Below are positions 1 through 47,767 of a stretch of DNA of 47,767 bases, in pieces. Origin of the DNA: Escherichia coli (lineage in GTDB: Bacteria > Pseudomonadota > Gammaproteobacteria > Enterobacterales > Enterobacteriaceae); NCBI GenBank assembly GCA_024546615.1, contig GCA_024546615.1_5040.1. The stretch is one strand, 5' to 3'. How positions within the stretch are numbered: the stretch's first letter is position 1; the number at the start of each line of letters is the position of its first letter. Below the pieces are notes generated by a model. It worked only from the letters and a program-made list of their open reading frames with translations. It made no database searches and was not told where the DNA came from. Both the position numbers and the translations under genes were made by a program.

Positions 1-35
1 GACATACCCCGAACGAGTTTTAACGGGGTATGTGG
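1..35. repeat. Right end of repeat copy B (continues from 47502-47767 across the window junction); contains hairpin ATACCCCG-N12-CGGGGTAT (4-31)
   Basis: Bases 1-35 match 15476-15510 with one mismatch; 8-bp inverted repeat read directly. Confidence 0.8.
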
Positions 36-94
36 CAATGACGGGACAGTCATGTTAAAATCGTGGCATTAGAGACAATAGCGTGGGGGCTATC

Positions 95-535
95 ATGACA
101 AGACCTCTGACTGAGAAACAGGAAGCATTCTGCCGCGCGTTTGTGGAAACGGGTAACGCAAGTGAGGCATATCGTCGCTCGTATGATGCGAAGAACATGG
201 GGCAGAACACCATCGCCGTGAAAGCATCGGAAATGCTCAACAAGGATAATATTTCGGTAAGACTGCGACAGTTGCGCGAGGTTCACCAGAAGCGCCACAA
301 TGTGACGGTTGATTCGCTCGTTGCAGAACTGGAAGAAATTAAAAACGTCGCACTGTCTGCCGAGACGCCGCAATCATCCGCAGCTGTGGCGGCAGTTCTC
401 GGTAAAGCGAAACTGATGGGACTGGATAAGCAACTGGTTCAGTTGTCCGGCGGTCTGGATAATGTGAATACAAATATCAATATTACCGCCGAAGATGTGA
501 AAGTATTTAAAAAGGCGTTTAACGATGAATTTTAA
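95..535 (+). CDS. Terminase small subunit
   Basis: N-terminal LTEKQEAFCRAFVETGNASEAYRRSY motif typical of terS; RBS GGGGGC before ATG 95 (track ORF starts at GTG 83); directly upstream of terL with overlapping stop/start. Confidence 0.8.
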   Translation: MTRPLTEKQEAFCRAFVETGNASEAYRRSYDAKNMGQNTIAVKASEMLNKDNISVRLRQLREVHQKRHNVTVDSLVAELEEIKNVALSAETPQSSAAVAAVLGKAKLMGLDKQLVQLSGGLDNVNTNINITAEDVKVFKKAFNDEF

Positions 536-1973
536 TTCTCCAAAAGAATTGAAATTACTACGCCTCGCACTTGAGGAAGATTTTACTTTATTTGCCCGTT
601 TCTTCTTCAAAGTTTTAAAAGGGACTAAATTTGTATTCAGTGAGCACCATCATGTAATTTGTGATGCGTTGATGGATGTATTTTACGGTCGCACCACTCA
701 TTTAATAATTAACATGCCGCCCCGTTATTCAAAAACCGAACTGGCTGTTAAATTATTTTCCGCATGGTGTTACGTTAAAAATCCAAAGTGTGAATTTATT
801 CACCTGTCGTATGCTGATATTCTCGCACTGGATAACTCCGAATCAATTAAATCAGTTTTGAAGTCTGAAGAGTTTCAAAAACTGTGGCCTCATGTGACCA
901 TTAAGGCGAACAAGGATTCGAAGAAAGCGTGGGGTACTGAGCAGGGCGGGGTATTTTACGCGACGGCTGCGGGCGGTCCTATCACGGGTTTTGGTGCGGG
1001 TAAGCTGGACGACTTTGAGAACGGTAACGGATTCGGTGGTGCAATCATCATCGATGACCCGTTGAAGCCAGATGATGCGTATTCTGACCCAAAACGTAAC
1101 GGTGTTAACCGTCGATGGGATGAGACCATCAAATCGCGTTTTAACTCCACGAAGACGCCCTGCATCGTCATCATGCAGCGTCTCCACGAAGAGGACTTCT
1201 GCGGAACACTGCTGAAGGATGAGGAATATAATTTCCGTCACCTGGTACTCCCCGCCATTGTTGATGAGGGTTTACCGACAGAGCGCGCATTGTGGCCACA
1301 GAAACACTCTCTGGACGCTCTCAAAGCGATGCAGAAGAAAAACTCGTACATGTTTTCCGGTCAGATGCAGCAACGCCCCTCACCGCTCGGAGGCGGCATT
1401 CTGAAGGGGTCATGGTTCGGACGCTACACCGTTGTGCCAAAGCTGAAATACAGGGCGATATTCATCGATACGGCACAGAAAGCCAAAGAGCACAATGACT
1501 ACCAGGTTGCTGAACTGTGGGGGCTTGGTGAAGATGGATACCTGTATCTCCTCGACGTCATGCGTGACAAGTTCGAAGCGTATGAGCTTGAGGTAAAAAT
1601 CCCTGACTTCTGGAACAAGCATCGCAACGACAAAAACGGTCGTTTGCGTTATATGGCTGTCGAGGATAAATCATCCGGTACAGAACTTATCCAGAAGATT
1701 CGCCGCAAAATTAAGCCCGTGATACCTGTGCGGGAGATACCACGTGGACCGGCGGCAAATAAATTAACCCGTGTGATGGACGTACAGGGTTACATTGAGT
1801 CAGGATATGTTAAGATACCTGAAGATGCCCCATGGGTTCATGACTTCGTTACGGAGTGTGAAGCGTTTACTGCTGATGACACACACGCTCATGATGACCA
1901 GATTGACCCAATGTGTGACGCAATTAGTCAAATGCTCCACAATGGCAAAGCAACCGTTTCGGAGATTTTATAA
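525..1973 (+). CDS. Terminase large subunit (ATPase plus C-terminal nuclease)
   Basis: 482 aa; P-loop-like PPRYSKTE, acidic IIIDDP, C-terminal DDTHAHDDQID nuclease-type motif; position after terS. Confidence 0.8.
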   Translation: MNFNSPKELKLLRLALEEDFTLFARFFFKVLKGTKFVFSEHHHVICDALMDVFYGRTTHLIINMPPRYSKTELAVKLFSAWCYVKNPKCEFIHLSYADILALDNSESIKSVLKSEEFQKLWPHVTIKANKDSKKAWGTEQGGVFYATAAGGPITGFGAGKLDDFENGNGFGGAIIIDDPLKPDDAYSDPKRNGVNRRWDETIKSRFNSTKTPCIVIMQRLHEEDFCGTLLKDEEYNFRHLVLPAIVDEGLPTERALWPQKHSLDALKAMQKKNSYMFSGQMQQRPSPLGGGILKGSWFGRYTVVPKLKYRAIFIDTAQKAKEHNDYQVAELWGLGEDGYLYLLDVMRDKFEAYELEVKIPDFWNKHRNDKNGRLRYMAVEDKSSGTELIQKIRRKIKPVIPVREIPRGPAANKLTRVMDVQGYIESGYVKIPEDAPWVHDFVTECEAFTADDTHAHDDQIDPMCDAISQMLHNGKATVSEIL

Positions 1974-1975
1974 AC

Positions 1976-3388
1976 ATGGCTAAGGCTGCTAAAACAAACC
2001 TTCATCTCATGCCAGCCCGGACTACCGATGGGCTGGTAAACGTTGTGTCCGGCTTAGGAACATGGAAAGCGAAACGCTCCCACAACATGTTCCAGTATGC
2101 TGCGCTGAATAACTGGCAACAACTTGACGCGGCTTACCAGACGAACTGGCTGGCTCGTCAGATTGTGGAAATACCCGCAGAGGATATGTGTCGTGAGTGG
2201 CGCACCATCAAGTGCAAGGAAGCTGATGACATCCGTATCGAAGAGGACCGCCTGATGGTCCCTGCCACCGTCCAGGAGGCTCTCACATGGGCACGTCTGT
2301 ACGGTGGTGGTGGTATTCTCATGCTGACCGGTCAGGACTTGTCAAAGCCGCTCGACGTGCGCCGTATTCGTAAAGGTGATTTGAAGCGTTGTATCGTGTT
2401 TGACCGTCATGACATGTCACCGCTCACTATGAACACCTGGGACATTCTGGCACCCAACTACATGATGCCGGAGTATTACACCATCACCGGCGGTGGGCAG
2501 CAAATCCACTGGACCCATTTTGCGCGTTTCAATGGTAAGCGTATCCCACGTCGCCAGATGGTCCAGACTCAGGGGTGGGGCGACAGTGAGTTACGCGTGT
2601 GCCTCGATGACATCATGGACATGGTTGCGTCGAAGGACGGCATTGCAGAACTGATGCAGGAAGCTAACGTCGATGTGGTTAAACGTGAAGGGCTGTCCGA
2701 TGAGTTAGCCAGTGACCAGGATGACGCAATTGTGTCGCGTTACACCCTGTTCAGTCAGATGAAATCACTGGTGCAGATGGCCCTGCTGGACGGTGATGAA
2801 TCGTATGAACGCAAGACGCTCGACCTGGGCGGTGTTGCACCGGTGCTTGAGACGTTCATGACGTGGATCAGTGGTGCAGCTGACATTCCTGTTACGCGCC
2901 TGTTCGGTACTTCAGCCAAAGGTTTAAACGCCACGGGTGAAGGTGACATGAACAACTACAATAACTCCATCCGCGCCAAACAGTTAACACAGGTTGACCC
3001 TGGGCTGCGCCAGCTTGATGAGGTGCTGGTGCGTAGCGCACTGGGTTACTGGCCTGACGACTTTAACTATGAGTGGCGACCACTCGCGCAACCTAACGAA
3101 TTACAGATTGCACAGGCCGCCAAAATCCGCGCTGATAAGGATATGCTGTATCTTGCCGAGGGGATAGTGAAGCCGTCACAAATCATGCGCAATCTCGAAT
3201 CATCTGAAGAATATCAGTTTGAAGATGGTGAGATAGATAAACAAGCTTCAGTTGAGTTGGATTACATCGCGTCTCCGCCCGATGACGAACCGAAACTCAC
3301 GGAACAACAGGACGCATTCTGGATACGTTATAACCAGTACGCGACTGATGGCTTGTCTCACGATGAGATAATGGCAAAACTATCCTAA
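1976..3388 (+). CDS. Portal protein (putative)
   Basis: 470 aa ORF immediately after terL; size and position typical; no motif check possible. Confidence 0.6.
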   Translation: MAKAAKTNLHLMPARTTDGLVNVVSGLGTWKAKRSHNMFQYAALNNWQQLDAAYQTNWLARQIVEIPAEDMCREWRTIKCKEADDIRIEEDRLMVPATVQEALTWARLYGGGGILMLTGQDLSKPLDVRRIRKGDLKRCIVFDRHDMSPLTMNTWDILAPNYMMPEYYTITGGGQQIHWTHFARFNGKRIPRRQMVQTQGWGDSELRVCLDDIMDMVASKDGIAELMQEANVDVVKREGLSDELASDQDDAIVSRYTLFSQMKSLVQMALLDGDESYERKTLDLGGVAPVLETFMTWISGAADIPVTRLFGTSAKGLNATGEGDMNNYNNSIRAKQLTQVDPGLRQLDEVLVRSALGYWPDDFNYEWRPLAQPNELQIAQAAKIRADKDMLYLAEGIVKPSQIMRNLESSEEYQFEDGEIDKQASVELDYIASPPDDEPKLTEQQDAFWIRYNQYATDGLSHDEIMAKLS

Positions 3389-4000
3389 TCTACCCGAGAT
3401 GTACCTTGCATACAGTCTCGAAGCGGTACATCTCGGGTATTTTTTGAAAAAGTAGAAGTATGCTTCTTGGTCGAATTTATTACCTTTCGAACGATTTATT
3501 TCTCTCGGCAATAGGCAGAGATTTTCCGAAGTATGTAACCCTCTGACATCCACGCCGCGCAACGGAATGATGTGGTCTACTTCGAGATTACCGCCAAGTA
3601 GCTTCGCGTATCGGTAAAGTTGCGAATAGACTTTTTCCACATCTTTACCGATTGAGGCCTGTGTTAAGTTTGCTCTTCTTTTGACCACTCTGGTTGCGAA
3701 CTTATCCTTGTTGGAAAGATAATGCCTTTTTGATTTATCAGCATACTTCTTGGGATTTTTTCTTTGCCAATCAATCACCCTTTCAATAATGACGTGTTTG
3801 TTTTGTTTGTAATACTCTTCTCTATATCGTGAAACTTTTTCTACGTTCTCGGATTGCCATTTCTTGTTGTATTGGGAAGTATGTGATTGATTCTGCTCAT
3901 TCCACTTTCTCTTGTACTCTTTTCTCATCTCTTTCCATTCTGAAATTCTAAGAGCATATTCGCTGTCTGTTTCAGTTTCTTTTTGCTTTGGTTTAGTCAT
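3380..4000 (-). CDS. HNH homing endonuclease
   Basis: C-terminal LEVDHIIPL...NLCLLPREINRSKGNKF HNH motif; basic N-terminus; RBS AGGTGG; inserted antisense between portal and head genes. Confidence 0.8.
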   Translation of the reverse strand: MTKPKQKETETDSEYALRISEWKEMRKEYKRKWNEQNQSHTSQYNKKWQSENVEKVSRYREEYYKQNKHVIIERVIDWQRKNPKKYADKSKRHYLSNKDKFATRVVKRRANLTQASIGKDVEKVYSQLYRYAKLLGGNLEVDHIIPLRGVDVRGLHTSENLCLLPREINRSKGNKFDQEAYFYFFKKYPRCTASRLYARYISGRLG

Positions 4001-4062
4001 GCTGTGCCACCTGTGATAATGTCGAAGTTAAAAAAAATCCCGACTTCCGCCGGGACATGTGG

Positions 4063-4629
4063 TTATGCTTTCCGATACCCCGCATCATACAGAATCTTAA
4101 CCGCACCGATTGACACGCCGGACAGCCGAACCATCTCATCAATCGCGCGTTCCGCTTCGGTGCGGAGTGGGCGCAGACGACCCGGTGCAAAACATGCAGA
4201 CCGTCCAGCACCTTTATCGTCCCAGTAAACGACCGCTACATCATTTCCGTCACTTGTGGTTTTATGTGCGATGACCTCAACAATTTCACCTTCCGCCGGA
4301 AGAATACCGTCGAAGTCAGTCTCTATGTCGTATGTACCAATGGTGAATTCCACATCAATACCAACCGGCGGCAAACCTGTTCCATCCCAGCCGACTGCCT
4401 CGTACTGTTCACGTGTGACAATTGCTGTTGCATGATTACACACCTGAGGTAAGTGACCAAGTAGCTTGTGACTTACGTGACTATCCATCCACTCATCATC
4501 TTCGTCTTTCTCCGGCTTATGGACGAAACCCCATACACTTCCTTCCTCTTCCTGTGCGATGAATTTAACACCCTCCGGCCAACCGCCACGCTTTGGTAAT
4601 TCCTGACGCAATAGTTCAAGTAATGTCAT
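4063..4629 (-). CDS. Acidic hypothetical protein (188 aa)
   Basis: About 34 D/E versus about 19 K/R; ATGA stop/start overlap with next gene; member of minus-strand operon driven by promoter at 5390-5418. Confidence 0.5.
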   Translation of the reverse strand: MTLLELLRQELPKRGGWPEGVKFIAQEEEGSVWGFVHKPEKDEDDEWMDSHVSHKLLGHLPQVCNHATAIVTREQYEAVGWDGTGLPPVGIDVEFTIGTYDIETDFDGILPAEGEIVEVIAHKTTSDGNDVAVVYWDDKGAGRSACFAPGRLRPLRTEAERAIDEMVRLSGVSIGAVKILYDAGYRKA

Positions 4630-4883
4630 TTTGTCTCTCCTGTTGCTTTAGCGATGGCTGCGCTGGCAAGCGACATTTCAGACTCATAGTGCTCATTCCA
4701 GTTTTGTTTTTGACCAGCCCGAAGCATTCTCCGCAACGCTTCCAGTAGTTCCGGAGCGGCGCAGAACAGTCTGGCGTCAGATTCGGTTTCTACTTGACCA
4801 ACAACCGTTACCCATTTTTCTGTTTCATCGGCAATGGTATATTCGCCAATGCTATCTTGCGTGTATACGAGCTTACGTGTCAT
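4626..4883 (-). CDS. Small acidic protein, paralog of 5056-5352
   Basis: Shares ELLEAL and C-terminal AAIAKATGETK with 5056-5352; duplicated DNA segment at gene 3' ends; RBS AGGAGA; start trimmed to MTRK. Confidence 0.5.
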   Translation of the reverse strand: MTRKLVYTQDSIGEYTIADETEKWVTVVGQVETESDARLFCAAPELLEALRRMLRAGQKQNWNEHYESEMSLASAAIAKATGETK

Positions 4884-5059
4884 CTCTCTTCTCCTGTTGC
4901 TTTTTGGATGCAAATAGCATCGAAACCACTATAGTTTTTATTGAAAATTGCACTTATGTTTTCAGCTGCCTTTTCACATGCATCATGATTAGAAAACTCA
5001 GCCGTTGTTACCGCTGGTCCTTGATATGACGCAACAATGATAAACAGAATCCATGTCAT
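4880..5059 (-). CDS. Small protein with hydrophobic N-terminus (about 59 aa)
   Basis: MTWILFIIVASYQG... read from minus strand; ATGA overlaps with neighbours; not in ORF track (below cutoff). Confidence 0.3.
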   Translation of the reverse strand: MTWILFIIVASYQGPAVTTAEFSNHDACEKAAENISAIFNKNYSGFDAICIQKATGEER

Positions 5060-5352
5060 TTTGTCTCTCCTGTTGCTTTAGCAATGGCTGCTTCAGCTTT
5101 CGAAGTGTTGACGTAAATACATGCGCGAGCTTGCAAATCCTGCAACGCTTCCAGTAGTTCTGAATTGATTTGGTATACGTCCGTTGCTAGCTCAACAATG
5201 TCAATGGTCGCGGAACCATCGCGTCCTTGTTCATCTTCACCGTATACTTCGAACTCACCGTTTAAAAAGTCTTCCGAACCGGATTCATACTGTGAAAGTT
5301 CGTATAAAAAATACATTGCATTGTTACCGTAGGTCAGTTCTCGTTTACCCAT
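5056..5352 (-). CDS. Small very acidic protein (98 aa)
   Basis: About 20 D/E versus 7 K/R; first gene after promoter 5390-5418; RBS AGGAGA; start trimmed from track ORF to MGKRELT. Confidence 0.5.
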   Translation of the reverse strand: MGKRELTYGNNAMYFLYELSQYESGSEDFLNGEFEVYGEDEQGRDGSATIDIVELATDVYQINSELLEALQDLQARACIYVNTSKAEAAIAKATGETK

Positions 5353-5389
5353 CTCTCTTCTCCTGTGATAATATTTAACTAACACGTAC

Positions 5390-5418
5390 ACTCTATACCA
5401 CACTGACGGAGTCGTCAA
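5390..5418 (-). promoter_or_regulatory. Sigma70-like promoter TTGACG-17-TAGAGT overlapping palindrome TGACGGAGTCGTCA
   Basis: -35 is rc of 5413-5418, -10 is rc of 5390-5395, spacer 17; drives minus-strand acidic gene operon. Confidence 0.55.
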
Positions 5419-5420
5419 GC

Positions 5421-6206
5421 ATGTCACGACAAACAGAGCTGAATTATTATCGCCAGTTGAAACAGGTTGCCCGGCTTGTTCGTGAGGATGTGGACGCCAA
5501 CATCGTACCACTGGTGAAACAGCTTGCGCCGGAGTACACCGCTGACGGCTGGAGCGATACTATCACCTCGGCAATTAACCAGTTGCTTACACGGTGGCTT
5601 GGTGCGTTTGCTCGTCGTCAGGCTGAAACCATTGCGTCACAGTTTGTACAGACTGCGGCAAAGGATAACGCCCGTACATTCGCTATCAATCTGTACGGCG
5701 GTGATACACAGTTGCAGGAATATCTCAGCGCCGCATCGTATCAGAACGCTAAACTTATTCAGTCTATCCCGGCTCAGTATCTGGAGCAGGTGCAGAACAT
5801 TGTCATGACCAACATGCGTAACGGTATGCGCCCCAGCTACATTGAGCAGGCACTTGTTAAGCAATTTGGTATCACGGAACGTCGCGCTAAACTTATCGCC
5901 CGGGACCAGACCAGTAAAATACAGGGCGACATGAACCGCATTCGTCAGACGAACAGCGGTATTGAGTATTTCAAATGGGTAACGTCACAGGATGAGCGTG
6001 TGCGTCACAGTCATGTTGAAGTTGCAAAGCGTGATGTGGGATTCGGTGAAGGTGTATTCCGCTGGGATGATTTACCGGTTGTCGATGGTGTACCAACATT
6101 TCCCGGTCAGCCAATAAATTGCCGCTGTGTGGCAAGACCAGTTACAGCGGCACAGGTGGAGCGTAACAAAAAGGCCGGTAAAACCGACCCAAATGTTAAG
6201 CGTTAA
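5421..6206 (+). CDS. Head morphogenesis protein, Mu F / SPP1 gp7-like
   Basis: C-terminal motif ERRAKLIARDQT...YFKWVTSQDERVRHSH...NCRC typical of Phage_Mu_F family. Confidence 0.8.
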   Translation: MSRQTELNYYRQLKQVARLVREDVDANIVPLVKQLAPEYTADGWSDTITSAINQLLTRWLGAFARRQAETIASQFVQTAAKDNARTFAINLYGGDTQLQEYLSAASYQNAKLIQSIPAQYLEQVQNIVMTNMRNGMRPSYIEQALVKQFGITERRAKLIARDQTSKIQGDMNRIRQTNSGIEYFKWVTSQDERVRHSHVEVAKRDVGFGEGVFRWDDLPVVDGVPTFPGQPINCRCVARPVTAAQVERNKKAGKTDPNVKR

Positions 6207-6355
6207 TCCGTTACTTTTACAGAAGCTGTGACAAGAATCGCAACGAAGAGAAACCATCCCCATCCTTCTTTACCATTGAAAGCCAACCAAGCAGAGCACA
6301 CTATTGCAAAAAGTGTCGGTAATTTTATCAACGCAACAATAATTATGTCTTTCAT
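6203..6355 (-). CDS. Small membrane protein (about 50 aa)
   Basis: MKDIIIVALIKLPTLFAIVCSAWLAF...; RBS GAGGTGGG; below track cutoff. Confidence 0.3.
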   Translation of the reverse strand: MKDIIIVALIKLPTLFAIVCSAWLAFNGKEGWGWFLFVAILVTASVKVTD

Positions 6356-6510
6356 TTCCCACCTCGCACAATGCGGCACATATCGTTATAGATGACCGGG
6401 TGTTTGCGACAACCGCATAGATTATTGTTGTGACAAGCTATCAAACTGATGTCTTTTCCGGCATACCTTTTAAACCACCAACGACGCCACAGAAACCACC
6501 TGAGTACAGT
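6356..6510 (-). CDS. Small Cys/Trp-rich protein (about 51 aa)
   Basis: RBS GGAAGGG then ATG on minus strand; MTVLRWFLWRRWWFKRY... Confidence 0.25.
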
Positions 6511-6616
6511 CATTTTCCCTTCCACGTTTCAATTAAACTTTCAATACCCAGGAACAGTAAGTAACCGAATACCAACGTTCCGAACCAGTGGTCGGCAATG
6601 AAGTTGAGTACGTCAA

Positions 6617-6805
6617 TCATTTCCCACGTCCTCTGAACACACGGTTTATCACTTCCCACAGTCCGGCAAATACAGCAACCGGACCAAATGCAACAATTGC
6701 CCACGCCTGCCACTTATATTCCAGTTCCATAGGCAGCGTGTTGATTGTTACTATAATTACCCACCCTGCAAGCAGAATAATCAGTACACCTTTAACAATA
6801 CCCAT
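6617..6805 (-). CDS. Small two-TM membrane protein with basic C-terminus (holin-like topology)
   Basis: 62 aa, two hydrophobic segments, C-terminal RVFRGRGK. Confidence 0.35.
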   Translation of the reverse strand: MGIVKGVLIILLAGWVIIVTINTLPMELEYKWQAWAIVAFGPVAVFAGLWEVINRVFRGRGK

Positions 6806-7002
6806 TAACCCAACACCTTATTAACAAGTTGATTCATCTCGACCCAGCGCTGAGATACTGACCCATCCTCTTTGGTTGCGGTGAATGTCACAATATCTTC
6901 GAGGGAGTTCATTTTGAAGTTTGTCACGGTGATGACGCCGTCCACATCGATAAATTTGTCATTGTTGCGGAGCATTACCGCCTTGATTGGTTTACAATTC
7001 AT
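6805..7002 (-). CDS. Hypothetical protein (65 aa)
   Basis: Tightly packed minus-strand ORF with overlapping stop/start. Confidence 0.4.
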   Translation of the reverse strand: MNCKPIKAVMLRNNDKFIDVDGVITVTNFKMNSLEDIVTFTATKEDGSVSQRWVEMNQLVNKVLG

Positions 7003-7190
7003 TTTCCATACGCCTCACGTAATGTAGCGTTAGCGAGCGCCCAATCTTCATGCTTGCGTGCAATCTGTTGTGCGGCCTTTAACAGTTCTTTATCGACAAT
7101 GCGCGCCTCTGATGCAGGGCGGTTGTAGCCTGGAAGTAATGTGTTATCCAATGGCAAGCTCCCATGCGGCTTTATTGTTGAGATATGCAC
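6999..7190 (-). CDS. Hypothetical protein (63 aa)
   Basis: Minus-strand ORF, ATGA-type overlap with neighbour. Confidence 0.4.
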   Translation of the reverse strand: MHISTIKPHGSLPLDNTLLPGYNRPASEARIVDKELLKAAQQIARKHEDWALANATLREAYGK

Positions 7191-7350
7191 ACGTGAGTCC
7201 AGATTTTTCCGTGATTATGAATATTCTACAACCAACATCGTCGATAATATGTCCGTATTTGTACTCCGATGATGTTGGTTTGAATTCGTAACACTTGCCA
7301 TTCGTTAAGTAATCACAATTAGTCGGTACGTTGTTTGTAAATACTTTCAT
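7144..7350 (-). CDS. Hypothetical protein (68 aa)
   Basis: Minus-strand ORF in small-gene block. Confidence 0.35.
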   Translation of the reverse strand: MKVFTNNVPTNCDYLTNGKCYEFKPTSSEYKYGHIIDDVGCRIFIITEKSGLTCAYLNNKAAWELAIG

Positions 7351-7468
7351 CTCTCAAACCCTCTCTGCTGTTGATAAACTGAGTATACGTCATCCCTGAC
7401 GAACCCGTCAACATAAATATTTAACCCAAATCACAACGCCGACACAAAGTAGGAGGTAGTCCATAGTG

Positions 7469-7669
7469 TCACTCCTGCGGCGGCTCGGGTAACGGTTGCC
7501 AGTGGGTTACATATTTACCGTAGTGATTCCAGAACGACTTTCTCCCGTCGTCAGGAACAATGTAGTAGTCGTGCTGAACTGCGTTATTCAACGTTTCATA
7601 CACCAGGAACTCTTTATCGGTACTACCGTTACCCGGCAACATCTCACTACACTTAATCCAGTTTGCCAT
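7469..7669 (-). CDS. DUF551-like protein (paralog of 40954-41157)
   Basis: MANWIKCSEMLPGNG...W...PLPEPP matches MSEWIKCSEQMPEPG...W..MPEAP of 40954-41157. Confidence 0.55.
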   Translation of the reverse strand: MANWIKCSEMLPGNGSTDKEFLVYETLNNAVQHDYYIVPDDGRKSFWNHYGKYVTHWQPLPEPPQE

Positions 7670-7847
7670 ACAATGTCCCCACTCGTTTTAAATCGCGCCG
7701 TGCGTGACAGCTATAAGTACCATCGTCCCACTGCACATAGTAGCGCGGTGGCTCATCAGTCATTACGTTTGCGACAACACCCGTAACGACACCGTTGGGG
7801 AACAACTTCACAAGTGTTCCGGTTGGATAACGTGGAATGGTTGTCAT
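7653..7847 (-). CDS. Hypothetical protein (64 aa)
   Basis: Minus-strand ORF upstream of DUF551-like gene. Confidence 0.4.
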   Translation of the reverse strand: MTTIPRYPTGTLVKLFPNGVVTGVVANVMTDEPPRYYVQWDDGTYSCHARRDLKRVGTLYGKLD

Positions 7848-7974
7848 AATTACTCACCCTCATACAGCGGTTTCAGTTGATACCCGAACATGACAGCGTT
7901 GTTATGCGCCACACTGCCCGCGCGGACCAGATATGTCGTACCGCGGTTGGTTGTCACTTCGTATGCGTATGGTT

Positions 7975-8340
7975 TCATTTGTCACCCTCCGACAGTTCAT
8001 CAATCAGACGCTCCAGATACCAGCGGGCCTTTTTCACATCTTCCAGACCGTTCTTCTCTTCGTAGCGCCACAGGTATTTAACAACGTTTGCCACACATAC
8101 CGCCTCGATACCAGTTTTACCAACCGTGGCGGCTTCGATAGCATCGATACACTCAATACCACCTTGTGTGTAGTGTGACGGATGATTGACCATGTCATTG
8201 ACTGCTACGGGTTCACGTTGGGCGATGATTTTTGATGTTTCCTCATGACTATTATATTGACAAACATAGTCACTGTTTACATTTTTAAACCTATCACCCA
8301 GTGAATAACCCTCGGAGCAATAATGCCTATCGGAGTACAC
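7975..8340 (-). CDS. Hypothetical protein (121 aa)
   Basis: First gene of minus-strand block downstream of promoter at 8462-8490. Confidence 0.5.
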   Translation of the reverse strand: MYSDRHYCSEGYSLGDRFKNVNSDYVCQYNSHEETSKIIAQREPVAVNDMVNHPSHYTQGGIECIDAIEAATVGKTGIEAVCVANVVKYLWRYEEKNGLEDVKKARWYLERLIDELSEGDK

Positions 8341-8443
8341 GTCACGATATAGTGCCCAATCCGGCGCACCTTCGAAGTCCTTTTCGCTACCTTTAATGTA
8401 TCACCATGTGGTCATGTTGTATCTCCTATGAAATATATGTATT

Positions 8444-9586
8444 ATGTGTTTAACGATTATCACTATGGCATACTCTGACGGACTCGTCAACATGCAAATC
8501 ACCGTAACACACAATGACCGTAAAAGTTTTGCACTGAACTCCCAACGTGTTTACACGGATGAGGGATTCCTGCGTGTGCCGGGTAAAGCCGCTCGTACCG
8601 GTATTCAGGAGTATCTTGCTTTGGAACTGGGACTAAAAGACCGCGCACCGAATGACATTATCCGTGTATACCGTCCCGCCGAAGAAGTGTTTAACGATGC
8701 GTCGCTTCAGAGCTATCTCGGCGCAGATGTCACGAATAACCATCCTCCCACATTTGTCAACGCTTCCACGTACCGTAATACCTCCGTTGGTGTTGTAACG
8801 AGTATCGGTCGTCAGGACGGCGATTTTGTCATTGTGGATATGGTCATTAAGGATAAAGACGCGATTAAGGCTGTCGAAACCGGTAAGTGTGAGTTGTCAG
8901 CCGGTTACACGGCGGTGTATGATGATACACCAGGGACAACGCCGGAAGGTGAACCGTATGACTTCCGACAGACCCAGATTAAAATTAACCACGTTGCAAT
9001 TGTTGACCGTGCTCGTGCGGGTGCAATGGCGCGTATCTTCGATAATATGGAGAAAAAACCCATGTATCAAATCACCACTGACACCGGGGTAAAAGTCGAT
9101 GTGGCGGATGCTGTGGTAGTAGACGCGTTCAAACGCTTAGAACAGCGTGTCAGTGACGCAGAAGCCGCCAAAGAAACCGTACAGGCTCAACTCGACGCAG
9201 CACTGGAACAGGTTGCCGACCTGACCACCAAATGCAGCGATGAAGCCCTGAAAGCACGCGTGGAAGCAATTGCACGTGTTACCACCTCAGCACGTAAAGT
9301 TGCTGGCGATGAATTCACCTGTGACAGCGTGGACCCGGTTGCAATCAAACGTGCCGCTCTTGCTGTTAAACGTCCGTCTGTTGACTGGGCTGACAAATCT
9401 GCCGCCTATGTTGAAGCCGCTTTCGATATGGCCGTGGAAGAACCAGTGAAACCTGTGGTAGACTCACAACTTGAGCAACTGGCTAAAGATGGTGCTAAAG
9501 ACATCAAACAGCCGGTAGCCGACGCAAAACCTGTACTGTCCCGCGCACAAGAAGCACTGCTGCGTCAGACTGGCAAACTTAAATAA
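8444..9586 (+). CDS. Putative prohead protease/scaffold (DUF2213-like N-domain plus coiled-coil C-domain)
   Basis: Position before decoration-like and capsid genes; Ala/Glu-rich helical C-terminal half; true start uncertain (ATG 8444, 8465 or 8492). Confidence 0.55.
   Translation: MCLTIITMAYSDGLVNMQITVTHNDRKSFALNSQRVYTDEGFLRVPGKAARTGIQEYLALELGLKDRAPNDIIRVYRPAEEVFNDASLQSYLGADVTNNHPPTFVNASTYRNTSVGVVTSIGRQDGDFVIVDMVIKDKDAIKAVETGKCELSAGYTAVYDDTPGTTPEGEPYDFRQTQIKINHVAIVDRARAGAMARIFDNMEKKPMYQITTDTGVKVDVADAVVVDAFKRLEQRVSDAEAAKETVQAQLDAALEQVADLTTKCSDEALKARVEAIARVTTSARKVAGDEFTCDSVDPVAIKRAALAVKRPSVDWADKSAAYVEAAFDMAVEEPVKPVVDSQLEQLAKDGAKDIKQPVADAKPVLSRAQEALLRQTGKLK
8462..8490 (-). promoter_or_regulatory. 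Sigma70-like promoter TTGACG-17-CATAGT overlapping palindrome TGACGGACTCGTCAA (8476-8490)
   Basis: Spacing read directly; faces minus-strand small-gene block. Confidence 0.5.
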
Positions 9587-9597
9587 GGGTGACATAG

Positions 9598-10086
9598 ATG
9601 GCTATTACTGCAACCAGCTACGGTCTGAATCACGACGCAGCCTTTACCGGGATGGTCGCCGACGGACAAGTAGCAAATATCGTTTCTAAAATCAACGATG
9701 ACACCGCAACCGTCGCATACGGTAAAGGTGTTGTGCGTAGTGGTGAGAAAGGTTTTAAGGCTGCAACAGCCTCATCCACCGCTGATGACTTCGTGGGCGT
9801 ACTGGTCCGTGAACTGAACCGCTCTTACGCTGATGGTGCAACTTTCGGTGCTCCGGTTGACCGTCCGGCATCCGTACTCACCGCTGGCGTAATTTGGGTA
9901 ACCGTAGCGGAGGCTGTTGCCGTTGGTGACGCTGCATTCCTGCGTGTTGGTGCGACTCAGACCGGTGATTTCGCTAAAGCAGCGGGTTCTGCAGCAACTC
10001 TGTCGGTTGCAATTCCGGGCGCTAAATTTCTCACTGCCGCAACCGCCGGTGGTCTGGCTAAACTGTCTCTGGTTGTTGGGGGTTAA
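9598..10086 (+). CDS. Head decoration / DUF2190-like structural protein
   Basis: 162 aa Ala/Gly/Val-rich protein between scaffold and capsid; RBS AGGGTGA. Confidence 0.5.
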   Translation: MAITATSYGLNHDAAFTGMVADGQVANIVSKINDDTATVAYGKGVVRSGEKGFKAATASSTADDFVGVLVRELNRSYADGATFGAPVDRPASVLTAGVIWVTVAEAVAVGDAAFLRVGATQTGDFAKAAGSAATLSVAIPGAKFLTAATAGGLAKLSLVVGG

Positions 10087-10088
10087 TA

Positions 10089-11123
10089 ATGGATAAGTTA
10101 AACAGCGTTGTACTTGACGCACAGACTATCGCGGGTAACCCGTGGGTCAAACAGTATCTGGACGGTCAGAACGCTATCAACGTTCCGGCTGAATTCCGTG
10201 ATGCTGACGGTGGTATCGCGTTCTACATCTCTCAGCTGGCACAGGTTGAGCAGACCGTTTACGCGACTCCATATGCAGATATTACCTATCTGCAGGATAT
10301 TCCGGTTGTGTCCGGCATCCCGGAACATGCGAACCATTGGGTGTACCGCTCATATGATGGCGTCACGGTTGGGAAATTCATCGGCGCAAACGCTATGGAC
10401 CTGCCACACGTCGCCCAGTCTGCAAAACTCCACACTGTACCGCTGAACTACGGTGGTATCGAGTGTCACTACAGCATCGACGAGCTGCGTACCACTGCGT
10501 CTCAGAACATGCCGATTGACACCATGCAGCAACAGTTGGCGTATCGTGGCTATGAAGAACACAGTCAGAAAGTGGCTTACTTCGGTGACTCACAACTGGG
10601 AATGGCCGGTCTGTTTAATAACAGCAACGTTACAGCGACCAGTGCAACTGTTGACTACACCACTGCCACCGGTCAGGAGCTGTTCAACATGCTCAACGAC
10701 CCACTGTTCGACGTCATCAAACTGTCCAAAAACTTCCACCTGCCTAACACCGTTCGCGTATTCCCGGACCTGTGGAAGCGCATGAACAGCACGCTAATGA
10801 CTGGTTACTCCGACACCACCGTAATGGAGTTTTTCAAAACCAACAACGCGTACACTCTGATGACCGGTCAGGAAATTGACATTCAGGTTCGTTTCCAGCT
10901 GACCGCTGCGGAGCTGGCTGCGGGCGGTGTGTCCAACGGTTCGAAAGACCGCGTGCTCATTTACGAGAAGAACGACCGCAACCTGGGTGTTGCTAAGCCG
11001 ATTCCGTTCCGTATGTTGGCACCACAGAACAAAGGTCTGGCCGTAACTGTACCGGCAGAGTATAAGATTTCAGGCACCGAAATTCGCTATCCTCTGAGCG
11101 CAATCTATCTCGACATGCTGTAA
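10089..11123 (+). CDS. Major capsid protein (lambda gpE-like fold presumed)
   Basis: 344 aa; position after scaffold/decoration genes; followed by strong intrinsic terminator. Confidence 0.7.
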   Translation: MDKLNSVVLDAQTIAGNPWVKQYLDGQNAINVPAEFRDADGGIAFYISQLAQVEQTVYATPYADITYLQDIPVVSGIPEHANHWVYRSYDGVTVGKFIGANAMDLPHVAQSAKLHTVPLNYGGIECHYSIDELRTTASQNMPIDTMQQQLAYRGYEEHSQKVAYFGDSQLGMAGLFNNSNVTATSATVDYTTATGQELFNMLNDPLFDVIKLSKNFHLPNTVRVFPDLWKRMNSTLMTGYSDTTVMEFFKTNNAYTLMTGQEIDIQVRFQLTAAELAAGGVSNGSKDRVLIYEKNDRNLGVAKPIPFRMLAPQNKGLAVTVPAEYKISGTEIRYPLSAIYLDML

Positions 11124-11146
11124 TACCTACCCTCAGCGACATCCCA

Positions 11147-11172
11147 AGCCCTCTTCGGAGGGCTTTTCTTTT
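11147..11172 (+). terminator. Rho-independent terminator after capsid gene
   Basis: Hairpin AGCCCTC-TTCG-GAGGGCT followed by TTTCTTTT. Confidence 0.7.
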
Positions 11173-11219
11173 GTCTCCTCTTGGGTTATAGTTACCACCG
11201 TCTTAAGAGGAGGAATTCC

Positions 11220-12800
11220 ATGTTCGTAGAAAGAGCAAAAAAAATACATAAAGGGAAATACGACTATTCCAAAGTGGAATATGTAAATAATAAAACACCC
11301 GTGACGATAGTTTGTCCGGTGCACGGTGATTTCGTTCAAATACCGCAGGGACACCTGAACTGCGAAATAGCGTGTCCAAAATGTAGAATCGACGATGTTT
11401 ATGACCGAATGATACAGCGGGCACGGGAGATTCATGGTGACAGATACTCATACGTCCGGGAATCATTCGTTTCCGTAGTCAAGAAAATGTCTATAATTTG
11501 TCCTGTACACGGGGTGTATCGGATGACACTGAACAACCATGTTCACAATGGTGCGGAATGTAAACCATGCGCACTGGCGAAACGTGGAGAATCACAACGG
11601 AAGACACTTGACAGTTTTGTGGAAGACGCGAAAAAAGTTCATGGTGACAGATACGATTATTCCAAAGTTATTTACGAGGGCAACAAAAAGAAAATAACCA
11701 TCACTTGTGCAAAACATGGTGACTTCAAACAGGAACCATATTCACATCTTTCGGGAAGAGGTTGTCCAAAATGCGGTCTCGAATCCAGAGCAAGCAAAAG
11801 TATGAGTACTCTTGAAAGATTCATTCACAAAAGCAGAGCTATACACGGTGACAAGTATGATTATTCTAAAGCGGTGTATAAAGGTAGTGACCAAAAACTA
11901 ACCATAATTTGTCCGGTGCACGGTGAATTTTCCCAATACGCAAATAACCACTCTACTCTTGGTCATCAATGCCCGACGTGTTCAAAAGCGGGTGTGTCCC
12001 GAGGTGAATTTGAAGTCTTCAACTTCGTCCGTTCCATCTGTCCCGATGCGGTACAATCCGACCGTACAACCATTGGACCGCTGGAACTTGATGTTGTAGT
12101 GCCGTCGCGCAATCTGGCAATTGAATTTAACGGTCTGTACTGGCACGATGAGCGCACGAAAGACAAGAAGTATCACATCGCCAAGCGTCACCGCGTGGAA
12201 GCCGCAGGATACCGTCTGATAAGTATCCGTGAGGATGTCTGGAATGAGCGCCGTGAGCAGGTAGAAAATATCATTCGCAACGCGCTCGGCGTGACATCCG
12301 ACAAAGTGTTTGCCCGTAAATGTGACATCGTGGAAGTTTCGACGTCTGAAGCGAAGGTATTCATGGAGAAACACCACGTGCAGGGTTTCCGGGGTGCGAC
12401 CGTTCATTATGGTTTGCAACATGATGACACCTTAGTTGCTGTGATCAGTCTGACAAACTGGCAGAAAAAGAACGAATGGGAACTGGTACGATATGCAACC
12501 GCGTGTAATGTCCCGGGTGGACTGTCCCGCTTGTGGAAACATGCTACCACGGTTAACAGCATCGTCCGCGCCTATTCATACGTTGACCGGGATTTGTTCA
12601 GCGGTTCCAGTTACGCTAATGCCGGTTTCATACTTTCAGCCACAACAGTAGGATTCAGGATCGTAAATGGTTGCACAACCGAATCGCGTGAGAAGTGGAA
12701 CCGCGCACCAGACGGAATGACACAGACGCAATGGTACGAATCAGAAGGTGTATCACGCATCTACGATTCTGGACAGGACAAGCTGTTATGGGTAAAATGA
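11220..12800 (+). CDS. Homing-endonuclease-like protein: four tandem zinc-ribbon modules, Vsr/DUF559-like nuclease core, unknown C-domain
   Basis: Four repeats of ...HGDxYDYSKV.Y...K.TI.CP.HG.F.Q.P..HL.G.GCPKCG; then ELDVVVP...LAIEFNGLYWHDE resembling Vsr FVDGCFWH motif; RBS AGGAGG; inserted after capsid terminator. Confidence 0.6.
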   Translation: MFVERAKKIHKGKYDYSKVEYVNNKTPVTIVCPVHGDFVQIPQGHLNCEIACPKCRIDDVYDRMIQRAREIHGDRYSYVRESFVSVVKKMSIICPVHGVYRMTLNNHVHNGAECKPCALAKRGESQRKTLDSFVEDAKKVHGDRYDYSKVIYEGNKKKITITCAKHGDFKQEPYSHLSGRGCPKCGLESRASKSMSTLERFIHKSRAIHGDKYDYSKAVYKGSDQKLTIICPVHGEFSQYANNHSTLGHQCPTCSKAGVSRGEFEVFNFVRSICPDAVQSDRTTIGPLELDVVVPSRNLAIEFNGLYWHDERTKDKKYHIAKRHRVEAAGYRLISIREDVWNERREQVENIIRNALGVTSDKVFARKCDIVEVSTSEAKVFMEKHHVQGFRGATVHYGLQHDDTLVAVISLTNWQKKNEWELVRYATACNVPGGLSRLWKHATTVNSIVRAYSYVDRDLFSGSSYANAGFILSATTVGFRIVNGCTTESREKWNRAPDGMTQTQWYESEGVSRIYDSGQDKLLWVK

Positions 12801-12832
12801 CAACGGGTAAGTATTGCAACTAAAGGTGATTT

Positions 12833-13590
<758 letters not shown>

Positions 13591-13599
13591 GGTAATTGA

Positions 13600-14226
13600 A
13601 TGTCGGTAACAACTTACGAAGTTCTTTCTGCTAATACAGTTAGCGAACTCGTTGCGCTCGTCAATGCTGCAACAGGTAAAACGCCACTTGGTGAGATATT
13701 CATACAAGGTGGTGCGCCTCGACAGGTGGTTGTCACAGGTGAGCCGGTAAGCGGGTACATCTCTGACGATTATCAAGCAGTTGTTGGTGTAGACCCTCAG
13801 GGTCTGGCTGACGCTGTGACGGCTGTCATGACTGATGACATTCAGCCATTGGGTGCTCCAATCATCCGCAACAATACAATGATTCAAATGATGGGAACCG
13901 TGACCCCTTCAAGTGGCGGCTCTGTGGCGTGGGATAATATTACCGGGAAACCTGCTGTTATCGCCGCAGGTGCGAACGCCGCCGCAGCACGTACCGCAAT
14001 TGGCGCGGGTACTTCAAGTCTGGTCATTGGCACAACAGCATCAACGGCAATGGCTGGTAATAAGTTCACACAAGGGTCAGCGGTAACCAATGTCGGCTCG
14101 CAGACGGTATCGGGAGAGGATGCAACCTCCGTGGCCACCTCGGCAACCACGGCTGTTAACGTGGTTGCGACAAAATTAAATGACCTGCTTACCCAGCTGC
14201 GCGCCTCCGGCATTATCGCATCGTGA
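13600..14226 (+). CDS. Hypothetical structural protein (208 aa, Ala/Thr/Gly/Ser-rich C-terminus)
   Basis: RBS GAGGT; low-complexity C-terminal half. Confidence 0.4.
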   Translation: MSVTTYEVLSANTVSELVALVNAATGKTPLGEIFIQGGAPRQVVVTGEPVSGYISDDYQAVVGVDPQGLADAVTAVMTDDIQPLGAPIIRNNTMIQMMGTVTPSSGGSVAWDNITGKPAVIAAGANAAAARTAIGAGTSSLVIGTTASTAMAGNKFTQGSAVTNVGSQTVSGEDATSVATSATTAVNVVATKLNDLLTQLRASGIIAS

Positions 14227-14227
14227 G

Positions 14228-14677
14228 TTAACTTCCGGTACTCCCAAAACCACCCTGACGGTCAGTTTTCTGTTGGGGTGGTTCATTGATTTGCTTAAAC
14301 GTCACTTGTTCGACCGGAATCAACATCCCCTGTGCAATCCGGTCACCGTGATTAACCCAGAACACACCTTCACAATGGTCAACATCCTGCGTCAACTTGA
14401 CCATCAATTCACCGGTGTAGTCACTGTCAATGACGCCGGTGCAATTTGACAGACGGACATCACTGTTAAATCCGTGACCACTGCGTGAGTAAATCATCAA
14501 AGCGTACCCAACTGGTATATCAAATTTAAGCCCTGTAGGAATGATTACGGGCTCACCGTTGCGAACTGGTACTGGTTCATCAAGTACAGCATAAATATCG
14601 AAGCACGCGCTTCCTGACGTTGCATACGTTGGAATACGTGCGCCAGGGCGTGACAGGTAAATGTTCATCTCACTCAT
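14228..14677 (-). CDS. dut: dUTP diphosphatase (dUTPase)
   Basis: Motifs SRSGHG, GVIDSDYTGE and C-terminal GGFGSTG; track ORF trimmed to MSEMNIY start with RBS GGAGAG. Confidence 0.8.
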   Translation of the reverse strand: MSEMNIYLSRPGARIPTYATSGSACFDIYAVLDEPVPVRNGEPVIIPTGLKFDIPVGYALMIYSRSGHGFNSDVRLSNCTGVIDSDYTGELMVKLTQDVDHCEGVFWVNHGDRIAQGMLIPVEQVTFKQINEPPQQKTDRQGGFGSTGS

Positions 14678-14756
14678 TTCTTCAACTCTCCAGCCGTATT
14701 GTGCGCGGTTAAGCGCGATAAATTTATCTTTCGTTGTGAATAAAACTGTTCCAGAT

Positions 14757-15155
14757 TTATGCTTTACTGCCCACATATTTAATCACCATATATCCTGGTC
14801 TGGCGGAAAGTGAGACCTTGTGTCCGTATATCCACGCGGTTTTGTATACGTATGTTAACTGTGCGGTGCGCAATTTAATGTCCGAATATGTTGCTTTAGT
14901 TCTCCAGTTCCATGTGAACTCATCGCCCGGTTTTGCTCTTTCAAGGGCGTCAAGGAGGATGATACGCTCATACGACCTTACCCCACGTGATACGCGTCTC
15001 CTGGTTTTGGGCTTCCCTCGTGCCAGACTTCGTTTATCTGGTTTTCCACTTTTTGTAATTCGTATCAGTCTCTGTGATGGCTGTGCGACATCTTGAGGGA
15101 CACTCTCTTCTGGAACAGAATTTATTTTTTTTAAAATATAAGCTGCAAATGACAT
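14757..15155 (-). CDS. Basic hypothetical protein (132 aa)
   Basis: Lys/Arg-rich; first gene downstream of promoter at 15187-15215; RBS AGAGAGG. Confidence 0.5.
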   Translation of the reverse strand: MSFAAYILKKINSVPEESVPQDVAQPSQRLIRITKSGKPDKRSLARGKPKTRRRVSRGVRSYERIILLDALERAKPGDEFTWNWRTKATYSDIKLRTAQLTYVYKTAWIYGHKVSLSARPGYMVIKYVGSKA

Positions 15156-15186
15156 GGTGTTATTCCTCTCTGTAATTTACAAAATG

Positions 15187-15215
15187 AGTATATCAGTGGC
15201 TGACGCATTCGTCAA
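15187..15215 (-). promoter_or_regulatory. Sigma70-like promoter TTGACG-17-TATACT overlapping palindrome CTGACGCATTCGTCAA (15200-15215)
   Basis: Spacing read directly; at left boundary of repeat copy A. Confidence 0.55.
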
Positions 15216-15510
15216 TACCTCATTTACCCCGAAATACCCGAGGCATCGGGGTGGCGAATTTACTTTCACAATCATAGGTTTACGCGCATAACCGAAAACC
15301 ACGTACATTCTTCCCCTCTTCCCTCTTATAAACCCTATAATATATACATTATGTATTATACTACATTTATACTATATATTATATACTCTCTATTACTACT
15401 AATTACTATTTTATAAGGGTATAAGGGTAATAAGTAATAAGTAACAGAAAACTAAAGAGTTTTTTATACCCCGATGACATACCCCGAACGAGTTTCAACG
15501 GGGTATGTGG
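15211..15510. repeat. Repeat copy A (~300 bp, about 93% identical to 47502-47767 plus 1-35): hairpins, AT-rich TATA-rich core, TAAGGGTA/ATAAGTA short direct repeats
   Basis: Direct by-eye alignment of the two copies; hairpin CCCCGA-N13-TCGGGG near 15228-15252 and ATACCCCG-N12-CGGGGTAT at 15479-15506. Confidence 0.85.
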
Positions 15511-15559
15511 ATACCGGTGCAACGTTGTGTGATAATGTCTTGACAAATGAGGGCACACC

Positions 15560-16063
15560 ATGTCAGTCAATATTACAGAATTGCAAAAAGCTAAAGGTAT
15601 CATCCGCGACAGGCTCGGGCGATTTGTTAAAGCCAGTAATCGCGTCGTTACTGTTGGGATACATGAGGACGCTGGTGAACATCCTGACTCTGGTATGACG
15701 AATGCGCAGCTTGGTGCATTGCTGAATTACGGTAACCCGAGTAATAAATTGTATGGTAATCCCGCACCTATCCCTCCTCGTCCCTGGCTCGTCCCCGGAG
15801 TGGAGAGTGGTAAACAGGATATCGTGGACACCATCGCTCACGGTGTAGCTAATGATTTGCCGCTTGAACAGGTACTGGAGCAAGTAGGTGCATTTGCGGC
15901 TGGTGCGGTACAACAATACATGACTGATTTACATCAACCGCCAAACAGCGCGTACACTATTGCTCAAAAGGGTTCCAGCAATCCGCTTATTGACACGGGC
16001 GCTTTACGCGCGAGCGTGACATACAAGGTCAGTAACGAAAAACCTGATGAGGGTATCTTATGA
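15560..16063 (+). CDS. Tail completion / HK97 gp10-like virion morphogenesis protein
   Basis: C-terminal PLIDTGALRASVTYKV motif typical of gp10-like family; RBS GAGGG; first gene after repeat copy A. Confidence 0.5.
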   Translation: MSVNITELQKAKGIIRDRLGRFVKASNRVVTVGIHEDAGEHPDSGMTNAQLGALLNYGNPSNKLYGNPAPIPPRPWLVPGVESGKQDIVDTIAHGVANDLPLEQVLEQVGAFAAGAVQQYMTDLHQPPNSAYTIAQKGSSNPLIDTGALRASVTYKVSNEKPDEGIL

Positions 16064-16413
16064 GTCTGTCAATGCGTGGTCATATTGACAACGTGTTTAA
16101 ATCTGTACCGGCGACACACGTGGGTAAATCTGGCTCATACGTGGACGGTATCTGGACCCCCGTGACATCCGGACCGGTTGCATTCACGGTGAACATTCAA
16201 CCACTGAGCGACAAGGAAATTGATTTTATGCGTCAGGGCGGTCAGCGCATCGTTGACCCGCGCAAAATATACGTCAACAATGGTGACCTTGACTCAATCG
16301 CGCTCGATGGTGAATGGGTATTCCTGGGTCAGCGCTGGAAAGTCATTCGCACTGACAATCGCCCGTGGCGTAAATACTGTAAGGTAATTGTGGACCGCTA
16401 TGACCAACAATGA
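16060..16413 (+). CDS. Hypothetical tail-associated protein (117 aa)
   Basis: ATGA overlap with upstream gene; RBS GAGGG. Confidence 0.45.
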   Translation: MSLSMRGHIDNVFKSVPATHVGKSGSYVDGIWTPVTSGPVAFTVNIQPLSDKEIDFMRQGGQRIVDPRKIYVNNGDLDSIALDGEWVFLGQRWKVIRTDNRPWRKYCKVIVDRYDQQ

Positions 16414-16924
16414 AATCTTTGCGGCTCTCAGGCCGCATATACTCAACGTGACGGGCGTCAGCGAGTGTATCCTTGCCGACCCCAACGGACCGTCTCCGGA
16501 CGGCCCATACGCGTCTGTGCGTCCACGTCAAAGTATCCGTGAGCGCGGTCAGGCGAACATCATCATGACCGACGGTGCAAATGATACTATCGTGTACGAA
16601 GTCCGCGCGCAGATTGTCGCATCCTGTGAAATTAATTTCTTCCGTGGTGAAGCAATGCGGTACGCCGAAATGCTGAAGGAATGCCACAAGCGCCCGGACG
16701 TGTGCTGGTCCCTGTGGCAAAAGGGGATTGGCTGGGGTGGCACTGAACCGGTTAACAACCTGACAGCGCTGCAGGCGAGCAACTTTGAACAGCGTGCGCA
16801 GATCATCGTTAAACTGCTTTACGAAGCGGTGAATACGGTGACAGTGAATAACATTCTGCACGTTCCGGTTAATGTGTGGGACGAGTACAACAGAGTATTA
16901 CTTTCTGATGAAATTTCGATATAA
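16400..16924 (+). CDS. Hypothetical tail-associated protein
   Basis: Track ORF begins at TTG 16388; first ATG at 16400. Confidence 0.45.
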   Translation: MTNNEIFAALRPHILNVTGVSECILADPNGPSPDGPYASVRPRQSIRERGQANIIMTDGANDTIVYEVRAQIVASCEINFFRGEAMRYAEMLKECHKRPDVCWSLWQKGIGWGGTEPVNNLTALQASNFEQRAQIIVKLLYEAVNTVTVNNILHVPVNVWDEYNRVLLSDEISI

Positions 16925-16964
16925 TGGTCAACGTGTGCACACTGTAACTTACGAGGACTCGTAA

Positions 16965-18101
16965 ATGTCTTTTCCAGTTGAACAAATCATCCCAATCACG
17001 ACCCGGATTTCTCCGGCGGGATTGGGTACAGCAAACTTCGCTTCCGCGATGTTGTTTGCTAAAAACTCCGAACTCCCGAGCGGTTTCACCAAAGACACGG
17101 TTCGTACCTACTATTCCACCTCTTCTCTCGCCGCTGACTTTGCCCCCACGACCGAGACGTACCAGGCCGGTGCCAAGTTCCTCGGCTCCACCCCCGCGGT
17201 ACCGAAACTTACCGTGTGGGCCACCGCTGACGATGATGCGGATATCAAAGCGACGCTGGCTAAGGCGTTCGATAAGCATTACTGGTACTGGACGCTTTTC
17301 ACCAAAGACGTGCTGGCAACAGAGGCAAACGTATTGTCGATTGCATCCTGGTGTGAAGAGAACAGTGTCATGTTCCCGAACAGCCAGACCGGTGAGGCTG
17401 TGGCTAAAATTCGCAACCCTGACGCCAGCGATGACATCTGTTCACAGCTGAACACGCTGGGCTATCGTCACGCGTTTACCGTTGCTCATGCAACCGACCC
17501 GTATGCGGCCTATGCGCTCATCAAGCATTCTGCCTCAGTCAATTACAGCGCTGATAACAGCACTATTGACACTGAGTTTAAAAAATCTCCGGGTGTTGCT
17601 GCCGAAGACCTGTCCGACACCGAACAGAATGCGATGGTCACCAAACGTTGCGCATTCTACAGCGTGCTGGACCTGCAAGGTAGCACCGACAGCGGTCGCT
17701 GGCTGCAAACGTGGTCGCACAGTACCTACGGCGAGTCTATTTCCGATATCGTCGATTTGGACGCATTTGTGAACTCTCTGCGTGTGGAACTGTACAACAC
17801 TATCGTTAACCAGACCACCAAACTTCCGCAGACTCCGGTCGGTCAGGAAGCGCTCATCGGTGCGGCTAAACGTGTCGGTAAACAGTACATCCGTAACCGT
17901 TATCTCGGTCCGCGCAAATACACCAGTCCTGACACCGGTCTGGAAGCGTACACCGATGGCTTCGAAGTGCTGACCAAAGCGACGGATATTCTCGACCTGT
18001 CCGATTCTGACCGCGCGGCGCGTAAGTCTGCACCGATTAACATGCGCGTGTTCAAAGCTGGTAGTGTCCGTATCTGTGACGTCACAGTCGACGTTTATTA
18101 A
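16965..18101 (+). CDS. Putative tail sheath-like protein
   Basis: 378 aa gene immediately before a 138-aa tube-like gene, chaperone and tape measure; assignment by gene order and size only. Confidence 0.4.
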   Translation: MSFPVEQIIPITTRISPAGLGTANFASAMLFAKNSELPSGFTKDTVRTYYSTSSLAADFAPTTETYQAGAKFLGSTPAVPKLTVWATADDDADIKATLAKAFDKHYWYWTLFTKDVLATEANVLSIASWCEENSVMFPNSQTGEAVAKIRNPDASDDICSQLNTLGYRHAFTVAHATDPYAAYALIKHSASVNYSADNSTIDTEFKKSPGVAAEDLSDTEQNAMVTKRCAFYSVLDLQGSTDSGRWLQTWSHSTYGESISDIVDLDAFVNSLRVELYNTIVNQTTKLPQTPVGQEALIGAAKRVGKQYIRNRYLGPRKYTSPDTGLEAYTDGFEVLTKATDILDLSDSDRAARKSAPINMRVFKAGSVRICDVTVDVY

Positions 18102-18114
18102 TGGAGAATGACCG

Positions 18115-18531
18115 ATGTCATTAGAAAACTTTTCCACAAGTAACACGGTCATCACAATTAATGGCCGAATCATTACTGATTTTGGCGAGTCTGACCCGCC
18201 GTACACCGACGAGCCGATTGACGCATCCACTGCATTACGCCGTGGTCTGGGTGGTAACGCTATTCGTCTGGACCGCATCAACCCGGGTCGTCGTGTCACG
18301 CTGAACCTCAACCCCGGCTCGGCTGACTCCGCGTATATCAACGGGCTGTTTCTGAGCAAGGCCAACATTGAATTGACCTATACTCAGATTGGTACACTTG
18401 ATGCCGCCGTCGGTGCGGAAGGTGTGATTGTGAACGATGGTCCGCGTGGGCGTGGTGGTCAGACGATTACCGATGACCAGTGGATTTTTGAGTTCAATTC
18501 ATGGACTGCGACAAAGGGTCCGGCAAGCTAA
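18115..18531 (+). CDS. Putative tail tube protein
   Basis: 138 aa; follows sheath-like gene; RBS GGAGA. Confidence 0.45.
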   Translation: MSLENFSTSNTVITINGRIITDFGESDPPYTDEPIDASTALRRGLGGNAIRLDRINPGRRVTLNLNPGSADSAYINGLFLSKANIELTYTQIGTLDAAVGAEGVIVNDGPRGRGGQTITDDQWIFEFNSWTATKGPAS

Positions 18532-18536
18532 ATGAA

Positions 18537-18569
18537 AGGGGCCTGATGGCCCCTTAATTATTTTCTTTT
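18537..18569. terminator. Bidirectional intrinsic terminator
   Basis: Hairpin AGGGGCC-TGAT-GGCCCCT followed by T-rich tract; sits between convergent genes. Confidence 0.6.
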
Positions 18570-18806
18570 ACTCCGAATGTGAAAGTCTGCTTTACCCATC
18601 ATATCTTTACGCCAGCAAACGCCGGTACCCATATACGCCGGGTCGTCACTTTCCGCATAACCAAATTCATTTTCATGATATGTGCAAATCGTGTCGGTCT
18701 GCCCGTCATAAATCTGGAATTGCTCACCTTGTTCAGCGTGGGCGCTGTTGCAGTAAATTGTTACAGCCATGATGACTGCTAACTGAATTTTAAATTTGTG
18801 AATCAT
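18558..18806 (-). CDS. Small secreted protein (moron candidate) with signal peptide
   Basis: MIHKFKIQLAVIMAVTIYCNSAHA then EQ...; Cys-containing mature part; own promoter and terminator; antisense to tail genes. Confidence 0.5.
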   Translation of the reverse strand: MIHKFKIQLAVIMAVTIYCNSAHAEQGEQFQIYDGQTDTICTYHENEFGYAESDDPAYMGTGVCWRKDMMGKADFHIRSKRK

Positions 18807-18836
18807 TTTGTACTCTCCTGTTGTTCTGTTGGGGTA

Positions 18837-18865
18837 ACTATAGCTCATCTTGACGAGTCCGTCAA
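18837..18865 (-). promoter_or_regulatory. Sigma70-like promoter TTGACG-17-TATAGT overlapping palindrome TTGACGAGTCCGTCAA (18850-18865)
   Basis: Spacing read directly; drives secreted moron gene. Confidence 0.55.
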
Positions 18866-18925
18866 TAATTGATTGATGATTTCGCCAAGTGTACACTGTA
18901 ACGACTAACAACCGGAGAAATAACA

Positions 18926-19300
18926 ATGTCACTTGTTAAAACTTTTACCGCAGGCGATATCACAGTGAACGCCGCGATGCCTTCCGCAATTGAGCAGGAC
19001 GAACTGCTATCCCTGGTGAGCGCACAGTTTATCGCACACGCCGCTAACGTTTACAAAAACGGTGGTGAACTCGGTGTTAAAGATGTAACGCTGTTGCTCA
19101 CCGCTGTACCGCACCATATCAAGCAACGTATTGTCGAGGTGCTCCTGAGCAAAGCGATGGTAGCGGGTACCAACACGAAAATTACAGTGAATGATTTCCC
19201 CGGTAAAATGATGACGCTGAATACTCTGCTGGCTGAATTGTTTCTGTGGATTTACGCTGATTTTTTCGATTACGTGCAAAACGCAAACAAAGACGAGTAA
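18926..19300 (+). CDS. Tail assembly chaperone (gpG/gpE-like)
   Basis: 124 aa gene between tube and tape measure; slippery heptamer near 3' end. Confidence 0.55.
   Translation: MSLVKTFTAGDITVNAAMPSAIEQDELLSLVSAQFIAHAANVYKNGGELGVKDVTLLLTAVPHHIKQRIVEVLLSKAMVAGTNTKITVNDFPGKMMTLNTLLAELFLWIYADFFDYVQNANKDE
19261..19267 (+). promoter_or_regulatory. Putative -1 programmed ribosomal frameshift slippery site T_TTT_TTC
   Basis: Heptamer in X_XXY_YYZ register of chaperone frame; -1 frame is open from 19261 to 19521. Confidence 0.45.
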
Positions 19301-19521
19301 GGGGCACCGGTCGACCCAGCCCGGTCAACTGGTACTTCATGCGGGTTTGCACGGGTATCGAAGGAGTGTGTCCACCTCTTTGTACATGGGCGCAGTTAAA
19401 AGATGGTACAATATCGCTTGCTGAAGTCGAACAATTTCACTTTGCGATGGATGAATTGCAGGGTAAGTATATTGAGGCGATAAACAATGCAAGAAATTCC
19501 CCTAAACAACGGCGCGGCTAA
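19261..19521 (+). CDS. Frameshift extension of tail assembly chaperone (gpGT/E+E'-like product)
   Basis: -1 frame open for 86 codons from the slippery site; contains track ORF 19339-19521. Confidence 0.4.
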   Translation, partial: FFRLRAKRKQRRVRGTGRPSPVNWYFMRVCTGIEGVCPPLCTWAQLKDGTISLAEVEQFHFAMDELQGKYIEAINNARNSPKQRRG

Positions 19522-19783
19522 CGCCCATCAGACCTTCACGGTCAAGCTGGGCGACAACGTTCTCGACTTTGCGCTGGATTACATCAGCTATACCGACAAG
19601 CCCGCGTGGACAATGACTGTTTCACAGGATGGTATCAACTACATCACCGGTGCAATGCTTGTTCCAAACGCTGAGGTCAGCAAAGCATACCGCGCCGGAC
19701 TGGGTCGCTTCTTCTTTGTGGGCGATGAGGTAACCATCGACAACCTCGGCGTTGATAACCATCTTCTGTGGGTGCCTGAATAA
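19487..19783 (+). CDS. Hypothetical protein (98 aa)
   Basis: ORF between chaperone extension and tape measure; stop overlaps tape measure start. Confidence 0.4.
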   Translation: MQEIPLNNGAANAHQTFTVKLGDNVLDFALDYISYTDKPAWTMTVSQDGINYITGAMLVPNAEVSKAYRAGLGRFFFVGDEVTIDNLGVDNHLLWVPE

Positions 19784-21120
19784 TGGCTAATGTGATTACG
19801 CAGTTTCTGGTCGGTCTCGGCATCTCTTACGATGGTAAAGGTGCTGAACAGGCTGAAAAAGATATCGACAACCTCGGCAAATCGGCGGAGCAAGCCGGTA
19901 GTCGGATGGACGATGTTGGCAAGTCCCTCGACCAGGGTGTTAAAACTGGTGTAGAAAATTCAAAATCGCGCATCATGAGTCTGGTTGCCACATTTAAAGG
20001 TGCCGGACTTGCTATGTCCGGTGTTGCCGCAGGTGTCGGCGCAGCGTGGGCGTTTGAGTCGAAGAAAGCACAACAGGCTTACGACCTGAACAACCAGCTT
20101 GCAACCAGTCAGTTCGGACCGACTGAGGTTTACGGACTTGGCGCACTGGCTGAACAGCGTGGCGGCGACCGGCAAGCAACGACAAACAGTCTTTTAAATA
20201 TCGAGCGTGGAATTAACCGCATTCAGACCGGTGACGCCGGGATGATTCAGCAACTGGCGGTTGCAGGAATTCGTGTTGATAACCCCACAGGGCGTACACG
20301 CGAGGGTATTTACAGTGACATCGCCGGGCAGTTCCAGCGCCTCGATACGACACGTCAGAGCAACGTAGCGGATATTTTAGGTCTCGACCCGGCTACCGTC
20401 AGAGTATGGCAGGAGTTCGGCGCTACAACGCTGGAAGTGTCAAAAGCCCGCGCCGCTGAACTGGGTTACACCGAGAAGCATAATGCGGCACTGGATGCAA
20501 TCAATCAGACCATAATTGACACTCAACAGAAAATGGAAGGACTGGGTAACACTATTGCAGATGTTCTCGCACCCAGCATCAAAACCTTGTCCGACAGTTT
20601 CCTGTCTGCTGCCACTGGTTTTACAAACTGGCTGAAAGCACACCCCGATTTACCGACAGATATCATAAGTGGCAACTGGTACGATAAGTATATTGTTGGT
20701 AGTGCCAATGATACGGCAGAGTGGATCAAGGAGAAAACAGGCTTCGACACTCGGAACATTGGGAGGTCTTTTAGCGCTGAGAATAATCCACCAAAACCAG
20801 ATTACGACTATACCCGGAAGCCGGAAGATAAACCGTATCAATCATTCGTGTGGCAGCAACCAGCGAAAGATAAAAGTATAACCAACGACGGTTCGTATGG
20901 CGCTGAAGCGAGTCCGATGACCGATAACTACGCTCAGCAAAGTCGGCAGATGAGTCAGATTATGGAATCCATAAACCGTCCGATTCAGCTTAACGGCAAT
21001 TTCACCACACAGGGTGACGTGATACTGGACGGTAACGCAATTGGCCGCTACACCGTGAATCATCTCGAGACACAGGTGTATCCACAGGCGATTGACCAGA
21101 CCCGGCAAAGGAGTTATTGA
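19783..21120 (+). CDS. Tail tape measure protein (short, 445 aa)
   Basis: Position after chaperone pair; helical Ala/Gln-rich sequence with hydrophobic segment. Confidence 0.5.
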   Translation: MANVITQFLVGLGISYDGKGAEQAEKDIDNLGKSAEQAGSRMDDVGKSLDQGVKTGVENSKSRIMSLVATFKGAGLAMSGVAAGVGAAWAFESKKAQQAYDLNNQLATSQFGPTEVYGLGALAEQRGGDRQATTNSLLNIERGINRIQTGDAGMIQQLAVAGIRVDNPTGRTREGIYSDIAGQFQRLDTTRQSNVADILGLDPATVRVWQEFGATTLEVSKARAAELGYTEKHNAALDAINQTIIDTQQKMEGLGNTIADVLAPSIKTLSDSFLSAATGFTNWLKAHPDLPTDIISGNWYDKYIVGSANDTAEWIKEKTGFDTRNIGRSFSAENNPPKPDYDYTRKPEDKPYQSFVWQQPAKDKSITNDGSYGAEASPMTDNYAQQSRQMSQIMESINRPIQLNGNFTTQGDVILDGNAIGRYTVNHLETQVYPQAIDQTRQRSY

Positions 21121-21122
21121 CA

Positions 21123-22547
21123 ATGGATTTGCGCCAGTATGAAATACTCATTGATACAAAGAATTTCATTACACAGTCGTACCCGATGCTTCGGTGCTCG
21201 TTCGATGTGACAACGTATACCGGTGACAGCCTGAGTACCTGTGAGTTTCGCTTGTGGAACCTTGCGCCCACAACGAAGATTGAACCGAATCAGACCGTTG
21301 TTTTTCGCGCCGGGTATCAGTCGCGCATCGGTCAGATTTTTACCGGGTTTGTCACCAACGTTTTCACCATTCGTGACGGTACTGACATCATCACCCGTGT
21401 GACGTGTCGCAGCGGCAGTAACGTGCTCGACGGTGGGACAACGAGTGCGAGTTTCGGTAAGAGCGTGACATTATTTGACGTCTTGACCAGTCTCGCACAG
21501 GACTGGTCGAAACCGTTATATCTTGTCAATAGTGTGGACAAATTTACCTCCATTGTCATGGCTGGGGGCTATAACGTCAGCTCCGATATCAGTAAGGAAC
21601 TTGACATTCTGGCCAAAGCATACGGCTTCGAATGGCATCTGTACGCCGGACAGGTGTTCGTCGGATTTCCATCTGATGAACGTAAAGCCACGCCCATCAA
21701 AATCAGTTCCGCCACCGGGATGATTGACGCACCCACGCTTCACGGCGGCATTGATGGCGTATTCTGTGACGTTAAAATGCGTCTTGACCCCCGTATGACA
21801 CCCGCATCAGTGCTTAATATTGAATCTAAATGGCCTAAATTCGATTTCGGCGCGGTAGAATTCCAGTCAACCGTTGACGCTAAACTGGAAGGTGACTGGA
21901 ACGTTCAGACCATTCAACATACCGGCGACACACACGGTCCCGACTGGTACACGTTTGTCAAAGCTGTGCGCGCCGGGTCAATGGATACCACCACGACAAA
22001 TACTGATGTTGGTAATCGCCTCATTTACGGTCGTGTTGGCGTGCAGGGTGAGGACGCCAGTCAGCAGCAGGATTTCCGTACCGAGGTGCGTAAACTTGGG
22101 CAAAGTCTGGGTATCAGTCCAAACTGGATCATGGCTGTAATCTCTGCGGAGTCTAACTTCAATCCGCAATCAAAGAACAGTAAATCTGGCGCAGTGGGTC
22201 TGATTCAGTTTACTAATGCTGGTTGGACGAGTGCGTTTCAGAGTAAGTATGGTCGTAATAAAAATATCATACTGTCAATGACTGCAGCCGAACAGGTCAG
22301 AGGTCCTATTACTGATTATCTCAATCAGTACAAAGGGCGTTACAAAACGATGGGCGATGTGTACATGGCTGTATTTAGTCCGGCATTCATCGGTAAACCT
22401 TCCACTACCGTGATGTACACGTCACCGTCCAGAGCGTACAATCAGAACGCAGGGCTTGACACGGACCATAAAGGTTACATTACCGTCGGTGACGTGTGGC
22501 GGCGTGTTGAGGAACGATTCAGACAAGGTAAGGCGTACATGTTATGA
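21123..22547 (+). CDS. Tail protein with C-terminal lytic transglycosylase (SLT) domain
   Basis: C-terminal AVISAESNFNPQS...GAVGLIQF motif; RBS AAAGGAG; track ORF starts at TTG 21117. Confidence 0.6.
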   Translation: MDLRQYEILIDTKNFITQSYPMLRCSFDVTTYTGDSLSTCEFRLWNLAPTTKIEPNQTVVFRAGYQSRIGQIFTGFVTNVFTIRDGTDIITRVTCRSGSNVLDGGTTSASFGKSVTLFDVLTSLAQDWSKPLYLVNSVDKFTSIVMAGGYNVSSDISKELDILAKAYGFEWHLYAGQVFVGFPSDERKATPIKISSATGMIDAPTLHGGIDGVFCDVKMRLDPRMTPASVLNIESKWPKFDFGAVEFQSTVDAKLEGDWNVQTIQHTGDTHGPDWYTFVKAVRAGSMDTTTTNTDVGNRLIYGRVGVQGEDASQQQDFRTEVRKLGQSLGISPNWIMAVISAESNFNPQSKNSKSGAVGLIQFTNAGWTSAFQSKYGRNKNIILSMTAAEQVRGPITDYLNQYKGRYKTMGDVYMAVFSPAFIGKPSTTVMYTSPSRAYNQNAGLDTDHKGYITVGDVWRRVEERFRQGKAYML

Positions 22548-23194
22548 GTTTAATTAACCTTCTGGTAAAGCGCGGCCCACAGCTTGGGTCGCTTCAGTTC
22601 GATGCCGTCCTGTCTGATGACCTTGATGCCAGCGTGGATATCGTGCAGTACCCCATTGAGACAGGTACGCCAATTGCAGACCACATTATCTATCAGCCTA
22701 TTCGTTACACGATGACAGGTGCGGTATCGAACAACCCGTTGAAAGTTAGTATCACCGATTTCACCGGGGTATTGACAAATCTCGTCGATGATAATCCGTT
22801 CATTGCAGCGGGTGCCGGTCTGTTCGCGGGGTGGTTAAGCGGCTCGAATGAAACTCGCTCCAGTACGACACTGAACACTTTGCTTGATTTCATGTACTCC
22901 GGGCAGGTATTCACAGTGGATACGGGTGAAATCACGCTGAATAATATGGTCATTCAGCGTATCGGGCGCTCTAAAGACCCGGAGAATGAGAACGGACTGA
23001 TATTTGTTGCTGAACTACAGCAGATTGTCACGCTTGACCGCGTGGCGAACGGTTCACAACCGGCACAATATCAGCTGAACAGTAACGACGTTTCCAGCAC
23101 ATCCATATCAGGACTGATTGAGCGTGGTTACATCAATGTGAAAACAGCTGCAACGAATGTTGCTGACCAGGTTACGACACTTTTGGATTTGTAA
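22544..23194 (+). CDS. Putative baseplate/tail assembly protein (216 aa)
   Basis: Stop/start overlap with upstream gene; position in baseplate module. Confidence 0.45.
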   Translation: MSLINLLVKRGPQLGSLQFDAVLSDDLDASVDIVQYPIETGTPIADHIIYQPIRYTMTGAVSNNPLKVSITDFTGVLTNLVDDNPFIAAGAGLFAGWLSGSNETRSSTTLNTLLDFMYSGQVFTVDTGEITLNNMVIQRIGRSKDPENENGLIFVAELQQIVTLDRVANGSQPAQYQLNSNDVSSTSISGLIERGYINVKTAATNVADQVTTLLDL

Positions 23195-23220
23195 AAAAAA
23201 ATCCCGCCACGGAGGGCGGG
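23193..23220 (-). terminator. Minus-strand intrinsic terminator (A9 tract then CCCGCC-ACGGAG-GGCGGG)
   Basis: On minus strand reads hairpin followed by U9; on plus strand the hairpin lacks a U tract. Confidence 0.5.
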
Positions 23221-23229
23221 TGAACGCTA

Positions 23230-23745
23230 CAGAGAGATGATACAGCAGGCTGGGTAGTTCAGGTAAAGGCTGTCCCTTAACTCAACTATCTCGCTATCAT
23301 TGTCATGTTTCGCAACGTTACGTTGATAACTTCGGCTTAACCCTGCCGCTGGGAGATACAGGAATCACCTCCTGTCGGGATGTTTAAGGTTGTGGTGGTT
23401 GGAATCGAACCAACTCCCATCGGTGCGCTGCCGATTGCAATACGCGCGGTATTCCGCTACATGACTAGTATTTTCACAGATACCTATTTGCTAGCTCGCC
23501 ATTGAGCTTCACCACAACGGAAAGAGCACTGAGACACGCGTCCGTGTCGCCTGCGCAATGGGTTCGAGTTCCGCTGATATGCGCCAATGCTCTTACCTGT
23601 TATGTGGTCGAACCGCCACGGTGACCAACCGCATTCGTGCATGCCTGGCTACACATTTCGGCTACCCGCTGATGCGAAGGAATAGGACACCCCGGACCGC
23701 TAAAGACACATGTGCTATATGCCTGTGAATAAATAATTACATTGT
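23230..23745 (-). ncRNA. Candidate minus-strand non-coding transcript with tRNA-like T-arm/acceptor module
   Basis: No credible ORF; inverted repeats GTTGTGGTG (23390-23398) and CACCACAAC (23509-23517); T-loop-like GTTGG-TTCGATT-CCAAC on minus strand; upstream TTGACA-type promoter, downstream terminator. Confidence 0.25.
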
Positions 23746-23796
23746 TTGACGTGAGTGTCAATAGTATACTTGACATTATTTTCACAGGAGGGCGAC

Positions 23797-24471
23797 ATGA
23801 CCGACATTAACCAGCGCCGCTCGTTTTTACAGAACGTCACCAATGACACGTTTTTCGAGAACATGAAGGACGTGTACACATGTATCCCGGGTTACGTGCT
23901 GACGTTCGACCCAGACACACAGCGCGCACAAATTCAACTGGGAATTACCCGGACTGATGATGTCGCTAAAACTACGTTCGACCCACCGCCCATCGTGGAT
24001 GTTCCTGTAAGTTTTCCGGGTGACGACTTCGTACTGGAATTTGCCGTCAATCCGGGTTGTGAAGGTATGGTACATTTCAGTCAACGTTGCATTGATGGAT
24101 GGAAGCAGACTGGCGGTATTGCTGCTAATCCCGTTAAACGCTTTCACCACAAACAGGACGCAATGTTCGTACCGGGTATCCGTTCACTTGACAACCTGAT
24201 TGCAAGTTTTTCCAACGATGGGATACGCCTGCGTAATGCCGACGCGTCACAGCACGTCTGGTTAAAGGGTGATGGTTCATGCATAATGGCTAATAGGAAC
24301 GGCAACGTTCAACTTCTTGCAAACGGCACGGTGAGTATCAACGGCGTGACCATTGATAAAGACGGGAATATCACCGCTCTGAATTCTCTGGTGCTAGATG
24401 GCAAAGAACTCAACGGTCACACTCATGGCGGCGTTGCTTCCGGTGGTGCTAATACGGGGCCGAATAACTGA
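23797..24471 (+). CDS. Baseplate spike / gpV-like protein
   Basis: Position before gpW-like and gpJ-like genes; RBS AGGAGGG; track ORF trimmed to MTDINQ start. Confidence 0.5.
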   Translation: MTDINQRRSFLQNVTNDTFFENMKDVYTCIPGYVLTFDPDTQRAQIQLGITRTDDVAKTTFDPPPIVDVPVSFPGDDFVLEFAVNPGCEGMVHFSQRCIDGWKQTGGIAANPVKRFHHKQDAMFVPGIRSLDNLIASFSNDGIRLRNADASQHVWLKGDGSCIMANRNGNVQLLANGTVSINGVTIDKDGNITALNSLVLDGKELNGHTHGGVASGGANTGPNN

Positions 24472-24818
24472 TGACAGTACGCAAATTAGATGAAGACGGT
24501 GACATCGTTACCCAGGGTTCGATGTTCATCACTGAACAACTGGAAATAGAACAGACGATACGTACTCGTCTGCGCCTGTTTCTGGGTGAGTATTTCCGGG
24601 ATGTGACTGACGGCACACCGTGGTTTCAGGAGATACTCAACAAACAAACTTCTATGGATGTCCGCGAAGCGCGTCTTCGTGAACGCATCGCTGGTACTCC
24701 TGGTGTCCAGCAGTTAACCAGTTTTAGTACGAACTTTGACATCGACAACAAAACTTATACGGTCACCGCCAGCGTGTTGACCTCCTACGGATTATTAACG
24801 GTGACCGAGAATGGCTGA
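24471..24818 (+). CDS. Baseplate protein gpW / gp25-like
   Basis: 115 aa, size and position of P2 gpW; precedes J-like gene. Confidence 0.55.
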   Translation: MTVRKLDEDGDIVTQGSMFITEQLEIEQTIRTRLRLFLGEYFRDVTDGTPWFQEILNKQTSMDVREARLRERIAGTPGVQQLTSFSTNFDIDNKTYTVTASVLTSYGLLTVTENG

Positions 24819-26019
24819 ATTAACCAGTACCGGCTATAGTGTAAAATCACAGAATGACTGGTTCGACGAAGAAAAACAGTTATATCTGGATATTGACAGT
24901 AACTGGAATCTTGACCCGTCCACTCCTGATGGGTTGAAGATAGCACATGATGCTGAAATCTTCTCCGCGCTCGATGAGGTGTTGCAACAGGCGTACAACT
25001 CCAAAGACCCGAACAAAGCCAGCGGCTATGACCTCGATGTGATTTGCGCGCTGACGGGTACTGTACGGAGTGAAGGTACCGCATCTACTGTTACAGGGTT
25101 CGTGCTAACGGGTACCCCTGGTACTCAGGTTCCTGCAGGCACACGCTTTGAATCGTCTGTGACGGGTTATCGATTCACACTCGACCAGACGTGGACGCTG
25201 GATAGTTCAGGCACAGCAACGGTCAATATCACCTGTACCACGGTTGGCGAAATCGAAGCGGACGCTAATACCATCACAACCATTGTGGACACGGTTGCTG
25301 GATTGGTGTCAGTTAACAACCCTACTCCCGCAACACCCGGTACAGCTGCTGAATCGGATGGGTCGTTACGCCTTAAACGAGCAACGGCTGTAGGTCTGCC
25401 GGGTAGTAACCAGGTTGATTCAATGCTGGGTCAACTGTTCAATGTGGATGGTGTACGTCGAGTGCGTGTCTATGAGAATGACGAGTCCACAACCGACAGC
25501 AACGGTCAACCCGGCCACAGTATTGCACCCATCGTCGATGGTGGTACGGATGATGACGTAGCAATGGCTATCTACCTTAAAAAGAATCCGGGTGTCACAC
25601 TTTATCAGGCTGGAACACCAGTAACGGTAACTGTCACATCGCCTACTTACCCGACAATGTCCAAAGATATTAAATTCAGTCGTCCCGTATATGTGGACAT
25701 GGTGGTAGCTATTGAAATCAAAGATGACGGTACGCTACCGTCCCAGGCAACCCTTGAACCACTCATTCAAGATGCCATCATGGAATACGCTGCAGGTGGT
25801 CTGATTCCGACGGAGTACGGTTTTAAGCCGGACGGGTTCGATATCGGTGAAACAGTCCCGTACAGTTCACTTTACACGCCCATTAACAAAGTTATTGGTT
25901 CATATGGTAACAGTTACGTTAACAGCATGACGTTGAATGGCGGCACAGCGAATGTTACCATTGAGTTTAACGAATTATCCCGCTGGACAACATCAAACAT
26001 CACGGTGACCATCGTATGA
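24811..26019 (+). CDS. Baseplate J-like protein
   Basis: 402 aa; position and general resemblance to Baseplate_J proteins. Confidence 0.55.
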   Translation: MAELTSTGYSVKSQNDWFDEEKQLYLDIDSNWNLDPSTPDGLKIAHDAEIFSALDEVLQQAYNSKDPNKASGYDLDVICALTGTVRSEGTASTVTGFVLTGTPGTQVPAGTRFESSVTGYRFTLDQTWTLDSSGTATVNITCTTVGEIEADANTITTIVDTVAGLVSVNNPTPATPGTAAESDGSLRLKRATAVGLPGSNQVDSMLGQLFNVDGVRRVRVYENDESTTDSNGQPGHSIAPIVDGGTDDDVAMAIYLKKNPGVTLYQAGTPVTVTVTSPTYPTMSKDIKFSRPVYVDMVVAIEIKDDGTLPSQATLEPLIQDAIMEYAAGGLIPTEYGFKPDGFDIGETVPYSSLYTPINKVIGSYGNSYVNSMTLNGGTANVTIEFNELSRWTTSNITVTIV

Positions 26020-27650
26020 CCATTATCAAACGCGCAGACCTGGGTCGGCCTTTAACGTGGGACGAACTGGATGATAACTTTCAGCAGGTTGATGATTTGA
26101 CAGCCGCCGCATCGGCGGCTGTATCAAGTGCTGCTGCTTCAGCTACAGCCGCTGCCGGTAGCGCTGCGAATTCACTTAATAGTGCGAATAGTGCTGCTGC
26201 TTCTGCAGCTAACGCATCTGCAGCACTTGTGAGCGCTGTTAAGCGTACCATCACTTTCACGACCGGTGGTACTTTAAATAGTAATCTTGACCGTATCAGT
26301 GACGGTACTTATCTGTATTACTGGACTGGGTCTTACCCCGTAACTGTACCTGCTAATTCCACTGTGGATGGTACCGGTGGAATCGCCGTAGGATACTGGG
26401 CGGTTGATAACGACCTTTTACTTCGAGAATCGTTAAGTTCAGACGAAGGAACTACCAATGTCGCAAAGCTGGGTAATAAACCTCTTGTCGCGATCAGTTA
26501 TTACAAAAATCAGGGGCTGTCCGACCAGGATGCTGTACAGGCTGCTTTCGATGAATCCAGCAACATCACTTTTGATGTCAATGTAACTCTAACCAGCGCG
26601 ATAGCGTTTGATCGTTCGGAGCCGTGCACTGTTATTTTTTCCCCAGGAATTACAGTCACGAACACCAATTTCCTGCCTAGAATGATAACTCATCCGAACC
26701 ATAAAATATCAGGCACTACGTTCAGAACAAAACAATATAGCGCTGTGAATTCTGATGGGACATCGGTAACGCACCAGGCTATGGCTGTTGAAATGGCTGT
26801 CCATGACACGCTGTCCAGCGGGCCGAGCTATGAACCATTTGTTGCTCTCATGGCGGGCATTGAGTCTTTTAACTGTGAGCGGCAGAAATTGTGGGCAATG
26901 AACCTGTTAACTAACGCCCATAATCTGCAACCCGGAGACGAGGTTTACGGGGTTGAGATTGATTGCAATATTGATGGTGACGTGGGTAACGGTACTTATG
27001 TTGGCTGTTACATCGCTGGGATTGGAGATCTATCCACATCATCTGGGGCTGATGGTATTCGCGTTCAGCGTCTACGTAACGGAGTCGATAAGTGGAATTG
27101 TGGTATCAGAATTTTTGATTCGGTAACGGGGCTTAGCATTACGGATGCCGCAACCTACTCTATTTTTGCTTCAGGTGATGCCCCTATAGTACGCAGAAAA
27201 ACGACGCAGAATGGTAGCTGGTCATATATACATCAGATTTCGGCATCTGTAACGCCGTGGGGTGTGGATGATTATGGCGATACATATTCCCGTCGTTTGT
27301 ATCTGGGTACTGGAGATGGGAAGTCTAAAAACAGGGTCAACCTGGACGGTGGGGTAAAATTCTACACCACTAACGCCGCCGTTTCTTGGGGCGCTATCCC
27401 TGTAAATGGTTACGTGGACAAAGATGTAACGACACTGTTTGGCATTTCCATCGCTGACTGGACGAACTACACACTGGATGTAACGCCGTTTGGATACTCG
27501 GGAGCCATGCCAGTTGTAGCGGTACAGGTTTATATTAGCAGCGATAAAACGCAGGCTCACGTGCGCATAATTAACATTAGCGGCTCGGCTTTGTCCGCGT
27601 GCAATGTTGGATTGAATGCAAAGTTGTGCGGACACTCATCGACAAACTAA
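26016..27650 (+). CDS. Tail fibre / tailspike-like protein
   Basis: N-terminal Ala/Ser-rich tract AAASAAVSSAAASATAAAGSAANSLNSANSAAASAANASAAL typical of tail-fibre N-termini; follows J-like gene. Confidence 0.5.
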   Translation: MTIIKRADLGRPLTWDELDDNFQQVDDLTAAASAAVSSAAASATAAAGSAANSLNSANSAAASAANASAALVSAVKRTITFTTGGTLNSNLDRISDGTYLYYWTGSYPVTVPANSTVDGTGGIAVGYWAVDNDLLLRESLSSDEGTTNVAKLGNKPLVAISYYKNQGLSDQDAVQAAFDESSNITFDVNVTLTSAIAFDRSEPCTVIFSPGITVTNTNFLPRMITHPNHKISGTTFRTKQYSAVNSDGTSVTHQAMAVEMAVHDTLSSGPSYEPFVALMAGIESFNCERQKLWAMNLLTNAHNLQPGDEVYGVEIDCNIDGDVGNGTYVGCYIAGIGDLSTSSGADGIRVQRLRNGVDKWNCGIRIFDSVTGLSITDAATYSIFASGDAPIVRRKTTQNGSWSYIHQISASVTPWGVDDYGDTYSRRLYLGTGDGKSKNRVNLDGGVKFYTTNAAVSWGAIPVNGYVDKDVTTLFGISIADWTNYTLDVTPFGYSGAMPVVAVQVYISSDKTQAHVRIINISGSALSACNVGLNAKLCGHSSTN

Positions 27651-27668
27651 CACAACAGGAAAATAATT

Positions 27669-27899
27669 ATGGCGGGTGAAATGAATCAACTGACAGAAAA
27701 AGAACAGATTGTGTTGTCCTTAATGAATTTACTGGGGATGGATACGAATCTGACAGCGCAGGCGATGGAGTTTATTGGTAACAGCGTTCTCAACTATCAA
27801 CTTGTCATCAGATATTTTAGTGCCAGTGATTTAACTGATGATGCGTCTAAATTGACTGAGGCAATAGATAAAGCTACTGCCGCAAAAGTGCTATTCTAA
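27669..27899 (+). CDS. Hypothetical protein (76 aa)
   Basis: RBS AGGAAA; between fibre genes. Confidence 0.35.
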   Translation: MAGEMNQLTEKEQIVLSLMNLLGMDTNLTAQAMEFIGNSVLNYQLVIRYFSASDLTDDASKLTEAIDKATAAKVLF

Positions 27900-27944
27900 A
27901 ATTCACTCGAGGTATGGTTATATGAATTATCAACGGTACTCAGT

Positions 27945-28664
27945 GTGATGAACTTCTTCTTCTCCACATCCTACTTCGTACCGCTGACAATTGTCAGCGG
28001 CTACGTCACAACTGAGTCAGATGCTCCGAATCGCATCTACGCTCAATATCGCAACAAGCCAAAGGCCGCCGCGTGGTATAACATCGCGCGTAGCCTGGCT
28101 ACGCAGATTGCAGATGCGGCCACAGCTGTCCGCATCATGTACGCGATCGATGCGGCGCAAGGTGCACAACTTGACATTATTGGGCGCATTGTGGTGGTAC
28201 CTCGTGACTTTATGGGTGAAGTCACAATGGAAACGGCGATGTGCGCCAGTGATGTCAATGGTCCGGCTGAATTCGGTGACACCTCTGCAATGTGTAGTGC
28301 GCCATCTGTTGACCAGTCGATGGCAATGTCGGACACATTGTATCGTCTCGCAATTAAGTCCAAGATTTTAAAAAATAACTCGTATTCCACGATTGAAGAT
28401 ATTCTCGCCGGAATGAACTTCCTGTTACCCAATGCACAGGTTACCCGCCTGGTTGATGGTGAGGATATGAGTTTCTCTGTGGAATTCTACGGAAAAATCA
28501 CAGAGCTTGAACGGTGGGCGCTTCTCAATGCTTCTTTCGTTCCGAAGCCACAGGGTGTAAAATTCAATGGTTTCCTCGAGGCTTATGATTACGTACAGGC
28601 AGGTGACTCATCAACACAATTTGGTGACTCATTGGCACAAGCGACCGGATTTATAGGAGTTTAA
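27945..28664 (+). CDS. Putative baseplate/tail fibre-associated protein (239 aa)
   Basis: ORF possibly translationally coupled to 8-codon leader ORF (27923-27949); family not recognised. Confidence 0.4.
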   Translation: MMNFFFSTSYFVPLTIVSGYVTTESDAPNRIYAQYRNKPKAAAWYNIARSLATQIADAATAVRIMYAIDAAQGAQLDIIGRIVVVPRDFMGEVTMETAMCASDVNGPAEFGDTSAMCSAPSVDQSMAMSDTLYRLAIKSKILKNNSYSTIEDILAGMNFLLPNAQVTRLVDGEDMSFSVEFYGKITELERWALLNASFVPKPQGVKFNGFLEAYDYVQAGDSSTQFGDSLAQATGFIGV

Positions 28665-28667
28665 ATA

Positions 28668-29351
28668 ATGGCTTTAGACCGCAGCAACCGCTACCCGGGA
28701 CGGTTCGAGAATCCCACAAGTGCATCACCCCAGGGCGCATTTAAAAACCGCACATCACCAACAGCACAAGATGGCTCTTACTTTGAAGCGGACTGGGCTA
28801 ATGACTGGGATGGTTTTTTCGGGCGATTACTAACCCTCGCAGGGGTTTCTCCCAATGGTAACGTGGACACAGCTTCGTCCAGTCAATACTATGACGCACT
28901 GAAATCTCTGTTTCTTCAACGTACTGACCCATTCGGAGATATCAATTCGGATGGCACGGTGGAAACGGCTCTCGCAAATCTTGGTTTGGGAACAGCAGCA
29001 AAAAGGAATGCTGATGCAAGGCTAATTAATGGCATTCCGGACATGTCTTCATTTCGCGGGGATATGATAGGGAATGGCTATATTAAAATCCCAATTATCG
29101 GCGCTAGCGGAGGACCGCAGACATTTATTTTGCAGTGGGGTGTGCATTCGACTTCTCCGGGAAGCAATGCCGCCTATAACCTGAATATTGCTTTTCCCAC
29201 CAGCCTACTATGGGCCTCTGGGGGGCGCGGCGCCCCAGGGTCAAATGCACCAATGAATGTCGGACCTGAAGGGGCGCAACAAATTAGAATTCAAAACTAT
29301 GCACCTGGCGGCGTAAACGAAAATTGTTTCTGGATTGCGATTGGTTATTGA
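28668..29351 (+). CDS. Tail fibre protein (distal/receptor-binding candidate)
   Basis: GASGGPQTFILQWG resembles the conserved LIIQWG motif of side tail fibre C-domains; immediately precedes Tfa chaperone; RBS AGGAG. Confidence 0.5.
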   Translation: MALDRSNRYPGRFENPTSASPQGAFKNRTSPTAQDGSYFEADWANDWDGFFGRLLTLAGVSPNGNVDTASSSQYYDALKSLFLQRTDPFGDINSDGTVETALANLGLGTAAKRNADARLINGIPDMSSFRGDMIGNGYIKIPIIGASGGPQTFILQWGVHSTSPGSNAAYNLNIAFPTSLLWASGGRGAPGSNAPMNVGPEGAQQIRIQNYAPGGVNENCFWIAIGY

Positions 29352-29361
29352 GGGGATAAAG

Positions 29362-29781
29362 ATGAAAAATGTTTATAAGTTTCATAATGGTTTATTTTAT
29401 CCGCCAGAGGTGGAATATGAGGCAATACCTGCTGGCGCGGTAGACGTATCAGAGGGTGAGTACAGAAAAGCATTGGGCCGCGCCCCTGGCGCCACATTTT
29501 CTGTCGATGACTCCGGAATTGTTACTGTCATTCCTGTTCCAGAACCGACGCGAGAACAATATATTGCTCAGGCTGAGACGCATAAACAGTTCTTGCTGGA
29601 GGAGGCGAGGCAGAAGATTTACGTTTGGCAAACTAAGCTCCTGATGGGGCGCAAGCTCACTGAGACAGAATCAGTCAATCTAAATTCCTGGATGGATTAT
29701 ATTGAAGCTCTAACCGAGATTGACACTAGTACAGCGCCGGATATCAGTTGGCCCACATCTCCGGGGGAATCGGCCAGTTAA
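29362..29781 (+). CDS. Tail fibre assembly protein (Tfa)
   Basis: C-terminal LNSWMDYIEALTEIDTSTAPDISWPTSP matches Tfa signature ...W..Y...L..(I/V)D.S.APDI.WP; RBS GAGGGG. Confidence 0.7.
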   Translation: MKNVYKFHNGLFYPPEVEYEAIPAGAVDVSEGEYRKALGRAPGATFSVDDSGIVTVIPVPEPTREQYIAQAETHKQFLLEEARQKIYVWQTKLLMGRKLTETESVNLNSWMDYIEALTEIDTSTAPDISWPTSPGESAS

Positions 29782-29782
29782 C

Positions 29783-30167
29783 ATGCTCAGGGTCGGTTGT
29801 TACATCAGCCGACTTAACCTCGTTTTTATAAACCATCCACGCTGACAGCTTAGCTTTGTTGGCGTCGCTGATTTCACCCAGCATCAACTCTGTCCGCCAG
29901 TCTCTGACTATGATAACTGGGACGGTAGTCAGTGGGTAACAGACTCAGATGTCCAGCATGTTGCAGCCGTCACAGTCGCTGAACTGTACGCACAGCACCT
30001 CATTGATACAGCAATGCAGTCCGTTAGCGTCATTCAGCTAAAGCTACAAGCTGGCAGACGCGGAAAAGACGAAACTGAATAATGTTCTGGATTACATCGA
30101 TGCGGTGAATACTGTAGACAAGTCCAGCGCACCAGACATCACCTGGCCGACCCCCGCCAGTAATTAA
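29783..30167 (+). pseudogene. Decayed second tail-fibre-assembly gene (in-frame TGA at 29843-29845 plus frameshift near 30042-30082)
   Basis: Frame A encodes ...DYDNWDGSQWV...AELYAQHLIDTAMQSV...; frame B ends ...KLNNVLDYIDAVNTVDKSSAPDITWPTPASN with Tfa signature. Confidence 0.55.
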
Positions 30168-30427
30168 CGAAAAACCTGACATCCTTTCCACCACTGTTGC
30201 CACCGGGACACCCTGTCCCGGTCGTACATTAACACCTTCCCGTTATCACGCATGACATCGGCTGCAATGTTTGGATCACCACCCGTGGTTTTCAGTTCCC
30301 CACTCACTGTCATTAAATCATTCGCCGGGGGTGGACACAGTTGCGTCGTAGACGTCGAGCAACCCACTGTTACGCACACACTCAGCAATACCAGGGTCTT
30401 TGATACGGTCGCGATAAACTGTGACAT
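30164..30427 (-). CDS. o-spanin (Rz1-like outer-membrane lipoprotein), overlapping i-spanin gene in another frame
   Basis: MSQFIATVSKTLVLLSVCVTVGCS signal/lipobox-like then CPPPAN proline-rich region; starts inside i-spanin gene and extends beyond it. Confidence 0.5.
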   Translation of the reverse strand: MSQFIATVSKTLVLLSVCVTVGCSTSTTQLCPPPANDLMTVSGELKTTGGDPNIAADVMRDNGKVLMYDRDRVSRWQQWWKGCQVFR

Positions 30428-30656
30428 ATTTAACAACCTCTTTATCTCGTAATTCATTGCGCTCCCGCTGTGCTTCCAGCAGTGCTATATCTTTGTCGTT
30501 CAGTTCAGTCTGGAGGTTGTCACGCTTTTTGACGAGGGTTTTATACTCTTCAAAGTCATCCAGCTTGACCGCATTTTTACCCGAAAAATAACCCATAGCA
30601 TACACTGCAACCATTATGCTACCGATTACCCCGGCGAGTATCACGTTGCGCATCAT
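30318..30656 (-). CDS. i-spanin (Rz-like)
   Basis: N-terminal TM (VILAGVIGSIMVAVYAMG) then charged coiled-coil region; ATGA overlap with endolysin stop. Confidence 0.55.
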   Translation of the reverse strand: MMRNVILAGVIGSIMVAVYAMGYFSGKNAVKLDDFEEYKTLVKKRDNLQTELNDKDIALLEAQRERNELRDKEVVKYVTVYRDRIKDPGIAECVRNSGLLDVYDATVSTPGE

Positions 30657-31216
30657 TTCTCCCCCAGTGTATACAGGCACAAATACTCCTCCTGTTCCCG
30701 GCGAATTGGCTGTCCGGAACAGTTGTTACTTTTAATGCGGCAGTCTTTACCGCCATCGAATACCCAACGTGGGATCTGTTTGCACGCATTCTTCCAGTCG
30801 CCTTTTTGCAGCAACTTAAAGAATGTTGACCCCTTACATTTGGTAGGTCCGATATTGTATGGACAGAACGATGCGATGCCGACCTGTTGCACCGGGTTCA
30901 GTTTTACCGGAATATTCTCACGTACCCACTGTAACGACTTCTGTGCTTCTTTATCGTTCAGAAGGTCACACTGCTTTTCGGTAAGTCGCATACCCTTTGT
31001 CACCGGCTTACCATCGATGCGCGTCACACCCCGGCAGATGGTCCAGATACCTCTACCGTCCTGGTACGCAGTGGTGCGATTACCTTCTTTCTCGTTCAGA
31101 AATTGATTAAACAGGTCCGTTTGTGTGACCACTCCGCCCCCTAATGCAAATACTGCGAGGAGTGCCGTCATTTGCTTACTTAAAGGATTTTTCATTTTGT
31201 TACACTCGTTGTACAA
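30653..31216 (-). CDS. Endolysin, T4-lysozyme-like glycoside hydrolase with N-terminal SAR-like hydrophobic segment
   Basis: EGNRTTAYQDGRGIWTICRGVT catalytic-region motif; N-terminal MTALLAVFALGGGVV; true start may be ATG 31195. Confidence 0.75.
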   Translation of the reverse strand: MYNECNKMKNPLSKQMTALLAVFALGGGVVTQTDLFNQFLNEKEGNRTTAYQDGRGIWTICRGVTRIDGKPVTKGMRLTEKQCDLLNDKEAQKSLQWVRENIPVKLNPVQQVGIASFCPYNIGPTKCKGSTFFKLLQKGDWKNACKQIPRWVFDGGKDCRIKSNNCSGQPIRREQEEYLCLYTLGEK

Positions 31217-31268
31217 TTAAGCTTAATCCTAACATACAAAGGCGACAAAATGTACAAGACTAAACCAC

Positions 31269-31333
31269 GTAAAGCAGGTGACGCGGGCGGTGCATGTATT
31301 AAGCCCCGTGGTAAAGCAGGTGACGCGGGCGGT
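31269..31333. repeat. Two 23-bp direct repeats GTAAAGCAGGTGACGCGGGCGGT with 42-bp period
   Basis: Exact repeat at 31269-31291 and 31311-31333; lies within small ORF 31250-31360. Confidence 0.8.
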
Positions 31334-31363
31334 TCCAAAGTAAAACGCCGGACCAAATAAACA

Positions 31364-31774
31364 ATGTACACCTTCCTGATTGCCTCACTAATCGTCAGAC
31401 CCCGGAGAGCCTCGTTTCTCTTCGTGCTGGTGGCAACTCTCTTTCAGGAGTTATGTGGTAATCTGGATGGTTCGATTTATTTTTTCCTCGCCGCATTTTG
31501 TGATTTCATCGTAGCCGGTGTTCTGTACCATTTCGGAACATCCCGGAAGTCTCTCGACATGATGCTTATCAGCATTGTTTCCATGTCGATTAATCTGACA
31601 GGCTGGCTCCTGTGGTTTTTCTATCAACCGCTCGATGTCTATGTGGCAATGTTCACGGTGCTATACTGTGCGGCAATCCTCACGATACTGAAAAAGGATA
31701 GTGACGATGCTGGAGGTATTGCGGTTCATATCGACAACTCTGGTCATCATCCTTATGCTGGCGCAGGTCGTTGA
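31364..31774 (+). CDS. Multi-pass membrane protein (136 aa)
   Basis: Four hydrophobic segments; divergent from lysis genes. Confidence 0.45.
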   Translation: MYTFLIASLIVRPRRASFLFVLVATLFQELCGNLDGSIYFFLAAFCDFIVAGVLYHFGTSRKSLDMMLISIVSMSINLTGWLLWFFYQPLDVYVAMFTVLYCAAILTILKKDSDDAGGIAVHIDNSGHHPYAGAGR

Positions 31775-32082
31775 GTGGTACATCAAAGCGAGAAAACATT
31801 ATGAGCTTTACCGGAAACACACAGGTCGGAACGGCAGTGGCAAGCGGGACGACTGTGACGGGTCTAATGACTAAGTATAACATCACCCCGGAAACTATCG
31901 GTATCTTCGCAACACTAGTGGGTATCGTACTTTCTCTGGTGATGATTTACGGCCACATAAAGCGTATCAGAAATGAATCGGCGGAACGCAAGGAAAAGGA
32001 AGCCATTGCAAGAATTGAAAAGGAAAAGGCAGAGATTGAACTTGCTGAAATGCGCCGAAGGATGAACAACCCGGCGCAGTGA
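31771..32082 (+). CDS. Membrane protein with single TM and charged coiled-coil C-terminus (holin candidate)
   Basis: TM IGIFATLVGIVLSLVMIY then ERKEKEAIARIEKEKAEIELAEMRRR. Confidence 0.4.
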   Translation: MSGTSKRENIMSFTGNTQVGTAVASGTTVTGLMTKYNITPETIGIFATLVGIVLSLVMIYGHIKRIRNESAERKEKEAIARIEKEKAEIELAEMRRRMNNPAQ

Positions 32083-32100
32083 TGCGCCGGTATTCTTGTT
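32071..32100. terminator. Bidirectional terminator hairpin CCGGCGCA-GTGA-TGCGCCGG plus T-rich tail
   Basis: Between convergent genes ending at 32082 (+) and 32099 (-). Confidence 0.55.
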
Positions 32101-32314
32101 ACCACTCCGCAATTAGTACCGGATTAATCATATCTGCGCGGCGATTACCGGTATCGGCCCAATCACCTGTTTCTGATTTTTTAAAATAATTCAGAGCATT
32201 TTCTTTAGAACCCACAATTGATTTCACCAATGCAGTGTAACCCCCGACGCCATCGAAGAAAAAATAACAGATTACCCCATCGATTTTGTCCACTGCTTCA
32301 TAAGCTTGTTTCAT
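32099..32314 (-). CDS. Hypothetical protein (72 aa)
   Basis: RBS AGAGAGGG and ATG downstream of promoter 32347-32375; track ORF trimmed to MKQAYEA. Confidence 0.45.
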   Translation of the reverse strand: MKQAYEAVDKIDGVICYFFFDGVGGYTALVKSIVGSKENALNYFKKSETGDWADTGNRRADMINPVLIAEW

Positions 32315-32346
32315 CTTGTCTACCCTCTCTGTTGTTGATATGAATA

Positions 32347-32375
32347 ACTCTAAACTACTTTGACGCACTCGTCAA
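32347..32375 (-). promoter_or_regulatory. Sigma70-like promoter TTGACG-17-TAGAGT overlapping palindrome TTGACGCACTCGTCAA (32360-32375), embedded in 3' end of upstream gene
   Basis: Spacing read directly. Confidence 0.5.
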
Positions 32376-32948
32376 CGGTAAAACTAACTTTTCTGCTTCC
32401 TGAATGTACCAGTCGTAATTCAGTGCTCCCCAGTCGAAGTCTTTAGCGTCGGCACACTCTGTCACCTTCCATCCTGCACACATACTTGTTTCGCGCACTG
32501 CATCGTGCTTACTGCGACTCTTCGTGTGGATACGCTCGTCCCACGGTGTACCAATGCTGTCGAGGTCGCCCGGTTGACCTGTAATCTCACGCATTACCGC
32601 ATTGTACACATCGTCCTTGACACCATTCTTACGCTTCCATGTACCTGGTGTACCAGTGGGCGGTAACAGCTTGACCAGTGACCCACCGTTACGCGAGATA
32701 AATACACGTGTGGTATTCTGCATCTCCTGTTCAGCGCCCCACTCAGGCCAACGCATCACCAGACGTGCCGAACGAGGTACTTTGGCGCGCAGCATGAAGT
32801 CGAACGGGTCACGGTGCTGCGTGATGAACGTGCGGATGTCAGTGTCAAACAGAAGTGCGGCTTCAGCGGCGCGGGCAACAATCATCGCCGATGGGTCTTG
32901 ATGCCACTGGTATTTGTACTCGTAACACCCTTTTCTTTTAATTTTCAC
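32355..32948 (-). CDS. Hypothetical protein (197 aa) sharing GTPWDERIH motif with 37785-38834
   Basis: Motif DSIGTPWDERIHTKS versus DSTGTPWDERIHSTS in the 349-aa protein. Confidence 0.45.
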   Translation of the reverse strand: MKIKRKGCYEYKYQWHQDPSAMIVARAAEAALLFDTDIRTFITQHRDPFDFMLRAKVPRSARLVMRWPEWGAEQEMQNTTRVFISRNGGSLVKLLPPTGTPGTWKRKNGVKDDVYNAVMREITGQPGDLDSIGTPWDERIHTKSRSKHDAVRETSMCAGWKVTECADAKDFDWGALNYDWYIQEAEKLVLPLTSASK

Positions 32949-33828
32949 GGGTTGCCTCCAGCATTTCTAAAATTCGATTGTCCCATTTCAACCATTCGGT
33001 ACAACCATCAAAACCAGATAGTCCAGCATTAACGAAAGAAGAATGAGTTAGTTTTTCGATAAATTCCATTTTTCCACCTATGCCAGATAAAACTCGGAGT
33101 AACTGAAAATCAAATGGCGTACTTCTTTTCAATTTCCTCAAGCGATATTTATAATTATTGCTGATACCGACCTTCATATATTCCCCACCTTTGGAAGCAA
33201 GTACATAAAGGGAAGCCATCTGGTTACGTTTAAATCCACTCTTAGAACAGTCTTGACATCCTTGTCCACCGGATACGTGATCTATAGCCAATTTTTCAAA
33301 ACTACCGTGAACAGGGCAAATTATCTTTATTTTATGATGATTACCTTTATATTGAGATTCCGAATAATCATACTTATCCCCATGTACTGCGCGGGCTTTC
33401 TCAATCCATTCTTCGGTGTTATAAAGAGGAAGTCGTCCTTTTCCAGGACCTCCTGCGCATTTCGCGCACCCGTGGCCTTTTAGATGATTGCCGGCTAATT
33501 GGAGGAATTCCCCATGCTCTCGACAAATGATTATTATTTCTGAATGTCGTTTTTTATACTTAACCTTCGAATAATCATACTTATCTCCATGTACTGCACG
33601 GGCTTTCTCAATCCATTCTTCAGTGCTGGATTTTTTTGTCCCACCACAAACTGGGCAGCCGGAACCAGAACAGTGAGACGTGGGTTCTTGTCGGAAATCT
33701 CCATGCAATCGACAAACAATGGTCACTTTATGTTTTGAAGTACGATACTCGACCTTCGAATAATCATACTTATCTCCGTGTACCGCACGGGCTTTCTCAA
33801 TCCATTCTTCTGTGTTCAATCTTCTCAT
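32938..33828 (-). CDS. Homing-endonuclease-like protein: three tandem zinc-ribbon modules plus C-terminal T5orf172 (GIY-YIG-like) domain
   Basis: Three repeats of EEWIEKARAVHGDKYDYS...; C-terminal YVLASKGGEYMKVGISNNYKYRLRKL...GCTEWLKW; contains three ~55-bp DNA direct repeats. Confidence 0.6.
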   Translation of the reverse strand: MRRLNTEEWIEKARAVHGDKYDYSKVEYRTSKHKVTIVCRLHGDFRQEPTSHCSGSGCPVCGGTKKSSTEEWIEKARAVHGDKYDYSKVKYKKRHSEIIIICREHGEFLQLAGNHLKGHGCAKCAGGPGKGRLPLYNTEEWIEKARAVHGDKYDYSESQYKGNHHKIKIICPVHGSFEKLAIDHVSGGQGCQDCSKSGFKRNQMASLYVLASKGGEYMKVGISNNYKYRLRKLKRSTPFDFQLLRVLSGIGGKMEFIEKLTHSSFVNAGLSGFDGCTEWLKWDNRILEMLEATREN

Positions 33829-35348
33829 TCTATTACCATTATGTAATTATTCACATCTCGCTGATAGAGAGATTTCACAATATCAGTCTCCAGATTCAAC
33901 ATTGTTGTTTTTTCCCAAGACTTACATATGGATTCCACCAAAATTTCATATTTGTTTTCATAAAAAATGACGATTCCGTCAGTATTAGTTTGCGGTACGA
34001 TTAATCCGGGTACACGAGTTACAAGTTGGTCTACCAACATTGCCAAACAGAGTTGACCTGTAATAGTAATACTCAGGAGACACTTATGGTCACAAAATGG
34101 GCTAAATTTACTCCCCATGTTCCCAAATGTACCATTAAGAGCAAGTTTCAATGCCGCATCAACTGTTTTATCTCCCGCTCGTTTTGCATCACGACGACGA
34201 ATGAACAGTTGTTCATATACGTCGCAAAAAGTTTCACTAAGGTGTTCCGGATAGTACCTATTCTTTATACTAATGGAAGGGTACATACTTGTACAGTCTT
34301 TGTTTTGTAAATTGTGTGTTTGGGTAGAATGCACAACGTAGTTCGGAATACTACTGTGAATACCTCCCAATCCGAACGAATATTCGACACCATCAACTGT
34401 GACGGTCATATCACTAAACACACCTTTTGTGGTCAGTAATTCGTCCTGTTGTTTCTTCGTGAGTACAACCCCACGAATGCGTTCCAGAATTTGATTGAAC
34501 TCCGGTCGTTCGAATTTGATATAAGGGGGTATGCAATCTGCAAGTGCAATACGTTCACGAATGGTTACTCCGGAGCAATCTACCCCGGCCTTTTCCAGCT
34601 CGTGAACGAATATATCTTTGCCGATTTTAGTGTCGGCGTGGTTCATGAAGTTACGTCCGTATTGCTTTGTCAGTTCCTCACGGAAATGGATTTTGTCGAG
34701 TGAACGTACAAAGAATTTCAGCGTCTCTCGCACGTCGTGTTTGTTATATACGATGAGGATATCTTTCTGCGCATCGTTCAGCACCATTCCGACCGGGAAT
34801 GGCAGGTCTTTTACGTTGGGGGACTGCATGCCCACTTCCAACGCCTTCAGACTGGTGCGCCGGGCTTTATTATCAAAGTGATGAATTTTGTACAGGTCAA
34901 TCTGCTCGAAAATCTGGTCGCGGTCCCATACAATTTCGGGCCACTGACCTTCGGGTTTAATTTGTGATTGTGCTTTTGTGTAAATCTGTTCCAGTGTACA
35001 GCCTGGTGTATTGACCACGTAGTGCAACACCGGATAGTCGAATGCCAGGTTATTAAATCCAATCCCACGGGCCTTACTACATCCCAGGTTGAACACAAAT
35101 TCGATTAATTGCGGTTGCTCGTTTTTGCGGTCACTAATCTCGAAGATTAACTCCATACCCGTCGCAGCGTGAATAAATGAGGCAGTGAAGATATTCGGAT
35201 ACGTCTCGATGTCCCATCCCCAGTCCCGCGGGTCCAGTGGTGCAACGCTGGAGAACGCCGAATCAGCCCCACAGTGAGGGCAATTGTGGAGGTCAGCGGG
35301 ATAATTTTTACCGCAAGTTGCATCCTCGCATTTTGATAAATAGTGCAT
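33825..35348 (-). CDS. Compact family-B DNA polymerase with 3'-5' exonuclease motifs and N-terminal zinc finger
   Basis: Exo I WDIETY, Exo II FNNLAFDYPVL, Exo III YNKHDVRE; motif A DCTSMYPSI, motif B KLALNGTFG, motif C TNTDG; N-terminal C-x4-C-x11-C-x2-C. Confidence 0.7.
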   Translation of the reverse strand: MHYLSKCEDATCGKNYPADLHNCPHCGADSAFSSVAPLDPRDWGWDIETYPNIFTASFIHAATGMELIFEISDRKNEQPQLIEFVFNLGCSKARGIGFNNLAFDYPVLHYVVNTPGCTLEQIYTKAQSQIKPEGQWPEIVWDRDQIFEQIDLYKIHHFDNKARRTSLKALEVGMQSPNVKDLPFPVGMVLNDAQKDILIVYNKHDVRETLKFFVRSLDKIHFREELTKQYGRNFMNHADTKIGKDIFVHELEKAGVDCSGVTIRERIALADCIPPYIKFERPEFNQILERIRGVVLTKKQQDELLTTKGVFSDMTVTVDGVEYSFGLGGIHSSIPNYVVHSTQTHNLQNKDCTSMYPSISIKNRYYPEHLSETFCDVYEQLFIRRRDAKRAGDKTVDAALKLALNGTFGNMGSKFSPFCDHKCLLSITITGQLCLAMLVDQLVTRVPGLIVPQTNTDGIVIFYENKYEILVESICKSWEKTTMLNLETDIVKSLYQRDVNNYIMVIE

Positions 35349-35365
35349 CTCTGTTCCTCTCTGTA

Positions 35366-35392
35366 AGAAAAGCCCCGTGAGGGGCTTAATTG
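35366..35392 (-). terminator. Hairpin AAGCCCC-TCAC-GGGGCTT plus U-rich tail on minus strand, upstream of polymerase RBS (terminator/attenuator)
   Basis: Read directly; followed on minus strand by RBS AGAGAGGAACAGAG and polymerase ATG. Confidence 0.45.
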
Positions 35393-35527
35393 TTAACCTT
35401 TCGTATACTTATTTAAACCATTCTGGTTAATGTATTCCCGGCGTTGCTCCTGCACCTGTTTGATAGCCTTTTCCAGTTCGGCTAGCTTTTCATCAAACTG
35501 TTTCAGTCGCTGGTCATGTTCGGTCAT
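35393..35527 (-). CDS. Small coiled-coil protein (44 aa)
   Basis: MTEHDQRLKQFDEKLAELEKAIKQVQEQRREY...; RBS AGAGAGGTG; below track cutoff. Confidence 0.3.
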   Translation of the reverse strand: MTEHDQRLKQFDEKLAELEKAIKQVQEQRREYINQNGLNKYTKG

Positions 35528-35575
35528 GATGCACCTCTCTGTTAAATTACCCCGGCTTGCACCGGGGCGTTGTGG

Positions 35576-36388
35576 TTATGCTACTTTCTGACAGTGTTGC
35601 GCGATTAACTCTTCGCTCCAGCCGGGCATGCCGAGCAATTGTGCTTTGGTGTACACCGTGCCGTTGTAGCTGTACTTCTCTTCAACAACCGGCGGAGGTG
35701 TTACCAGCAGGTCAGTTGCTGGCGGCGGTGTTGCAGGTGCTGGGGCAGCCGGGGCTGGGGTTGATGCTACCTGAGCGGGTGCGCCAGCACCGAACACGCT
35801 TGCTGCATCCGGACCGCTGCCTTCACGAACAATCGCTTCGCCAGGACGTGACAGTTCGAGCAGGTTTGGGTTCAGATACACGCCCGGAGTTTTGGACGGC
35901 TTATTACCCTTCGCTACGATGTTCACGCGGACATAATCGCCGAGCTTAATAGCGTTTACGTCCTGAATCGCATCGAGCGGATTATATTTGCCAACATGAT
36001 AACAGTTGTACGGGATGCGGGTGTTCAGGTGTAATACCCAGTGACCGCGTTTGTATTCGTCGCTGTTTGGCGCGTGACCGGCTTTGTTTGGGATGTCGCT
36101 GTCACCGTCGATTACTTTCCAGGAAAAGTCCGGGCGACGAGTGGTAGCAACATCATAACCGTTCTCAGCGTCCAGTGCCGCCATAACAATTTGTTTACCC
36201 CATTCGGTATCTTTCCAGTCTGCTTCGCCAGTTTTAGGGATTGCGATACCGATGTAAATTTCTTTAACCGGCTGACCATCTTTACCAATAACCGGCTGCT
36301 TTGTGACATCATCAGTGCGTACATTTTGTTTCAGCGGGTGACCGTGAATCAGGCGAGCAACAGGGGTAACGAAAGTAAATTGAGCCAT
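35576..36388 (-). CDS. ssDNA-binding protein, DUF2815-like
   Basis: Pattern resembles DUF2815 phage SSBs; Pro/Ala-rich linker and conserved C-terminal tail; adjacent to Cas4-like nuclease. Confidence 0.55.
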   Translation of the reverse strand: MAQFTFVTPVARLIHGHPLKQNVRTDDVTKQPVIGKDGQPVKEIYIGIAIPKTGEADWKDTEWGKQIVMAALDAENGYDVATTRRPDFSWKVIDGDSDIPNKAGHAPNSDEYKRGHWVLHLNTRIPYNCYHVGKYNPLDAIQDVNAIKLGDYVRVNIVAKGNKPSKTPGVYLNPNLLELSRPGEAIVREGSGPDAASVFGAGAPAQVASTPAPAAPAPATPPPATDLLVTPPPVVEEKYSYNGTVYTKAQLLGMPGWSEELIAQHCQKVA

Positions 36389-36442
36389 CTTGTAAATCCT
36401 CTCTGCTAAGTGTGGGAGACCCTCTGTCTCCCGGTGATTTGA

Positions 36443-36471
36443 ATACTACGTTAGTTTGACGAGTGCGTCAA
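36443..36471 (-). promoter_or_regulatory. Sigma70-like promoter TTGACG-17-TAGTAT overlapping palindrome TTGACGAGTGCGTCAA (36456-36471); 5'-UTR hairpin GGGAGAC/GTCTCCC at 36414-36432
   Basis: Spacing and hairpin read directly. Confidence 0.5.
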
Positions 36472-36474
36472 CAG

Positions 36475-37602
36475 TTATTTTCGGGAAAATACATTTTTAA
36501 TTGCACGTTCATCGACCTGTTCCAGTTTGACACCCGTGACAGGTGTTTCAGCGTACTGCTCCACTACGGACGGATCGATACCCTTTTTGACACACTGTGC
36601 GGGTGTGTCCAGTTCCTGCGGCTTACGCACATCAACACCCTGCAACTCCGCCATGAATATAACCTGGTCCACCGGAACATCTTTCTTCCAGCGCTTGCGA
36701 CCATACGTGGTTTTAGCGCTGTAGAATGTCACGTGTTGCCCCTGTTTAATCTCGTGTAGGGCTTGTTCTTCCAGACCGCTGAGACGCATTTTAATCATCT
36801 CCTGTGCACGCTGCAGAAGTCGCAGTTCGACACCCAACGCATGACCGGACAAGTTGTGCGTCTGCAGCGATGTCACGTAATCGATACCGGCGTAACTCTG
36901 TTGCTTCAGTGTGTCACAGTGCGCACGTGCGCTACAGTCGAGACAGTGTGGTCCGGGTGTACACAGTGGGGCGGCGTCCAGTACGCGGGGCATCGTCTCG
37001 TTCACCTGCTGTCGGTATGCGCACAGTTCATCGTATGTGAGCGCCCATTTGCGCACTGTACCCTCACTGGTGAATCCGCGAGGCTGCACGATGACCAGTT
37101 CGATAATGTCCGGCGGTGTCTGGAATTGCTCGCAAATGCTGAATGCTTCAATTAACAGCTGCCAGTTTTCAAACGGGTCAACAATGCGGTGACCGAATTT
37201 AGCGTCCCAGACGCGTAACACCTTCGCTTCCGGTACATATACCCACGCATCGGGGATACAGTACCAGTCGCTGTAACCTGGTACAGGACACACTTCCTCA
37301 ACGTGAAGGTCATGTAGTCGCTCATGACTGTTACAGTAACCCCATACCTCGTTAAAATACTCGCGGGCTGCGTCAAACAGTTCGTCCGTGATAACAATGC
37401 CATCCTTTGACAGACTACCTACCAGGTCACTGAATGGCTCATTTTTGAATAACTTCTGAGCCACTTCGTGTGCTGCCCGGCCCTCAAGCCGGGATTGTGA
37501 CGGTTCGACGTCCAGTGGTGGATAAGCCTGCTGCGCCCGGAATGACCCATTACAGGTCATCCATTGTCCGGCATCAGATACTTTGGGTAGTTGTGTGGTC
37601 AT
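36475..37602 (-). CDS. Cas4/RecB-family PD-(D/E)XK nuclease (DUF2800-like) with Cys4 cluster
   Basis: N-terminal Cys (MTCNG) plus C-terminal C-x2-C-x5-C (CLDCSARAHC); VWDAKFG resembling motif III. Confidence 0.6.
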   Translation of the reverse strand: MTTQLPKVSDAGQWMTCNGSFRAQQAYPPLDVEPSQSRLEGRAAHEVAQKLFKNEPFSDLVGSLSKDGIVITDELFDAAREYFNEVWGYCNSHERLHDLHVEEVCPVPGYSDWYCIPDAWVYVPEAKVLRVWDAKFGHRIVDPFENWQLLIEAFSICEQFQTPPDIIELVIVQPRGFTSEGTVRKWALTYDELCAYRQQVNETMPRVLDAAPLCTPGPHCLDCSARAHCDTLKQQSYAGIDYVTSLQTHNLSGHALGVELRLLQRAQEMIKMRLSGLEEQALHEIKQGQHVTFYSAKTTYGRKRWKKDVPVDQVIFMAELQGVDVRKPQELDTPAQCVKKGIDPSVVEQYAETPVTGVKLEQVDERAIKNVFSRK

Positions 37603-37781
37603 TTCAACACCTTTGATTTCACGGTGTATTCATATTTTCTGTTATTACTCTTATTCTTTTCAGAAGCGATATTGACAGCCTCTTTCTTATCAACATAAAC
37701 ATCAACCACTTCTGGTTCGAATTTACGTCCAAACGGTGATTGATATTCTTTCATTAAAATATAAACTTTAGCCCCTTGCAT
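37599..37781 (-). CDS. Hypothetical protein (60 aa)
   Basis: RBS GGGGGAGTGAGA; ATGA overlap with downstream gene. Confidence 0.45.
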   Translation of the reverse strand: MQGAKVYILMKEYQSPFGRKFEPEVVDVYVDKKEAVNIASEKNKSNNRKYEYTVKSKVLK

Positions 37782-37784
37782 CTC

Positions 37785-38834
37785 TCACTCCCCCAAATGC
37801 GCTTTAACACGTGCCACGAACGGACCGATTTTATCCGGGTGGGCGTTCAGTTCCTGTACCGACGACATGCCATCCTGCGCCAGTAGCATATTCACCGTTA
37901 CCACATCAATCTTGCCGTGACGCTCGGTCAGGAAGGTCATGAGGCGCGGGAAGTCCCATATGGTGTGGTCTACCATACGCTCTAACGCTGGAGAGACAGT
38001 GCCCGACGGTGGGAAAGGAACGCCGTCATCGAATTGCGGCACAGGTGGTGCAACAACTACCGGCGGCGGTACAGGCAGTGGCGGAATACCCGCAACGGTT
38101 TGCTCGGTTACCACACCTGCGTCAGTGTGGAAGTCGTCACCCGGAGGTGTTACAGCTGGTTCGACGTCGTCGCTTTCCCCAACACCAACACCACCGTTGC
38201 CGCCAGAGCCGGGTCGGCGGTCTGTATCCCAGGATTCATCGCCCGGCGGTGTTACGGGTGGTTCTAGCATCTTGTTAGAAGCTTCGATGAGTTCGTCGAC
38301 TTCTTCTCGTGTGGGTTCACCAATTTCCACGGGTTCCAGGGCTTTAACTTCTTCATCAGTCATTACTGGTGTTTGAGTATGCGACTCAGCTTTCACCGAC
38401 TCAACAAATGCTGCCCACTCTTCTTCATCCATATCCTTCGGCTTACGACGCAAACGCCACGTACCGTCCACATTGAGCGCTTTGCTGGTAGAGTGGATAC
38501 GCTCATCCCACGGTGTACCGGTTGAGTCGGTAGTGGGTGGGTCGATATCCGGTTTAACTGGTACGCACAATTCAACCATTTCGCGAGTTACTTCAATACT
38601 TCTCCCGTCACGGGGAGCCAGTGACTCAACCTGTTGAGCGGTCGTGTCGATTTCCGGCTCATCCATCATTTGTGGCGCGGGTTGTTGCAGTGCTTCAGTG
38701 CCGATAACCAGTGGGGTTACGGTCACATCGACCGGGTAACCATCTTTTTTGCTGGCAATTTCGATAAGCGCTTTACCGAATTGAAACAATGCGATGGTAT
38801 CATCGTTCGGGATGGTCAGTGTGATGTTACTCAT
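37785..38834 (-). CDS. Acidic, proline-rich hypothetical protein (349 aa)
   Basis: First gene of leftward replication block; low-complexity Pro/Glu/Asp-rich regions; shares GTPWDERIH motif with 32355-32948. Confidence 0.5.
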   Translation of the reverse strand: MSNITLTIPNDDTIALFQFGKALIEIASKKDGYPVDVTVTPLVIGTEALQQPAPQMMDEPEIDTTAQQVESLAPRDGRSIEVTREMVELCVPVKPDIDPPTTDSTGTPWDERIHSTSKALNVDGTWRLRRKPKDMDEEEWAAFVESVKAESHTQTPVMTDEEVKALEPVEIGEPTREEVDELIEASNKMLEPPVTPPGDESWDTDRRPGSGGNGGVGVGESDDVEPAVTPPGDDFHTDAGVVTEQTVAGIPPLPVPPPVVVAPPVPQFDDGVPFPPSGTVSPALERMVDHTIWDFPRLMTFLTERHGKIDVVTVNMLLAQDGMSSVQELNAHPDKIGPFVARVKAHLGE

Positions 38835-38868
38835 GTCTCTCTGTTCTCCGTTGTTGTCGATGTGGTGA

Positions 38869-38897
38869 ACTCTATATCACCATGACGCAGCCGTCAA
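38869..38897 (-). promoter_or_regulatory. Sigma70-like promoter TTGACG-17-TAGAGT overlapping palindrome ATGACGCAGCCGTCAA (38882-38897)
   Basis: Spacing read directly. Confidence 0.5.
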
Positions 38898-38911
38898 TAC
38901 TAATTTTAAAT

Positions 38912-38954
38912 TTGACACGGGGTGGGTGGTGCGACATAATGACGCCATCGTCAA
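38912..38954 (+). promoter_or_regulatory. Sigma70-like promoter TTGACA-17-CATAAT with palindrome ATGACGCCATCGTCAA (38939-38954) overlapping -10/+1
   Basis: Near-consensus hexamers; palindrome in operator-like position. Confidence 0.55.
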
Positions 38955-38974
38955 TATTTGAGAAGGAGTGAGAG

Positions 38975-39151
38975 ATGAGCCAAATTAAACGCAAAGTAAC
39001 ACATCGTGTTTGCCCTTTATGTGGGTATGTAATGACTCAACTGGAAATAGACAGACTTCGTTTTCCGGTTGAGTGCCCCAGATGTGGCGAACACAACACA
39101 AACGAGTTTCAACCTCTCAAATGGGAGTCCGACAACAGTGACACAAATTAA
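38975..39151 (+). CDS. Small zinc-ribbon protein (58 aa, C-x2-C ... C-x2-C)
   Basis: RBS GAAGGAG; VCPLCG and ECPRCG pairs; below track cutoff. Confidence 0.45.
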   Translation: MSQIKRKVTHRVCPLCGYVMTQLEIDRLRFPVECPRCGEHNTNEFQPLKWESDNSDTN

Positions 39152-39298
39152 ACAACTGCTCCGGCCTTCTTACGGCTGGTACAACTCGGTCAGTAAGAAG
39201 GACAAATGGTTCCTCGACGATGTGCAGATACCGATGTATGTGGCACGTAAACTAATCAGAAAAGCACGTATGGTTGAATCGAACAGCGTGCGCAAAGT

Positions 39299-40957
39299 GT
39301 GGGAGATGTGATGCAACTGCGCCCATATCAGTCCAGTCTTGTGACTGGGATCAATAATTATTGGTCAACAAACCCACGGGGTAAAGTGCTGGCGGTGCTT
39401 GCGACAGGTGGTGGGAAGACTGTTATTTTCTCATCTATTATCGCTGCCGAACAAGGTGCGACATGTGCCATTGCACACCGCCAGGAACTCGTCAGTCAGA
39501 TGAGTCTCACGCTTGCCAAAAACGGTATCTATCACCGCATTGTCGGTTCGAATAAAACCGTGAAAAACTGTGTGAAGATTCACATGGATGAATTAGGTAA
39601 GACATTTTACGACGCTGGAAGTAAACACGCGGTCGCCAGTGTGGACACAATCATCCGGCGTGGCGAGCAACTTGCCAACTGGTTACCGTCTGTTCGTCTG
39701 TGGGTTATCGATGAGGCACACCATGTACTTAAAGATAACAAATGGGGCAAAGCCGTGCAGATGTTCCCCAATGCTCGCGGGCTGGGGGTTACAGCTACAC
39801 CGTGTCGTGCGGATGGTAACGGTCTGGGAAGTCATGCAGATGGCGTGTTTGATACTATGTTCGAAGGCGTGGCAATGGGGGAACTCATACGAGATGGGTA
39901 TCTGACCGATTACAAAATTTTCGCACCTCCCAGTAGTTTCTCACGTGAACAAATTAAGGTGAGCGAGTCCACGGGGGATTTCAACCTGAACCAGATGAGG
40001 GAGGTCGTTAACGGCTCATCACTGGTGACACACGATGAGAAAACCATCACCGGTGATGTTGTTGCTCAATATCTGAAAATTGCCCGTGGTAAATCCGGCG
40101 TGACATTCACTGTCGACGTGGCGAGCGCTGAGGAAATCGCGGAACAGTATAATAAAGCAGGTGTCCCGGCAGCGGCAATAAGCTGTAACACTCCTGACCT
40201 TGAACGATTCGCAGCGGTGCGAAAATTTAAAAATAAAGAGATATTACAATTAGTTAACTCCGAGATTCTGACCGAGGGCTTCGATTGTCCCGGCATTGAG
40301 GTTGTTTCATTCGGTCGTCCAACCGAATCGTACAGTATGTATAGTCAAATGTTTGGCCGCGCCCTCAGACCATTACCAGGTAAAACCCACGCAATTATTA
40401 TTGACCATGTGGGTAACGTCATGCGCCACGGTTTACCGGATGCACCGCGTGAGTGGAGTCTTGACCGTCGGGAGCGTCGCACGGGTAAAAGTGAACCATC
40501 TACGGTGCGTGTGTGTACAGCTTGCGCGGCAGTGTATGAGCGGTTCCGTGACGCGTGTCCTGACTGTGGCGAACCTGTGCCAAAACCGGCGCAACGTAGT
40601 GGTCCCGAATTCGTAGACGGTGACCTGTACGAGCTTGACCCGGACGTACTGGCGCAGATGCGTAACGAGGTTGTGGGAGCACGTGAGACACCCGAGGCAA
40701 TGCGTGACAGACTGACTGGTCGCTACATGCCACAAGCTGGTGTCATAAGTGAGGTACGAAAACAAATAAAACGTCTTGACGCGCTCGTCAAACTGGACCA
40801 TACTCTTGCTCAGTGGGCCGGTTATCGCCGTGCGGAAGGTCTGAGCGACAGCGAAATATTTCGTAAATTTTACCTGACGTATGGTGTGTCATGGCTGGAG
40901 GCGCAGGCGCTCAAAGCGGCTGATGCGGATAAATTACGGGAGAGGATTGGATTGTGA
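39299..40957 (+). CDS. SF2 DEAD/DEAH-box helicase
   Basis: Walker A LATGGGKT, motif II VIDEAHH; RBS GGGAGA. Confidence 0.75.
   Translation: MGDVMQLRPYQSSLVTGINNYWSTNPRGKVLAVLATGGGKTVIFSSIIAAEQGATCAIAHRQELVSQMSLTLAKNGIYHRIVGSNKTVKNCVKIHMDELGKTFYDAGSKHAVASVDTIIRRGEQLANWLPSVRLWVIDEAHHVLKDNKWGKAVQMFPNARGLGVTATPCRADGNGLGSHADGVFDTMFEGVAMGELIRDGYLTDYKIFAPPSSFSREQIKVSESTGDFNLNQMREVVNGSSLVTHDEKTITGDVVAQYLKIARGKSGVTFTVDVASAEEIAEQYNKAGVPAAAISCNTPDLERFAAVRKFKNKEILQLVNSEILTEGFDCPGIEVVSFGRPTESYSMYSQMFGRALRPLPGKTHAIIIDHVGNVMRHGLPDAPREWSLDRRERRTGKSEPSTVRVCTACAAVYERFRDACPDCGEPVPKPAQRSGPEFVDGDLYELDPDVLAQMRNEVVGARETPEAMRDRLTGRYMPQAGVISEVRKQIKRLDALVKLDHTLAQWAGYRRAEGLSDSEIFRKFYLTYGVSWLEAQALKAADADKLRERIGL
40776..40804 (+). 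promoter_or_regulatory. Internal promoter TTGACG-17-CATACT with palindrome TTGACGCGCTCGTCAA inside helicase 3' coding region
   Basis: Spacing read directly. Confidence 0.4.
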
Positions 40958-41157
40958 GTGAGTGGATTAAGTGTAGTGAGCAGATGCCTGAACCTGGTGT
41001 TCCGGTGTTAGTAGTCAGTATGATTGGTAACGCCGTTCAAAACAATGTGTACGAATGGGACGGTCGAACATGGAGCGATTTTCGAAACGATTATGGCGAA
41101 TATGAACCAGAAGTATTTACACACTGGATGTCAATGCCGGAGGCTCCGCGTCTATGA
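40954..41157 (+). CDS. DUF551-like protein
   Basis: MSEWIKCSEQMPEPG... paralogous to 7469-7669. Confidence 0.55.
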   Translation: MSEWIKCSEQMPEPGVPVLVVSMIGNAVQNNVYEWDGRTWSDFRNDYGEYEPEVFTHWMSMPEAPRL

Positions 41158-41627
41158 CACCAACACTTCTCGAATGGCAACGTAAACACGGTATCACGGC
41201 TGAGGCGCTGGCTGACCTTGTGACAATGGTGGGACTGGATGTCCCACGCTCAAGCAAAGGTACGCCTGAAGCGCGTGTACAGGATGAGGCGCGACTACTG
41301 GCAAGCAAAATGGGCTGGCGACTTTTTCGCAATAATGTGGGTGTTCTGAAAGATGAGCGGGGTGTACCGGTACGCTACGGCATCTGCAACGACTCCCCGG
41401 CGATGAACAAGCGTATCAAGTCGAGCGACCTCATCGGTATCCGCCCCGTGGTTATCACGCCCGATATGGTCGGGTCAACCATTGGACAGTTTGTGGCGCG
41501 TGAGGTAAAGAAAGCCGGGTGGAAGTATAAAGGTACGGAACACGAACAGGCACAGCTTGCATTTGGGACACTTATTATCGGGCTGGGCGGTGATTTTAAA
41601 TTTTGGTCAGGGGAGGGGGAGTTGTAA
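41154..41627 (+). CDS. VRR-NUC domain nuclease
   Basis: WRLFRNNVG...SDLIGIRP...REVKKAG pattern; typical neighbour of phage helicase/primase. Confidence 0.55.
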   Translation: MTPTLLEWQRKHGITAEALADLVTMVGLDVPRSSKGTPEARVQDEARLLASKMGWRLFRNNVGVLKDERGVPVRYGICNDSPAMNKRIKSSDLIGIRPVVITPDMVGSTIGQFVAREVKKAGWKYKGTEHEQAQLAFGTLIIGLGGDFKFWSGEGEL

Positions 41628-41631
41628 GGGA

Positions 41632-41660
41632 TTGACCACTCCGTCAACCTGTGCCATACT
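41632..41660 (+). promoter_or_regulatory. Sigma70-like promoter TTGACC-17-CATACT overlapping palindrome TTGACCACTCCGTCAA (41632-41647)
   Basis: Spacing read directly. Confidence 0.5.
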
Positions 41661-41689
41661 GCAACAAATCACCTAATGGAACCGAATTT

Positions 41690-41968
41690 ATGAGCAAAGA
41701 ATACATTTTAGAAGTAGCTTACACAATGGCGCAGCGCGACGGCTTTGGCACTCTTACCCGCGACGGCGTTGCGGCTGAGGCTGGCGTGGCGATGGGTTCA
41801 GTTAACCATCACTGGGTCAGGATGTCCGCACTTCGTGAAGCAGTGATGCAACGGGCAGTGGAAGAAGAAAACCTCGAATTGATTGGACAGGGAATGGCGC
41901 TGGGTGATAGCGTTGCCAAATCCGCACCACTGGAGCTACGCACCCGCGCACTGACCACCCTGCTTTAA
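41690..41968 (+). CDS. Small HTH protein, TetR-like N-terminal fold (candidate transcriptional regulator)
   Basis: TLTRDGVAAEAGVAMGSVNHHW resembles TetR-family HTH; track ORF trimmed to MSKEY start. Confidence 0.45.
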   Translation: MSKEYILEVAYTMAQRDGFGTLTRDGVAAEAGVAMGSVNHHWVRMSALREAVMQRAVEEENLELIGQGMALGDSVAKSAPLELRTRALTTLL

Positions 41969-41990
41969 TAACTAAAACAGAGAGACAGAG

Positions 41991-44348
41991 ATGACACATA
42001 TGAATCCCCCTGTGCAGGGGGCTGATTCCCTGCACTTTATCGTCTGCAAAACAGTACCTTCACAGAAGAAGCCGGGACGTACGGAGAAGATGCCATGTAA
42101 CGCTGCCGGTGATGTGGTCAGTCTGCACGTTGCGGACCGGATGTCTCACGCTCAGGCAGTTGCGGCGGCTTCCGCACTGGGTGAGTCATATCGTCCCGCG
42201 GTTATTCTTACGGGTGACGGACGTTTCTGCGTGGATATCGACGGCGCACTGCAGGACGACAACACCTGGTCGCCGCTTGCGCTGGAGTTATGCACCACTT
42301 TTGCCGGTTGTTACGTGGAAGTGAGCAACAGCGGTAAAGGCTTGCACATTTTTGGTTACAGCCCGTCCATCCCCGAACATGCCTGTAAAAATATTCCACT
42401 ACACATTGAACTGTACACCTCTGACCGTTTTATCTGCCTGGGGAGCAACGCACGAGGTGACATGATGTTCAACGCATCTGCGCCGCTCAACGCCACGGTT
42501 GCACGTTATTTCCCGCAGACCGAACAAGTTGCGGCGGTGGAGTGGACAACGACTCACGCTGAAGGTTCGTGTCCGATTGAGGATGATGTGAAACTCATCG
42601 AAAAAGCCTGTTCCAGTAAAGGCGGTGTCGCGGCTGTTTTCGGTGGTAAAGCAACATTCAAAGACCTGTGGACGCGCAACGTTGAGGTACTGAGTGATGC
42701 GTATCCGGATGAGGACCGTGAATATGACGGGTCAAGCGCTGATGCAGCATTAGCCCAGCATCTGGCGTTCTGGTGCGGCGGTAACTGTCAACGTATTGAG
42801 CGTCTGATGCGTCTCAGTGCCCTTGTCAGACCAAAATGGGACAGCCATAAGAGTTACCTTCAACGCACCATCCTGGGCGCTTGCGCACGTCAGACGACTT
42901 ATTACAGCGTCGGTGCACCAATTGAACTGGTAACTCCCGCGCAGGTTGTCGAGACGGGTGCGCCGGTTATCCGCAGTGGGTATCAGTTCATTGGAGGCTC
43001 ACAGCTTGTTGACCACTTCAAAGGCTGCGTGTATGTGGCAGACAGTCACCGCATTCTCACACCTAACGGTCAGATGCTGAAGTCCGAGCAGTTTAACGCG
43101 ATGTACGGTGGTTATGTGTTTGCACTGGATGACGGTAACGAAAAGACCACCAAAAAGGCTTTTGAAGCGTTCACCGAGAATCAGTGCATCATGTTCCCGA
43201 AGGTTGATCGCTCGACATTTCGTCCGGATTTGCCACAGGGTGCAATCATTGAGGAGGATGGTCTGCGTCACGTCAATACGTACATACCGGTGACGGTGGC
43301 GAGCGCCCCCGGCGATGTGACACCTTTCCTCACTCATCTGGCCAAACTGTTACCCGTCGAGCGCGACCGTGACATTCTGTTGTCCTACATGGCAGCGTGT
43401 GTACAGTACAAGGGTGTAAAATTTAAATGGGCACCATTGTTACAGGGTGTTGAAGGTAACGGTAAAACACTGTTCACACTGTGCGTAATGGAAGCGGTCG
43501 GGTCACGTTACAGCCACATGCCGCCAGCGCAGGAAATTGGTGAGAAGTTCAACGCCTGGTTGTTCGATAAAATATTTATCGGCGTGGAGGATATTTATGT
43601 CCCGGAGCAAAAACTCGAACTGATTGAGACGCTCAAGCCGATGATTACCGGCGAGTACCTCGCCAAGCGTGCGATGCAACAGGACCAGGTAATGCACCGC
43701 CTGTGTGCTAACTTCATGTTTAACAGTAACCACAAGAACGCCGTGCGCAAGACCGCTAATGACCGCCGGTTCGCCATTTTCTACACCGCGCAGCAGGAGC
43801 ATATGGACATTGTGCGCGATGGTATGGGTGGCGACTACTTCCCCAACCTGTATGACTGGCTCAAACGTGGCGGTGGATTTGCAGCCGTAACGCATTATCT
43901 GGAGAACTACGCCATTCCCACACAACTTAACCCGGCGACACATTGTCAGCGTGCCCCGGAAACAAGTAGTACCCACGAGGCTGTGACAGCATCACTCGGC
44001 AGTGTCGAGCAGGAAATTATGGAAGCAATCGACGAGGGTCGCACGGGCTTCGCGGGGGGCTGGGTGAGTAGTAAAGCACTGGATAATCTGTTACGCCAGA
44101 TGCGCGCTGACCGCGCTGTGCCGGTGGGTAAACGTCGCGACATGATGCGCCAACTGGGTTACGACTGGCACCCGGCGCTTAAAGACGGGCGTGTGAATAA
44201 CGTAATAATGATTGATGGTGGTAAACCGCGTCTCTACATCAAGATTGGACATATTCATGCTAACCTCACAAATGCGGCGGACGTGGCGCGCCATTACGCA
44301 GCAGCACAGGGTGATACAAGTGCGTTAGCCTTTGCAGAAACTAAATAA
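41991..44348 (+). CDS. Primase-helicase (P4 alpha/D5-like, SF3 helicase C-domain)
   Basis: 785 aa; Walker A GVEGNGKT, Walker B FIGVEDIYV; N-terminal primase-like domain; RBS AGAGAGACAGAG. Confidence 0.7.
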   Translation: MTHMNPPVQGADSLHFIVCKTVPSQKKPGRTEKMPCNAAGDVVSLHVADRMSHAQAVAAASALGESYRPAVILTGDGRFCVDIDGALQDDNTWSPLALELCTTFAGCYVEVSNSGKGLHIFGYSPSIPEHACKNIPLHIELYTSDRFICLGSNARGDMMFNASAPLNATVARYFPQTEQVAAVEWTTTHAEGSCPIEDDVKLIEKACSSKGGVAAVFGGKATFKDLWTRNVEVLSDAYPDEDREYDGSSADAALAQHLAFWCGGNCQRIERLMRLSALVRPKWDSHKSYLQRTILGACARQTTYYSVGAPIELVTPAQVVETGAPVIRSGYQFIGGSQLVDHFKGCVYVADSHRILTPNGQMLKSEQFNAMYGGYVFALDDGNEKTTKKAFEAFTENQCIMFPKVDRSTFRPDLPQGAIIEEDGLRHVNTYIPVTVASAPGDVTPFLTHLAKLLPVERDRDILLSYMAACVQYKGVKFKWAPLLQGVEGNGKTLFTLCVMEAVGSRYSHMPPAQEIGEKFNAWLFDKIFIGVEDIYVPEQKLELIETLKPMITGEYLAKRAMQQDQVMHRLCANFMFNSNHKNAVRKTANDRRFAIFYTAQQEHMDIVRDGMGGDYFPNLYDWLKRGGGFAAVTHYLENYAIPTQLNPATHCQRAPETSSTHEAVTASLGSVEQEIMEAIDEGRTGFAGGWVSSKALDNLLRQMRADRAVPVGKRRDMMRQLGYDWHPALKDGRVNNVIMIDGGKPRLYIKIGHIHANLTNAADVARHYAAAQGDTSALAFAETK

Positions 44349-44370
44349 GCCCTTCGGGGCTTTTTTTTTT
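44347..44370 (+). terminator. Intrinsic terminator GCCC-TTCG-GGGC plus T10
   Basis: Read directly. Confidence 0.75.
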
Positions 44371-44380
44371 GCAATTAGTA

Positions 44381-44409
44381 TTGACGGACTCGTCAATAGG
44401 GCGTATATT
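44381..44409 (+). promoter_or_regulatory. Near-consensus sigma70 promoter TTGACG-17-TATATT with palindrome TTGACGGACTCGTCAA (44381-44396)
   Basis: Read directly; preceded by conserved GCAATTAGT. Confidence 0.65.
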
Positions 44410-44458
44410 TAATCACATGAAAGGCGGAACTGTTCCACCCCACGGGGAGAATAAGAAA

Positions 44459-44584
44459 ATGAATTATCAACCACTCAAAAATAAATGTCGTGCTGCGGTC
44501 ATTCGAAAAGCATGGCGTGACGCACCAGAAGGAAAAGCCAAAGTGGCAATGCTTACTTGGGCGGACAAGTTGTGGAATAGTTGA
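44459..44584 (+). CDS. Small basic protein (41 aa)
   Basis: RBS GGGGAGA 8 nt before ATG; flanked by promoter and terminator. Confidence 0.35.
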   Translation: MNYQPLKNKCRAAVIRKAWRDAPEGKAKVAMLTWADKLWNS

Positions 44585-44590
44585 CAATGA

Positions 44591-44616
44591 CAGCCCCTGA
44601 ATGGGGCTTTTTTTTT
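44591..44616 (+). terminator. Intrinsic terminator AGCCCC-TGAAT-GGGGCT plus T9
   Basis: Read directly. Confidence 0.75.
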
Positions 44617-44626
44617 GCAATTAGTG

Positions 44627-44655
44627 TTGACGAGTCCGTCAAGGTAGGTTATCTT
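44627..44655 (+). promoter_or_regulatory. Sigma70-like promoter TTGACG-17-TATCTT with palindrome TTGACGAGTCCGTCAA (44627-44642)
   Basis: Read directly; same GCAATTAGT upstream context as 44381. Confidence 0.6.
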
Positions 44656-44689
44656 TAACTCATCGGAACAACAACAGAGAGGAATACAA

Positions 44690-44881
44690 ATGCGTAAGTT
44701 TCAAAAGAAGACGATAAAAGAATTTCAAATGTTTCTTGAAGAGATGGGACTTTCTATTTACGGCCCACACATGGTCGGAAATACACAATATCACGGGTGT
44801 ATGGATTACTCAGCGGAAGAAATCGTTAAACGTAGAAAGTTATTTGATAAAAACCAGATTGATATCTCAGAGGATTACTAA
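44690..44881 (+). CDS. Hypothetical protein (63 aa)
   Basis: RBS AGAGGAA. Confidence 0.45.
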   Translation: MRKFQKKTIKEFQMFLEEMGLSIYGPHMVGNTQYHGCMDYSAEEIVKRRKLFDKNQIDISEDY

Positions 44882-44885
44882 CCAA

Positions 44886-45059
44886 ATGAAAAACATTATC
44901 AGTCATCACAAACTATCTGACATGTTGGGTAATATGACCGAGGTTCAGGCACTGACCATGCTGTCACGTATGCGTACACAGGCTGACCGGGAAGGGCTAT
45001 GTGTCACTCGTCTCATTGTTGGAGGTAAGGTACGGGAGATGTGGATATGGAAACACTAA
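44886..45059 (+). CDS. Hypothetical protein (57 aa)
   Basis: First ATG of track ORF 44736-45059 after upstream stop; weak RBS. Confidence 0.3.
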   Translation: MKNIISHHKLSDMLGNMTEVQALTMLSRMRTQADREGLCVTRLIVGGKVREMWIWKH

Positions 45060-45262
45060 GTTACTGCCAGTTGATGGAGCGCTGTTTGGCAGCTGAGGCG
45101 CGGGTGGTGGAACTGGAGAAATATAAAGCTGCATTTATAACGTGGCAAGACAAAACAGAATGGGTGCAGAAGGATTCACGCTTTGATATTTTGTTACCCT
45201 GGGGCAAGCATCGAGCGGACGTACTGAAAGAGTACATTGAATTGCTGGAGCGTAAACCATGA
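45041..45262 (+). CDS. Hypothetical protein (73 aa)
   Basis: Overlapping start/stop arrangement in operon. Confidence 0.4.
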   Translation: MDMETLSYCQLMERCLAAEARVVELEKYKAAFITWQDKTEWVQKDSRFDILLPWGKHRADVLKEYIELLERKP

Positions 45263-45555
45263 TTAAATATTTACCACTTGTAGCGCTCCTGGTGGGCGCT
45301 CAGGCTCACGCGGGTGTGATTGCAGTGAGTGATGAAGCACAGGTCGCTAACATGCTCTTTAACGGATGCAGCGCTCAACGTGCACAAATGGGCGTGCAGG
45401 AAATTATTAAACAGGCTAACCCGGGCGATAATCCTGCGGTGACTGACCTTATCATTAAAGGTTACAAGTTCGGCATTGATTACCCGAATGTCGGATGCAA
45501 CCAGTTCTTTACAGTTGTTATCGACCAGTTAGTTAACGCCAGGAGCAAAGCGTAA
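45259..45555 (+). CDS. Secreted/periplasmic protein with signal peptide (98 aa)
   Basis: MIKYLPLVALLVGAQAHA then GVIAV...; two Cys. Confidence 0.5.
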   Translation: MIKYLPLVALLVGAQAHAGVIAVSDEAQVANMLFNGCSAQRAQMGVQEIIKQANPGDNPAVTDLIIKGYKFGIDYPNVGCNQFFTVVIDQLVNARSKA

Positions 45556-45656
45556 TGACTATTCTGACGGAAGAGAAATTACTGGCCGATGTGAGTGCGG
45601 GGATGAGTGGTCACGCCATTGCGAGAAAGTATGGTATGACCCCCCGGCAATATTAA
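45555..45656 (+). CDS. HTH-containing N-terminal segment (33 codons) ending at stop just after a C6 tract; likely 5' part of the downstream gene
   Basis: RBS AGGAG; ...AGMSGHAIARKYGMTP then stop; the +1 frame continues as GNINRRIKRLGARGL... into the 45706 ORF. Confidence 0.4.
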   Translation: MTILTEEKLLADVSAGMSGHAIARKYGMTPRQY

Positions 45657-45705
45657 CCGCCGCATCAAACGTCTCGGTGCGCGCGGTCTTGGTCACGGTG
45701 GTGAT

Positions 45706-46680
45706 GTGTCCCGCTTTGTGCCGGACGGTTACAAGGTAAAAGGTACATCGTCACTAGTGAAGGAGGATGGGACTGTAGCGCTGCAATGGGTTAAAACCGA
45801 TGTGGACGCCGAGCGCCAGTTGAAAATGATGCAGGAAGCGATTGCGGCGCTTACAGCGGATATTAAGCCGGTTAAATTACCCGGGTTTACCGGACACCCC
45901 ACCTCGGAGAATCTTTGTAACCTGTACACTGTAAGTGATTTTCATCTGGGGATGCTGGCGTGCCTGGAAGAGTCCGGTGAGGACTGGGATATCAAAATAG
46001 CGGAGGACATGTTTGTTAAGTGGTTCAGCGCTGCCGTTGAGATATCACCGTGGTCACATACAGCCGTAGTGTCACTACTGGGCGACCTGATGCACAGTGA
46101 CTCGCTGGCCCCGGTAACTCCGGCGAGTGGGCATGTGCTGGATGCAGACAGCCGGTATTTTAAAATGATCCAGGTAACAATGCGAATGGTGCGCCGGGCG
46201 ATTGAAATTGTCGCGCTGAAACACCCGCAGGTGCACATCGTTGTATCACAAGGTAACCACGACGAGACAGGTATGTTATGGCTCACCAGCGCGCTTGAGA
46301 TGATGTACGGACACGATGACCGTGTGACTGTGGACACATCGCCGGACGTGTTCAAAATGTTCCGCCACGGCGACACGGTACTCTTTTTCCACCATGGTCA
46401 CAAGGTGCGATTTGCCAGCATTGAGCCGGTAATGATTTCCCGGTTCCGCCGCGACTATGGTGAGACAAGTTACGCATACGCCCACGTGGGTCATCTGCAT
46501 CACCAGAAAATTGTCGAGAGTAATTGTATGGTGGTCGAACAACACCGCACGCTGGCGGCTAAAGATGCGTATGCGGCCCGGGGAGGATGGTTCAGTGGGC
46601 GCAGCGCCAATGTCATTACATATCACAAGCAATACGGTGAAGTCAGTCGTCAGTCAATCAGTCCGGAGATGTTGAAATGA
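45706..46680 (+). CDS. Calcineurin-like metallophosphoesterase
   Basis: Motifs DFHLG, LLGDLMHSD, GNHDE, FHHGH, GHLHH; track start is GTG; reading frame is open upstream to 45640. Confidence 0.6.
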   Translation: MSRFVPDGYKVKGTSSLVKEDGTVALQWVKTDVDAERQLKMMQEAIAALTADIKPVKLPGFTGHPTSENLCNLYTVSDFHLGMLACLEESGEDWDIKIAEDMFVKWFSAAVEISPWSHTAVVSLLGDLMHSDSLAPVTPASGHVLDADSRYFKMIQVTMRMVRRAIEIVALKHPQVHIVVSQGNHDETGMLWLTSALEMMYGHDDRVTVDTSPDVFKMFRHGDTVLFFHHGHKVRFASIEPVMISRFRRDYGETSYAYAHVGHLHHQKIVESNCMVVEQHRTLAAKDAYAARGGWFSGRSANVITYHKQYGEVSRQSISPEMLK

Positions 46681-46840
46681 TTAGTTATGATTTCGATGCG
46701 GGTTGTATCTGGTTTCGCGTGTTCGGTAAAGGGATTTTAATTATTGACCGGTCTATTCATCCTCCGCTGTTTAGTGTGAGGACCGGAAGGAAAAAGGAAT
46801 TCAGAATAGGGAAATACGGAATACAGTTAATCAGGTAAAT

Positions 46841-46871
46841 AAAAGGCCCGCATTTAGCGGGCTTTGTTTTT
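46841..46871. terminator. Bidirectional terminator GCCCGC-ATTTA-GCGGGC flanked by A- and T-tracts
   Basis: Between convergent genes ending at 46680 (+) and 46873 (-). Confidence 0.65.
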
Positions 46872-46872
46872 A

Positions 46873-47451
46873 TTATCTCCCACAGTTGCGACATTTGCCA
46901 TTCGCCACATAACGTTCTGCAATAATATTACAGTGCTTGCAAGGCTCATACGGAATATACCAGCGTTTGCCATCAGCGATAGCTTGCTGGCGCGGCGATT
47001 TAATTTTAATGATGCCGACGTGGATTCCTGCTTCACTCAGTAACAGGGCGTTTTTCATCGTCTCTAACTGTTCATTCAAAACGGAAATATTGTGCTCAAT
47101 CATTGCGATGTTCTCACGCAGTGCATCGGCTTCACCAGTAGTGCTAACAACGGCTGATTTTGGTTTTTTCCATTCCCCTGTCATGCGCTGCTCGGTTAAG
47201 CAGAAGACACATTTGCCAGCAGTGTTACGGACACCCGGATGTCCACATTCACTGTTCGGTTTCTTCTGCACCCTCCACGAACGACCATCGTTAAGACCGT
47301 CGAGAACTTTCTGATAGAGTTCATTACGTGCAGGAAGACCCATGTTTTTCGCTTTCACAAAATTATAGTGGTCATCAAGTGTACAAATACTGCACAATTC
47401 TGTTTCTTTAAATTTTGTATCGCCGTGACAATTATCTCTGAGATGAATCAT
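46873..47451 (-). CDS. Cys-pair-rich (zinc-finger-like) hypothetical protein (192 aa)
   Basis: Three C-x2-C pairs; RBS AGGAGAGAAAC; first gene downstream of promoter at repeat B boundary. Confidence 0.5.
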   Translation of the reverse strand: MIHLRDNCHGDTKFKETELCSICTLDDHYNFVKAKNMGLPARNELYQKVLDGLNDGRSWRVQKKPNSECGHPGVRNTAGKCVFCLTEQRMTGEWKKPKSAVVSTTGEADALRENIAMIEHNISVLNEQLETMKNALLLSEAGIHVGIIKIKSPRQQAIADGKRWYIPYEPCKHCNIIAERYVANGKCRNCGR

Positions 47452-47476
47452 GTTTCTCTCCTTCTGTAGAGTATAT

Positions 47477-47506
47477 ACTATAAAACAATAGAGAATTACG
47501 GGTCAA
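47477..47506 (-). promoter_or_regulatory. Sigma70-like promoter TTGACC-18-TATAGT at left boundary of repeat copy B (half palindrome only)
   Basis: Read directly. Confidence 0.45.
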
Positions 47507-47767
47507 TACCTCATTTTACCCCGAAATACCCGAGGCATCGGGGTAGCGAATTTACTTTCACAATCAGCAGCTTACGCGCATAACCGAAAACCCCGTACAT
47601 TCCTCCCCTCTTCCCTCTTATAAACCCTATAATATATACATTATGTATTATACTACATTTATACTATATATTATATACTCTCTATTACTACTAATTACTA
47701 TTTATTAGGGGTATAGGGGTAATAAGTAGTATAGTACTGAAAGGTAAAGAGTTTTTTATACCCCGAT
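47502..47767. repeat. Repeat copy B (continues into 1-35), about 93% identical to 15211-15510
   Basis: Direct alignment by eye; same hairpins and AT-rich core as copy A. Confidence 0.85.

Follow-up and report, generated by a model that had tools for sequence, protein, structure and literature searches.

Genomic setting

Why should a single small gene, read against its neighbours and provided with signals of its own, sit within the tail operon of a lytic phage, and what might its product do? The locus that raises this question lies in a 47,767-nucleotide stretch of DNA from an assembly filed under Escherichia coli (GCA_024546615.1; the window), the whole of which is a complete Jedunavirus-like lytic phage genome (a Klebsiella/E. 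coli myophage). No integrase or repressor domain was found across the large ORFs scanned for domains, the annotation of phage MEW1 likewise contains none, and the genus Jedunavirus is described as lytic in the titles of publications on it. A DUF3383 sheath gene (16965-18101) lies 5' of a forward-strand gene encoding a 138-residue tail tube or virion structural protein (18115-18531; phrog_280, 'tail tube protein' in the annotation of phage SBP). The next forward-strand tail gene encodes a 124-residue protein annotated in relatives, SBP among them, as a tail assembly chaperone (18926-19300; phrog_9141). The small gene (18558-18806) occupies the minus strand between these two, convergent with the first and divergent from the second, exactly where the initial annotation had placed it. 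The 60 nt upstream of the chaperone gene (18866-18925) are nearly invariant in the alignment of relatives. In the literature we found neither a Jedunavirus paper treating the small gene nor a transcriptome.

A conserved gene on the reverse strand

The gene runs from an ATG at 18806 to a TAA at 18558-18560 and encodes 82 residues, MIHKFKIQLAVIMAVTIYCNSAHA before and EQGEQFQIYDGQTDTICTYHENEFGYAESDDPAYMGTGVCWRKDMMGKADFHIRSKRK after a predicted cleavage site. It appears in the ORF list and matches phrog_31975, a family without annotated function, over its full length (E 3.4e-53; residues 1-82 aligned to positions 9-90 of the 90-position profile). A Shine-Dalgarno sequence AGGAGAG (18813-18819, minus strand; read from the sequence) stands 6 nt 5' of the ATG, and a leader of the form CAACA(A)CAG(A/G)GAG(G) recurs behind several other palindrome promoters of the phage. 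NG86 dN/dS is 0.04-0.15 for most homolog pairs and at most 0.42 in the closest pairs, while variable sites at codon positions 1, 2 and 3 of the minus-strand frame number 23, 17 and 47, a third-position excess. The coordinates, ribosome-binding site, dN/dS and codon-position pattern together bear out the 82-residue gene of the initial annotation, and 18558-18806 is a real, conserved gene under purifying selection.

Two other frames were considered here. An opposite-strand ORF (18579-18782, plus strand; compare the annotation of PEAT2) is ruled out by the codon-position pattern, and a longer GTG-initiated ORF (18558-18932, 124 residues) overlaps the promoter, the conserved start being the ATG with its ribosome-binding site. 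That the ORF might be there by chance, or that the unit might work as a regulatory antisense RNA for which coding is immaterial, could be argued from the shortness of the ORF, from an antisense frame that also stays open and from the choice of the opposite strand by the PEAT2 annotators, but, judged by the substitution pattern, it is already refuted and has next to no probability left, given also the strong ribosome-binding site, a mature domain kept at 57-64% identity behind a different leader in homolog P0043, and about 40% identity of that domain in plasmid proteins.

Promoter, palindrome and terminator

Upstream of the gene, as previously described, lies TTGACG-N17-TATAGT (18837-18865, minus strand; -35 TTGACG at 18865-18860, -10 TATAGT at 18842-18837). 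It had been taken for a private promoter of the gene, but it belongs to a phage-wide class. A generic promoter scan scores the site 10/12, and such matches are at chance level in the region (14 found against 14.0 expected); the site stands above chance because it is a perfect instance of a 29-nt composite motif, TTGACG-N4-CGTCA-N8-TAnAnT, with 15 matches at no more than 2 mismatches against 0.17 expected (0/100 shuffles) and about 11 copies phage-wide. In relatives the -35 arms and the -10 are conserved and the 4-nt centre is variable, and divergent promoters are marked in the GenBank record of KpV79 for the homologous intergenic region.

The -35 hexamer is half of a 16-bp operator-like palindrome, TTGACG-AGTC-CGTCAA (18850-18865), which takes in the -35 together with the spacer's first 10 nt. 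The window holds 16 such sites at up to 2 mismatches against 3.0 ± 1.9 expected (0/100 shuffles), and phage MEW1, where the promoter class is conserved, holds 12 at up to 1 mismatch against 0.22 expected. The palindrome might alternatively serve in recombination or act as a bidirectional -35; an FNR/CRP-type box presumably differs from it in half-site spacing (TTGA-N8-TCAA here). Promoters of the same class stand upstream of a minus-strand dUTPase islet (14228-15155) and of replication genes in the helicase/primase region. Since the motif also drives those genes, the small-gene cassette is probably an early-class unit, a timing drawn solely from the shared promoter motif. Transcription would start from this host sigma-70-type promoter, with the palindrome probably serving as an operator, and a small TetR-type protein of the phage (TetR_N; 41651-41968), encoded directly behind another copy of the palindrome (41632-41647), is a candidate binder. 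The cassette would then most likely be expressed early, out of phase with the surrounding late tail genes.

At its other end the cassette meets the tail tube gene in a hairpin common to both convergent genes, AAGGGGCC-TGAT-GGCCCCTT (18536-18555), with a stem of G and C and T-rich tails on either side (18556-18571 on the plus strand; the complement of 18528-18535 on the minus strand). The hairpin passes a terminator scan on the plus strand. On the minus strand the tail reads UUUCAUUU directly after the G+C stem, but counting the two flanking A-T pairs into the stem makes it break the T-run rule of the scan. As RNA the hairpin folds at -18.7/-19.2 kcal/mol on either strand (z -2.4/-2.9). Its stem is kept with an altered loop in RCIP0093 (ATCA) and JD001 (AATT), and the GenBank records of KpV52 and KpV79 have a rho-independent terminator annotated where the cassette ends next to the tube gene, on the cassette's own strand. 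The plus-strand scan match, the folding on both strands and the KpV52/KpV79 annotation lend support to the earlier description of a shared, bidirectional-type terminator, at which the cassette transcript would stop.

A variable slot between tail tube and chaperone

The small gene is carried by 67 phage records, always between tube and chaperone genes. In none of the relatives inspected are these two adjacent; each has a variable reverse-strand cassette of 1-4 genes in the slot, the window and RCIP0093 showing the minimal, one-gene form. The gene is therefore no insertion peculiar to one genome, as had been supposed, but a routine, near-universal accessory cassette of the genus. It is also dispensable, since MEW1 lacks it and has four other genes in its slot. 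JD001 is mosaic within the slot: compared with short-form phages its promoter and leader share 88-93% and its flanks 85-96% nucleotide identity, against about 60% (40% amino acid identity) over the mature part, to which a further domain is added. The boundary, the sole breakpoint mapped, falls at the signal-peptide/mature junction and not at the promoter. On these alignments the slot is a hotspot of recombination, where a conserved promoter, leader and terminator stay in place while the cargo appears to be exchanged.

Predicted export and the mature domain

Sequence calculation agrees with the earlier proposal of a signal peptide: codons 1-24 (18735-18806, minus strand) form a Sec-type leader with predicted cleavage between AHA and EQ (24/25). 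A positive n-region (MIHKFK) precedes an uncharged hydrophobic core of 12 residues (IQLAVIMAVTIY; best Kyte-Doolittle window 2.47) and a c-region CNSAHA, in keeping with the positive n-region, 10-16-residue h-region and small residues at -3/-1 of leaders cleaved by signal peptidase I. The same leader design was found in every homolog, and length polymorphism in the alignment of relatives (8-codon and 4-codon indels) is limited to the leader. There is good support for the predicted export and for a disulfide formed in the periplasm, as at least 5 unrelated leaders precede the same mature domain among homologs and two cysteines of that domain are invariant. A lipoprotein reading of the leader cysteine was rejected: its context, T-I-Y-C, puts Y at -1, and the residue cannot be a lipobox cysteine since it is replaced by serine in P0040; it is also absent from P0043, P0047, P0049 and P0055.

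The mature domain (18561-18734, minus strand; 58 residues, 6.8 kDa, pI 4.9) combines an acidic beta-core with a basic C-terminal helix, and its invariant columns in the homolog alignment are D10, C17, S29, G36, G38, C40, W41 and A49. AlphaFold2, given a more diverse alignment, models it with a pLDDT of 84.7 (strands 5-10, 15-21 and 27-29, helix 43-57); the full-length model (pLDDT 53) was unusable. A Foldseek search of BFVD with the predicted model gave a best E of 0.3 and no assignable fold. Searches of Pfam, NCBIfam, PADLOC and PDB sequences returned no match for short or long forms, and PADLOC-DB none at E of 1 or below for the window protein and four homologs. A second small secreted ORF (45259-45555) was tried as a detached counterpart of the long-form C-terminal domain and rejected (hhalign E 0.39 and 0.26, probability <1%).

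Multi-repeat proteins enter a profile search with the small protein at E 1.5e-7 to 6e-4, because its core (F-x-I-Y-D...T-D...G-Y-A) resembles the first beta-hairpin of SpaA/prealbumin-like repeats from Gram-positive surface proteins (PF17802). These scores, however, add up 5-7 repeats of one short motif, 58 residues are too few for a full beta-sandwich, and the model has three strands and a helix; the small protein itself has neither a SpaA match in Pfam nor a fold match. We regard the likeness as motif-level resemblance summed over repeats and not as membership of a SpaA/Cna-B-type family.

Rare two-domain homologs occur on Yersinia and other enterobacterial plasmids. Of the distant homologs, one lies between parAB and an ArdA/PsiB leading region, one adjoins ToxN, DUF3800 and HigBA on a Yersinia contig that resembles a conjugative plasmid, and one is on the Y. 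ruckeri plasmid pWKY. The ToxN-adjacent homolog is the sole contextual hint on function.

Possible functions

The reading to which we give somewhat better than even chances is that the locus is an early accessory cassette of a lytic Jedunavirus-type myophage, whose exported protein works against competitors from within the infected cell's envelope. The 82-residue product would be exported via Sec and cleaved after AHA, leaving an acidic periplasmic protein of 58 residues in which a C17-C40 disulfide, C41-C64 in precursor numbering, may anchor a conserved acidic loop to the three-stranded beta-core, with the basic helix at the C-terminus. This protein might bind a periplasmic or membrane target and so give superinfection exclusion or related protection. 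Superinfection exclusion or envelope modulation, as earlier suggested for this locus, is plausible, exclusion at the envelope being our best guess. We count the mobile-element and defence context of the distant homologs towards the exclusion reading.

A wider form of this proposal seems to us possible, though on balance improbable: that short and two-domain forms make up a class of periplasmic exclusion proteins with an orphan fold stabilised by a disulfide, common to lytic Klebsiella/E. coli phages and conjugative plasmids, carried by an export cassette of conserved promoter, leader and terminator whose mature-domain cargo is swapped at the signal-peptide junction and belonging to an early regulon shut off by the small TetR-type protein.

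Rather less probable is a role in counter-defence or host takeover, in which the protein would neutralise a host periplasmic or envelope factor that limits the phage's own infection; the factor could be a sensor of envelope stress, a protease of the periplasm or an anti-phage effector there that blocks DNA entry. A probable early-class promoter would suit such a role, as would the accessory status of the gene, which close relatives carry, lack or exchange for another allele, a pattern typical of genes for host range or arms races. Defences that act in the periplasm against DNA entry do exist, the HXS system being one (PMC13128918). However, the mature short form is under strong purifying selection, with little diversification over about 60 phages that were isolated on different capsule types, and the plasmid homologs stand beside defence genes and not in anti-defence islands, save for the one in the ArdA/Psi leading region, which would itself suit an anti-defence reading.

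T4 Spackle (gp61.3) offers a more specific model, to which we assign a small probability, slightly below that of counter-defence. Expressed early and exported, Spackle has about 75 mature residues and one disulfide; it confers superinfection exclusion (PMC7677548, PMC7650644) and binds a basic patch of the gp5 lysozyme (PMC7677548). By the same principle the small protein would block, in the periplasm, the SLT domain in the hub of superinfecting relatives, whose tails could then not cross the peptidoglycan. An SLT lytic-transglycosylase domain is indeed borne by the baseplate hub (21117-22547, at about residues 300-476 of the product; PF01464, E 2e-8), and purified virions of the related phage MMNM/MEW1 were found to contain the homologous lytic transglycosylase, MEW1_19 (PMC8269216). 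Like Spackle, the product belongs to a lytic myophage, probably as an early gene, and is small (58 against 75 residues), with a predicted cleavable export signal, an acidic pI and one predicted disulfide; a beta-sheet protein with a conserved disulfide-anchored loop also recalls inhibitors of the Ivy/PliC type in general design only (PMC7677548). Yet the protein has no sequence or fold similarity to Spackle, Ivy, MliC/PliC, PliG or PliI, Spackle being an all-helical bundle and our model a beta-hairpin core with one helix. Neither the tail SLT domain nor the tape measure co-varies with the type of small protein: whether a phage carries the short form, the long form (40% identical) or lacks the gene, its SLT domain keeps 91-96% identity, so that coevolution with this candidate target is not apparent, and MEW1 retains the SLT domain without the small gene. 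The T5 receptor-blocking protein Llp is an outer-membrane-anchored lipoprotein (PMC9586334), whereas the small protein has no lipobox, has predicted cleavage by signal peptidase I instead and shares no homology with it.

A periplasmic regulator of lysis timing, with the holin, endolysin or spanin system as its target in the manner of the T4 antiholin RI, is quite unlikely. RI, too, is small and periplasmic and has its leader cleaved (PMC8385771), and the SAR-like endolysin and spanins of the phage (30164-31216) act in the periplasm. The small gene, though, is 11 kb away from this lysis cassette, MEW1 has the same endolysin/spanin set without the gene, and the plasmid homologs have no lysis context.

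Least probable of the functional readings is the one implied by the initial annotation, a classical moron, that is, a recently acquired foreign gene expressed autonomously for the benefit of a lysogen; we give it very little credence and consider it largely refuted. Morons, a concept attributed to Juhala and Hendrix, are reportedly independent promoter-gene-terminator units in lambdoid late operons, and the resemblance at sequence level is real: a single small gene in the tail region has its own sigma-70-type promoter and intrinsic terminator on the opposite strand, its product is non-structural and probably envelope-directed, and it has protein relatives on plasmids. This much of the earlier description, a self-contained unit with a small product predicted to be exported, holds. 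The notions of extra DNA and of lysogen logic do not. The logic of prophage expression is inapplicable because the phage is a lytic one of Jedunavirus type, with no lysogeny genes detected in the ORFs scanned; and the gene is near-universal in its genus instead of being 'more DNA' in one member, in a slot that is always cassette-filled and behind a promoter of the phage's own standard class.

The organisation also resembles the PeSL cassettes and the hyperplastic regions found in T4-type phages, where recurring early sigma-70-like promoters, together with stem-loop terminators, flank small non-essential ORFs and the gene content between these motifs varies among close relatives (PMC2839356, PMC4122927). 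At sequence level the present phage likewise has a repeated promoter motif with stem-loop terminators and variable small ORFs, as well as terminator-promoter composites at 44357-44412 and 44603-44658 (repeat family D6). It differs in phage lineage and motif, in the 16-bp palindrome that overlaps the -35, and in the JD001 boundary, which is not at a promoter.

Implications

These results do not overturn the current understanding of such phages; they fill in an unannotated gene. The repeated palindromic promoter, taken with the TetR-like protein of the phage, provides a testable model of an early-to-late switch in the genus. That the genus tolerates 0.25-1.3 kb of exchangeable cargo inside the tail operon, downstream of a defined promoter and leader and bounded by a defined terminator, marks the slot as a natural engineering site. 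Jedunaviruses are widely isolated for Klebsiella phage therapy, and if the small protein does alter the envelope of the infected cell, it could affect cocktail design, through possible mutual exclusion among phages, and also host-range behaviour.

A minus-strand gene within the tail module

The window is a Jedunavirus-type myophage genome. Over the 1.3 kb region surrounding the small gene (18558-18806, minus strand) it is 90-94% identical to Klebsiella phages SBP, KpTRp1, KpV52 and the JD001 group, as well as to Escherichia phages ZCEC13 and CWW26. The neighboring genes fit a contractile-tail module: a DUF3383 sheath gene (16965-18101); a 138 residue tube or virion structural protein (18115-18531) and a tail assembly chaperone, as annotated in relatives (18926-19300), which flank the small gene as initially described; a Pam3_gp18-like plug (19487-19783); a tape measure (19783-21120); and a hub containing a lytic transglycosylase (SLT) domain (21117-22547). 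Scanning of large ORFs in the window turned up no integrase- or repressor-type domain, the annotation of MEW1/MMNM, a fully annotated relative, includes none, and the genus Jedunavirus is lytic according to the titles of papers describing it. That such a lytic-type genome was assembled from an E. coli isolate could reflect contamination or a carrier state, or the phage may, like ZCEC13, be a member that infects Escherichia.

Every element claimed for the 82-codon gene is present in the sequence: an ATG at 18806, a Shine-Dalgarno AGGAGAG (18813-18819) 6 nt upstream of it, and a TAA stop (18558-18560). Among nine homologous genes, compared over 58 mature codons, variable sites fall 23/17/47 on codon positions 1/2/3, and pairwise dN/dS is 0.04-0.15 in most pairs, rising to 0.42 in the closest. 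This is a genuine minus-strand gene. Both measures support its frame; an ORF that overlaps it on the plus strand, and the gene called on the opposite strand in the PEAT2 record, are therefore artifacts that arise because the antisense frame happens to be open.

At 18536-18555 a G+C hairpin lies 2 nt past the stop of the small gene and 4 nt past that of the tube gene. Its features agree with the proposed bidirectional terminator: it passed a terminator scan in the plus orientation, folds at about -19 kcal/mol as RNA from either strand, is followed by UUUCAUUU when read on the minus strand, and has a counterpart in the KpV52 and KpV79 GenBank records, where the cassette strand carries an annotated rho-independent terminator at the cassette end next to the tube gene. 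The stem (GGGGCC/GGCCCC) is retained among relatives, while the loop (18544-18547) reads TGAT in the window, AATT in JD001 and, in RCIP0093, ATCA, the reverse complement of the window's loop; this suggests loop inversion or replacement.

A phage-wide promoter class

The predicted promoter consists of TTGACG (18865-18860) and TATAGT (18842-18837) separated by 17 nt, with the -35 element forming one arm of a palindrome, TTGACG-AGTC-CGTCAA (18850-18865). A generic sigma-70 scan around the gene returned 14 promoter-like sites against 14.0 expected, so the hexamers alone prove nothing. By contrast, the palindrome TTGACG-N4-CGTCAA, allowing at most 2 mismatches, occurs 16 times in the window against 3.0 +/- 1.9 expected (0 of 100 shuffles reached 16), and for the composite TTGACG-N4-CGTCA-N8-TAnAnT there are 15 occurrences where 0.17 would be expected. 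These represent about 11 distinct oriented sites. Six match perfectly, among them 18865-18837 on the minus strand, and the small gene's promoter belongs to this phage-wide class. MEW1 is equally enriched (12 sites against 0.22 expected).

Composite sites on the minus strand head five islets, or reverse-strand gene groups, in the structural module (5418, 7411, 8490, 15215, 18865), and a more degenerate copy with -10 AATTAT heads a sixth (23761, minus strand). One of these islets (14228-15155, minus strand), encoding a dUTPase (PF00692) and a 132 residue ORF without assigned family, has a perfect palindrome promoter at 15215-15187. Further sites head replication-region genes on the minus (32375, 36471, 38897) and plus strands (40776, 41632, 44381, 44627). 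Downstream of several sites, leader and ribosome-binding site resemble one another and are of the CAACA(A)CAGAGAGG type. In relatives of the small-gene locus the palindrome arms and -10 are conserved and the 4 nt center is variable, the pattern expected of an operator for a dimeric protein. A 105 residue TetR_N helix-turn-helix protein encoded at 41651-41968 (plus strand), directly behind the palindrome promoter at 41632, is a candidate binder of these 16 bp palindromes and may be autoregulated.

At 44357-44412 and 44603-44658, two copies 246 nt apart, a terminator hairpin and T-run are fused to the palindrome promoter (GGGGCTTTTTTTTT-GCAATTAGT-TTGACG...), resembling the PeSL cassettes of T4-type phages, which have been linked to gene shuffling (PMC2839356). 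From its promoter we infer that the small gene belongs to an early or non-late regulon, and its expression would therefore be separated in time from that of the late tail genes opposite.

Other repeated or conserved elements were noted. Ahead of the chaperone gene, a 60 nt stretch (18866-18925) is almost invariant in five relatives, against about 90% identity in adjoining coding DNA; this stretch, which has a single occurrence in the genome, contains a weak TTGATT-17-TACACT (18869-18897). Two directly repeated copies of some 290 nt (92% identical) occupy 15223-15510 and 47515-47767, the latter running on into 1-35. The repeat contains an AT-rich TATA-like tract and the hairpin GACATACCCCGAACGAGTTTyAACGGGGTATGT, precedes both the neck-gene operon (15560) and the gene for the small terminase (83), and could be a late-operon regulatory region. 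A putative homing-endonuclease gene of the T5orf172/MUG113 type (32938-33828, minus strand) contains three 79 nt direct repeats (33349-33823; 80-89% identical, spacing 189-207 nt), which imply an internally repeated protein segment.

Predicted export and an orphan family

Export was judged from leader architecture and comparison among homologs. By our own calculation the leader has a positive n-region (MIHKFK), a 12 residue uncharged hydrophobic core, and a cleavage site AHA|EQ at residues 24/25. Indels within the genus (8 and 4 codons) are confined to the leader, and distant homologs join the same mature domain to unrelated, equally canonical leaders (e.g. MKLITSLLILLSVGANA, MRNKSLIIISLFITCNAIA, MKLFLATTLLSISFFSHA, MKKSIAVIALGLFSLSASA, MKEYLRLFSAIAFLSMSAVSHA). 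These features support the signal peptide originally proposed, and the product is predicted to be exported. The leader Cys does not belong to a lipobox, having Tyr at -1, being replaced by Ser in the homolog P0040, and being absent elsewhere. The mature protein (6.8 kDa, pI 4.9) combines an acidic body (pI 4.05) with a strongly basic tail (pI 11.07); its invariant C17 and C40, together with invariant D10, S29, G36, G38, W41 and A49, are what a periplasmic disulfide-bonded protein would show.

The product belongs to phrog_31975, a family without annotated function. Searches of Pfam, NCBIfam, PADLOC and PDB sequences returned no match, and every named protein in its 90% cluster carries the label 'hypothetical protein'. 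We describe it as a conserved hypothetical, putatively periplasmic protein. When 1.8 billion representatives were searched exhaustively with a profile, only 12 proteins were recovered, and they divide into the short form; a two-domain form with an extra C-terminal Cys-containing domain (P0047, P0049); and SpaA-type repeat proteins sharing only a common hairpin motif. A later alignment search added JD001/BUCT_47333 gp07 (P0054, 186 aa) and P0055 to the two-domain form, and tblastn added a Yersinia ruckeri plasmid protein. A second small protein (45259-45555, plus strand), downstream of the palindrome promoters at 44381 and 44627, has a textbook leader (MIKYLPLVALLVGAQAHA|G), two conserved Cys and membership in phrog_27564 (no assigned function); by eye it resembles the long form's C-terminal domain, but hhalign gave no significance (E 0.26-0.39), and the idea that it is this domain in detached form was rejected.

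A variable cassette with plasmid relatives

In the phage relatives examined, the small gene always lies in a reverse-strand cassette between tube and chaperone, comprising one to four genes with Ant/Rha-like, DUF551, HslV-like and small ORFs in differing combinations. The window and RCIP0093 carry the minimal cassette, the small gene alone; MEW1 carries four other genes in its place, so the small gene is dispensable. Compared with short-form phages, JD001 is 88-91% identical in promoter and 5'UTR and 91-93% in the leader, keeps the terminator hairpin, and has flanking tube and chaperone genes 85-96% identical, whereas its mature-domain DNA is only about 60% identical (40% aa), diverging from the cleavage site onward. 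The slot therefore behaves like a conserved promoter-leader-terminator frame with exchangeable cargo. The feature first described is real and its anatomy was accurately given, but the label 'autonomous moron' makes it more singular than it is: this lytic phage has the minimal version of an early-type cassette that occurs across the genus and varies in content.

Non-phage homologs occur on a plasmid-like contig, between parAB and an ArdA/PsiB/PsiA leading region, and on the Y. ruckeri conjugative plasmid pWKY. On a conjugative-plasmid-like contig of Yersinia kristensenii, the P0055 gene follows the gene for the abortive-infection toxin ToxN at a distance of 20 nt and on the same strand; a DUF3800 gene lies further downstream, with HigBA nearby (relatives' loci L017 6901-7874, L018 79-1040); the ToxN and P0055 genes could be a co-transcribed defense-island arrangement.

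Superinfection exclusion, or another competitive function at the level of the envelope, would fit best, because the product is a small, predicted exported disulfide protein, accessory yet widespread, probably early, subject to allele swapping, and related to plasmid proteins, one beside a defense gene. The closest functional precedents are T4 Spackle, which is early, exported, 75 aa when mature and has one disulfide (PMC7677548), and T5 Llp (PMC9586334), although the product is a member of neither family. Roles in counter-defense or in lysis timing are also possible. That it blocks the phage's own tail SLT domain finds no support in a co-variation test, since this domain is 91-96% identical whichever small-protein type is present, or none. 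The novelty is modest: an orphan fold in an uncharacterized phage accessory unit of a familiar sort.

Follow-up and report, generated by a model that had tools for sequence, protein, structure and literature searches.

The window, by which we mean the whole 47.8-kb stretch of DNA analysed here, was assigned from its sequence to a Jedunavirus-like myophage, a Klebsiella-type phage with a contractile tail, and displayed ~93% identity to members of the genus including MMNM/MEW1. Its tail genes were arranged in the order sheath, tube, (moron), G, T, plug and tape measure, all on the plus strand with the exception of the moron, which sits on the minus strand between the tube gene and G. The tail sheath gene (16965..18101) matched Pfam DUF3383/E217_gp31 (E 2.6e-26) and is annotated as 'tail sheath' in ZCEC13 and KpV52. 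Directly 3' of it, the tail tube gene (18115..18531) matched the virion structural protein family phrog_280 (E 1.7e-25), an adjacency of sheath and tube that corresponds to the FI/FII order of phage P2. The tape measure protein gene (19783..21120, 445 aa) was recognized through phrog_21358 (E 6e-259) and several other tape measure phrogs, and its relatives carry the same annotation. Between the tube and tape measure genes lies a pair of overlapping ORFs, as in gpG/gpGT loci; two insertions break the tube-G-T-tape measure order of the window, namely the moron before G and the plug gene after T. In Vibrio phage 24 and in Psychrobacter pOW20-A, the tape measure gene directly follows T.

The first ORF of the pair, G (18926..19300, plus strand, zero frame, 124 aa), matched phrog_9141 (E 1e-56) and was 42% identical to ORF-27 of Edwardsiella MSW-3 (E 3e-31). 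Its identification as a tail assembly chaperone gene in the original prediction was borne out by profile comparisons and by the Pfam matches of its relatives. Syntenic proteins positive for Phage_TAC_15 aligned with the Jedunavirus G profile at an hhalign probability of 97.6% (E 3.6e-12), and the Vibrio and Psychrobacter syntenic proteins scored 63.8, 30.6 and 26.8 bits against PF21822 Phage_TAC_15, for a gathering threshold of 22 bits. G of MSW-3 reached 18.6 bits, under this threshold, and G of the window gave no match to PF21822 at E <= 0.01; the latter thus appears, on profile evidence, to be a remote homologue of Phage_TAC_15, below threshold-level membership. A sequence search of the PDB with the G profile returned only noise (best E 0.31), an NCBIfam scan of the G, T and plug proteins gave zero matches, and the AlphaFold2 model of G, built on a 16-sequence alignment, was too poor for its fold to be judged (mean pLDDT 52, pTM 0.37). 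The homologue of G in the genus is MEW1_16. The mass spectrometry table of MMNM virions holds ORFs 10, 11, 17, 18 and 19 and not ORF 16, which, if the MMNM_ numbering equals the MEW1_ numbering as we infer, would place the chaperone outside the virion, absence from such a list being weak evidence.

As originally described, a 98-aa ORF (19487..19783, plus strand) lies between the -1-frame extension and the tape measure gene, and it overlaps the end of T by 35 nt. Its product matched PF22479 (E 5.6e-13, 49.7 bits; gathering threshold 24.2 bits), residues 1-97 aligning to positions 1-100 of the 101 profile positions, and it is a homologue of Pam3 gp18, the baseplate plug that is present in six copies between hub and wedge (PMC9942802). 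Its counterpart MEW1_17/MMNM_17 was detected in virions. Since the place of the plug gene relative to the tape measure gene varies among related genera, its presence before the tape measure gene is a rearrangement rather than an anomaly, and does not weaken the frameshift reading developed below.

The slippery heptamer T_TTT_TTC (U_UUU_UUC) at 19261..19267 was indeed in the X_XXY_YYZ register of the ORF 18926-19300, where the sequence reads ...GCT GAT TTT TTC GAT... and the heptamer consists of the wobble base of Asp112 followed by the codons of Phe113 and Phe114. The -1 frame was confirmed to be open over 86 codons, from 19261 to the TAA at 19519-19521, and it overlaps G by 40 nt. It opens right after a TGA (19258..19260), a stop shared by most but not all relatives, and because of this stop productive entry into the -1 frame is confined to 19261-19300. 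The extension T itself covers 19267..19521 (plus strand, 84 codons and the stop). The -1 ORF of the window is four codons longer than in all sampled relatives (82 codons), owing to a TAA to CAA change at 19507-19509. A second in-register heptamer, TTTCCCC at 19195, was discarded: the -1 frame entered there stops at 19258, and the motif is not conserved. No upstream Shine-Dalgarno-like stimulator was seen on inspection of 19244-19260.

A U-run at the homologous codon was found in all 58 distinct related loci, which belong to several genera, as U6C (42 loci), U7 (9), U9G (1) or U5 (6), and we regard this conservation as decisive for the reality of the slip site. Among 29 close and mid-distance loci, the heptamer occupied the same codon at G identities as low as 51%; Edwardsiella MSW-3 and Vibrio phages have U7 or U9 at this place, and across the whole conserved arrangement the identity of G drops to 14-27% in the alignment. 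The two Phe residues of the slip site account for two of just five invariant columns of the G alignment. The first U of the heptamer appears to be under selection as well, since the Asp codon that provides it was GAT in every one of the 35 GC-rich lineages, whereas GAT and GAC are used evenly (127 GAT:128 GAC) elsewhere in the same genes. The class H_HH.U_UU.Y, including U_UU.U_UU.Y, is an efficient frameshift class in E. coli, and the tetramer U_UUU ranks among the three best ribosomal tetramer motifs (PMC4066793); the six U5 variants are of this tetramer type. Orthologues lacking an open -1 frame had been named beforehand as evidence that would speak against the prediction; comparison with related phages showed that all orthologues possess an open -1 frame together with an in-register, U-rich slip site.

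The search for a downstream stimulatory structure, also proposed at the outset, yielded a candidate with a z-score near -3, and covariation brought no proof of it. This candidate stem-loop (19273..19353, plus strand) has outer arms forming a perfect 8-nt inverted repeat (CGUGCAAA at 19273-19280 and UUUGCACG at 19346-19353), an inner hairpin at about 19306-19325 and a spacer of 5 nt to the heptamer. Its minimum free energy in the window was -33.8 kcal/mol (z -3.07), so that a stable fold exceeding shuffled sequences stands at the spacing expected of a stimulator. Among relatives, L025 gave z -3.53 and MSW-3 gave z -2.45, the latter with a comparable long-range stem, and no equivalent significant fold was seen in L023 or in the Vibrio relatives. 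The covariation test was uninformative for the outer helix because its 12 pairs are invariant. The inner hairpin has one compensatory pair, a result equalled by 26-35 of 500 shuffles. Invariant degenerate wobble sites made up 4/8 paired against 0/12 unpaired columns (Fisher p ~0.014, calculated by hand), and a cross-genus alifold, limited to six sequences, yielded no more than a short stretch of conserved CGCA/UGCG pairing, in which two or three pairs were compensatory. An Rfam scan of 19100-19700 gave no family. With almost no covariation support, the structure stands as a candidate.

The most probable reading of the locus, to which we give a probability of roughly 0.8, is an ordinary gpG/gpGT-type -1 frameshift in the chaperone gene of a Jedunavirus-type phage, yielding G and a G-T fusion. 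It builds on the sequence anatomy, its conservation and the -1-frame coding constraint, all directly observed. Two tail-assembly chaperones would thus very probably be made from one gene by a ribosomal -1 slip at the U-run. Most ribosomes would terminate at 19298-19300 and release the 124-aa protein, while a minority would slip by -1 with tRNA-Phe bound to the UUU in the P site and to the UUC in the A site of U_UUU_UUC, both tRNAs re-pairing on UUU UUU. From there, -1-frame translation would resume at CGA (19267) and run to 19521, giving a predicted GT fusion of 198 aa composed of G residues 1-114 and the 84-aa T domain. The extended stem-loop, with its base 5 nt downstream, may boost slip frequency. 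If the functions parallel those of lambda gpG/gpGT and P2 E/E+E', the tape measure protein would be coated by the G part and the tube protein recruited by the T part. Correct polymerisation of the tube would then be set by a constant, low ratio of GT to G, and neither protein would be present in the virion. The predicted junction tryptic peptide of the fusion is MMTLNTLLAELFLWIYADFFR, its G counterpart is MMTLNTLLAELFLWIYADFFDYVQNANK, and 19267-19338 encodes in the -1 frame a peptide such as VRGTGRPSPVNWYFMR.

The same fusion could in principle arise during transcription, if RNA polymerase added one U on the T-run so that part of the mRNAs carried T in frame. The protein product would be identical, and sequence analysis cannot tell the two routes apart. 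The site is always a homopolymeric U-run, reaching U7 and U9 in relatives, and E. coli genes are depleted in UUUUUUU in every frame, for which transcriptional slippage may be the reason (PMC4066793). However, the run of the window counts only six U's and that of six lineages only five. Efficient slippage by bacterial RNA polymerase is reported for runs of about 7-9 or more. Moreover, all 58 runs are in a register permitting cognate tRNA-Phe re-pairing, the U5 variants still make the ribosomal tetramer U_UUU, and a possible stimulatory stem at 5-nt spacing suits the ribosomal route. Transcriptional slippage as the source of the fusion is consequently considered improbable.

Another explanation is that translation of the downstream ORF starts at the ATG at 19339, making it a small gene of its own from which no fusion arises (60 aa in the window, 56 aa in the KpV52 annotation). 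Several GenBank records annotate it in this way (KpV52 gp34; 'hypothetical protein (x2)' rows), short ORFs of this kind served to build the PHROG and Pfam families, and a Met is found at this position in many lineages. All database matches to T were short ORFs of 47-91 aa, bar one spurious low-complexity protein of 504 aa, and none of the database hits matched a G-T fusion or a natural in-frame G-T protein. Against an independent gene, no ATG, GTG or TTG occurs between 19261 and 19339, the latter being the sole in-frame ATG, and the window has no Shine-Dalgarno-like sequence before it. The second ORF of the pair is in the -1 frame, overlaps the first and has no initiation signals of its own, as is typical of gpG/gpGT pairs. 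The ATG is not conserved, being replaced by Ala or Trp codons in Vibrio and several other lineages, whereas the basic linker peptide encoded between the G stop and the ATG is conserved across genera. The 38 nt of this interval evolve as -1-frame coding sequence: T-frame wobble positions made up 10 of the 14 variable sites in 19301-19338 (p 0.004), as they did 33 of the 43 in 19339-19486 (p 7e-9). Within the overlap, only 4 of 43 sites were variable, against 55% upstream, and variability at G-frame wobble positions fell from 97/110 upstream to 2/14 (p 2e-8). These patterns indicate purifying selection acting on the -1 ORF in that frame, including the part 5' of its only ATG, and together with the 58 conserved slip sites they support the gpG/gpGT (E/E+E') mechanism that had been proposed for this gene. 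An independent gene would also leave the universally conserved in-register U-run unexplained, and we judge it very unlikely.

The same data bear on the idea that heptamer and open -1 frame are functionless and the 186-nt gap non-coding: matches to TTTTTTY are not rare in the window (27 on both strands, not above shuffles), but the chance of one falling with the right strand and register inside the 40-nt overlap is roughly 0.5% by our own estimate, the T ORF matches a protein family, and the strong -1-frame codon-position signal, with conservation of heptamer, frame relation and T peptide in 58 distinct loci of several genera, leaves such a coincidence effectively refuted.

Profile searches place the -1 ORF in the conserved family phrog_4364 / DUF6889 (phrog_4364, E 7e-20). 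With 19.9 bits, the T of the window misses the gathering threshold of PF21829 DUF6889 (23.9 bits); it aligns with the T proteins of Vibrio phage 24 (43 bits) and Psychrobacter (28.7 bits). DUF6889 is interpreted here as a T domain.

Lambda produces its gpG and gpGT chaperones through programmed -1 frameshifting (Levin 1993; Xu, Hendrix & Duda 2004, 2013, 2014, summarised in PMC5009743). In both lambda and the window, two ORFs that overlap precede the tape measure gene, an arrangement conserved despite sequence divergence, and the absence of the lambda chaperone from virions may extend to the group of the window on the basis of the MMNM proteome. The slip site of lambda is G_GGA_AAG, that of the window U_UUU_UUC. 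Unlike lambda, the window phage is contractile-tailed; it also has two intervening genes, the plug gene, which separates T from the tape measure gene, and the moron, which lies on the minus strand and separates the tube gene from G. No similarity to lambda G or T was detectable, Pfam scans giving TAC_15 and DUF6889 only.

Phage P2, whose E/E+E' pair belongs to the FETUD operon (Christie et al. 2002, cited in PMC3091744), shares with the window a contractile tail and the order sheath, tube, chaperone. P2 slips by -1 at GGT TTT TTG, in the same register and gene position as GAT TTT TTC in the window, some relatives of which read GGT TTT TTC, and its extension of about 50-80 aa is of similar size. 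The protein families differ: P2 E belongs to Phage_TAC_7 (PF10109) and E' to Phage_P2_GpE (PF06528), which are matched by P2 E+E' and not by the window proteins. Homology of T to E' was rejected (hhalign probability 0.6% for the T profile), and the resemblance to P2 thus seems to be one of mechanism only. The P2 site functions without a downstream structure (PMC3091744), whereas one is predicted in the window, and the P2 tape measure gene comes next with no gene in between, unlike in the window.

With IS3/dnaX-type signals, the window shares the succession of a heptamer, 5 nt and a stable stem, and some IS elements employ U_UU.U_UU.C too (PMC4066793). It differs from them by the long, irregular shape of its 81-nt stem-loop, which lacks proof by covariation, and by having no evident upstream Shine-Dalgarno-like element. 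The 'minimal' myophages Pam3, XM1 and MMNM have their set of tail and baseplate genes in common with the window, namely a sheath of the E217/DUF3383 type, a Dit-like tube initiator, a plug of the gp18 type and a hub; neither the Pam3 paper nor the MMNM paper mentions a chaperone frameshift.

A more speculative combination of these elements, which we hold to be rather doubtful, can be suggested. The invariant 81-nt stem-loop (19273-19353) might genuinely stimulate the slip and bring the GT:G ratio to an unusually high level in short-tailed 'minimal' myophages, making the signal more elaborate than those of lambda and P2. DUF6889 might then be a T domain reached only via U-run recoding in Jedunavirus, Yokohamavirus, CP-T1-like and other Vibrio phages sampled, and in relatives with U7-U9 the shift could be partly transcriptional.

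The mechanism is a well-known one in phages, textbook knowledge since 1993-2004, and no concept is changed by its occurrence here. It was unannotated in every database record inspected: the feature tables of nine related records had no joined CDS at the G-T locus, and no fused product name appeared across a listing of 60 related records. In the searchable literature, the frameshift was reported neither for Jedunavirus or Pam3 nor in the paper on the CP-T1 'dwarf myovirus', and the announcement of phages 24 and X29 reports a G/GT frameshift for X29 only. Recognition of the frameshift would give a function to phrog_9141, phrog_4364 and Pfam DUF6889 (T domain), and would supply a missing essential tail-assembly protein to models of 'minimalist' myophages. 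Any recoding or engineering of these phages would have to keep the U-run and the overlap. In the inspected feature tables of Jedunavirus, Yokohamavirus and CP-T1-like phages, the chaperone gene is followed by a 186-nt 'gap' or by a spurious small ORF; the records inspected include Klebsiella and Vibrio phage therapy candidates.

The 124-aa chaperone ORF G (18926-19300) reads ...TAC GCT GAT TTT TTC GAT TAC... at the putative slip site, which places the TTTTTTC heptamer at 19261-19267 in the predicted X_XXY_YYZ register (T_TTT_TTC). As also predicted, the -1 frame is open for 86 codons, from a TGA at 19258-19260 to a TAA at 19519-19521. Owing to this TGA, entry from the zero frame is possible only within 19261-19300, a stretch whose single canonical heptamer is right at the beginning. 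Another in-register heptamer of the chaperone gene, TTTCCCC at 19195-19201, is probably not functional, since a -1 shift there would end at the TGA at 19258 and the motif is missing from several relatives.

We favor the reading, with a probability of about 0.8 based on comparative sequence data, that -1 recoding at 19261-19267, most likely on the ribosome, produces a fusion between G and the -1 frame extension T. In its simplest form, two tRNA-Phe would slip by -1 in tandem on U_UUU_UUC, the CGA at 19267 would be decoded next and translation would continue in the T frame, giving a predicted fusion of 198 aa (114 + 84 residues). Heptamers of the H_HH.U_UU.Y type belong to the most efficient motifs in E. 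coli, where U_UU.C and U_UU.U are the tetramers in second and third place; some IS elements make use of U_UU.U_UU.C (PMC4066793).

In 29 loci covering G identities from 98% down to 51%, the heptamer occupies an identical codon position, at an offset of 335 from the start, and in each of them a -1 ORF of 67-86 codons begins at the heptamer. The T peptide matched 334 phage records in tblastn searches, mainly from Vibrio (247) and Klebsiella (65), as well as from Edwardsiella, Pectobacterium, Iodobacter, Psychrobacter and other hosts. In-register U7 or U9 runs occur at the G-T junctions of Edwardsiella phage MSW-3, Vibrio phage 24 (CP-T1-like) and Vibrio phage 1.173.O. A wider set of 58 distinct junctions, gathered from IMG/VR, comprised 42 TTTTTTC, nine TTTTTTT and one TTTTTTG inside a U9 run; the remaining six have TTTTTCC or TTTTTCG and keep the in-register tetramer U_UUU. 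Loss of the canonical heptamer with retention of this tetramer, as in the five-U clade formed by loci L084, L086, L087, L093, L104 and L109 (GAT TTT TCC or GAT TTT TCG), suggests slippage by a single tRNA. In the distant relative Psychrobacter phage pOW20-A (locus L034, 2414-2489), a Phage_TAC_15 gene is associated with a -1-frame DUF6889 ORF; the canonical heptamer is absent and the only in-register U_UUU tetramers are ACT TTT G and GGT TTT A. Only five columns of the G alignment, in which identity otherwise drops to 14-27%, are invariant, and the slip-site Phe pair accounts for two of them. Furthermore, the Asp codon giving the first U is GAT in 35/35 GC-rich lineages (GC3 above 0.6), versus 127 GAT and 128 GAC at the other Asp positions of these genes. 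Slippage of RNA polymerase on the U-run could yield the same protein, and a transcriptional contribution may exist, especially in the U7-U9 relatives. As the main route it is nevertheless unlikely, because the six-U run of the window, the five-U variants and a register that is tRNA-compatible in every case favor the ribosomal route.

Site variability among 26 distinct Jedunavirus-type sequences was in agreement with translation of the -1 frame. Upstream of the site, 55% of G positions are variable, with the skew to G-frame wobble of ordinary coding sequence, versus 4/43 in 19258-19300 (heptamer and overlap), as expected if the segment is dual coding and also carries a signal; at G-frame wobble positions, 97/110 vary upstream and 2/14 here (Fisher p 2e-8). 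T-frame wobble then accounts for 10 of the 14 variable sites between the G stop and the first in-frame ATG (19301-19338; p 0.004) and for 33 of 43 in 19339-19486 (p 7e-9), both indicative of -1 frame coding. Independent initiation at ATG 19339, implied by GenBank records that annotate the T ORF as a free-standing 56-aa gene (KpV52 gp34), is thus quite improbable: the -1 frame lacks ATG, GTG and TTG codons from 19261 up to 19339, no Shine-Dalgarno-like sequence lies 5' of ATG 19339, the basic linker preceding it (RLRAKRKQRR...VNWYF) is recognizably conserved in other genera, and its Met is replaced by Ala or Trp in several lineages. A meaningless coincidence of heptamer and open frame is hardly credible: TTTTTTY is not rare (27 matches on both strands of the window), but its chance of occurring in the 40-nt overlap on the correct strand and in register is estimated at ~0.5%, a U-run or tetramer is present at 58/58 junctions, and no orthologue lacking an open -1 frame, the counter-evidence named in the original prediction, was found among the relatives compared.

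Within the T ORF, 22 nt (19397-19418), including six wobble positions in a row, do not vary among the 26 sequences. This segment includes TGGTACAAT, similar to an extended -10 promoter element, and might function either as a promoter within T that serves the plug and tape measure genes or as an RNA element; its nucleotide-level conservation is absent in the related locus L023. A 77-aa partial protein (P0016; 658-bp contig), which NCBI labels Staphylococcus haemolyticus, shares 96% identity with the T region; most likely, the assembly is contaminated with a Klebsiella-phage fragment.

The search for a downstream stimulatory structure, proposed as a check, yielded a candidate stem-loop. A perfect 8-nt inverted repeat (19273-19280/19346-19353), beginning 5 nt 3' of the heptamer, closes an irregular stem-loop (MFE -33.8 kcal/mol); folding of the 93 nt following the site gave a z of -3.07, with 2/200 equally stable shuffles. 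The z was -3.53 in locus L025 and -2.45 in MSW-3, which has an analogous long-range stem, and no significant fold was found downstream of the site in L023 and the two Vibrio phages. The 12 outer pairs never vary within Jedunavirus, so that covariation is uninformative for them. In the inner hairpin, a single C-G pair is exchanged for G-C as a compensatory change and some pairs show G-U replacements, but a few pairs are mismatched, including one in the window. Of the degenerate T-frame wobble sites 3' of the G stop, 4/8 in predicted paired columns are invariant, versus 0/12 in unpaired ones (Fisher p ~0.014, hand-computed). Cross-genus alifold on six sequences retained CGCA/UGCG pairing, flanked by two or three compensatory pairs, and Rfam gave no match for the structure. 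It is plausible that the stem-loop at 19273-19353 acts as a frameshift stimulator.

The window, from a Jedunavirus-like contractile-tailed phage, shares ~93% identity with Escherichia phage ZCEC13 and Klebsiella phages KpV52, JD001 and SBP over 16900-21200. G (phrog_9141) follows the genes for sheath (16965-18101; DUF3383/E217_gp31) and tube (18115-18531; phrog_280) and a minus-strand moron (18558-18932; phrog_31975). The true start of the moron is likely close to 18806, where the encoded N-terminus (MIHKFKIQLAVIMAVTIYCNSAHA) resembles a signal peptide. The gene is furnished with a sigma-70-like promoter of its own (TTGACG-17-TATAGT, 18865 to 18837) and with a hairpin terminator (18536-18555); relatives carry other cargo in this slot (Ant anti-repressor, DUF551 and HNH/DUF723 genes).

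Pfam and PDB sequence searches with G gave no match, and its AlphaFold model (pLDDT 52) was too uncertain for use. G shares 42% identity (E 3e-31) with the syntenic protein of MSW-3, and syntenic proteins of Vibrio 1.173.O, Vibrio phage 24 and pOW20-A score 30.6, 26.8 and 63.8 bits against PF21822 Phage_TAC_15 (gathering threshold 22 bits). A profile of 16 Jedunavirus-type G proteins matched the alignment of these three over its whole length (97.6% probability, E 3.6e-12); on such profile evidence, G groups with Phage_TAC_15 and not with Phage_TAC_7. T (19267-19521; phrog_4364, E 7e-20) belongs, by its weak profile match, with DUF6889. The virion proteome of the Jedunavirus MMNM/MEW1 includes ORFs 10, 11, 17, 18 and 19 (sheath, tube, plug, tape measure, hub) and does not list ORF 16, the G homologue (numbering equated by inference). 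This fits a chaperone that is not retained in the completed tail, like gpG and gpGT of lambda (PMC5009743).

The likeness to gpG/gpGT or E/E+E' was borne out, as far as sequences can tell, in mechanism and genome position. Arrangement and position are those of lambda (PMC5009743) and P2 (PMC3091744), whereas G and T fall outside the sequence families of both. P2, likewise contractile-tailed, slips in its corresponding gene at GGT TTT TTG (PMC3091744; record features and sequence), and its E' has no profile similarity to T. No joined CDS was present in the feature tables of nine related records, no fused product name in a 60-record listing and no fused protein in the collections searched. The literature search found no frameshift report for Jedunavirus, Pam3 or the CP-T1 group; the phage 24/X29 announcement reports one only for X29, which is unrelated. 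Since the mechanism is standard and unannotated in the records examined, the G/T frameshift constitutes a correct and useful annotation of a known kind, unsurprising to specialists.

The 98-aa ORF reported between the extension and the tape measure gene is present at 19487-19783 and matches PF22479, the Pam3 gp18 baseplate plug, over its full length (Pam3_gp18, 49.7 bits). Six copies of gp18 are wedged between hub and wedge proteins in Pam3 (PMC9942802), and the MMNM counterpart was detected in virions. Tape measure protein (TMP; 19783-21120; phrog_21358, E 6e-259), SLT-domain hub (21117-22547) and Dit-like tube initiator (22544-23194) genes follow. The order of plug, Dit and tape measure genes is shuffled among related genera (window 19487-23194; L023, L031, L033, L034): G-T-plug-TMP-hub-Dit in Jedunavirus, G-T-Dit-plug-...-TMP in MSW-3 and L023, and the canonical G-T-TMP-Dit-plug in Vibrio phage 24 and pOW20-A. 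The G/T pair remains directly after the tube gene region despite this shuffling. Judged from gene order, the plug position is a lineage-specific rearrangement and does not weaken the chaperone reading. In the window, CAA replaces the TAA at 19507-19509, so that the T ORF extends 35 nt into the plug gene; the change adds four codons (QRRG) and is synonymous in the plug gene (AAT to AAC). T stops at this TAA in every other sequence sampled, even in SBP, which is the nearest relative across the frameshift region (99.2% identity, 19230-19480).

Follow-up and report, generated by a model that had tools for sequence, protein, structure and literature searches.

A putative modular non-coding RNA gene with a tRNA-like module in a gap between phage baseplate genes

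The gap and its predicted transcript

The stretch of DNA analysed here (47,767 nucleotides from Escherichia coli, hereafter the window) carries a gap of ~0.6 kb (23195-23796) inside its baseplate genes, raising the question of what this gap encodes. It is flanked on the left by a gene for a Dit-like tail protein (22544-23194) and on the right by a gpV-like spike gene with its ATG at 23797. A preliminary description made from sequence alone had seen no credible ORF between these two genes and had named the discovery of a protein-coding gene there as one outcome that would refute a non-coding reading. No such gene was found: the longest ORFs within the gap are of 61 and 56 aa, none is conserved, and single-base indels between homologues of the 130-nt module described below disrupt all reading frames. 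A protein gene in the gap was ruled out on these grounds.

The preliminary description had also placed a terminator at 23193-23220 on the minus strand and a promoter-like TTGACA site at the right end of the gap, and both claims held. The promoter is sigma70-like and lies on the minus strand (23761..23733), with a -35 element TTGACA (23761..23756), a 17-nt spacer and an extended -10 element TG-AATTAT (23738..23733), giving 10 of 12 matches plus the TG in a promoter consensus scan; the predicted transcription start on that strand is near A23726. The intrinsic terminator (23193..23220, minus strand) consists of the stem-loop CCCGCCCTCCGTGGCGGG (23220..23203) followed by a U run to 23193. Between them they bound a predicted non-coding primary transcript of ~532 nt (23195..23726, minus strand). 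Sites of neither kind are enriched in the window, with 4 promoter-like sites against 4.1 expected from shuffled sequence and 3 terminator-like sites against 2.5, and promoter function at 23761..23733 is inferred in the absence of expression data. Homologues carry comparable signals. The diverged homologue L110 retains the -35 and extended -10 elements (TGcAATATT) and, like L143 and L147, finishes in a terminator; Geezett and ZCEC13 have a different hairpin and U run in the terminator position; the Skatevirus copy, also antisense to structural genes, has a TTGACA-17-TAGATT promoter and a terminator; and in the L135/L249 type a terminator lies directly 3' of the module. Domain order is identical in the full-length homologues, each of which closes with its own terminator.

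Reading from the predicted 5' end, the first part of the RNA is a conserved 5' domain (23606..23724, minus strand) made up of the hairpin P1 (23724..23704), a helix P2 in which CGGUCCG (23699..23693) pairs with CGG-GUA-GCCG (23668..23659) around a variable hairpin, an invariant junction AGCGGGUAGCCGAAAUGUG (23670..23652) and the helix P4 (GGUC...GACC, 23626..23606). When RNAalifold was applied to 5 and to 19 homologues, 12 of the 29 pairs of this domain covaried, with compensatory changes in each of P1, inner P2 and P4, and the junction motif was present in at least 120 IMG/VR contigs. A long hairpin with a variable distal part follows (A/B hairpin, 23519..23606, minus strand), its A strand being CACAUAAC-A-GGUAAGAGCAUUG (23606..23585) and its B strand CAGUGCUCUUUCC (23531..23519). 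It corresponds to a second inverted repeat (23519-23531 / 23585-23597) that was absent from the preliminary list. Block A was followed by block B 40-135 nt later in 126 of 135 instances; the homologue L147 carries the compensatory variant GGAGAGAGUA / UACUCUCUUC, and variants of the upstream CACAAC are transitions only, with pairing preserved. The segment CACAUAAC, 5' of the hairpin, has the next block, GUUGUG, as an alternative partner. Beyond the 130-nt module lies a 3' domain (23221..23388, minus strand) that is common to Klebsiella phage Geezett and more diverged in L110.

On balance, we favor the view that the gap is the gene for a ~530-base minus-strand non-coding RNA with its own promoter and terminator, its transcription being inferred and not supported by any expression data. 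In the same explanation, held with no more than modest confidence as a whole, this gene is an independent insert running leftward within a rightward baseplate operon, and its RNA is modular, with a structured 5' domain, the A/B hairpin, a 130-nt tRNA-derived module and the 3' domain. The preliminary description had not recognised the wider setting, a multi-domain transcript of ~530 nt in which the tRNA-like piece is a single module, and a large modular family to which it belongs.

A conserved tRNA-like fold with a self-complementary loop

The tRNA-like module of type 1 spans 130 nt (23389..23518, minus strand). Its 9-bp acceptor pairs GUUGUGGUG with CACCACAAC (23518..23510 with 23397..23389) and encloses a D arm (GCTC-AATGGC-GAGC, 23507..23494), a helix Pa with an extra arm Pb (~55 nt, 23491..23436), an anticodon-arm-like hairpin (AUCGG-CAGCGCA-CCGAU, 23435..23419) and a T arm (GTTGG-TTCGATT-CCAAC, 23414..23398), all on the minus strand. 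All of the features listed in the preliminary description were present, two coordinates needing a one-base correction: the 9-bp inverted repeat placed at 23390-23398 / 23509-23517 lies at 23389-23397 / 23510-23518, and the hairpins GTTGG/CCAAC and AGCTC/GAGCT are the T arm and the D-arm-like hairpin. The spacing of ~120 nt, rightly judged unfit for a canonical tRNA, was resolved, because the covarying extra arm of ~55 nt is inserted between the D arm and the anticodon-arm-like hairpin.

The features of the window sequence taken by itself hardly exceed chance. By our estimate ~0.7 inverted repeats of 9 bp are expected by chance in 600 nt, and folding of the single minus-strand sequence gave a z-score of -1.45 over the whole transcript and one of -2.9 over the core. 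The proof lies in conservation and covariation among relatives. A covariance model, R1, built from 26 relatives with the window excluded, recovered the module in the window (23518..23387) over model positions 1-133 with 143.8 bits (E = 1.9e-28), and this was its sole match there. Across 40 distinct copies, pairing was intact in 94.6% of pair cells, against 31-46% when the alignment was slid, and compensatory changes were found in 17 of the 36 pairs, spread over five helices. RNAalifold independently yielded the identical fold. Homologues of the module also show G-U tolerant changes which, together with the compensatory double changes, indicate selection on RNA pairing. An absence of conserved covarying structure in related phages had been named as a second way to refute the reading; the comparison found such structure conserved, so that this refutation was not met, and the first-listed candidate of the preliminary description, a non-coding phage RNA or tRNA-like element encoded by the minus strand, was supported by the R1 score and the covarying helices.

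The module keeps an identity of 80-90% across unrelated phages. The invariance of its anticodon-arm-like hairpin is partly an artefact, because this hairpin served as the search pattern of the IMG/VR search. For a possible GCGC pseudoknot between GCGCGUA and the loop of this hairpin, the partners are near-invariant and neither of the two variants observed carries a compensating change. With a full-length R1 match and a palindromic loop, the window module meets both requirements for membership in the type-1 family of tRNA-like cassettes, as defined in the present analysis.

The palindrome lies in the 20-nt apical loop of the extra arm (23457..23476, minus strand) and reads ACUAGU (23469..23464). 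The aligned hexamer is self-complementary in all 40 distinct homologues, in six versions (ACUAGU, GCUAGC, UCUAGA, UCUGGA, UCGCGA and ACCGGU), with a covariation score of 0.65 against 0.14 in shuffles, a contrast inflated by the kinship of the sequences. A loop that is always palindromic in six versions suggests RNA-RNA self-pairing. The HIV-1 DIS, a kissing-loop dimerisation signal, is comparable to such a covarying loop palindrome. The analysis thus demonstrates a conserved fold that has spread as a module and whose loop is self-complementary; self-pairing through the palindrome is possible, dimerisation being inferred, and one cannot exclude another reading of the palindrome. Kissing loops in a second type of cassette have covariation support by eye only (L102, L013).

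Distribution of the cassette and its relation to known RNAs

The module was present in 175 of the 5426 complete E. coli genomes (~3%) and in at least 120 IMG/VR stretches. It occurs in many enterobacterial phages and prophages from at least four unrelated phage groups, among them Skatevirus, Jedunavirus and lambdoid phages. All of the E. coli matches are chromosomal; two were inspected and proved to be late-operon leaders of prophages, between the Q antiterminator or nin genes and the holin/lysis genes, and in lambdoid late leaders the module comes right after tR'. In lambda-like phages it occupies the apical end of the N-leader stem, downstream of nutL and upstream of the N ribosome-binding site; in one such locus (L132) it replaces the interior of the N-leader hairpin, which there separates nutL from the start codon of N. 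The lambda N-leader hairpin is reportedly processed by RNase III (Kameyama 1991, Wilson 2002). Flanking helices covary in L197, L177 and L136, Geezett and ZCEC13 keep the flanks with other inserts between the same closing stems, and 91 distinct inserts were found between closing stems in all. This modular spread shows that the module behaves as a cassette and, like genuine phage tRNA genes, occurs in transcripts unrelated to one another. Genomic contexts differ among copies and no linkage to a partner protein was found. In a 20-mer search with one genome per species, 8 of 11 matches were chance matches to GC-rich coding DNA, the genuine ones coming only from Klebsiella, Enterobacter and one E. 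coli-prophage-like MAG contig. In genome-reduced seszw phages, all of the listed mutants retain the element, an observation uninformative on essentiality since the method was aimed at annotated genes only.

The RNA itself appears to have gone undescribed, no earlier description having been found in the literature searched. One GenBank record calls the locus a 58-nt 'tRNA-Ser' and several have 'hypothetical proteins' there; it is otherwise unannotated. Parts of it could be among the 10,006 unnamed candidates of a catalogue of viral RNAs. ARAGORN found no tRNA or tmRNA gene in the window, and Rfam 15 gave no match at the gathering threshold there, including for ROOL, GOLLD and bacterial Y RNA (YrlA); a canonical tRNA or tmRNA was rejected on this basis. 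The only weak match was to tRNA (RF00005, 21.8 bits against a gathering threshold of 29, E = 0.072) and had the wrong 5' half, the E-value scans otherwise returning noise. Homologous loci gave nothing in Rfam except neighbouring tRNA, STnc100, isrJ/K and C4, and a curated ncRNA family was likewise rejected for both the window and these loci.

True tRNAs nevertheless align to R1 over its whole length apart from the extra arm, which they skip, at 17-33 bits (32.7 bits for a phage tRNA-Arg(UCU), 17-19 bits for T4 tRNAs). In the explanation we favor, the module is tRNA-derived, on the basis of these alignments and the RF00005 match; the earlier suggestion of a degenerate tRNA held in part, the module being tRNA-derived but under purifying selection and not decaying. 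Its tRNA-like traits include an acceptor stacked on a 5-bp T stem, a T loop UUCGAUU with G53-C61, a 4-bp D stem with GG in its loop (AAUGGC), and a 5-bp/7-nt anticodon-arm-like hairpin followed by a 4-nt variable loop; the G-C pair closing the T loop and the D-loop GG (G18 G19) are invariant in 40 sequences, and the module occupies the same genomic niches as phage tRNA genes. It differs in its size (130 nt against 70-95 nt), which comes from the arm of ~55 nt inserted at position 26, in an acceptor two pairs longer than the 7 bp of tRNA, and in the loop CAGCGCA, which has A33 and C37 instead of U33 and a purine at 37. The acceptor and T stems stack to 14 bp against 12, and there is no conserved encoded CCA, the 3' flanks being CU, CC, CA or AC; recognition by RNase P, CCA-adding enzyme and EF-Tu is therefore uncertain.

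Other RNAs share parts of this design. T4 species 1 RNA (rnaC, 139 nt), encoded in the T4 tRNA cluster, has the size of a phage-encoded stable RNA, long internal arms and a T arm of canonical form (CCGGG-UUCGAAU-CCCGG) that immediately precedes the closing 3' strand. It shows no sequence or model similarity to the module, R1 matching T4 tRNAs but not rnaC, and neither a D arm nor a palindromic loop was seen in it; homology to T4 rnaC/rnaD was rejected, the resemblance being architectural only. The lambda N-leader hairpin has the same closing stem (GGUGUG.../...CACACC) and flanks as L132, but an interior unrelated in sequence, and the window copy lies outside an mRNA leader, without the extended flank helix and with the A/B hairpin instead. 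STnc100 (RF02076) and PasD resemble a sibling cassette, with a closing stem, GUGAAU, a 5' hairpin, a variable core and a 3' hairpin CCGGGAGGCACCYGG beside the closing strand, in the same prophage late-region niche, whereas in the window module the hairpins are true D and T arms and the core is conserved. The type-3 sibling cassette alone matches STnc100 (33.4 bits, E = 3.4e-5, below the gathering threshold of 47); no match to this family was found in 23100-23900 at E <= 10. According to published descriptions, STnc100-like RNAs are trans-acting sRNAs of prophages, and PasA is an 84-nt sRNA with a terminator; motif searches for the Pas sRNAs gave no match, the PasA sequence not being given in the source text. 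With tmRNA and the DS6A gene consisting only of a tRNA-like domain (TLD), the module shares a phage-borne tRNA-like fold without decoding, and relatives have tag frames nearby; it differs from tmRNA in its full D stem and anticodon-arm-like hairpin and in lacking both CCA and G3:U70 (the acceptor pairs are G-C, U-A, U-A), and only words of 7-9 nt are shared with E. coli ssrA. Finally, ROOL and GOLLD are also large (~0.5 kb) multi-domain phage RNAs, sometimes beside tRNA genes, and RNAs of this type multimerise through loop-loop contacts; they have different hosts, there is no Rfam match, and multimerisation is only inferred here.

Proposed function and rival explanations

The model that we narrowly prefer is that of a stable, processed tRNA mimic acting in trans, in which transcription, processing, dimerisation and target are all inferred. 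Host RNases would excise the module from whichever transcript carries it, RNase III acting on the long closing helices, and RNase P and 3' trimming at the tRNA-like fold; these cleavages are inferred from the equivalence of position with the lambda N-leader hairpin and from the tRNA-like geometry. The L-shaped fold would confer stability on the excised module, two copies would pair through the palindromic loop, and the product would imitate tRNA, occupying or titrating a host factor that binds it, with translation, ribosome rescue or a tRNA-cleaving defence as the candidate target machinery. Aminoacylation or post-transcriptional addition of CCA is an inferred possibility only.

One cannot rule out a purely cis-acting processing or structural cassette, a reading that remains possible. 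Here the fold would only be cut (RNase III, RNase P) or cap a helix, punctuating or stabilising its host transcript as the lambda N-leader hairpin does, and the excised piece would be functionless. The exact placement of the lambda-like copies inside the N-leader stem, the position of the lambdoid prophage copy in the late leader, the covarying flanking helices and the interchangeable interiors between closing stems all speak for it. Against it, the window, Skatevirus and L135-type copies are stand-alone genes with nothing downstream to regulate, and neither a cap nor a cleavage signal would require D and T loops, an extra arm and a covarying palindrome to be conserved at such identity across unrelated phages. 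For the copies in N leaders and late leaders, a role in cis alone is conceivable.

A scaffolded base-pairing regulator, in which the scaffolds stabilise or process a precursor and the variable or 3' segments are Hfq-type sRNAs comparable to STnc100/PasD and DicF, is unlikely. In its favor, the sibling cassette matches STnc100 and STnc100 copies occur in the same leaders, PasD and STnc100 differ in seed regions and targets, a DicF-like match lies 3' of the module in L143, and the window RNA ends in a terminator hairpin and U run, a typical Hfq site. The type-1 module is, however, conserved and not hypervariable, with no evident single-stranded seed besides its loops, and the window has neither an STnc100 nor a DicF match at E <= 10.

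A decoy based on a tmRNA domain, which would titrate SmpB, interfere with or substitute for ribosome rescue, and in relatives come with a tag-encoding module, is very unlikely. Some phages do carry tmRNA-like 10-codon tag frames (ANDDVVLMAA and eight variants) upstream of type-1, -2 or -3 cassettes, the 3' part of E. coli ssrA gives a weak alignment to R1 (21 bits), and inhibition of tmRNA has been suggested for the TLD-only gene of DS6A. However, 109 of 114 type-1 copies have no upstream tag, the window included, where none was found within 700 nt upstream of the module; G3:U70 and CCA are lacking, ARAGORN and the Rfam tmRNA models give no call in the window, and a tag 5' of a complete tRNA-like fold is a topology unlike that of one-piece or permuted tmRNA.

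That the locus is not an RNA gene at all, but a decaying tRNA pseudogene, an attP or recombination remnant, a DNA-level site or a missed small protein, is largely refuted and all but excluded: the T arm and acceptor do resemble the 3' tRNA halves in attP (P22 and L), the closing stems GUUGUG/CACAAC recur at cassette borders like recombination joints, and there is the 'tRNA-Ser' record, but the compensatory double changes in five helices, the G-U tolerant changes and the frame-breaking indels speak against it, and no integrase adjoins the RNA locus in the window. The remnant recombination site suggested earlier was thus not supported, and a fragment of a host tRNA gene or attP was rejected, since the module matches no host tRNA gene, the E. 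coli matches are all chromosomal, the two inspected lie in prophage late leaders away from tRNA genes, and the compensatory pattern is at the RNA level.

A bolder form of the trans-acting reading, which we consider unlikely, would make these RNAs an undescribed class of large modular phage RNAs, in which a common stem closes a conserved 5' domain and interchangeable cassettes, phage-made tmRNA-like tag templates are also carried, and the tRNA-derived cassette assembles through its palindrome into dimers or larger assemblies, sequestering a host factor (SmpB, an anticodon nuclease, RelA or a processing enzyme) as a device of host takeover or anti-defence.

RNAs that mimic tRNA are already known, and some of those from phages, such as T4 species 1 RNA, have been without a function for decades. 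The module described here is common and its covariation strong, yet it was missed by tRNA finders and is absent from Rfam, and its design is unusual: position 26 carries an additional arm, and one loop is under selection for self-complementarity. One cassette system ties together the lambda N-leader RNase III hairpin, the STnc100/PasD sRNAs and tmRNA-like tag frames, and it also bears on unexplained non-coding gaps of therapeutic Klebsiella and Salmonella phages. A role in translation, ribosome rescue or tRNA-targeting defence, if borne out, would make it a new RNA-based phage tactic.

The gap between the Dit-like and spike genes

The window is the genome of a Jedunavirus-like myophage related to JD001 and Geezett, which are Klebsiella phages, and to E. 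coli phage ZCEC13. The gap under study (23195-23796) lies between a Dit-like tail gene on the left (22544-23194) and a gpV-like spike gene on the right (ATG at 23797), and contains no ORF longer than 61 aa. On its minus strand are found a promoter match (TTGACA-17-TG-AATTAT, 23761..23733) and a terminator consisting of a GC-rich hairpin and a U run (23220..23193). ARAGORN predicted no tRNA or tmRNA gene in the gap and Rfam returned zero matches there at the gathering threshold, the sole weak match being to tRNA (21.8 bits, E = 0.072). Promoter and terminator counts in the window equaled those in shuffled sequence, and folding gave z-scores of -1.45 (entire transcript) and -2.9 (core); the evidence from the window only (promoter, terminator and folding) is not above chance. 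All the helices listed in the preliminary description were found, with two coordinates off by one base.

Immediately upstream of the spike-gene ribosome-binding site, the -35 hexamer of the minus strand is overlapped by an operator-like inverted repeat (TGTCAA-N9-TTGACA, 23756-23776), which is unchanged in Geezett and ZCEC13. When 23585-23850 was compared with 159 phage records, the right-hand ~215 nt of the gap (promoter and 5' domain) were kept at 94-98% identity in all Jedunavirus relatives. The mid-gap sequence varies even among close relatives, and no record in the phage collection covered ≥80% of the window's version of the gap.

A conserved tRNA-derived module with an inserted arm

Unrelated phages share the tRNA-like piece and its surroundings, 150 nt in all, at 80-90% identity, invariably in unannotated or mis-annotated DNA. 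Carriers of this 130-nt element, the type-1 module (23518..23389, minus strand), include the Salmonella Skateviruses Seszw, Akira and Skate, lambdoid HK75, vB_EcoP-611R6, a Wanchaivirus and Pantoea phage PdC23. Among 5426 complete E. coli genomes, 175 had it, chromosomal in every case (the two loci inspected were prophage late regions), and it occurs in at least 120 IMG/VR stretches. We collected 53 distinct versions and aligned 40 (alignment A2). In GenBank the module has been labeled a 58-nt "tRNA-Ser" (PQ186186.1, L003 2511-2568), a "hypothetical protein" and "polyubiquitin-A".

As read from these sequences, the first elements of the module are the acceptor (9 bp) and AA; next come a D stem of 4 bp (loop AAUGGC), helix Pa (3-4 bp), AUA, helix Pb (~9 bp, capped by a loop of 20 nt) and GCGCGUA. 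The Pa return strand then leads to a 5-bp/7-nt hairpin (AUCGG-CAGCGCA-CCGAU), GGRA, the T arm and the acceptor 3' strand. In the 40-sequence alignment, paired cells amounted to 94.6% versus 31-46% when partners were slid, 17 of the 36 pairs showed changes on both sides, and the observed covariation score was reached by none of 500 shuffles. RNAalifold independently gave the same fold. R1, a covariance model built on 26 members (alignment A3) with the window left out, matched the window once only (23518..23387, 143.8 bits, E = 1.9e-28). Part of the invariance of the anticodon-arm-like hairpin is built in, since copies were searched for with that hairpin, and the shuffle control is inflated by kinship among the sequences. 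The tRNA-like piece is a conserved, covarying module with an extra arm.

Genuine tRNAs also aligned end to end with R1 when the Pa/Pb arm was skipped: scores were 32.7 bits for a phage tRNA-Arg(UCU) and 17-19 bits for T4 tRNA-Thr and tRNA-Ser, and further phage tRNAs matched as well. In this alignment the tRNA-equivalent 7-bp acceptor is UGUGGUG/CACCACA, with two more pairs outside, and the AUCGG-CAGCGCA-CCGAU hairpin occupies the anticodon-arm position. A tRNA-like elbow is plausible, given the invariance of both the T loop (UUCGAUU, closed by a G-C pair) and the GG of the D loop. The module is tRNA-derived with an inserted arm; its resulting 130-nt length accounts for the spacing that had been described as not fitting a canonical tRNA. 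A decoding tRNA as encoded is ruled out by A33 and C37 instead of U33 and R37, by the 14-bp acceptor and T stack and the overall length, and by the lack of a conserved CCA.

Within the extra arm, the 20-nt loop contains a hexamer that is a perfect or G-U palindrome in 40/40 aligned sequences, in six versions (ACUAGU in the window, 23469..23464; GCUAGC, UCUAGA, UCUGGA, UCGCGA and ACCGGU), with a covariation score of 0.65 versus 0.14 when shuffled. As the hexamer cannot self-pair within one strand, the simplest reading, which remains an inference, is loop-loop pairing between two RNA copies. A dimeric binding site at the DNA level is unlikely, since such divergent hexamers would hardly be tolerated.

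Genomic contexts and exchangeable cassettes

The module is a stand-alone gene with a predicted promoter and terminator of its own in the window and in Skateviruses, where it likewise lies antisense within a structural operon. Other related loci of the stand-alone type place it between portal and terminase genes (L147) or have a terminator directly after it (L135/L249). In lambdoid late-operon leaders, the module region begins right after tR', ahead of the holin. In one such locus (L109), an Rfam isrJ match (2710-2786, minus strand), a short promoter-proximal RNA of the pR'-tR' type ending at the terminator, lies immediately upstream, and block A begins ~15 nt after it. A lambda-like phage with lambda's pL leader, nutL and N (L132, ~7809-8100) carries the module between GGCUUUGG-GGUGUG and CACACC-ACCAAAGCU, at the site of the large leader hairpin in lambda (L252); the module takes the place of the inner part of the N-leader stem-loop, which lies between nutL and the start codon of N. 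Lambda's own hairpin has the same closing stem, GGUGUG/CACACC, and the flank helices covary in four other N leaders (L197, L177, L136 and L153). RNase III is reported to cut the lambda hairpin (Kameyama et al. 1991; Wilson et al. 2002), so that nutL and the ribosome-binding site of N end up on separate pieces. Real phage tRNA genes occur in similar contexts, also in late leaders, and are presumably excised.

A long hairpin, formed by block A (CACAAC-A-GGUAAGAGCAUUG) and block B (CAGUGCUCUUUCC), precedes the module in the window and in many relatives; block B follows block A in 126 of 135 instances, and L147 has a compensatory variant. The CACAAC directly 5' of block A can pair also with GUUGUG, its variants being only transitions that preserve pairing; this may reflect a real alternative helix or a duplication from cassette exchange. 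In other phages the closing stem GUUGUG.../...CACAAC encloses 91 different inserts of 61-300 nt. "Type 2" inserts have two mutually complementary hairpin loops that, judged by eye, co-vary in at least two lineages (L102 and L013), and a "type 3" insert gives a sub-threshold Rfam match to STnc100 (33.4 bits, E = 3.4e-5). STnc100 itself appears to belong to this cassette superfamily. Geezett and ZCEC13, both close Jedunaviruses, have different inserts between the flanks that they share with the window, so the insert acts like an exchangeable cassette. A type 3 cassette, GUUGCGGUGAAU...CCGGGAGGCACCCGG-CACCGCAAC, was noted at L019 4822-4941 (minus strand), and one E. coli prophage has two full STnc100 copies downstream of its type-1 module (L009 4292-4485 and 4761-4970).

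The 5' domain of the predicted transcript (23724..23606) is likewise both conserved and structured, with compensatory changes in each of P1, the inner P2 helix and P4 (5- and 19-sequence alignments). At least 120 IMG/VR contigs contain the invariant junction motif of this domain, most of them with other modules downstream. Full-length homologues of the window RNA end in terminators of their own. In one of them (L143), the 3' side of the module is directly followed by a DicF-like sequence that has a hairpin of its own (2839-2888, 22.7 bits, E = 0.02), suggesting that such RNAs could be multi-product ncRNA precursors.

Some relatives carry a tmRNA-like tag template upstream of the A/B hairpin, within the linker, including phage 6947, N4-like IME11 (L007), the E. 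coli 55989 prophage and many IMG/VR contigs; such frames were noted at L006 1312-1344, L007 1820-1852 and L008 3831-3863. AUAAAU is followed by GCA AAC GAU ... UAA, with GCA as resume codon; the peptide ANDDVVLMAA and eight variants (among them ANDDLMMVAA, ANEEMYLAVA and ANDEQFLAVA) all have 10 codons and a stop. Two Rfam models, tmRNA_permuted and beta_tmRNA, matched the template weakly (E = 0.0013), and ARAGORN found no tmRNA at these loci. With the tag 5' of a complete tRNA-like fold, the topology is unlike both one-piece and permuted tmRNA.

Proposed function, rival readings and known systems

It is very likely that the gap is a gene for a structured, functional ncRNA, one module of which derives from a tRNA. 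The comparative evidence establishes the conserved, covarying fold with its extra arm and self-complementary loop, the modular spread and the independent gene signals. In the mechanism we propose, every step of which is inferred, the RNA would be transcribed from the minus-strand promoter, and the module would be excised by RNase III and/or RNase P with 3' trimming, be stabilized by its L-shaped fold, dimerize through the palindromic loop and act in trans as a tRNA mimic toward a host tRNA-binding factor. A processed, trans-acting mimic as the specific mechanism is possible but less likely than not; gene and mimic taken as one combined statement are slightly favored.

The likeliest rival is a purely cis-acting processing or capping element, which is possible but not favored; the lambda N-leader hairpin shares closing stem and position with the module. 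A scaffold for base-pairing sRNAs of the STnc100 or DicF kind is unlikely; STnc100/PasD is the counterpart of a sibling cassette. A tmRNA-TLD-like decoy is very unlikely. TLD-only phage RNAs are among the closest known systems. Of 114 type-1 copies, 109, the window's included, have no tag; the tag is therefore a lead on the biology of the family and not a property of the window. Least likely of all is that there is no RNA gene here.

For the tRNA-derived module, no model exists in Rfam 15 and no description was found in the literature searched; a catalogue of 10,006 unnamed viral candidate RNAs may hold fragments of it. IME11 has a 2-kb non-coding gap with more unannotated tRNA-like elements (2209-2277 and ~2290-2370) beside two ARAGORN tRNAs; one has the T arm UCUGG-UUCGAGU-CCAGA and acceptor ...GCCGGAACCA, and another contains GUAAGGUUCGAAUCCUUAC. 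T4 species 1 RNA (rnaC, L251 1409-1547; folding z = -4.6) is built of a closing stem with two long arms, plus a canonical T arm adjoining the 3' strand. Its design resembles the module, the same idea without homology, and R1 gave no match to it. Also among the closest known systems are tRNA itself, the lambda N-leader hairpin, STnc100/PasD and the large ornate phage RNAs that multimerize through loop contacts. The module joins known kinds of RNA, namely tRNA mimics and modular phage ncRNAs.

Follow-up and report, generated by a model that had tools for sequence, protein, structure and literature searches.

A composite scar of two truncated tail-fibre assembly genes, probably left by cassette exchange, downstream of tfa in a Jedunavirus-like phage

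The Tfa-like sequence downstream of the intact tail-fibre assembly gene (tfa) in the DNA studied here consists of two remnants, which lie in opposite orientations and come from different tfa genes. Within the window, by which we mean the whole stretch of 47,767 nucleotides that was analyzed, positions 29744-30167 are very likely a non-coding, non-functional composite scar of two truncated tfa genes, produced by cassette exchange and in part an invertible segment in the past. The scar is a Tfa-family pseudogene pair, and as such a well-documented example of an ordinary, known feature type: it is truncated and frame-disrupted, its ORF is not conserved, and it is dispensable in close relatives. 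A sequence-only reading of 29783-30167 had described one decayed gene, a second tfa oriented like the intact one, left behind by host-range module exchange and inactive as an inversion switch. The Tfa-like DNA, the frame break and the overlap with the o-spanin gene were all recovered in our analysis, and the view of an inactive exchange remnant is supported, but the idea of one co-oriented plus-strand gene is not, as about a third of the segment is a fragment of a convergent, minus-strand tfa gene (here called tfa′).

Results

A fibre module imported into a virulent phage genome

The window belongs to a Jedunavirus-like myophage. Among deposited phages, Escherichia phages ZCEC13 and CWW26 are nearest to it, with 91% identity covering 76% of a 24-kb query. 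In ZCEC13, KpV52 and PEAT2, all of which lack tfa, a fibre gene of ~285-300 aa is followed directly by a convergent spanin gene. The homologue of the window's o-spanin gene (30164-30457, minus strand) is annotated in relatives as an Rz-like spanin and abuts the fibre gene. Backbone homology to these three phages is lost at 28858-28900 and returns at 30179, while homology to two sister contigs (L035 and L036) is back at 30163. Because backbone homology is interrupted from ~28900 to 30163, we regard the fibre tip, tfa and both remnants as an import.

The distal tail-fibre gene (28668-29351, plus strand, 227 aa) is chimeric, with a first ~77 codons of Jedunavirus/Peatvirus-like backbone, imported sequence from ~28900 and a Gp53-like_C tip. 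The Pfam family Gp53-like_C was found at aa 152-227, phrog_26525 covers only aa 1-84, and from 28970 the gene shows 85% homology to the H gene of a Citrobacter braakii prophage. Inside it, at 28969-28996 on the plus strand, lies a degenerate invertase crossover-like site (CTCTCGCAAATC TT GGTTTGGGAACA) that encodes ...ALANLGLG..., and the region around this site (28929-29010) is also found in other fibre genes from E. coli and plasmids. The intact tfa (29359-29781, plus strand) encodes a tail-fibre assembly chaperone of 140 aa (Caudo_TAP, E 9.2e-23; phrog_188, E 3.3e-33). Its ORF is uninterrupted in all relatives compared, and the protein shares 85% amino acid identity with its closest homologue in bacterial genomes, the Tfa encoded by a P2-like prophage of C. 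braakii (L032).

Two features elsewhere in the window were recorded in passing. A 296-aa ORF at 32938-33828 on the minus strand (within the region 32355-35348) carries three tandem zinc-finger-like repeats of ~60 aa (TEEWIEKARAVHGDKYDYS...) and a T5orf172/MUG113 domain. It is flanked by two ORFs, 32355-32948 and 33825-35348, which together replace the single DNA polymerase gene of ZCEC13; a homing-endonuclease-like gene appears to interrupt the polymerase gene. A 36-aa ORF (31250-31360, plus strand) lies between the endolysin gene and the gene that follows it. This ORF contains a 21-bp direct repeat, AAAGCAGGTGACGCGGGCGGT, whose two copies each encode KAGDAGG, and ZCEC13 has a small annotated ORF in the same position.

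Two tfa remnants joined head-on

Remnant 1 (29744-29902, minus strand) is the 3′ end of a convergent tfa′, comprising ~50 codons and the stop. It reaches left to 29744, within the intact tfa, and overlaps that gene tail to tail by 38 bp. The minus-strand translation of 29911-29744 is ...VRDWRTELMLGEISDANKAKLSAWMVYKNEVKSADVTTDPEHVNWPIPPEMWAN followed by a stop, and the minus strand of 29783-29902 encodes ...DWRTELMLGEISDANKAKLSAWMVYKNEVKSADVTTDPEHVNWPIPPE, the C-terminus of another Tfa. Amino acid identity is 84% to residues 89-139 of the Tfa′ of E. coli prophage L001 and 80% to residues 93-141 (of 141) of the Tfa′ of C. braakii prophage L032. At the DNA level, 29734-29902 matches, with 87% identity, the tfa/tfa′ junction in a P2-like prophage of E. 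coli that has the layout H-tfa><tfa′-gp53-like tip-recombinase. Differences between alleles of remnant 1 are mostly non-synonymous in the frames of both strands.

Remnant 2 (29903-30167, plus strand) is the 3′ half of a long-type tfa, corresponding to approximately residues 105-197 of a 197-aa Tfa and lacking a start codon. It is 73% identical in amino acids to residues 105-192 of such a protein from E. coli prophage L002 and, once repaired, 65% identical to the Tfa of HK97 (tblastn, E 1e-31). When its DNA is aligned with that of L002, 11 bp are missing at 30054/30055 (CAGAACGCTGA, between CAGA repeats). This deletion is the cause of the frameshift, which had been correctly placed near 30042-30082, and it brings in a premature TAA at 30080-30082, the original TAA being at 30165-30167. 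The latter stop overlaps the stop of the o-spanin gene by 4 nt, so that the overlap previously claimed for the 3′ end of the segment is borne out. Programmed frameshifting as a means of rescuing remnant 2 was rejected, given the 11-bp deletion, the lack of a slippery site and the absence of the N-terminal half and start codon.

The Tfa-like peptides that had been read in two plus-strand frames are indeed encoded there: frame 1 from 29783 reads MLRVGCYISRLNLVFINHPR, a stop, QLSFVGVADFTQHQLCPPVSDYDNWDGSQWVTDSDVQHVAAVTVAELYAQHLIDTAMQSVSVIQLKLQAGRRGKDETE and another stop, and frame 2 reads ...SYKLADAEKTKLNNVLDYIDAVNTVDKSSAPDITWPTPASN and a stop. Profile search with Caudo_TAP (PF02413) likewise showed that their similarity to Tfa greatly exceeds chance (E 1.5e-5 and 4.9e-9), and remnant 2 with its pieces rejoined gives E 2e-19, in a match that starts at DYDNW. 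Remnant 1 matches the same profile with E 2.9e-9. The minus fragment and both plus pieces exceed the cut-off of 22.1 bits, and what they cover of the 131 profile positions (84-131 for the minus fragment and 41-128 for the plus fragment) represents C-terminal parts only.

The two remnants meet at an illegitimate junction at 29895-29902. Homology to prophages L001, L032 and L047 ends after ...CGCCAGTC, and rightward of this point it is the long tfa of L002 that matches instead. The hexamer CGCCAG (29895-29900) is common to both parental gene types and represents microhomology of the kind expected at an illegitimate junction. The same remnant junction is present in L006, L007, L034 and L037-L046. 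Exact-pattern scans of IMG/VR and GTDB genomes for the minus/plus junction and for the deletion site gave no match; a single metagenome contig did match, and no prophage donor with the composite was found.

The closest database relatives of remnant 2 were observed to be split or truncated long-type Tfa ORFs themselves, for example at 7654-8273 of an Enterobacter kobei Mu-like prophage (L008) and in P0022/L009. One such split long tfa has a 123-aa ORF and a 90-aa ORF in place of one gene of ~200 aa. The split long-type ORFs share MW(N/H)G as their starting point, and N-terminally broken long tfa genes seem to be common.

The scar is non-coding and identical across its clade

Neither remnant is a complete Tfa ORF with a start codon and both N- and C-terminal parts, and the ORF list of the window contains no ORF of at least 30 aa in the Tfa frames of the scar. 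Neither remnant lies directly downstream of a cognate fibre-tip gene in the same orientation: the plus fragment is preceded by another tfa and a stump, and the slot upstream of the minus fragment on its own strand is filled by the plus fragment, with no fibre gene. Open frames of 47 aa (minus), 57 aa (minus) and 99 aa (plus, in L006) were considered as genes and rejected, as they are by-products of the stumps, show mainly non-synonymous allele differences or are interrupted in the clade.

The scar is carried by eleven relatives, namely metagenome contig L007 and ten public sequencing-run contigs (L034, L037-L040 and L042-L046), and in all eleven the junction, the TGA and the 11-bp deletion are identical to those in the window, which makes a clade of 12 members. 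In two sister contigs (L035 and L036) the fibre gene and tfa are 95% identical to those of the window, and 29745-30162 is replaced by 354 bp (L035 4384-4737). Since unrelated DNA with a recE fragment takes the place of the scar in a sister phage, the scar is dispensable, and its position is one at which pieces of prophage DNA accumulate. Within the 354-bp insert there are a strong hairpin terminator and, on the minus strand, an ORF of 82 aa that corresponds to a fragment of a RecE-like exonuclease (phrog_149, E 2.9e-12).

These comparisons bear on two other accounts of the frame break. Nothing more than the general possibility of indel errors speaks for an error of sequencing or assembly that hides a real, functional second Tfa. 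The same deletion, TGA and junction were obtained from at least ten different sequencing runs and one metagenome, and because the identical scar recurs in 11 independent contigs it is not a sequencing error, which also answers the re-sequencing test that had been proposed. Even the repaired fragment would lack ~104 N-terminal residues and a start codon. We therefore assign a negligible probability to this account, which the independent assemblies refute. The other account is that of the sequence-only reading, in which a single co-oriented second tfa decayed through a nonsense TGA at 29843 and the frameshift. The plus frame from 29783 is open apart from this TGA, and in L006, where the triplet is CAA, a 99-aa ORF results. 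The TGA at 29843-29845 does occur in the first frame, as described; however, it lies in the antisense of the minus-strand tfa fragment and is therefore not a decayed codon. Moreover, the plus-frame peptide of 29783-29902 has no similarity to Tfa, the profile match beginning only at DYDNW, whereas the minus frame is 80-84% identical to Tfa′ C-termini and collinear with the tfa><tfa′ junctions of prophages. The L006 ORF is not conserved, and the TGA is found in 12 of 12 clade members. The strand assignment thus refutes a single decayed gene, which we consider extremely unlikely.

Origin in an invertible segment that is no longer active

The region 28970-29902 (933 bp) shows contiguous DNA homology of 85% to a segment of the C. 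braakii P2-like prophage L032, which has the layout H(Gp53-like_C)-tfa><tfa′-Gp53-like_C-...-Resolvase/HTH_7. This homology begins at the crossover-like site within the fibre gene and stops exactly at the remnant junction. Tail-to-tail junctions of tfa and tfa′ also occur in Mu- and P2-like segments of E. coli, Enterobacter and Citrobacter that carry an invertase, and an invertase homologue was found nearby in 14 of 20 IMG/VR loci with the junction motif. Genuine segments have tail-to-tail tfa pairs that overlap by 29-38 bp, and the window is both homologous to and collinear with them. As 28970-29902 follows, element by element, the left half of such a segment under invertase control in P2-/Mu-like prophages of Citrobacter and E. 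coli, remnant 1 is the stump of that segment's second, opposite-facing chaperone gene, and the fibre tip, tfa and the minus fragment together derive from an invertase-driven host-range segment.

The crossover-like site is identical, over 28981-28996, at 13 of 16 positions to the inverted repeat TTGGTTTGGGAGAAGG of the e14 P segment (PMC12529663). It resembles the site in the H gene of L001, and it marks the left edge of the homology to prophage invertible segments. Taken alone it is not statistically significant, with one or more matches in 27 of 100 shuffles; its meaning rests on homology and position. The site is present as a single copy, with no inverted partner in the whole window, and a 26-bp crossover consensus had no match with three or fewer mismatches in the window.

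Other components of an active switch are absent as well. A tblastn search of the whole window with the L001 invertase gave a best E of 1.2, and no second fibre tip (Sv′) in opposite orientation was found, the only tip being the plus-strand Gp53-like one, with nothing on the minus strand of 29902-30163. The segment is accordingly unable to invert at present, and the reason is that it lacks an invertase, a second crossover site and a second tip, not its orientation. The previous conclusion that this is not an active inversion switch is thus upheld, but the orientation argument given for it was wrong, since the tail-to-tail layout is the signature of Mu G, e14 P and P2-type segments.

Low diversity of the scar and mosaic alleles around it

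Among the 12 genomes, the proportion of variable columns is ~1% in 29566-30163, a block formed by the 3′ half of tfa and both remnants, and rises to 4-8% in the spanins, 15% in the fibre N-terminus, 27% in the 5′ half of tfa and 38% in the fibre tip. Between the window and L007, 3 of ~620 positions differ in 29566-30184, compared with ~6-8% in the lysis genes. The synonymous sites of the tfa 3′ half are as invariant as the scar, and protein-level selection is therefore not the cause. From this pattern, the block 29566-30163 has to coalesce more recently than the backbone. The low diversity fits a recent spread of the block and is also compatible with constraint. A neutral scar would be expected to vary at least as much as its neighbors, and the lower variability observed counts against our preferred explanation; the low diversity of the scar is likely due to hitch-hiking with that module of the genome which is swapped most often.

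In the mosaic tables of the relatives, discrete alleles (at least 3 for the fibre tip and 2 for the tfa 5′ half) are freely combined. One pair of tip and tfa alleles is 94-98% identical to the cassette of an E. coli CPS-53-like prophage at argW, and the second of the tfa 5′ alleles shares 93% identity with the C. braakii prophage. The set with 94-98% identity is a recent mosaic between virulent phage and prophage, and it suggests a host in Escherichia or Citrobacter. When 29060-29565 was compared with L007, L034, L037, L038, L030 and L032, the tip and tfa 5′ alleles were seen to reassort; in this comparison the sole difference between the window and L034 was a patch of ~190 bp inside tfa.

The ORF status of the scar differs between L006 and the clade. 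In this 1167-bp contig (Logan SRR15706715), the tip and tfa are different and both match the allele of a Citrobacter P2-like invertible segment (L047). The tfa 3′ end and the minus stump are those of the L047 prophage as far as ...CGCCAGTC. At the junction L006 and the window agree exactly, and past it the plus fragment is ~99.5% identical to the allele of the window; with CAA in place of the TGA, a 99-aa ORF is called across the scar. Two readings of L006 are possible, either gene conversion from a prophage to the very end of the homology or use of the same microhomology twice.

Discussion

Possible functions of the scar

Two functions for the scar deserve consideration. It may work as DNA, with the crossover-site region, the tfa 3′ half and the tfa′ stump serving as homology arms that capture prophage cassettes. 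Several observations would be accounted for in this way: the block is the least variable of the region in the 12 genomes while the cassette between the arms has at least 3 tip and 2 tfa 5′ alleles, some of them 94-98% identical to E. coli prophage; over ~160 bp, the minus stump and prophage tfa′ share 87% identity; and phage recombinases tolerate ~12% divergence (PMC3945230). L006, with the L047 allele up to the junction in its 1167-bp contig, would fit the copying of a prophage cassette into the locus, the stump serving as right arm. A prophage-type minus fragment at the same junction is not readily predicted by a purely passive scar and counts against one. L006 is the only positive hint that the stump has acted as a homology arm, and that it did so is improbable in our estimation. 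On the other side, the right-hand breakpoints of the tfa 5′ alleles map to ~29565, inside tfa and outside the scar, and the sister contigs L035 and L036 retain the same fibre gene and tfa without it. The plus fragment has no partner in those prophage segments, which leaves its conservation unaccounted for, and recent spread explains the low diversity equally well. We thus consider it unlikely that the scar functions in this manner, and doubtful that the scar and the crossover-site region form a maintained acceptor, perhaps with prophage invertases acting in trans on the crossover-like site. If true, this would mean that a virulent lineage repeatedly steals tips and chaperones from the prophage invertible segments of its hosts, and it would explain both why the scar is the most conserved DNA of the region and why L006 has a prophage-type stump at the same junction.

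Alternatively, the minus stump may supply a terminator that separates the late tail operon from the lysis genes convergent with it, by way of a hairpin at 29790-29815 followed by TTTTT. The stem of 10 bp (-15 kcal/mol) begins 9 nt past the tfa stop, the run of five T lies 6 nt downstream, and a canonical hairpin terminator occupies this position in the sister phage without the scar. However, the hairpin was not called by a consensus scan, its stem is disrupted in L006 and L032, and relatives such as ZCEC13 have overlapping convergent genes without a terminator; a terminator here would also leave the conservation of the other ~350 bp unexplained. No promoter or terminator was called inside the scar, no Rfam family matched it, and its folding is unremarkable (z-scores of -1.7 and -0.9). 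A terminator role is, in our opinion, very unlikely, and a non-functional composite scar remains our preferred explanation.

A possible history of the locus

The composite scar can be placed in the following history. The phage is a member of a virulent Jedunavirus-like lineage, and in its relatives a fibre gene of ~290 aa abuts the convergent o-spanin gene, without a chaperone. In the sub-lineage of this phage, a prophage-derived receptor-binding tip together with its chaperone has taken the place of the distal two thirds of the fibre gene. A first cassette, with a tip and a long tfa of the HK97/CPS-53 type, was possibly installed beside the spanin gene, and a second, the former invertible segment, may then have overwritten the first tip and the 5′ half of the first tfa. 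The order of these two steps we infer, and one import of a ready-made composite donor is the alternative to two successive imports; as noted above, the scans revealed no composite donor. The minus stump is fused at CGCCAG to the 3′ half of the long-type tfa, which ends exactly where the backbone resumes, and the fused long-tfa fragment later lost 11 bp between the CAGA repeats. The resulting scar, with no start codon, N-terminal domain, invertase or second site, is predicted neither to make a chaperone nor to invert, and likely persists almost unchanged by riding beside the most frequently exchanged part of the genome. The claim that the segment is a remnant of host-range module exchange is supported in this scenario.

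The scar records how a virulent phage of the type used in therapy gained a chaperone-dependent fibre tip from temperate prophages, at a locus that, as the relatives show, keeps swapping alleles with E. coli and Citrobacter prophages, at identities of up to 94-98%. This bears on the assumption that virulent phages exchange no DNA with prophages. For host-range prediction and engineering, the natural breakpoints at ~28970, ~29565 and ~29900 mark points at which tips and chaperones can be swapped. For annotation, our results carry a warning: an ORF that resembles Tfa and lies downstream of tfa, like that of 99 aa called in L006 or the 46-aa Caudo_TAP ORF called in relatives, is a stump, not a gene.

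Comparison with known systems

The imported module has the same arrangement as the Mu G segment (S-U / S′-U′, Gin), the P1 C segment (Cin), the e14 P segment (stfE-tfaE / tfaP-stfP, PinE; PMC12529663) and P2-like segments, namely a constant part, a crossover site, a tip, tfa and a convergent tfa′. In invertible segments tfa and tfa′ overlap tail to tail by ~30-40 bp, and the window shares this layout as well as 85-87% DNA homology from the crossover-like site through the junction. Unlike these segments, it has the left half only, its tfa′ is cut after ~50 codons, and the genome in which it resides is that of a virulent Jedunavirus-like phage, not a temperate one. Remnant 2 resembles the long Caudo_TAP chaperones (~190-200 aa) of lambdoid and CPS-53-type prophages and of HK97 (gp29), with 65-73% identity to their C-terminal ~90 residues; it differs from the Tfa proteins of HK97 and CPS-53 type in lacking the N-terminal ~104 residues and the start codon, in its 11-bp deletion and in following a tfa, not a fibre gene.

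Truncated tfa and stf pseudogenes are known from cryptic prophages, such as tfaD, tfaS and tfaX of E. coli K-12, and partial Tfa ORFs are numerous in databases. The scar is like them in that C-terminal Tfa fragments left by recombination lie beside fibre loci. Many database matches to remnant 2 are themselves truncated, and several IMG/VR loci have tfa′ stumps fused to invertase stumps. What sets the window apart from the pseudogenes of cryptic prophages is that its stumps occur in a virulent phage, are fixed across a clade and belong to two Tfa types fused head-on.

Judging from the references given in PMC3945230 and from the work on e14 (PMC12529663), it is long established that fibre and chaperone modules move horizontally among unrelated phages, that they are linked to invertase crossover sites and that truncated tfa genes occur in prophages. 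Transfer of tail-fibre genes among unrelated phages was described by Haggard-Ljungquist et al. (1992) and Sandmeier et al. (1992), both cited in PMC3945230, which itself deals with relaxed homologous recombination involving defective prophages. The locus described here is like the fibre-module mosaics mentioned in those citations, as a tip and a chaperone were exchanged between unrelated phage types and the homology boundaries lie at an invertase crossover site, as proposed there. PMC3945230 found no recent mosaics (>90% identity) between virulent and temperate E. coli phages; in contrast, relatives of the phage studied here carry patches of tip and tfa that are 94-98% identical to E. coli prophage.

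Follow-up and report, generated by a model that had tools for sequence, protein, structure and literature searches.

Translational coupling, in which ribosomes terminate and then re-initiate at stop and start codons that lie close together or overlap, occurs in bacterial and phage operons. Among small peptides from phage lysis gene clusters, disruptin (gp28 of phage phiKT) is a cationic, amphipathic, helical lysis peptide that replaces the spanins. Arrest peptides such as SecM and those of the ApdA type, with RAGP or RAPP motifs, have an arrest motif at the C-terminus, with Pro as its last residue, and a segment for export or insertion at the N-terminus. The locus described here encodes a basic, repeat-containing micro-protein immediately upstream of a membrane-protein gene, and it can be compared with each of these systems.

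The micro-gene stands at the head of the sole candidate holin operon of the Jedunavirus phages, which are under development for Klebsiella therapy and whose holin has been reported as "not identified" (PMC10276810). Our literature search found no functional work on this micro-ORF or on the Jedunavirus holin, and no ribosome profiling, proteomics or genetics for these phages.

The window, by which we mean the whole stretch of 47,767 nucleotides that was analysed, belongs to a Jedunavirus-like Klebsiella/Escherichia myophage. Positions 30600-32100 have matches in 70 phage records (84-94% identity), mainly from Klebsiella phages and also from the Escherichia phages ZCEC13 and CWW26 and the Pectobacterium phage PEAT2. 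On the minus strand, an endolysin gene (30656..31195; Phage_lysozyme, phrog_7) encodes a protein whose N-terminus is hydrophobic, rich in Gly and Ala, and of the signal-arrest-release (SAR) type, and it is followed on the same strand by two spanin genes, one for an inner-membrane and one for an outer-membrane component (phrog_8821 and phrog_16495). On the opposite, plus strand, the micro-ORF (31250..31360; 36 codons plus TAA), which encodes MYKTKPRKAGDAGGACIKPRGKAGDAGGSKVKRRTK, appears to head a short transcription unit. The second gene of the unit (31364..31774, plus strand) encodes a 136-aa membrane protein with a disordered C-tail that belongs to phrog_15451, a family of unknown function, and the third (31801..32082, plus strand) encodes a 93-aa holin-like protein of phrog_13707, whose matches to holin PHROGs are weak. 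A GC-rich hairpin that is terminator-like in both directions (32071..32090) ends the plus-strand cassette.

The product of the gene at 31364 had been described as a multi-transmembrane protein, and this description holds, since about four to five helices are predicted for the 136-aa ORF; its AlphaFold model (pLDDT 74) contains five helices followed by the disordered tail. A structure search of this model against BFVD returned only uncharacterised homologues, and neither the membrane protein nor the micro-ORF peptide matched Pfam, NCBIfam or PDB sequences. The 93-aa protein has one strong TM segment, a weakly hydrophobic N-terminal segment rich in Gly, Ala and Thr, and a charged, coiled C-tail, and its counterparts in BUCT_49532 and vB_KsaM-C1 are labelled 'holin family protein' or 'holin'.

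The original prediction placed the repeats in the intergenic space of a divergent lysis region. The endolysin is indeed divergent and lies on the minus strand, but the repeats fall within coding sequence, and just 54 nt of non-coding DNA separate the endolysin start (ATG at 31195, minus strand) from the start of the micro-ORF. A consensus scan detected a candidate sigma-70-like promoter around this gap (31189..31217, plus strand), consisting of TTTTCA, a 17-nt spacer and TACAAT, from which we infer promoter activity. Its -10 element falls within a conserved GTTGTACAAT block, and the TGTACAAT block shows no variation in all 29 relatives and is found in vB_KsaM-C1 too. A phage promoter motif based on GTTGTACAATTA did not recur elsewhere in the window. 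A -10-like element resembling that of the window is also observed upstream of the analogous micro-ORFs in Iodovirus-type loci, which are described below. The Shine-Dalgarno-like AAAGG of the micro-ORF (31238..31242, plus strand) lies 7 nt upstream of its ATG.

The 23-bp sequence GTAAAGCAGGTGACGCGGGCGGT occurs twice on the plus strand, at 31269..31291 and 31311..31333, with a period of 42 nt, or 14 codons; these are exactly the positions first reported for it. The enclosing 36-codon ORF has the same translation as the one given in the original prediction and, as had been claimed, ends 3 nt before the ATG at 31364, with TAA at 31358-31360 followed by ACA and ATG. Each copy of the repeat encodes K-A-G-D-A-G-G. 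Copy 1 starts at the second nucleotide of the Arg7 codon and extends through residues 8-14 (KAGDAGG), and copy 2 starts at the second nucleotide of the Gly21 codon and extends through residues 22-28 (KAGDAGG). The peptide, of 3.7 kDa, is strongly basic (pI 10.8, net charge about +9.5) and rich in Gly and Ala, and it is predicted to be disordered; its AlphaFold model has no secondary structure (pLDDT 58), and it contains no hydrophobic segment (maximum Kyte-Doolittle value of -0.33). Its architecture consists of units of about 14 residues, KPR(G)K[A/T]GDAGGxxV, which lie between MYKTK, a fixed head, and KVKRRTK, a basic tail.

We consider it probable that the 23-bp repeat reflects, at the DNA level, a repeat within the peptide encoded by a genuine small gene, and that this gene is a coupled first cistron encoding a trans-acting peptide. 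To evaluate this reading, we compared a set of 29 loci, formed by the window together with 14 GenBank and 14 IMG/VR relatives from Jedunavirus and Peatvirus.

The micro-ORF is intact in all 29 loci, and the order of divergent endolysin, micro-ORF and phrog_15451 membrane gene is the same in every one of them. Its length takes values of 18, 30, 33, 36, 38, 41 and 45 aa, and all indels are multiples of 3. The ATG, the MYKTK head and a stop codon located 2-3 nt before the membrane-gene start are retained throughout the set, while the basic tail KVKRR[T/A/S]K is retained in most loci; in PEAT2 the peptide ends in KVKPKPKTK. The shortest version, in the metagenomic relative L026, has just 18 codons and lacks DAGG. 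Out of 41 alignment columns for each codon position, 18, 11 and 34 are variable at positions 1, 2 and 3, respectively. Among the distinct variants of the indel-free 36-codon class there are 16-17 synonymous and 10 non-synonymous changes, compared with 82 and 242 possible ones (Fisher p = 9e-5). The ratio of non-synonymous to synonymous change is 0.21 for the micro-ORF and, in the same genomes, 0.22 for the 136-aa gene next to it; by this measure, the peptide is under purifying selection comparable to that acting on its neighbour.

Furthermore, the micro-ORF matches the HMM of phrog_32836 (E = 3.5e-22, 79 bits), with residues 1-36 aligned to positions 6-41 of the 41 in the profile. It is annotated as a hypothetical protein in CWW26, ZCEC13, KpV79, KpV52, SCNJ1-Y, BUCT_49532 and RCIP0045, and is missing from the annotation in about half of the related records inspected, including SBP, Geezett, JD001, 1611E-K2-1 and RCIP0015. 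In the record of PhiPLPE, the micro-ORF is annotated in the wrong frame. As judged from sequence comparison, the ORF displays the in-frame indels, the synonymous excess and the conserved start and stop of a protein-coding gene, and it appears to be a real, conserved small gene that belongs to the catalogued but functionless family phrog_32836. The proposal of a basic repeat micro-protein or leader ORF is thus borne out by conservation in 29 of 29 loci, in-frame indels, third-position variation, a substitution ratio equal to that of the neighbouring gene, the PHROG match and existing annotations.

The translation signals of the micro-ORF differ from those of the membrane gene. The micro-ORF always has a Shine-Dalgarno element, which in relatives is GGG, GAGGA or GGCGG, and the energy of its duplex with the anti-Shine-Dalgarno sequence is -4.2 kcal/mol in the window and -4.2 to -8.1 kcal/mol in relatives. 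The sole comparable element of the membrane gene is a GGA at -14 to -12, 11 nt from the ATG (-3.2 kcal/mol). Synonymous changes have removed this GGA in L009 and L011 (0.1 kcal/mol), it is absent in PEAT2 (L006/L016; -1.0 kcal/mol), and in L014 and L021 the membrane gene starts with GTG. The distance from stop to start is 3 nt in 28 of the 29 Jedunavirus/Peatvirus loci and 2 nt in L021; in other phage groups it is 2 nt (MSW-3 type), -1 nt (Iodovirus type, with a TAATG overlap) or 6 nt (Vibrio type). The leader RNA (31224-31420) folds more weakly than 200 of 200 shuffled sequences (z = +2.69).

The locus presents two features of coupled cistrons, namely a stop codon near or overlapping the next start and a downstream gene that lacks a conserved ribosome-binding site. 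From the Shine-Dalgarno element of the micro-ORF, the lack of a conserved one in the membrane gene, the tight gap and the unstructured leader, we infer that the micro-gene is a first cistron that passes ribosomes on. Ribosomes would load at the micro-gene's own Shine-Dalgarno element and ATG, on an unusually unstructured leader, and would terminate at the TAA that precedes, by 3 nt, the membrane-gene AUG (GUG in some relatives), which is not accompanied by a conserved Shine-Dalgarno sequence. Re-initiation would then take place at the membrane-protein start, so that translation of the membrane protein would be tied to translation of the micro-gene. The TAA-ACA-ATG junction (31358..31366, plus strand) is the proposed site of termination and re-initiation. 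A fusion with the membrane protein by stop-codon read-through was also considered, as the two ORFs are in frame here, but gaps of 2 nt or -1 nt in other lineages led us to reject it.

Homologues of the 136-aa protein, with 21-51% identity, were found in other phage groups by tblastn and profile search, and several of these loci have a micro-ORF in the same position. In Edwardsiella phage MSW-3, ORF-45 occupies the same slot and encodes MAKKPVKDAGGRGKTRVTDAGGRGKTRVTDAGGRGKTRKGK, with three perfect 33-bp repeats and a stop 2 nt before the membrane gene; among its metagenomic relatives, one has instead a 42-bp duplication into which the start codon falls, and in another the units number just two. 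In Iodovirus-type contigs, the product is MRPIRAGGQGKTRPAQASVPAQKSIPGKDAGGQGKQRPK or a 51-aa form with three units, the TAATG overlapping the membrane-gene start, and Vibrio phages of the 367.14 type encode a peptide beginning MEKRAAGGRGQQRQRRRAPLP, whose stop is 6 nt upstream of the membrane gene. The analogues from Edwardsiella, Iodobacter and Vibrio phages are all basic and contain one to three units of xAGGxGKxR, whose number varies independently, and they are assigned to phrog_36947 or to no family. In vB_KsaM-C1 and CP-T1, the membrane gene is present and the micro-ORF is absent, which indicates that the peptide is not universally required.

The MSW-3 and Iodovirus peptides resemble each other beyond what their composition predicts (z = 6.9 over composition shuffles), whereas the window peptide shows no excess over composition-matched shuffles when compared with the MSW-3, Iodovirus and Vibrio peptides (z = 0.1-0.9). 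The DAGG tetrapeptide is common to the window peptide and the analogues and appears in about 1% of composition shuffles. We regard the micro-ORFs of other genera as positional analogues, possibly homologous to the window peptide, on the basis of position, size, charge, repeat architecture and DAGG. Searches with profiles of the micro-peptide returned 11 matches among 5.8 billion proteins and 6 among 1.84 billion representatives; except for P0053, all of these come from the same phage groups and are therefore not informative about distant relatives. P0053, a 695-aa protein, gives a weak match to the profile (E = 9e-4).

The features of the junction can also be read without any role for the peptide itself. 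The ORF would then be a leader that acts purely in cis and is translated only to bring ribosomes to a membrane-gene start devoid of a Shine-Dalgarno sequence, and the basic, Gly-rich composition of its functionless product would reflect selection for an A/G-rich, unstructured mRNA. The significantly unstructured state of that mRNA (z = +2.69) accords with this idea, as does the freedom with which the ORF varies from 18 to 45 codons while only its head, tail and stop position are fixed. The loss of DAGG units in L026, the complete lack of a micro-ORF in vB_KsaM-C1 and the purely compositional similarity between the Jedunavirus peptide and the analogues of other genera point in the same direction. 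However, the non-synonymous to synonymous ratio equals that of a bona fide neighbouring gene, and within the unit the amino acids are retained while the wobble bases vary. The resemblance between the MSW-3 and Iodovirus peptides depends on the order of residues, and the DAGG motif recurs in several genera. With these observations, we judge it unlikely that the ORF works in cis alone.

The selection pattern raises a further question, that of the coding strand. A 59-aa ORF on the minus strand (31371..31192) could be the real gene, with the plus-strand ORF as its shadow. Because this antisense frame has the same wobble positions, neither the third-position bias nor the substitution counts are enough on their own to tell which strand is coding; in fact, the counts of synonymous against non-synonymous change are nearly equal for both frames, at 16:11 for the antisense and 17:10 for the plus frame. 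The antisense frame is open in 28 of the 29 Jedunavirus/Peatvirus loci, its TGA and the endolysin ATG overlap as ATGA, and it has been annotated once, in ZCEC13. Nevertheless, a frame that shares its wobble positions with a stop-free ORF of GC-rich codons on the opposite strand is expected to remain open, and the frame is interrupted by a stop codon in L021. In the JD001 clade (RRAYIVY), its GTG start becomes a non-start codon, and a PHROG match exists for the plus-strand ORF but not for this frame. In addition, Iodovirus-type loci lack the divergent endolysin and, in L038 and L039, carry stops in this frame, while the plus-strand micro-ORF persists. We thus consider it very unlikely that the gene lies on the minus strand, and we return to the plus-strand micro-gene to examine the repeat it contains.

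The two copies of the repeat are identical at 23 of 23 positions in the window alone; among the other 28 loci, identity between copies ranges from 11 to 20 of 23, and the differences fall mainly at wobble positions, so the peptide unit K[A/T]GDAGG is retained. Relatives have GTAAAGCAGGTGACGCCGGTGGR as copy 1 and GTAAAACMGGTGACGCGGGCGGT as copy 2. With respect to its closest relatives, the window has three wobble changes in copy 1 (GCC GGT GGR to GCG GGC GGT) and, in copy 2, a single change from ACA to GCA that replaces Thr by Ala. Each of these four window-specific changes contributes to making the copies identical, a pattern typical of gene conversion over short tracts. The base-perfect repeat is specific to this genome, and the simplest explanation for it is conversion between the two coding repeats. 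Wobble states common to both copies are also found in other genomes (GAT in L008 and L028; GGC GAT in L021), which suggests that conversion recurs. The number of units varies as well, from one in L026 to three AGG-containing units in L021, with a truncated second unit in the JD001 clade. The comparison of repeat number among related phages, which had been proposed as a check, therefore gives units that vary but always in frame, and DNA copies that are alike at 11-20 of 23 positions. In the scheme that we favour, slippage or unequal recombination would expand and contract the number of units and occasional gene conversion would homogenise them, so that the copies are base-perfect in this genome only.

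These data bear on the second interpretation offered in the original prediction, according to which the 23-bp copies are iteron-like or operator sites where a phage or host protein binds to control the divergent lysis promoters. Two perfect copies separated by 42 bp, about four helical turns, close to divergent promoters would suit such sites, and the chance expectation of the repeat is essentially zero, with no match in 100 dinucleotide-preserving shuffles for a repeat of the GTAAAGCAGGTGACGCGGGCGGT type. However, no other genome of the set has perfect copies, the differences between copies in the 28 relatives fall at synonymous sites, and the number and spacing of the copies shift by multiples of 3 nt. 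There is no third copy in the genome: a search of both strands of the 47.8-kb window, allowing up to 3 mismatches, found no further GTAAAGCAGGTGACGCGGGCGGT. The analogues of other genera retain the peptide motif and not the DNA sequence. Tandem Repeats Finder reported no repeat because the copies are interspersed rather than head-to-tail. The wobble-level divergence and varying unit number led us to reject binding sites as a highly improbable explanation. On this comparative evidence, the repeat in the DNA derives from a peptide repeat inside a coding gene and is very unlikely to be a binding-site array; of the two alternatives first put forward, the coding micro-ORF is supported and the iteron is not.

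The remaining possibility, a structured RNA leader in which the repeats form an attenuator, a riboswitch or an sRNA that regulates the membrane gene, was rejected as scarcely credible, since the GC-rich repeat cores of the 5' region and a 6-bp pairing by RNAalifold between the two UGUACA start-codon contexts are set against a minimum free energy weaker than that of all 200 shuffles, almost no covariation (a term of -0.55 kcal/mol, compensatory change in 3 of 29 predicted pairs and none for the long-range UGUACA helix) and no Rfam match with E < 0.4. In the micro-ORF region, Rfam gave no match at E <= 1, and the two sub-threshold chance matches both lie outside the ORF.

Under the coupled-gene reading, the peptide would have a function of its own in addition to the transfer of ribosomes. 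Its probable target is an anionic partner on the cytoplasmic side of the membrane, on which it would act in trans as an accessory of lysis control; candidate partners are phospholipid, the acidic tail of the membrane protein and nucleic acid. A broader proposal, which we put forward tentatively and hold to be doubtful, is that the micro-ORF and its analogues from Edwardsiella, Iodobacter and Vibrio phages form one family of disordered polycations, built from repeats, that supplies a functional third or fourth component of a holin-like module and serves as a dosage-tunable lysis timer. Such a module would consist of the micro-protein, the 5-helix membrane protein and the small holin-like protein. 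The micro-protein might bind anionic lipid or the acidic tail of the membrane protein as an antiholin or an activator, and the number of repeats would be an evolvable timer.

If translated, the micro-ORF would add a well-conserved phage micro-protein of less than 40 aa, a class that annotation pipelines treat inconsistently. It also illustrates that a perfect short DNA repeat can reflect concerted evolution within a coding repeat and not an array of binding sites. What is new here is modest and comprises the repeat-unit architecture with its concerted evolution, the finding that at least four phage groups have analogous micro-ORFs before this membrane gene, and the coupling hypothesis; beyond these points, the finding is an ordinary uncharacterised small gene.

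Compared with the described systems, the window peptide departs most clearly from the arrest peptides. A SecM- or RAPP-type function was rejected, as the RAGG/DAGG motifs have no Pro and the peptide has no hydrophobic N-terminal segment. With disruptin it shares a small size, a cationic character and an origin in a lysis gene cluster; a disruptin-like lysis peptide was nevertheless rejected because, despite the charge of +9.5, no helix, hydrophobic face or hydrophobic segment is predicted, and a two-component spanin pair is present. Iterons and operators are, like the window repeats, short direct DNA repeats near divergent promoters; unlike them, the window repeats are not conserved as DNA, lie inside a conserved ORF, number only two and are accompanied by neither an origin nor a rep gene.

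The closest relatives are the coding sequences of phrog_32836 (kpv52_49 of KpV52, kpv79_50 of KpV79, gp48 of BUCT_49532 and XOL08052 of CWW26), which share the position, the MYKTK head, the KVKRRTK tail and the unit, whereas only the genome studied here has base-perfect copies and Ala in place of Thr in unit 2. The phrog_36947-type genes, represented by MSW-3 ORF-45 and the Iodovirus- and Vibrio 367.14-type loci, occupy, as in the window, the slot immediately upstream of the homologous membrane gene, which is accompanied by a holin-like gene. Their products, of 30-51 aa, are strongly basic and Gly-rich and have one to three tandem (D/R)AGG units, with the stop at -1 to +6 nt, and their unit is xAGG(R/Q/N)GK(T/Q)R, as compared with KxGDAGGxxV in the window. 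Finally, the locus resembles coupled cistrons in having a stop 3 nt before the next start, no conserved downstream Shine-Dalgarno sequence, GTG starts in some relatives and a Shine-Dalgarno sequence upstream of the first ORF, and it differs from plain coupled cistrons in that the upstream ORF appears to be under selection at the peptide level as well.

An additional reading frame of the lysis-associated cassette is a 55-aa ORF (MLEVLRFISTTLVIILMLAQVVEWYIKARKHYELY...; 31707-31874, plus strand), which lies in the third frame across the junction of the membrane-protein and holin-like genes, sharing sequence with the 3' end of the former (136 aa) and with the 5' end of the latter (93 aa). This frame is uninterrupted in all 29 Jedunavirus/Peatvirus relatives compared, the window included, and its N-terminal transmembrane segment is nearly invariant among them, with V/A/I exchanges only; the tail that the 136-aa protein has in this overlap, by contrast, varies in length and is predicted to be disordered. 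Within the operon, the SD of the 55-aa ORF (AAGGA, -5.4 kcal/mol) is the strongest, and ZCEC13 is the only phage in which this ORF is annotated. Its product may be the cassette's fourth small membrane protein.

A second overlapping frame, a 59-aa ORF on the minus strand (31192-31371), runs opposite the 36-codon micro-ORF that opens the cassette and terminates in a TGA overlapping the ATG of the divergent endolysin gene (ATGA). It is intact in 28 of the 29 relatives and interrupted in one (L021), and it has no conserved start among them. Since it shares its wobble positions with the micro-ORF, codon-position statistics cannot assign the coding strand; it is most likely a shadow ORF.

Three copies of the palindrome TGTACA (31210, 31251, and 31365) fall within a 160-bp stretch of this region and are unchanged in the relatives; genome-wide, the motif occurs 24 times versus 17 +/- 4 expected. 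The first copy straddles a -10-like TACAAT, and the other two belong to the start contexts of the micro-ORF and the membrane-protein gene, one each (AATGTACA), both products beginning with Met-Tyr. RNAalifold paired these two copies with each other, with no covariation available. In comparison with 200 dinucleotide-preserving shuffles, every one of which folded at least as stably, the cassette mRNA is significantly less stably folded in its 5' portion (31224-31420, plus strand; z = +2.69), which suggests selection for an open leader.

Downstream of the cassette, a 296-aa ORF (32938-33828, minus strand) resembles a homing endonuclease because it combines three tandem copies of a ~45-aa repeat (…EEWIEKARAVHGDKYDYS…) containing Cys-x2-Cys pairs with a C-terminal T5orf172/MUG113 domain. 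It adjoins a 197-aa ORF (32355-32948, minus strand) matching the C-terminal part of DNA polymerase, whose gene is single and uninterrupted in CWW26 and split in KpV79 and RCIP0045.

In other phage groups, the analogous micro-ORFs take different forms. In Iodobacter phage PhiPLPE (L033, NC_011142, ~1850-1967), the micro-ORF is divided between two frames at an A7 run, and the record annotates instead an 89-aa ORF, phiPLPE_66, that extends into the membrane gene; unbroken 39-aa versions occur in metagenomes (P0048, L038-L040), which suggests that the split in the reference record stems from a homopolymer sequencing error or from slippage. In the Edwardsiella-phage lineage (L030, 1858-1983; L034, 1364-1498; P0045), the repeats have expanded independently: MSW-3 carries three perfect 33-bp units, in one metagenomic relative a 42-bp stretch is duplicated together with the start codon that it contains, and a further relative has only two units. 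As for the endolysin, its weakly hydrophobic, Gly/Ala-rich N-terminus (MKNPLSKQMTALLAVFALGGGVV; 31123-31195, minus strand) has features typical of signal-arrest-release endolysins, which would fit a pinholin-type role for the 93-aa protein.
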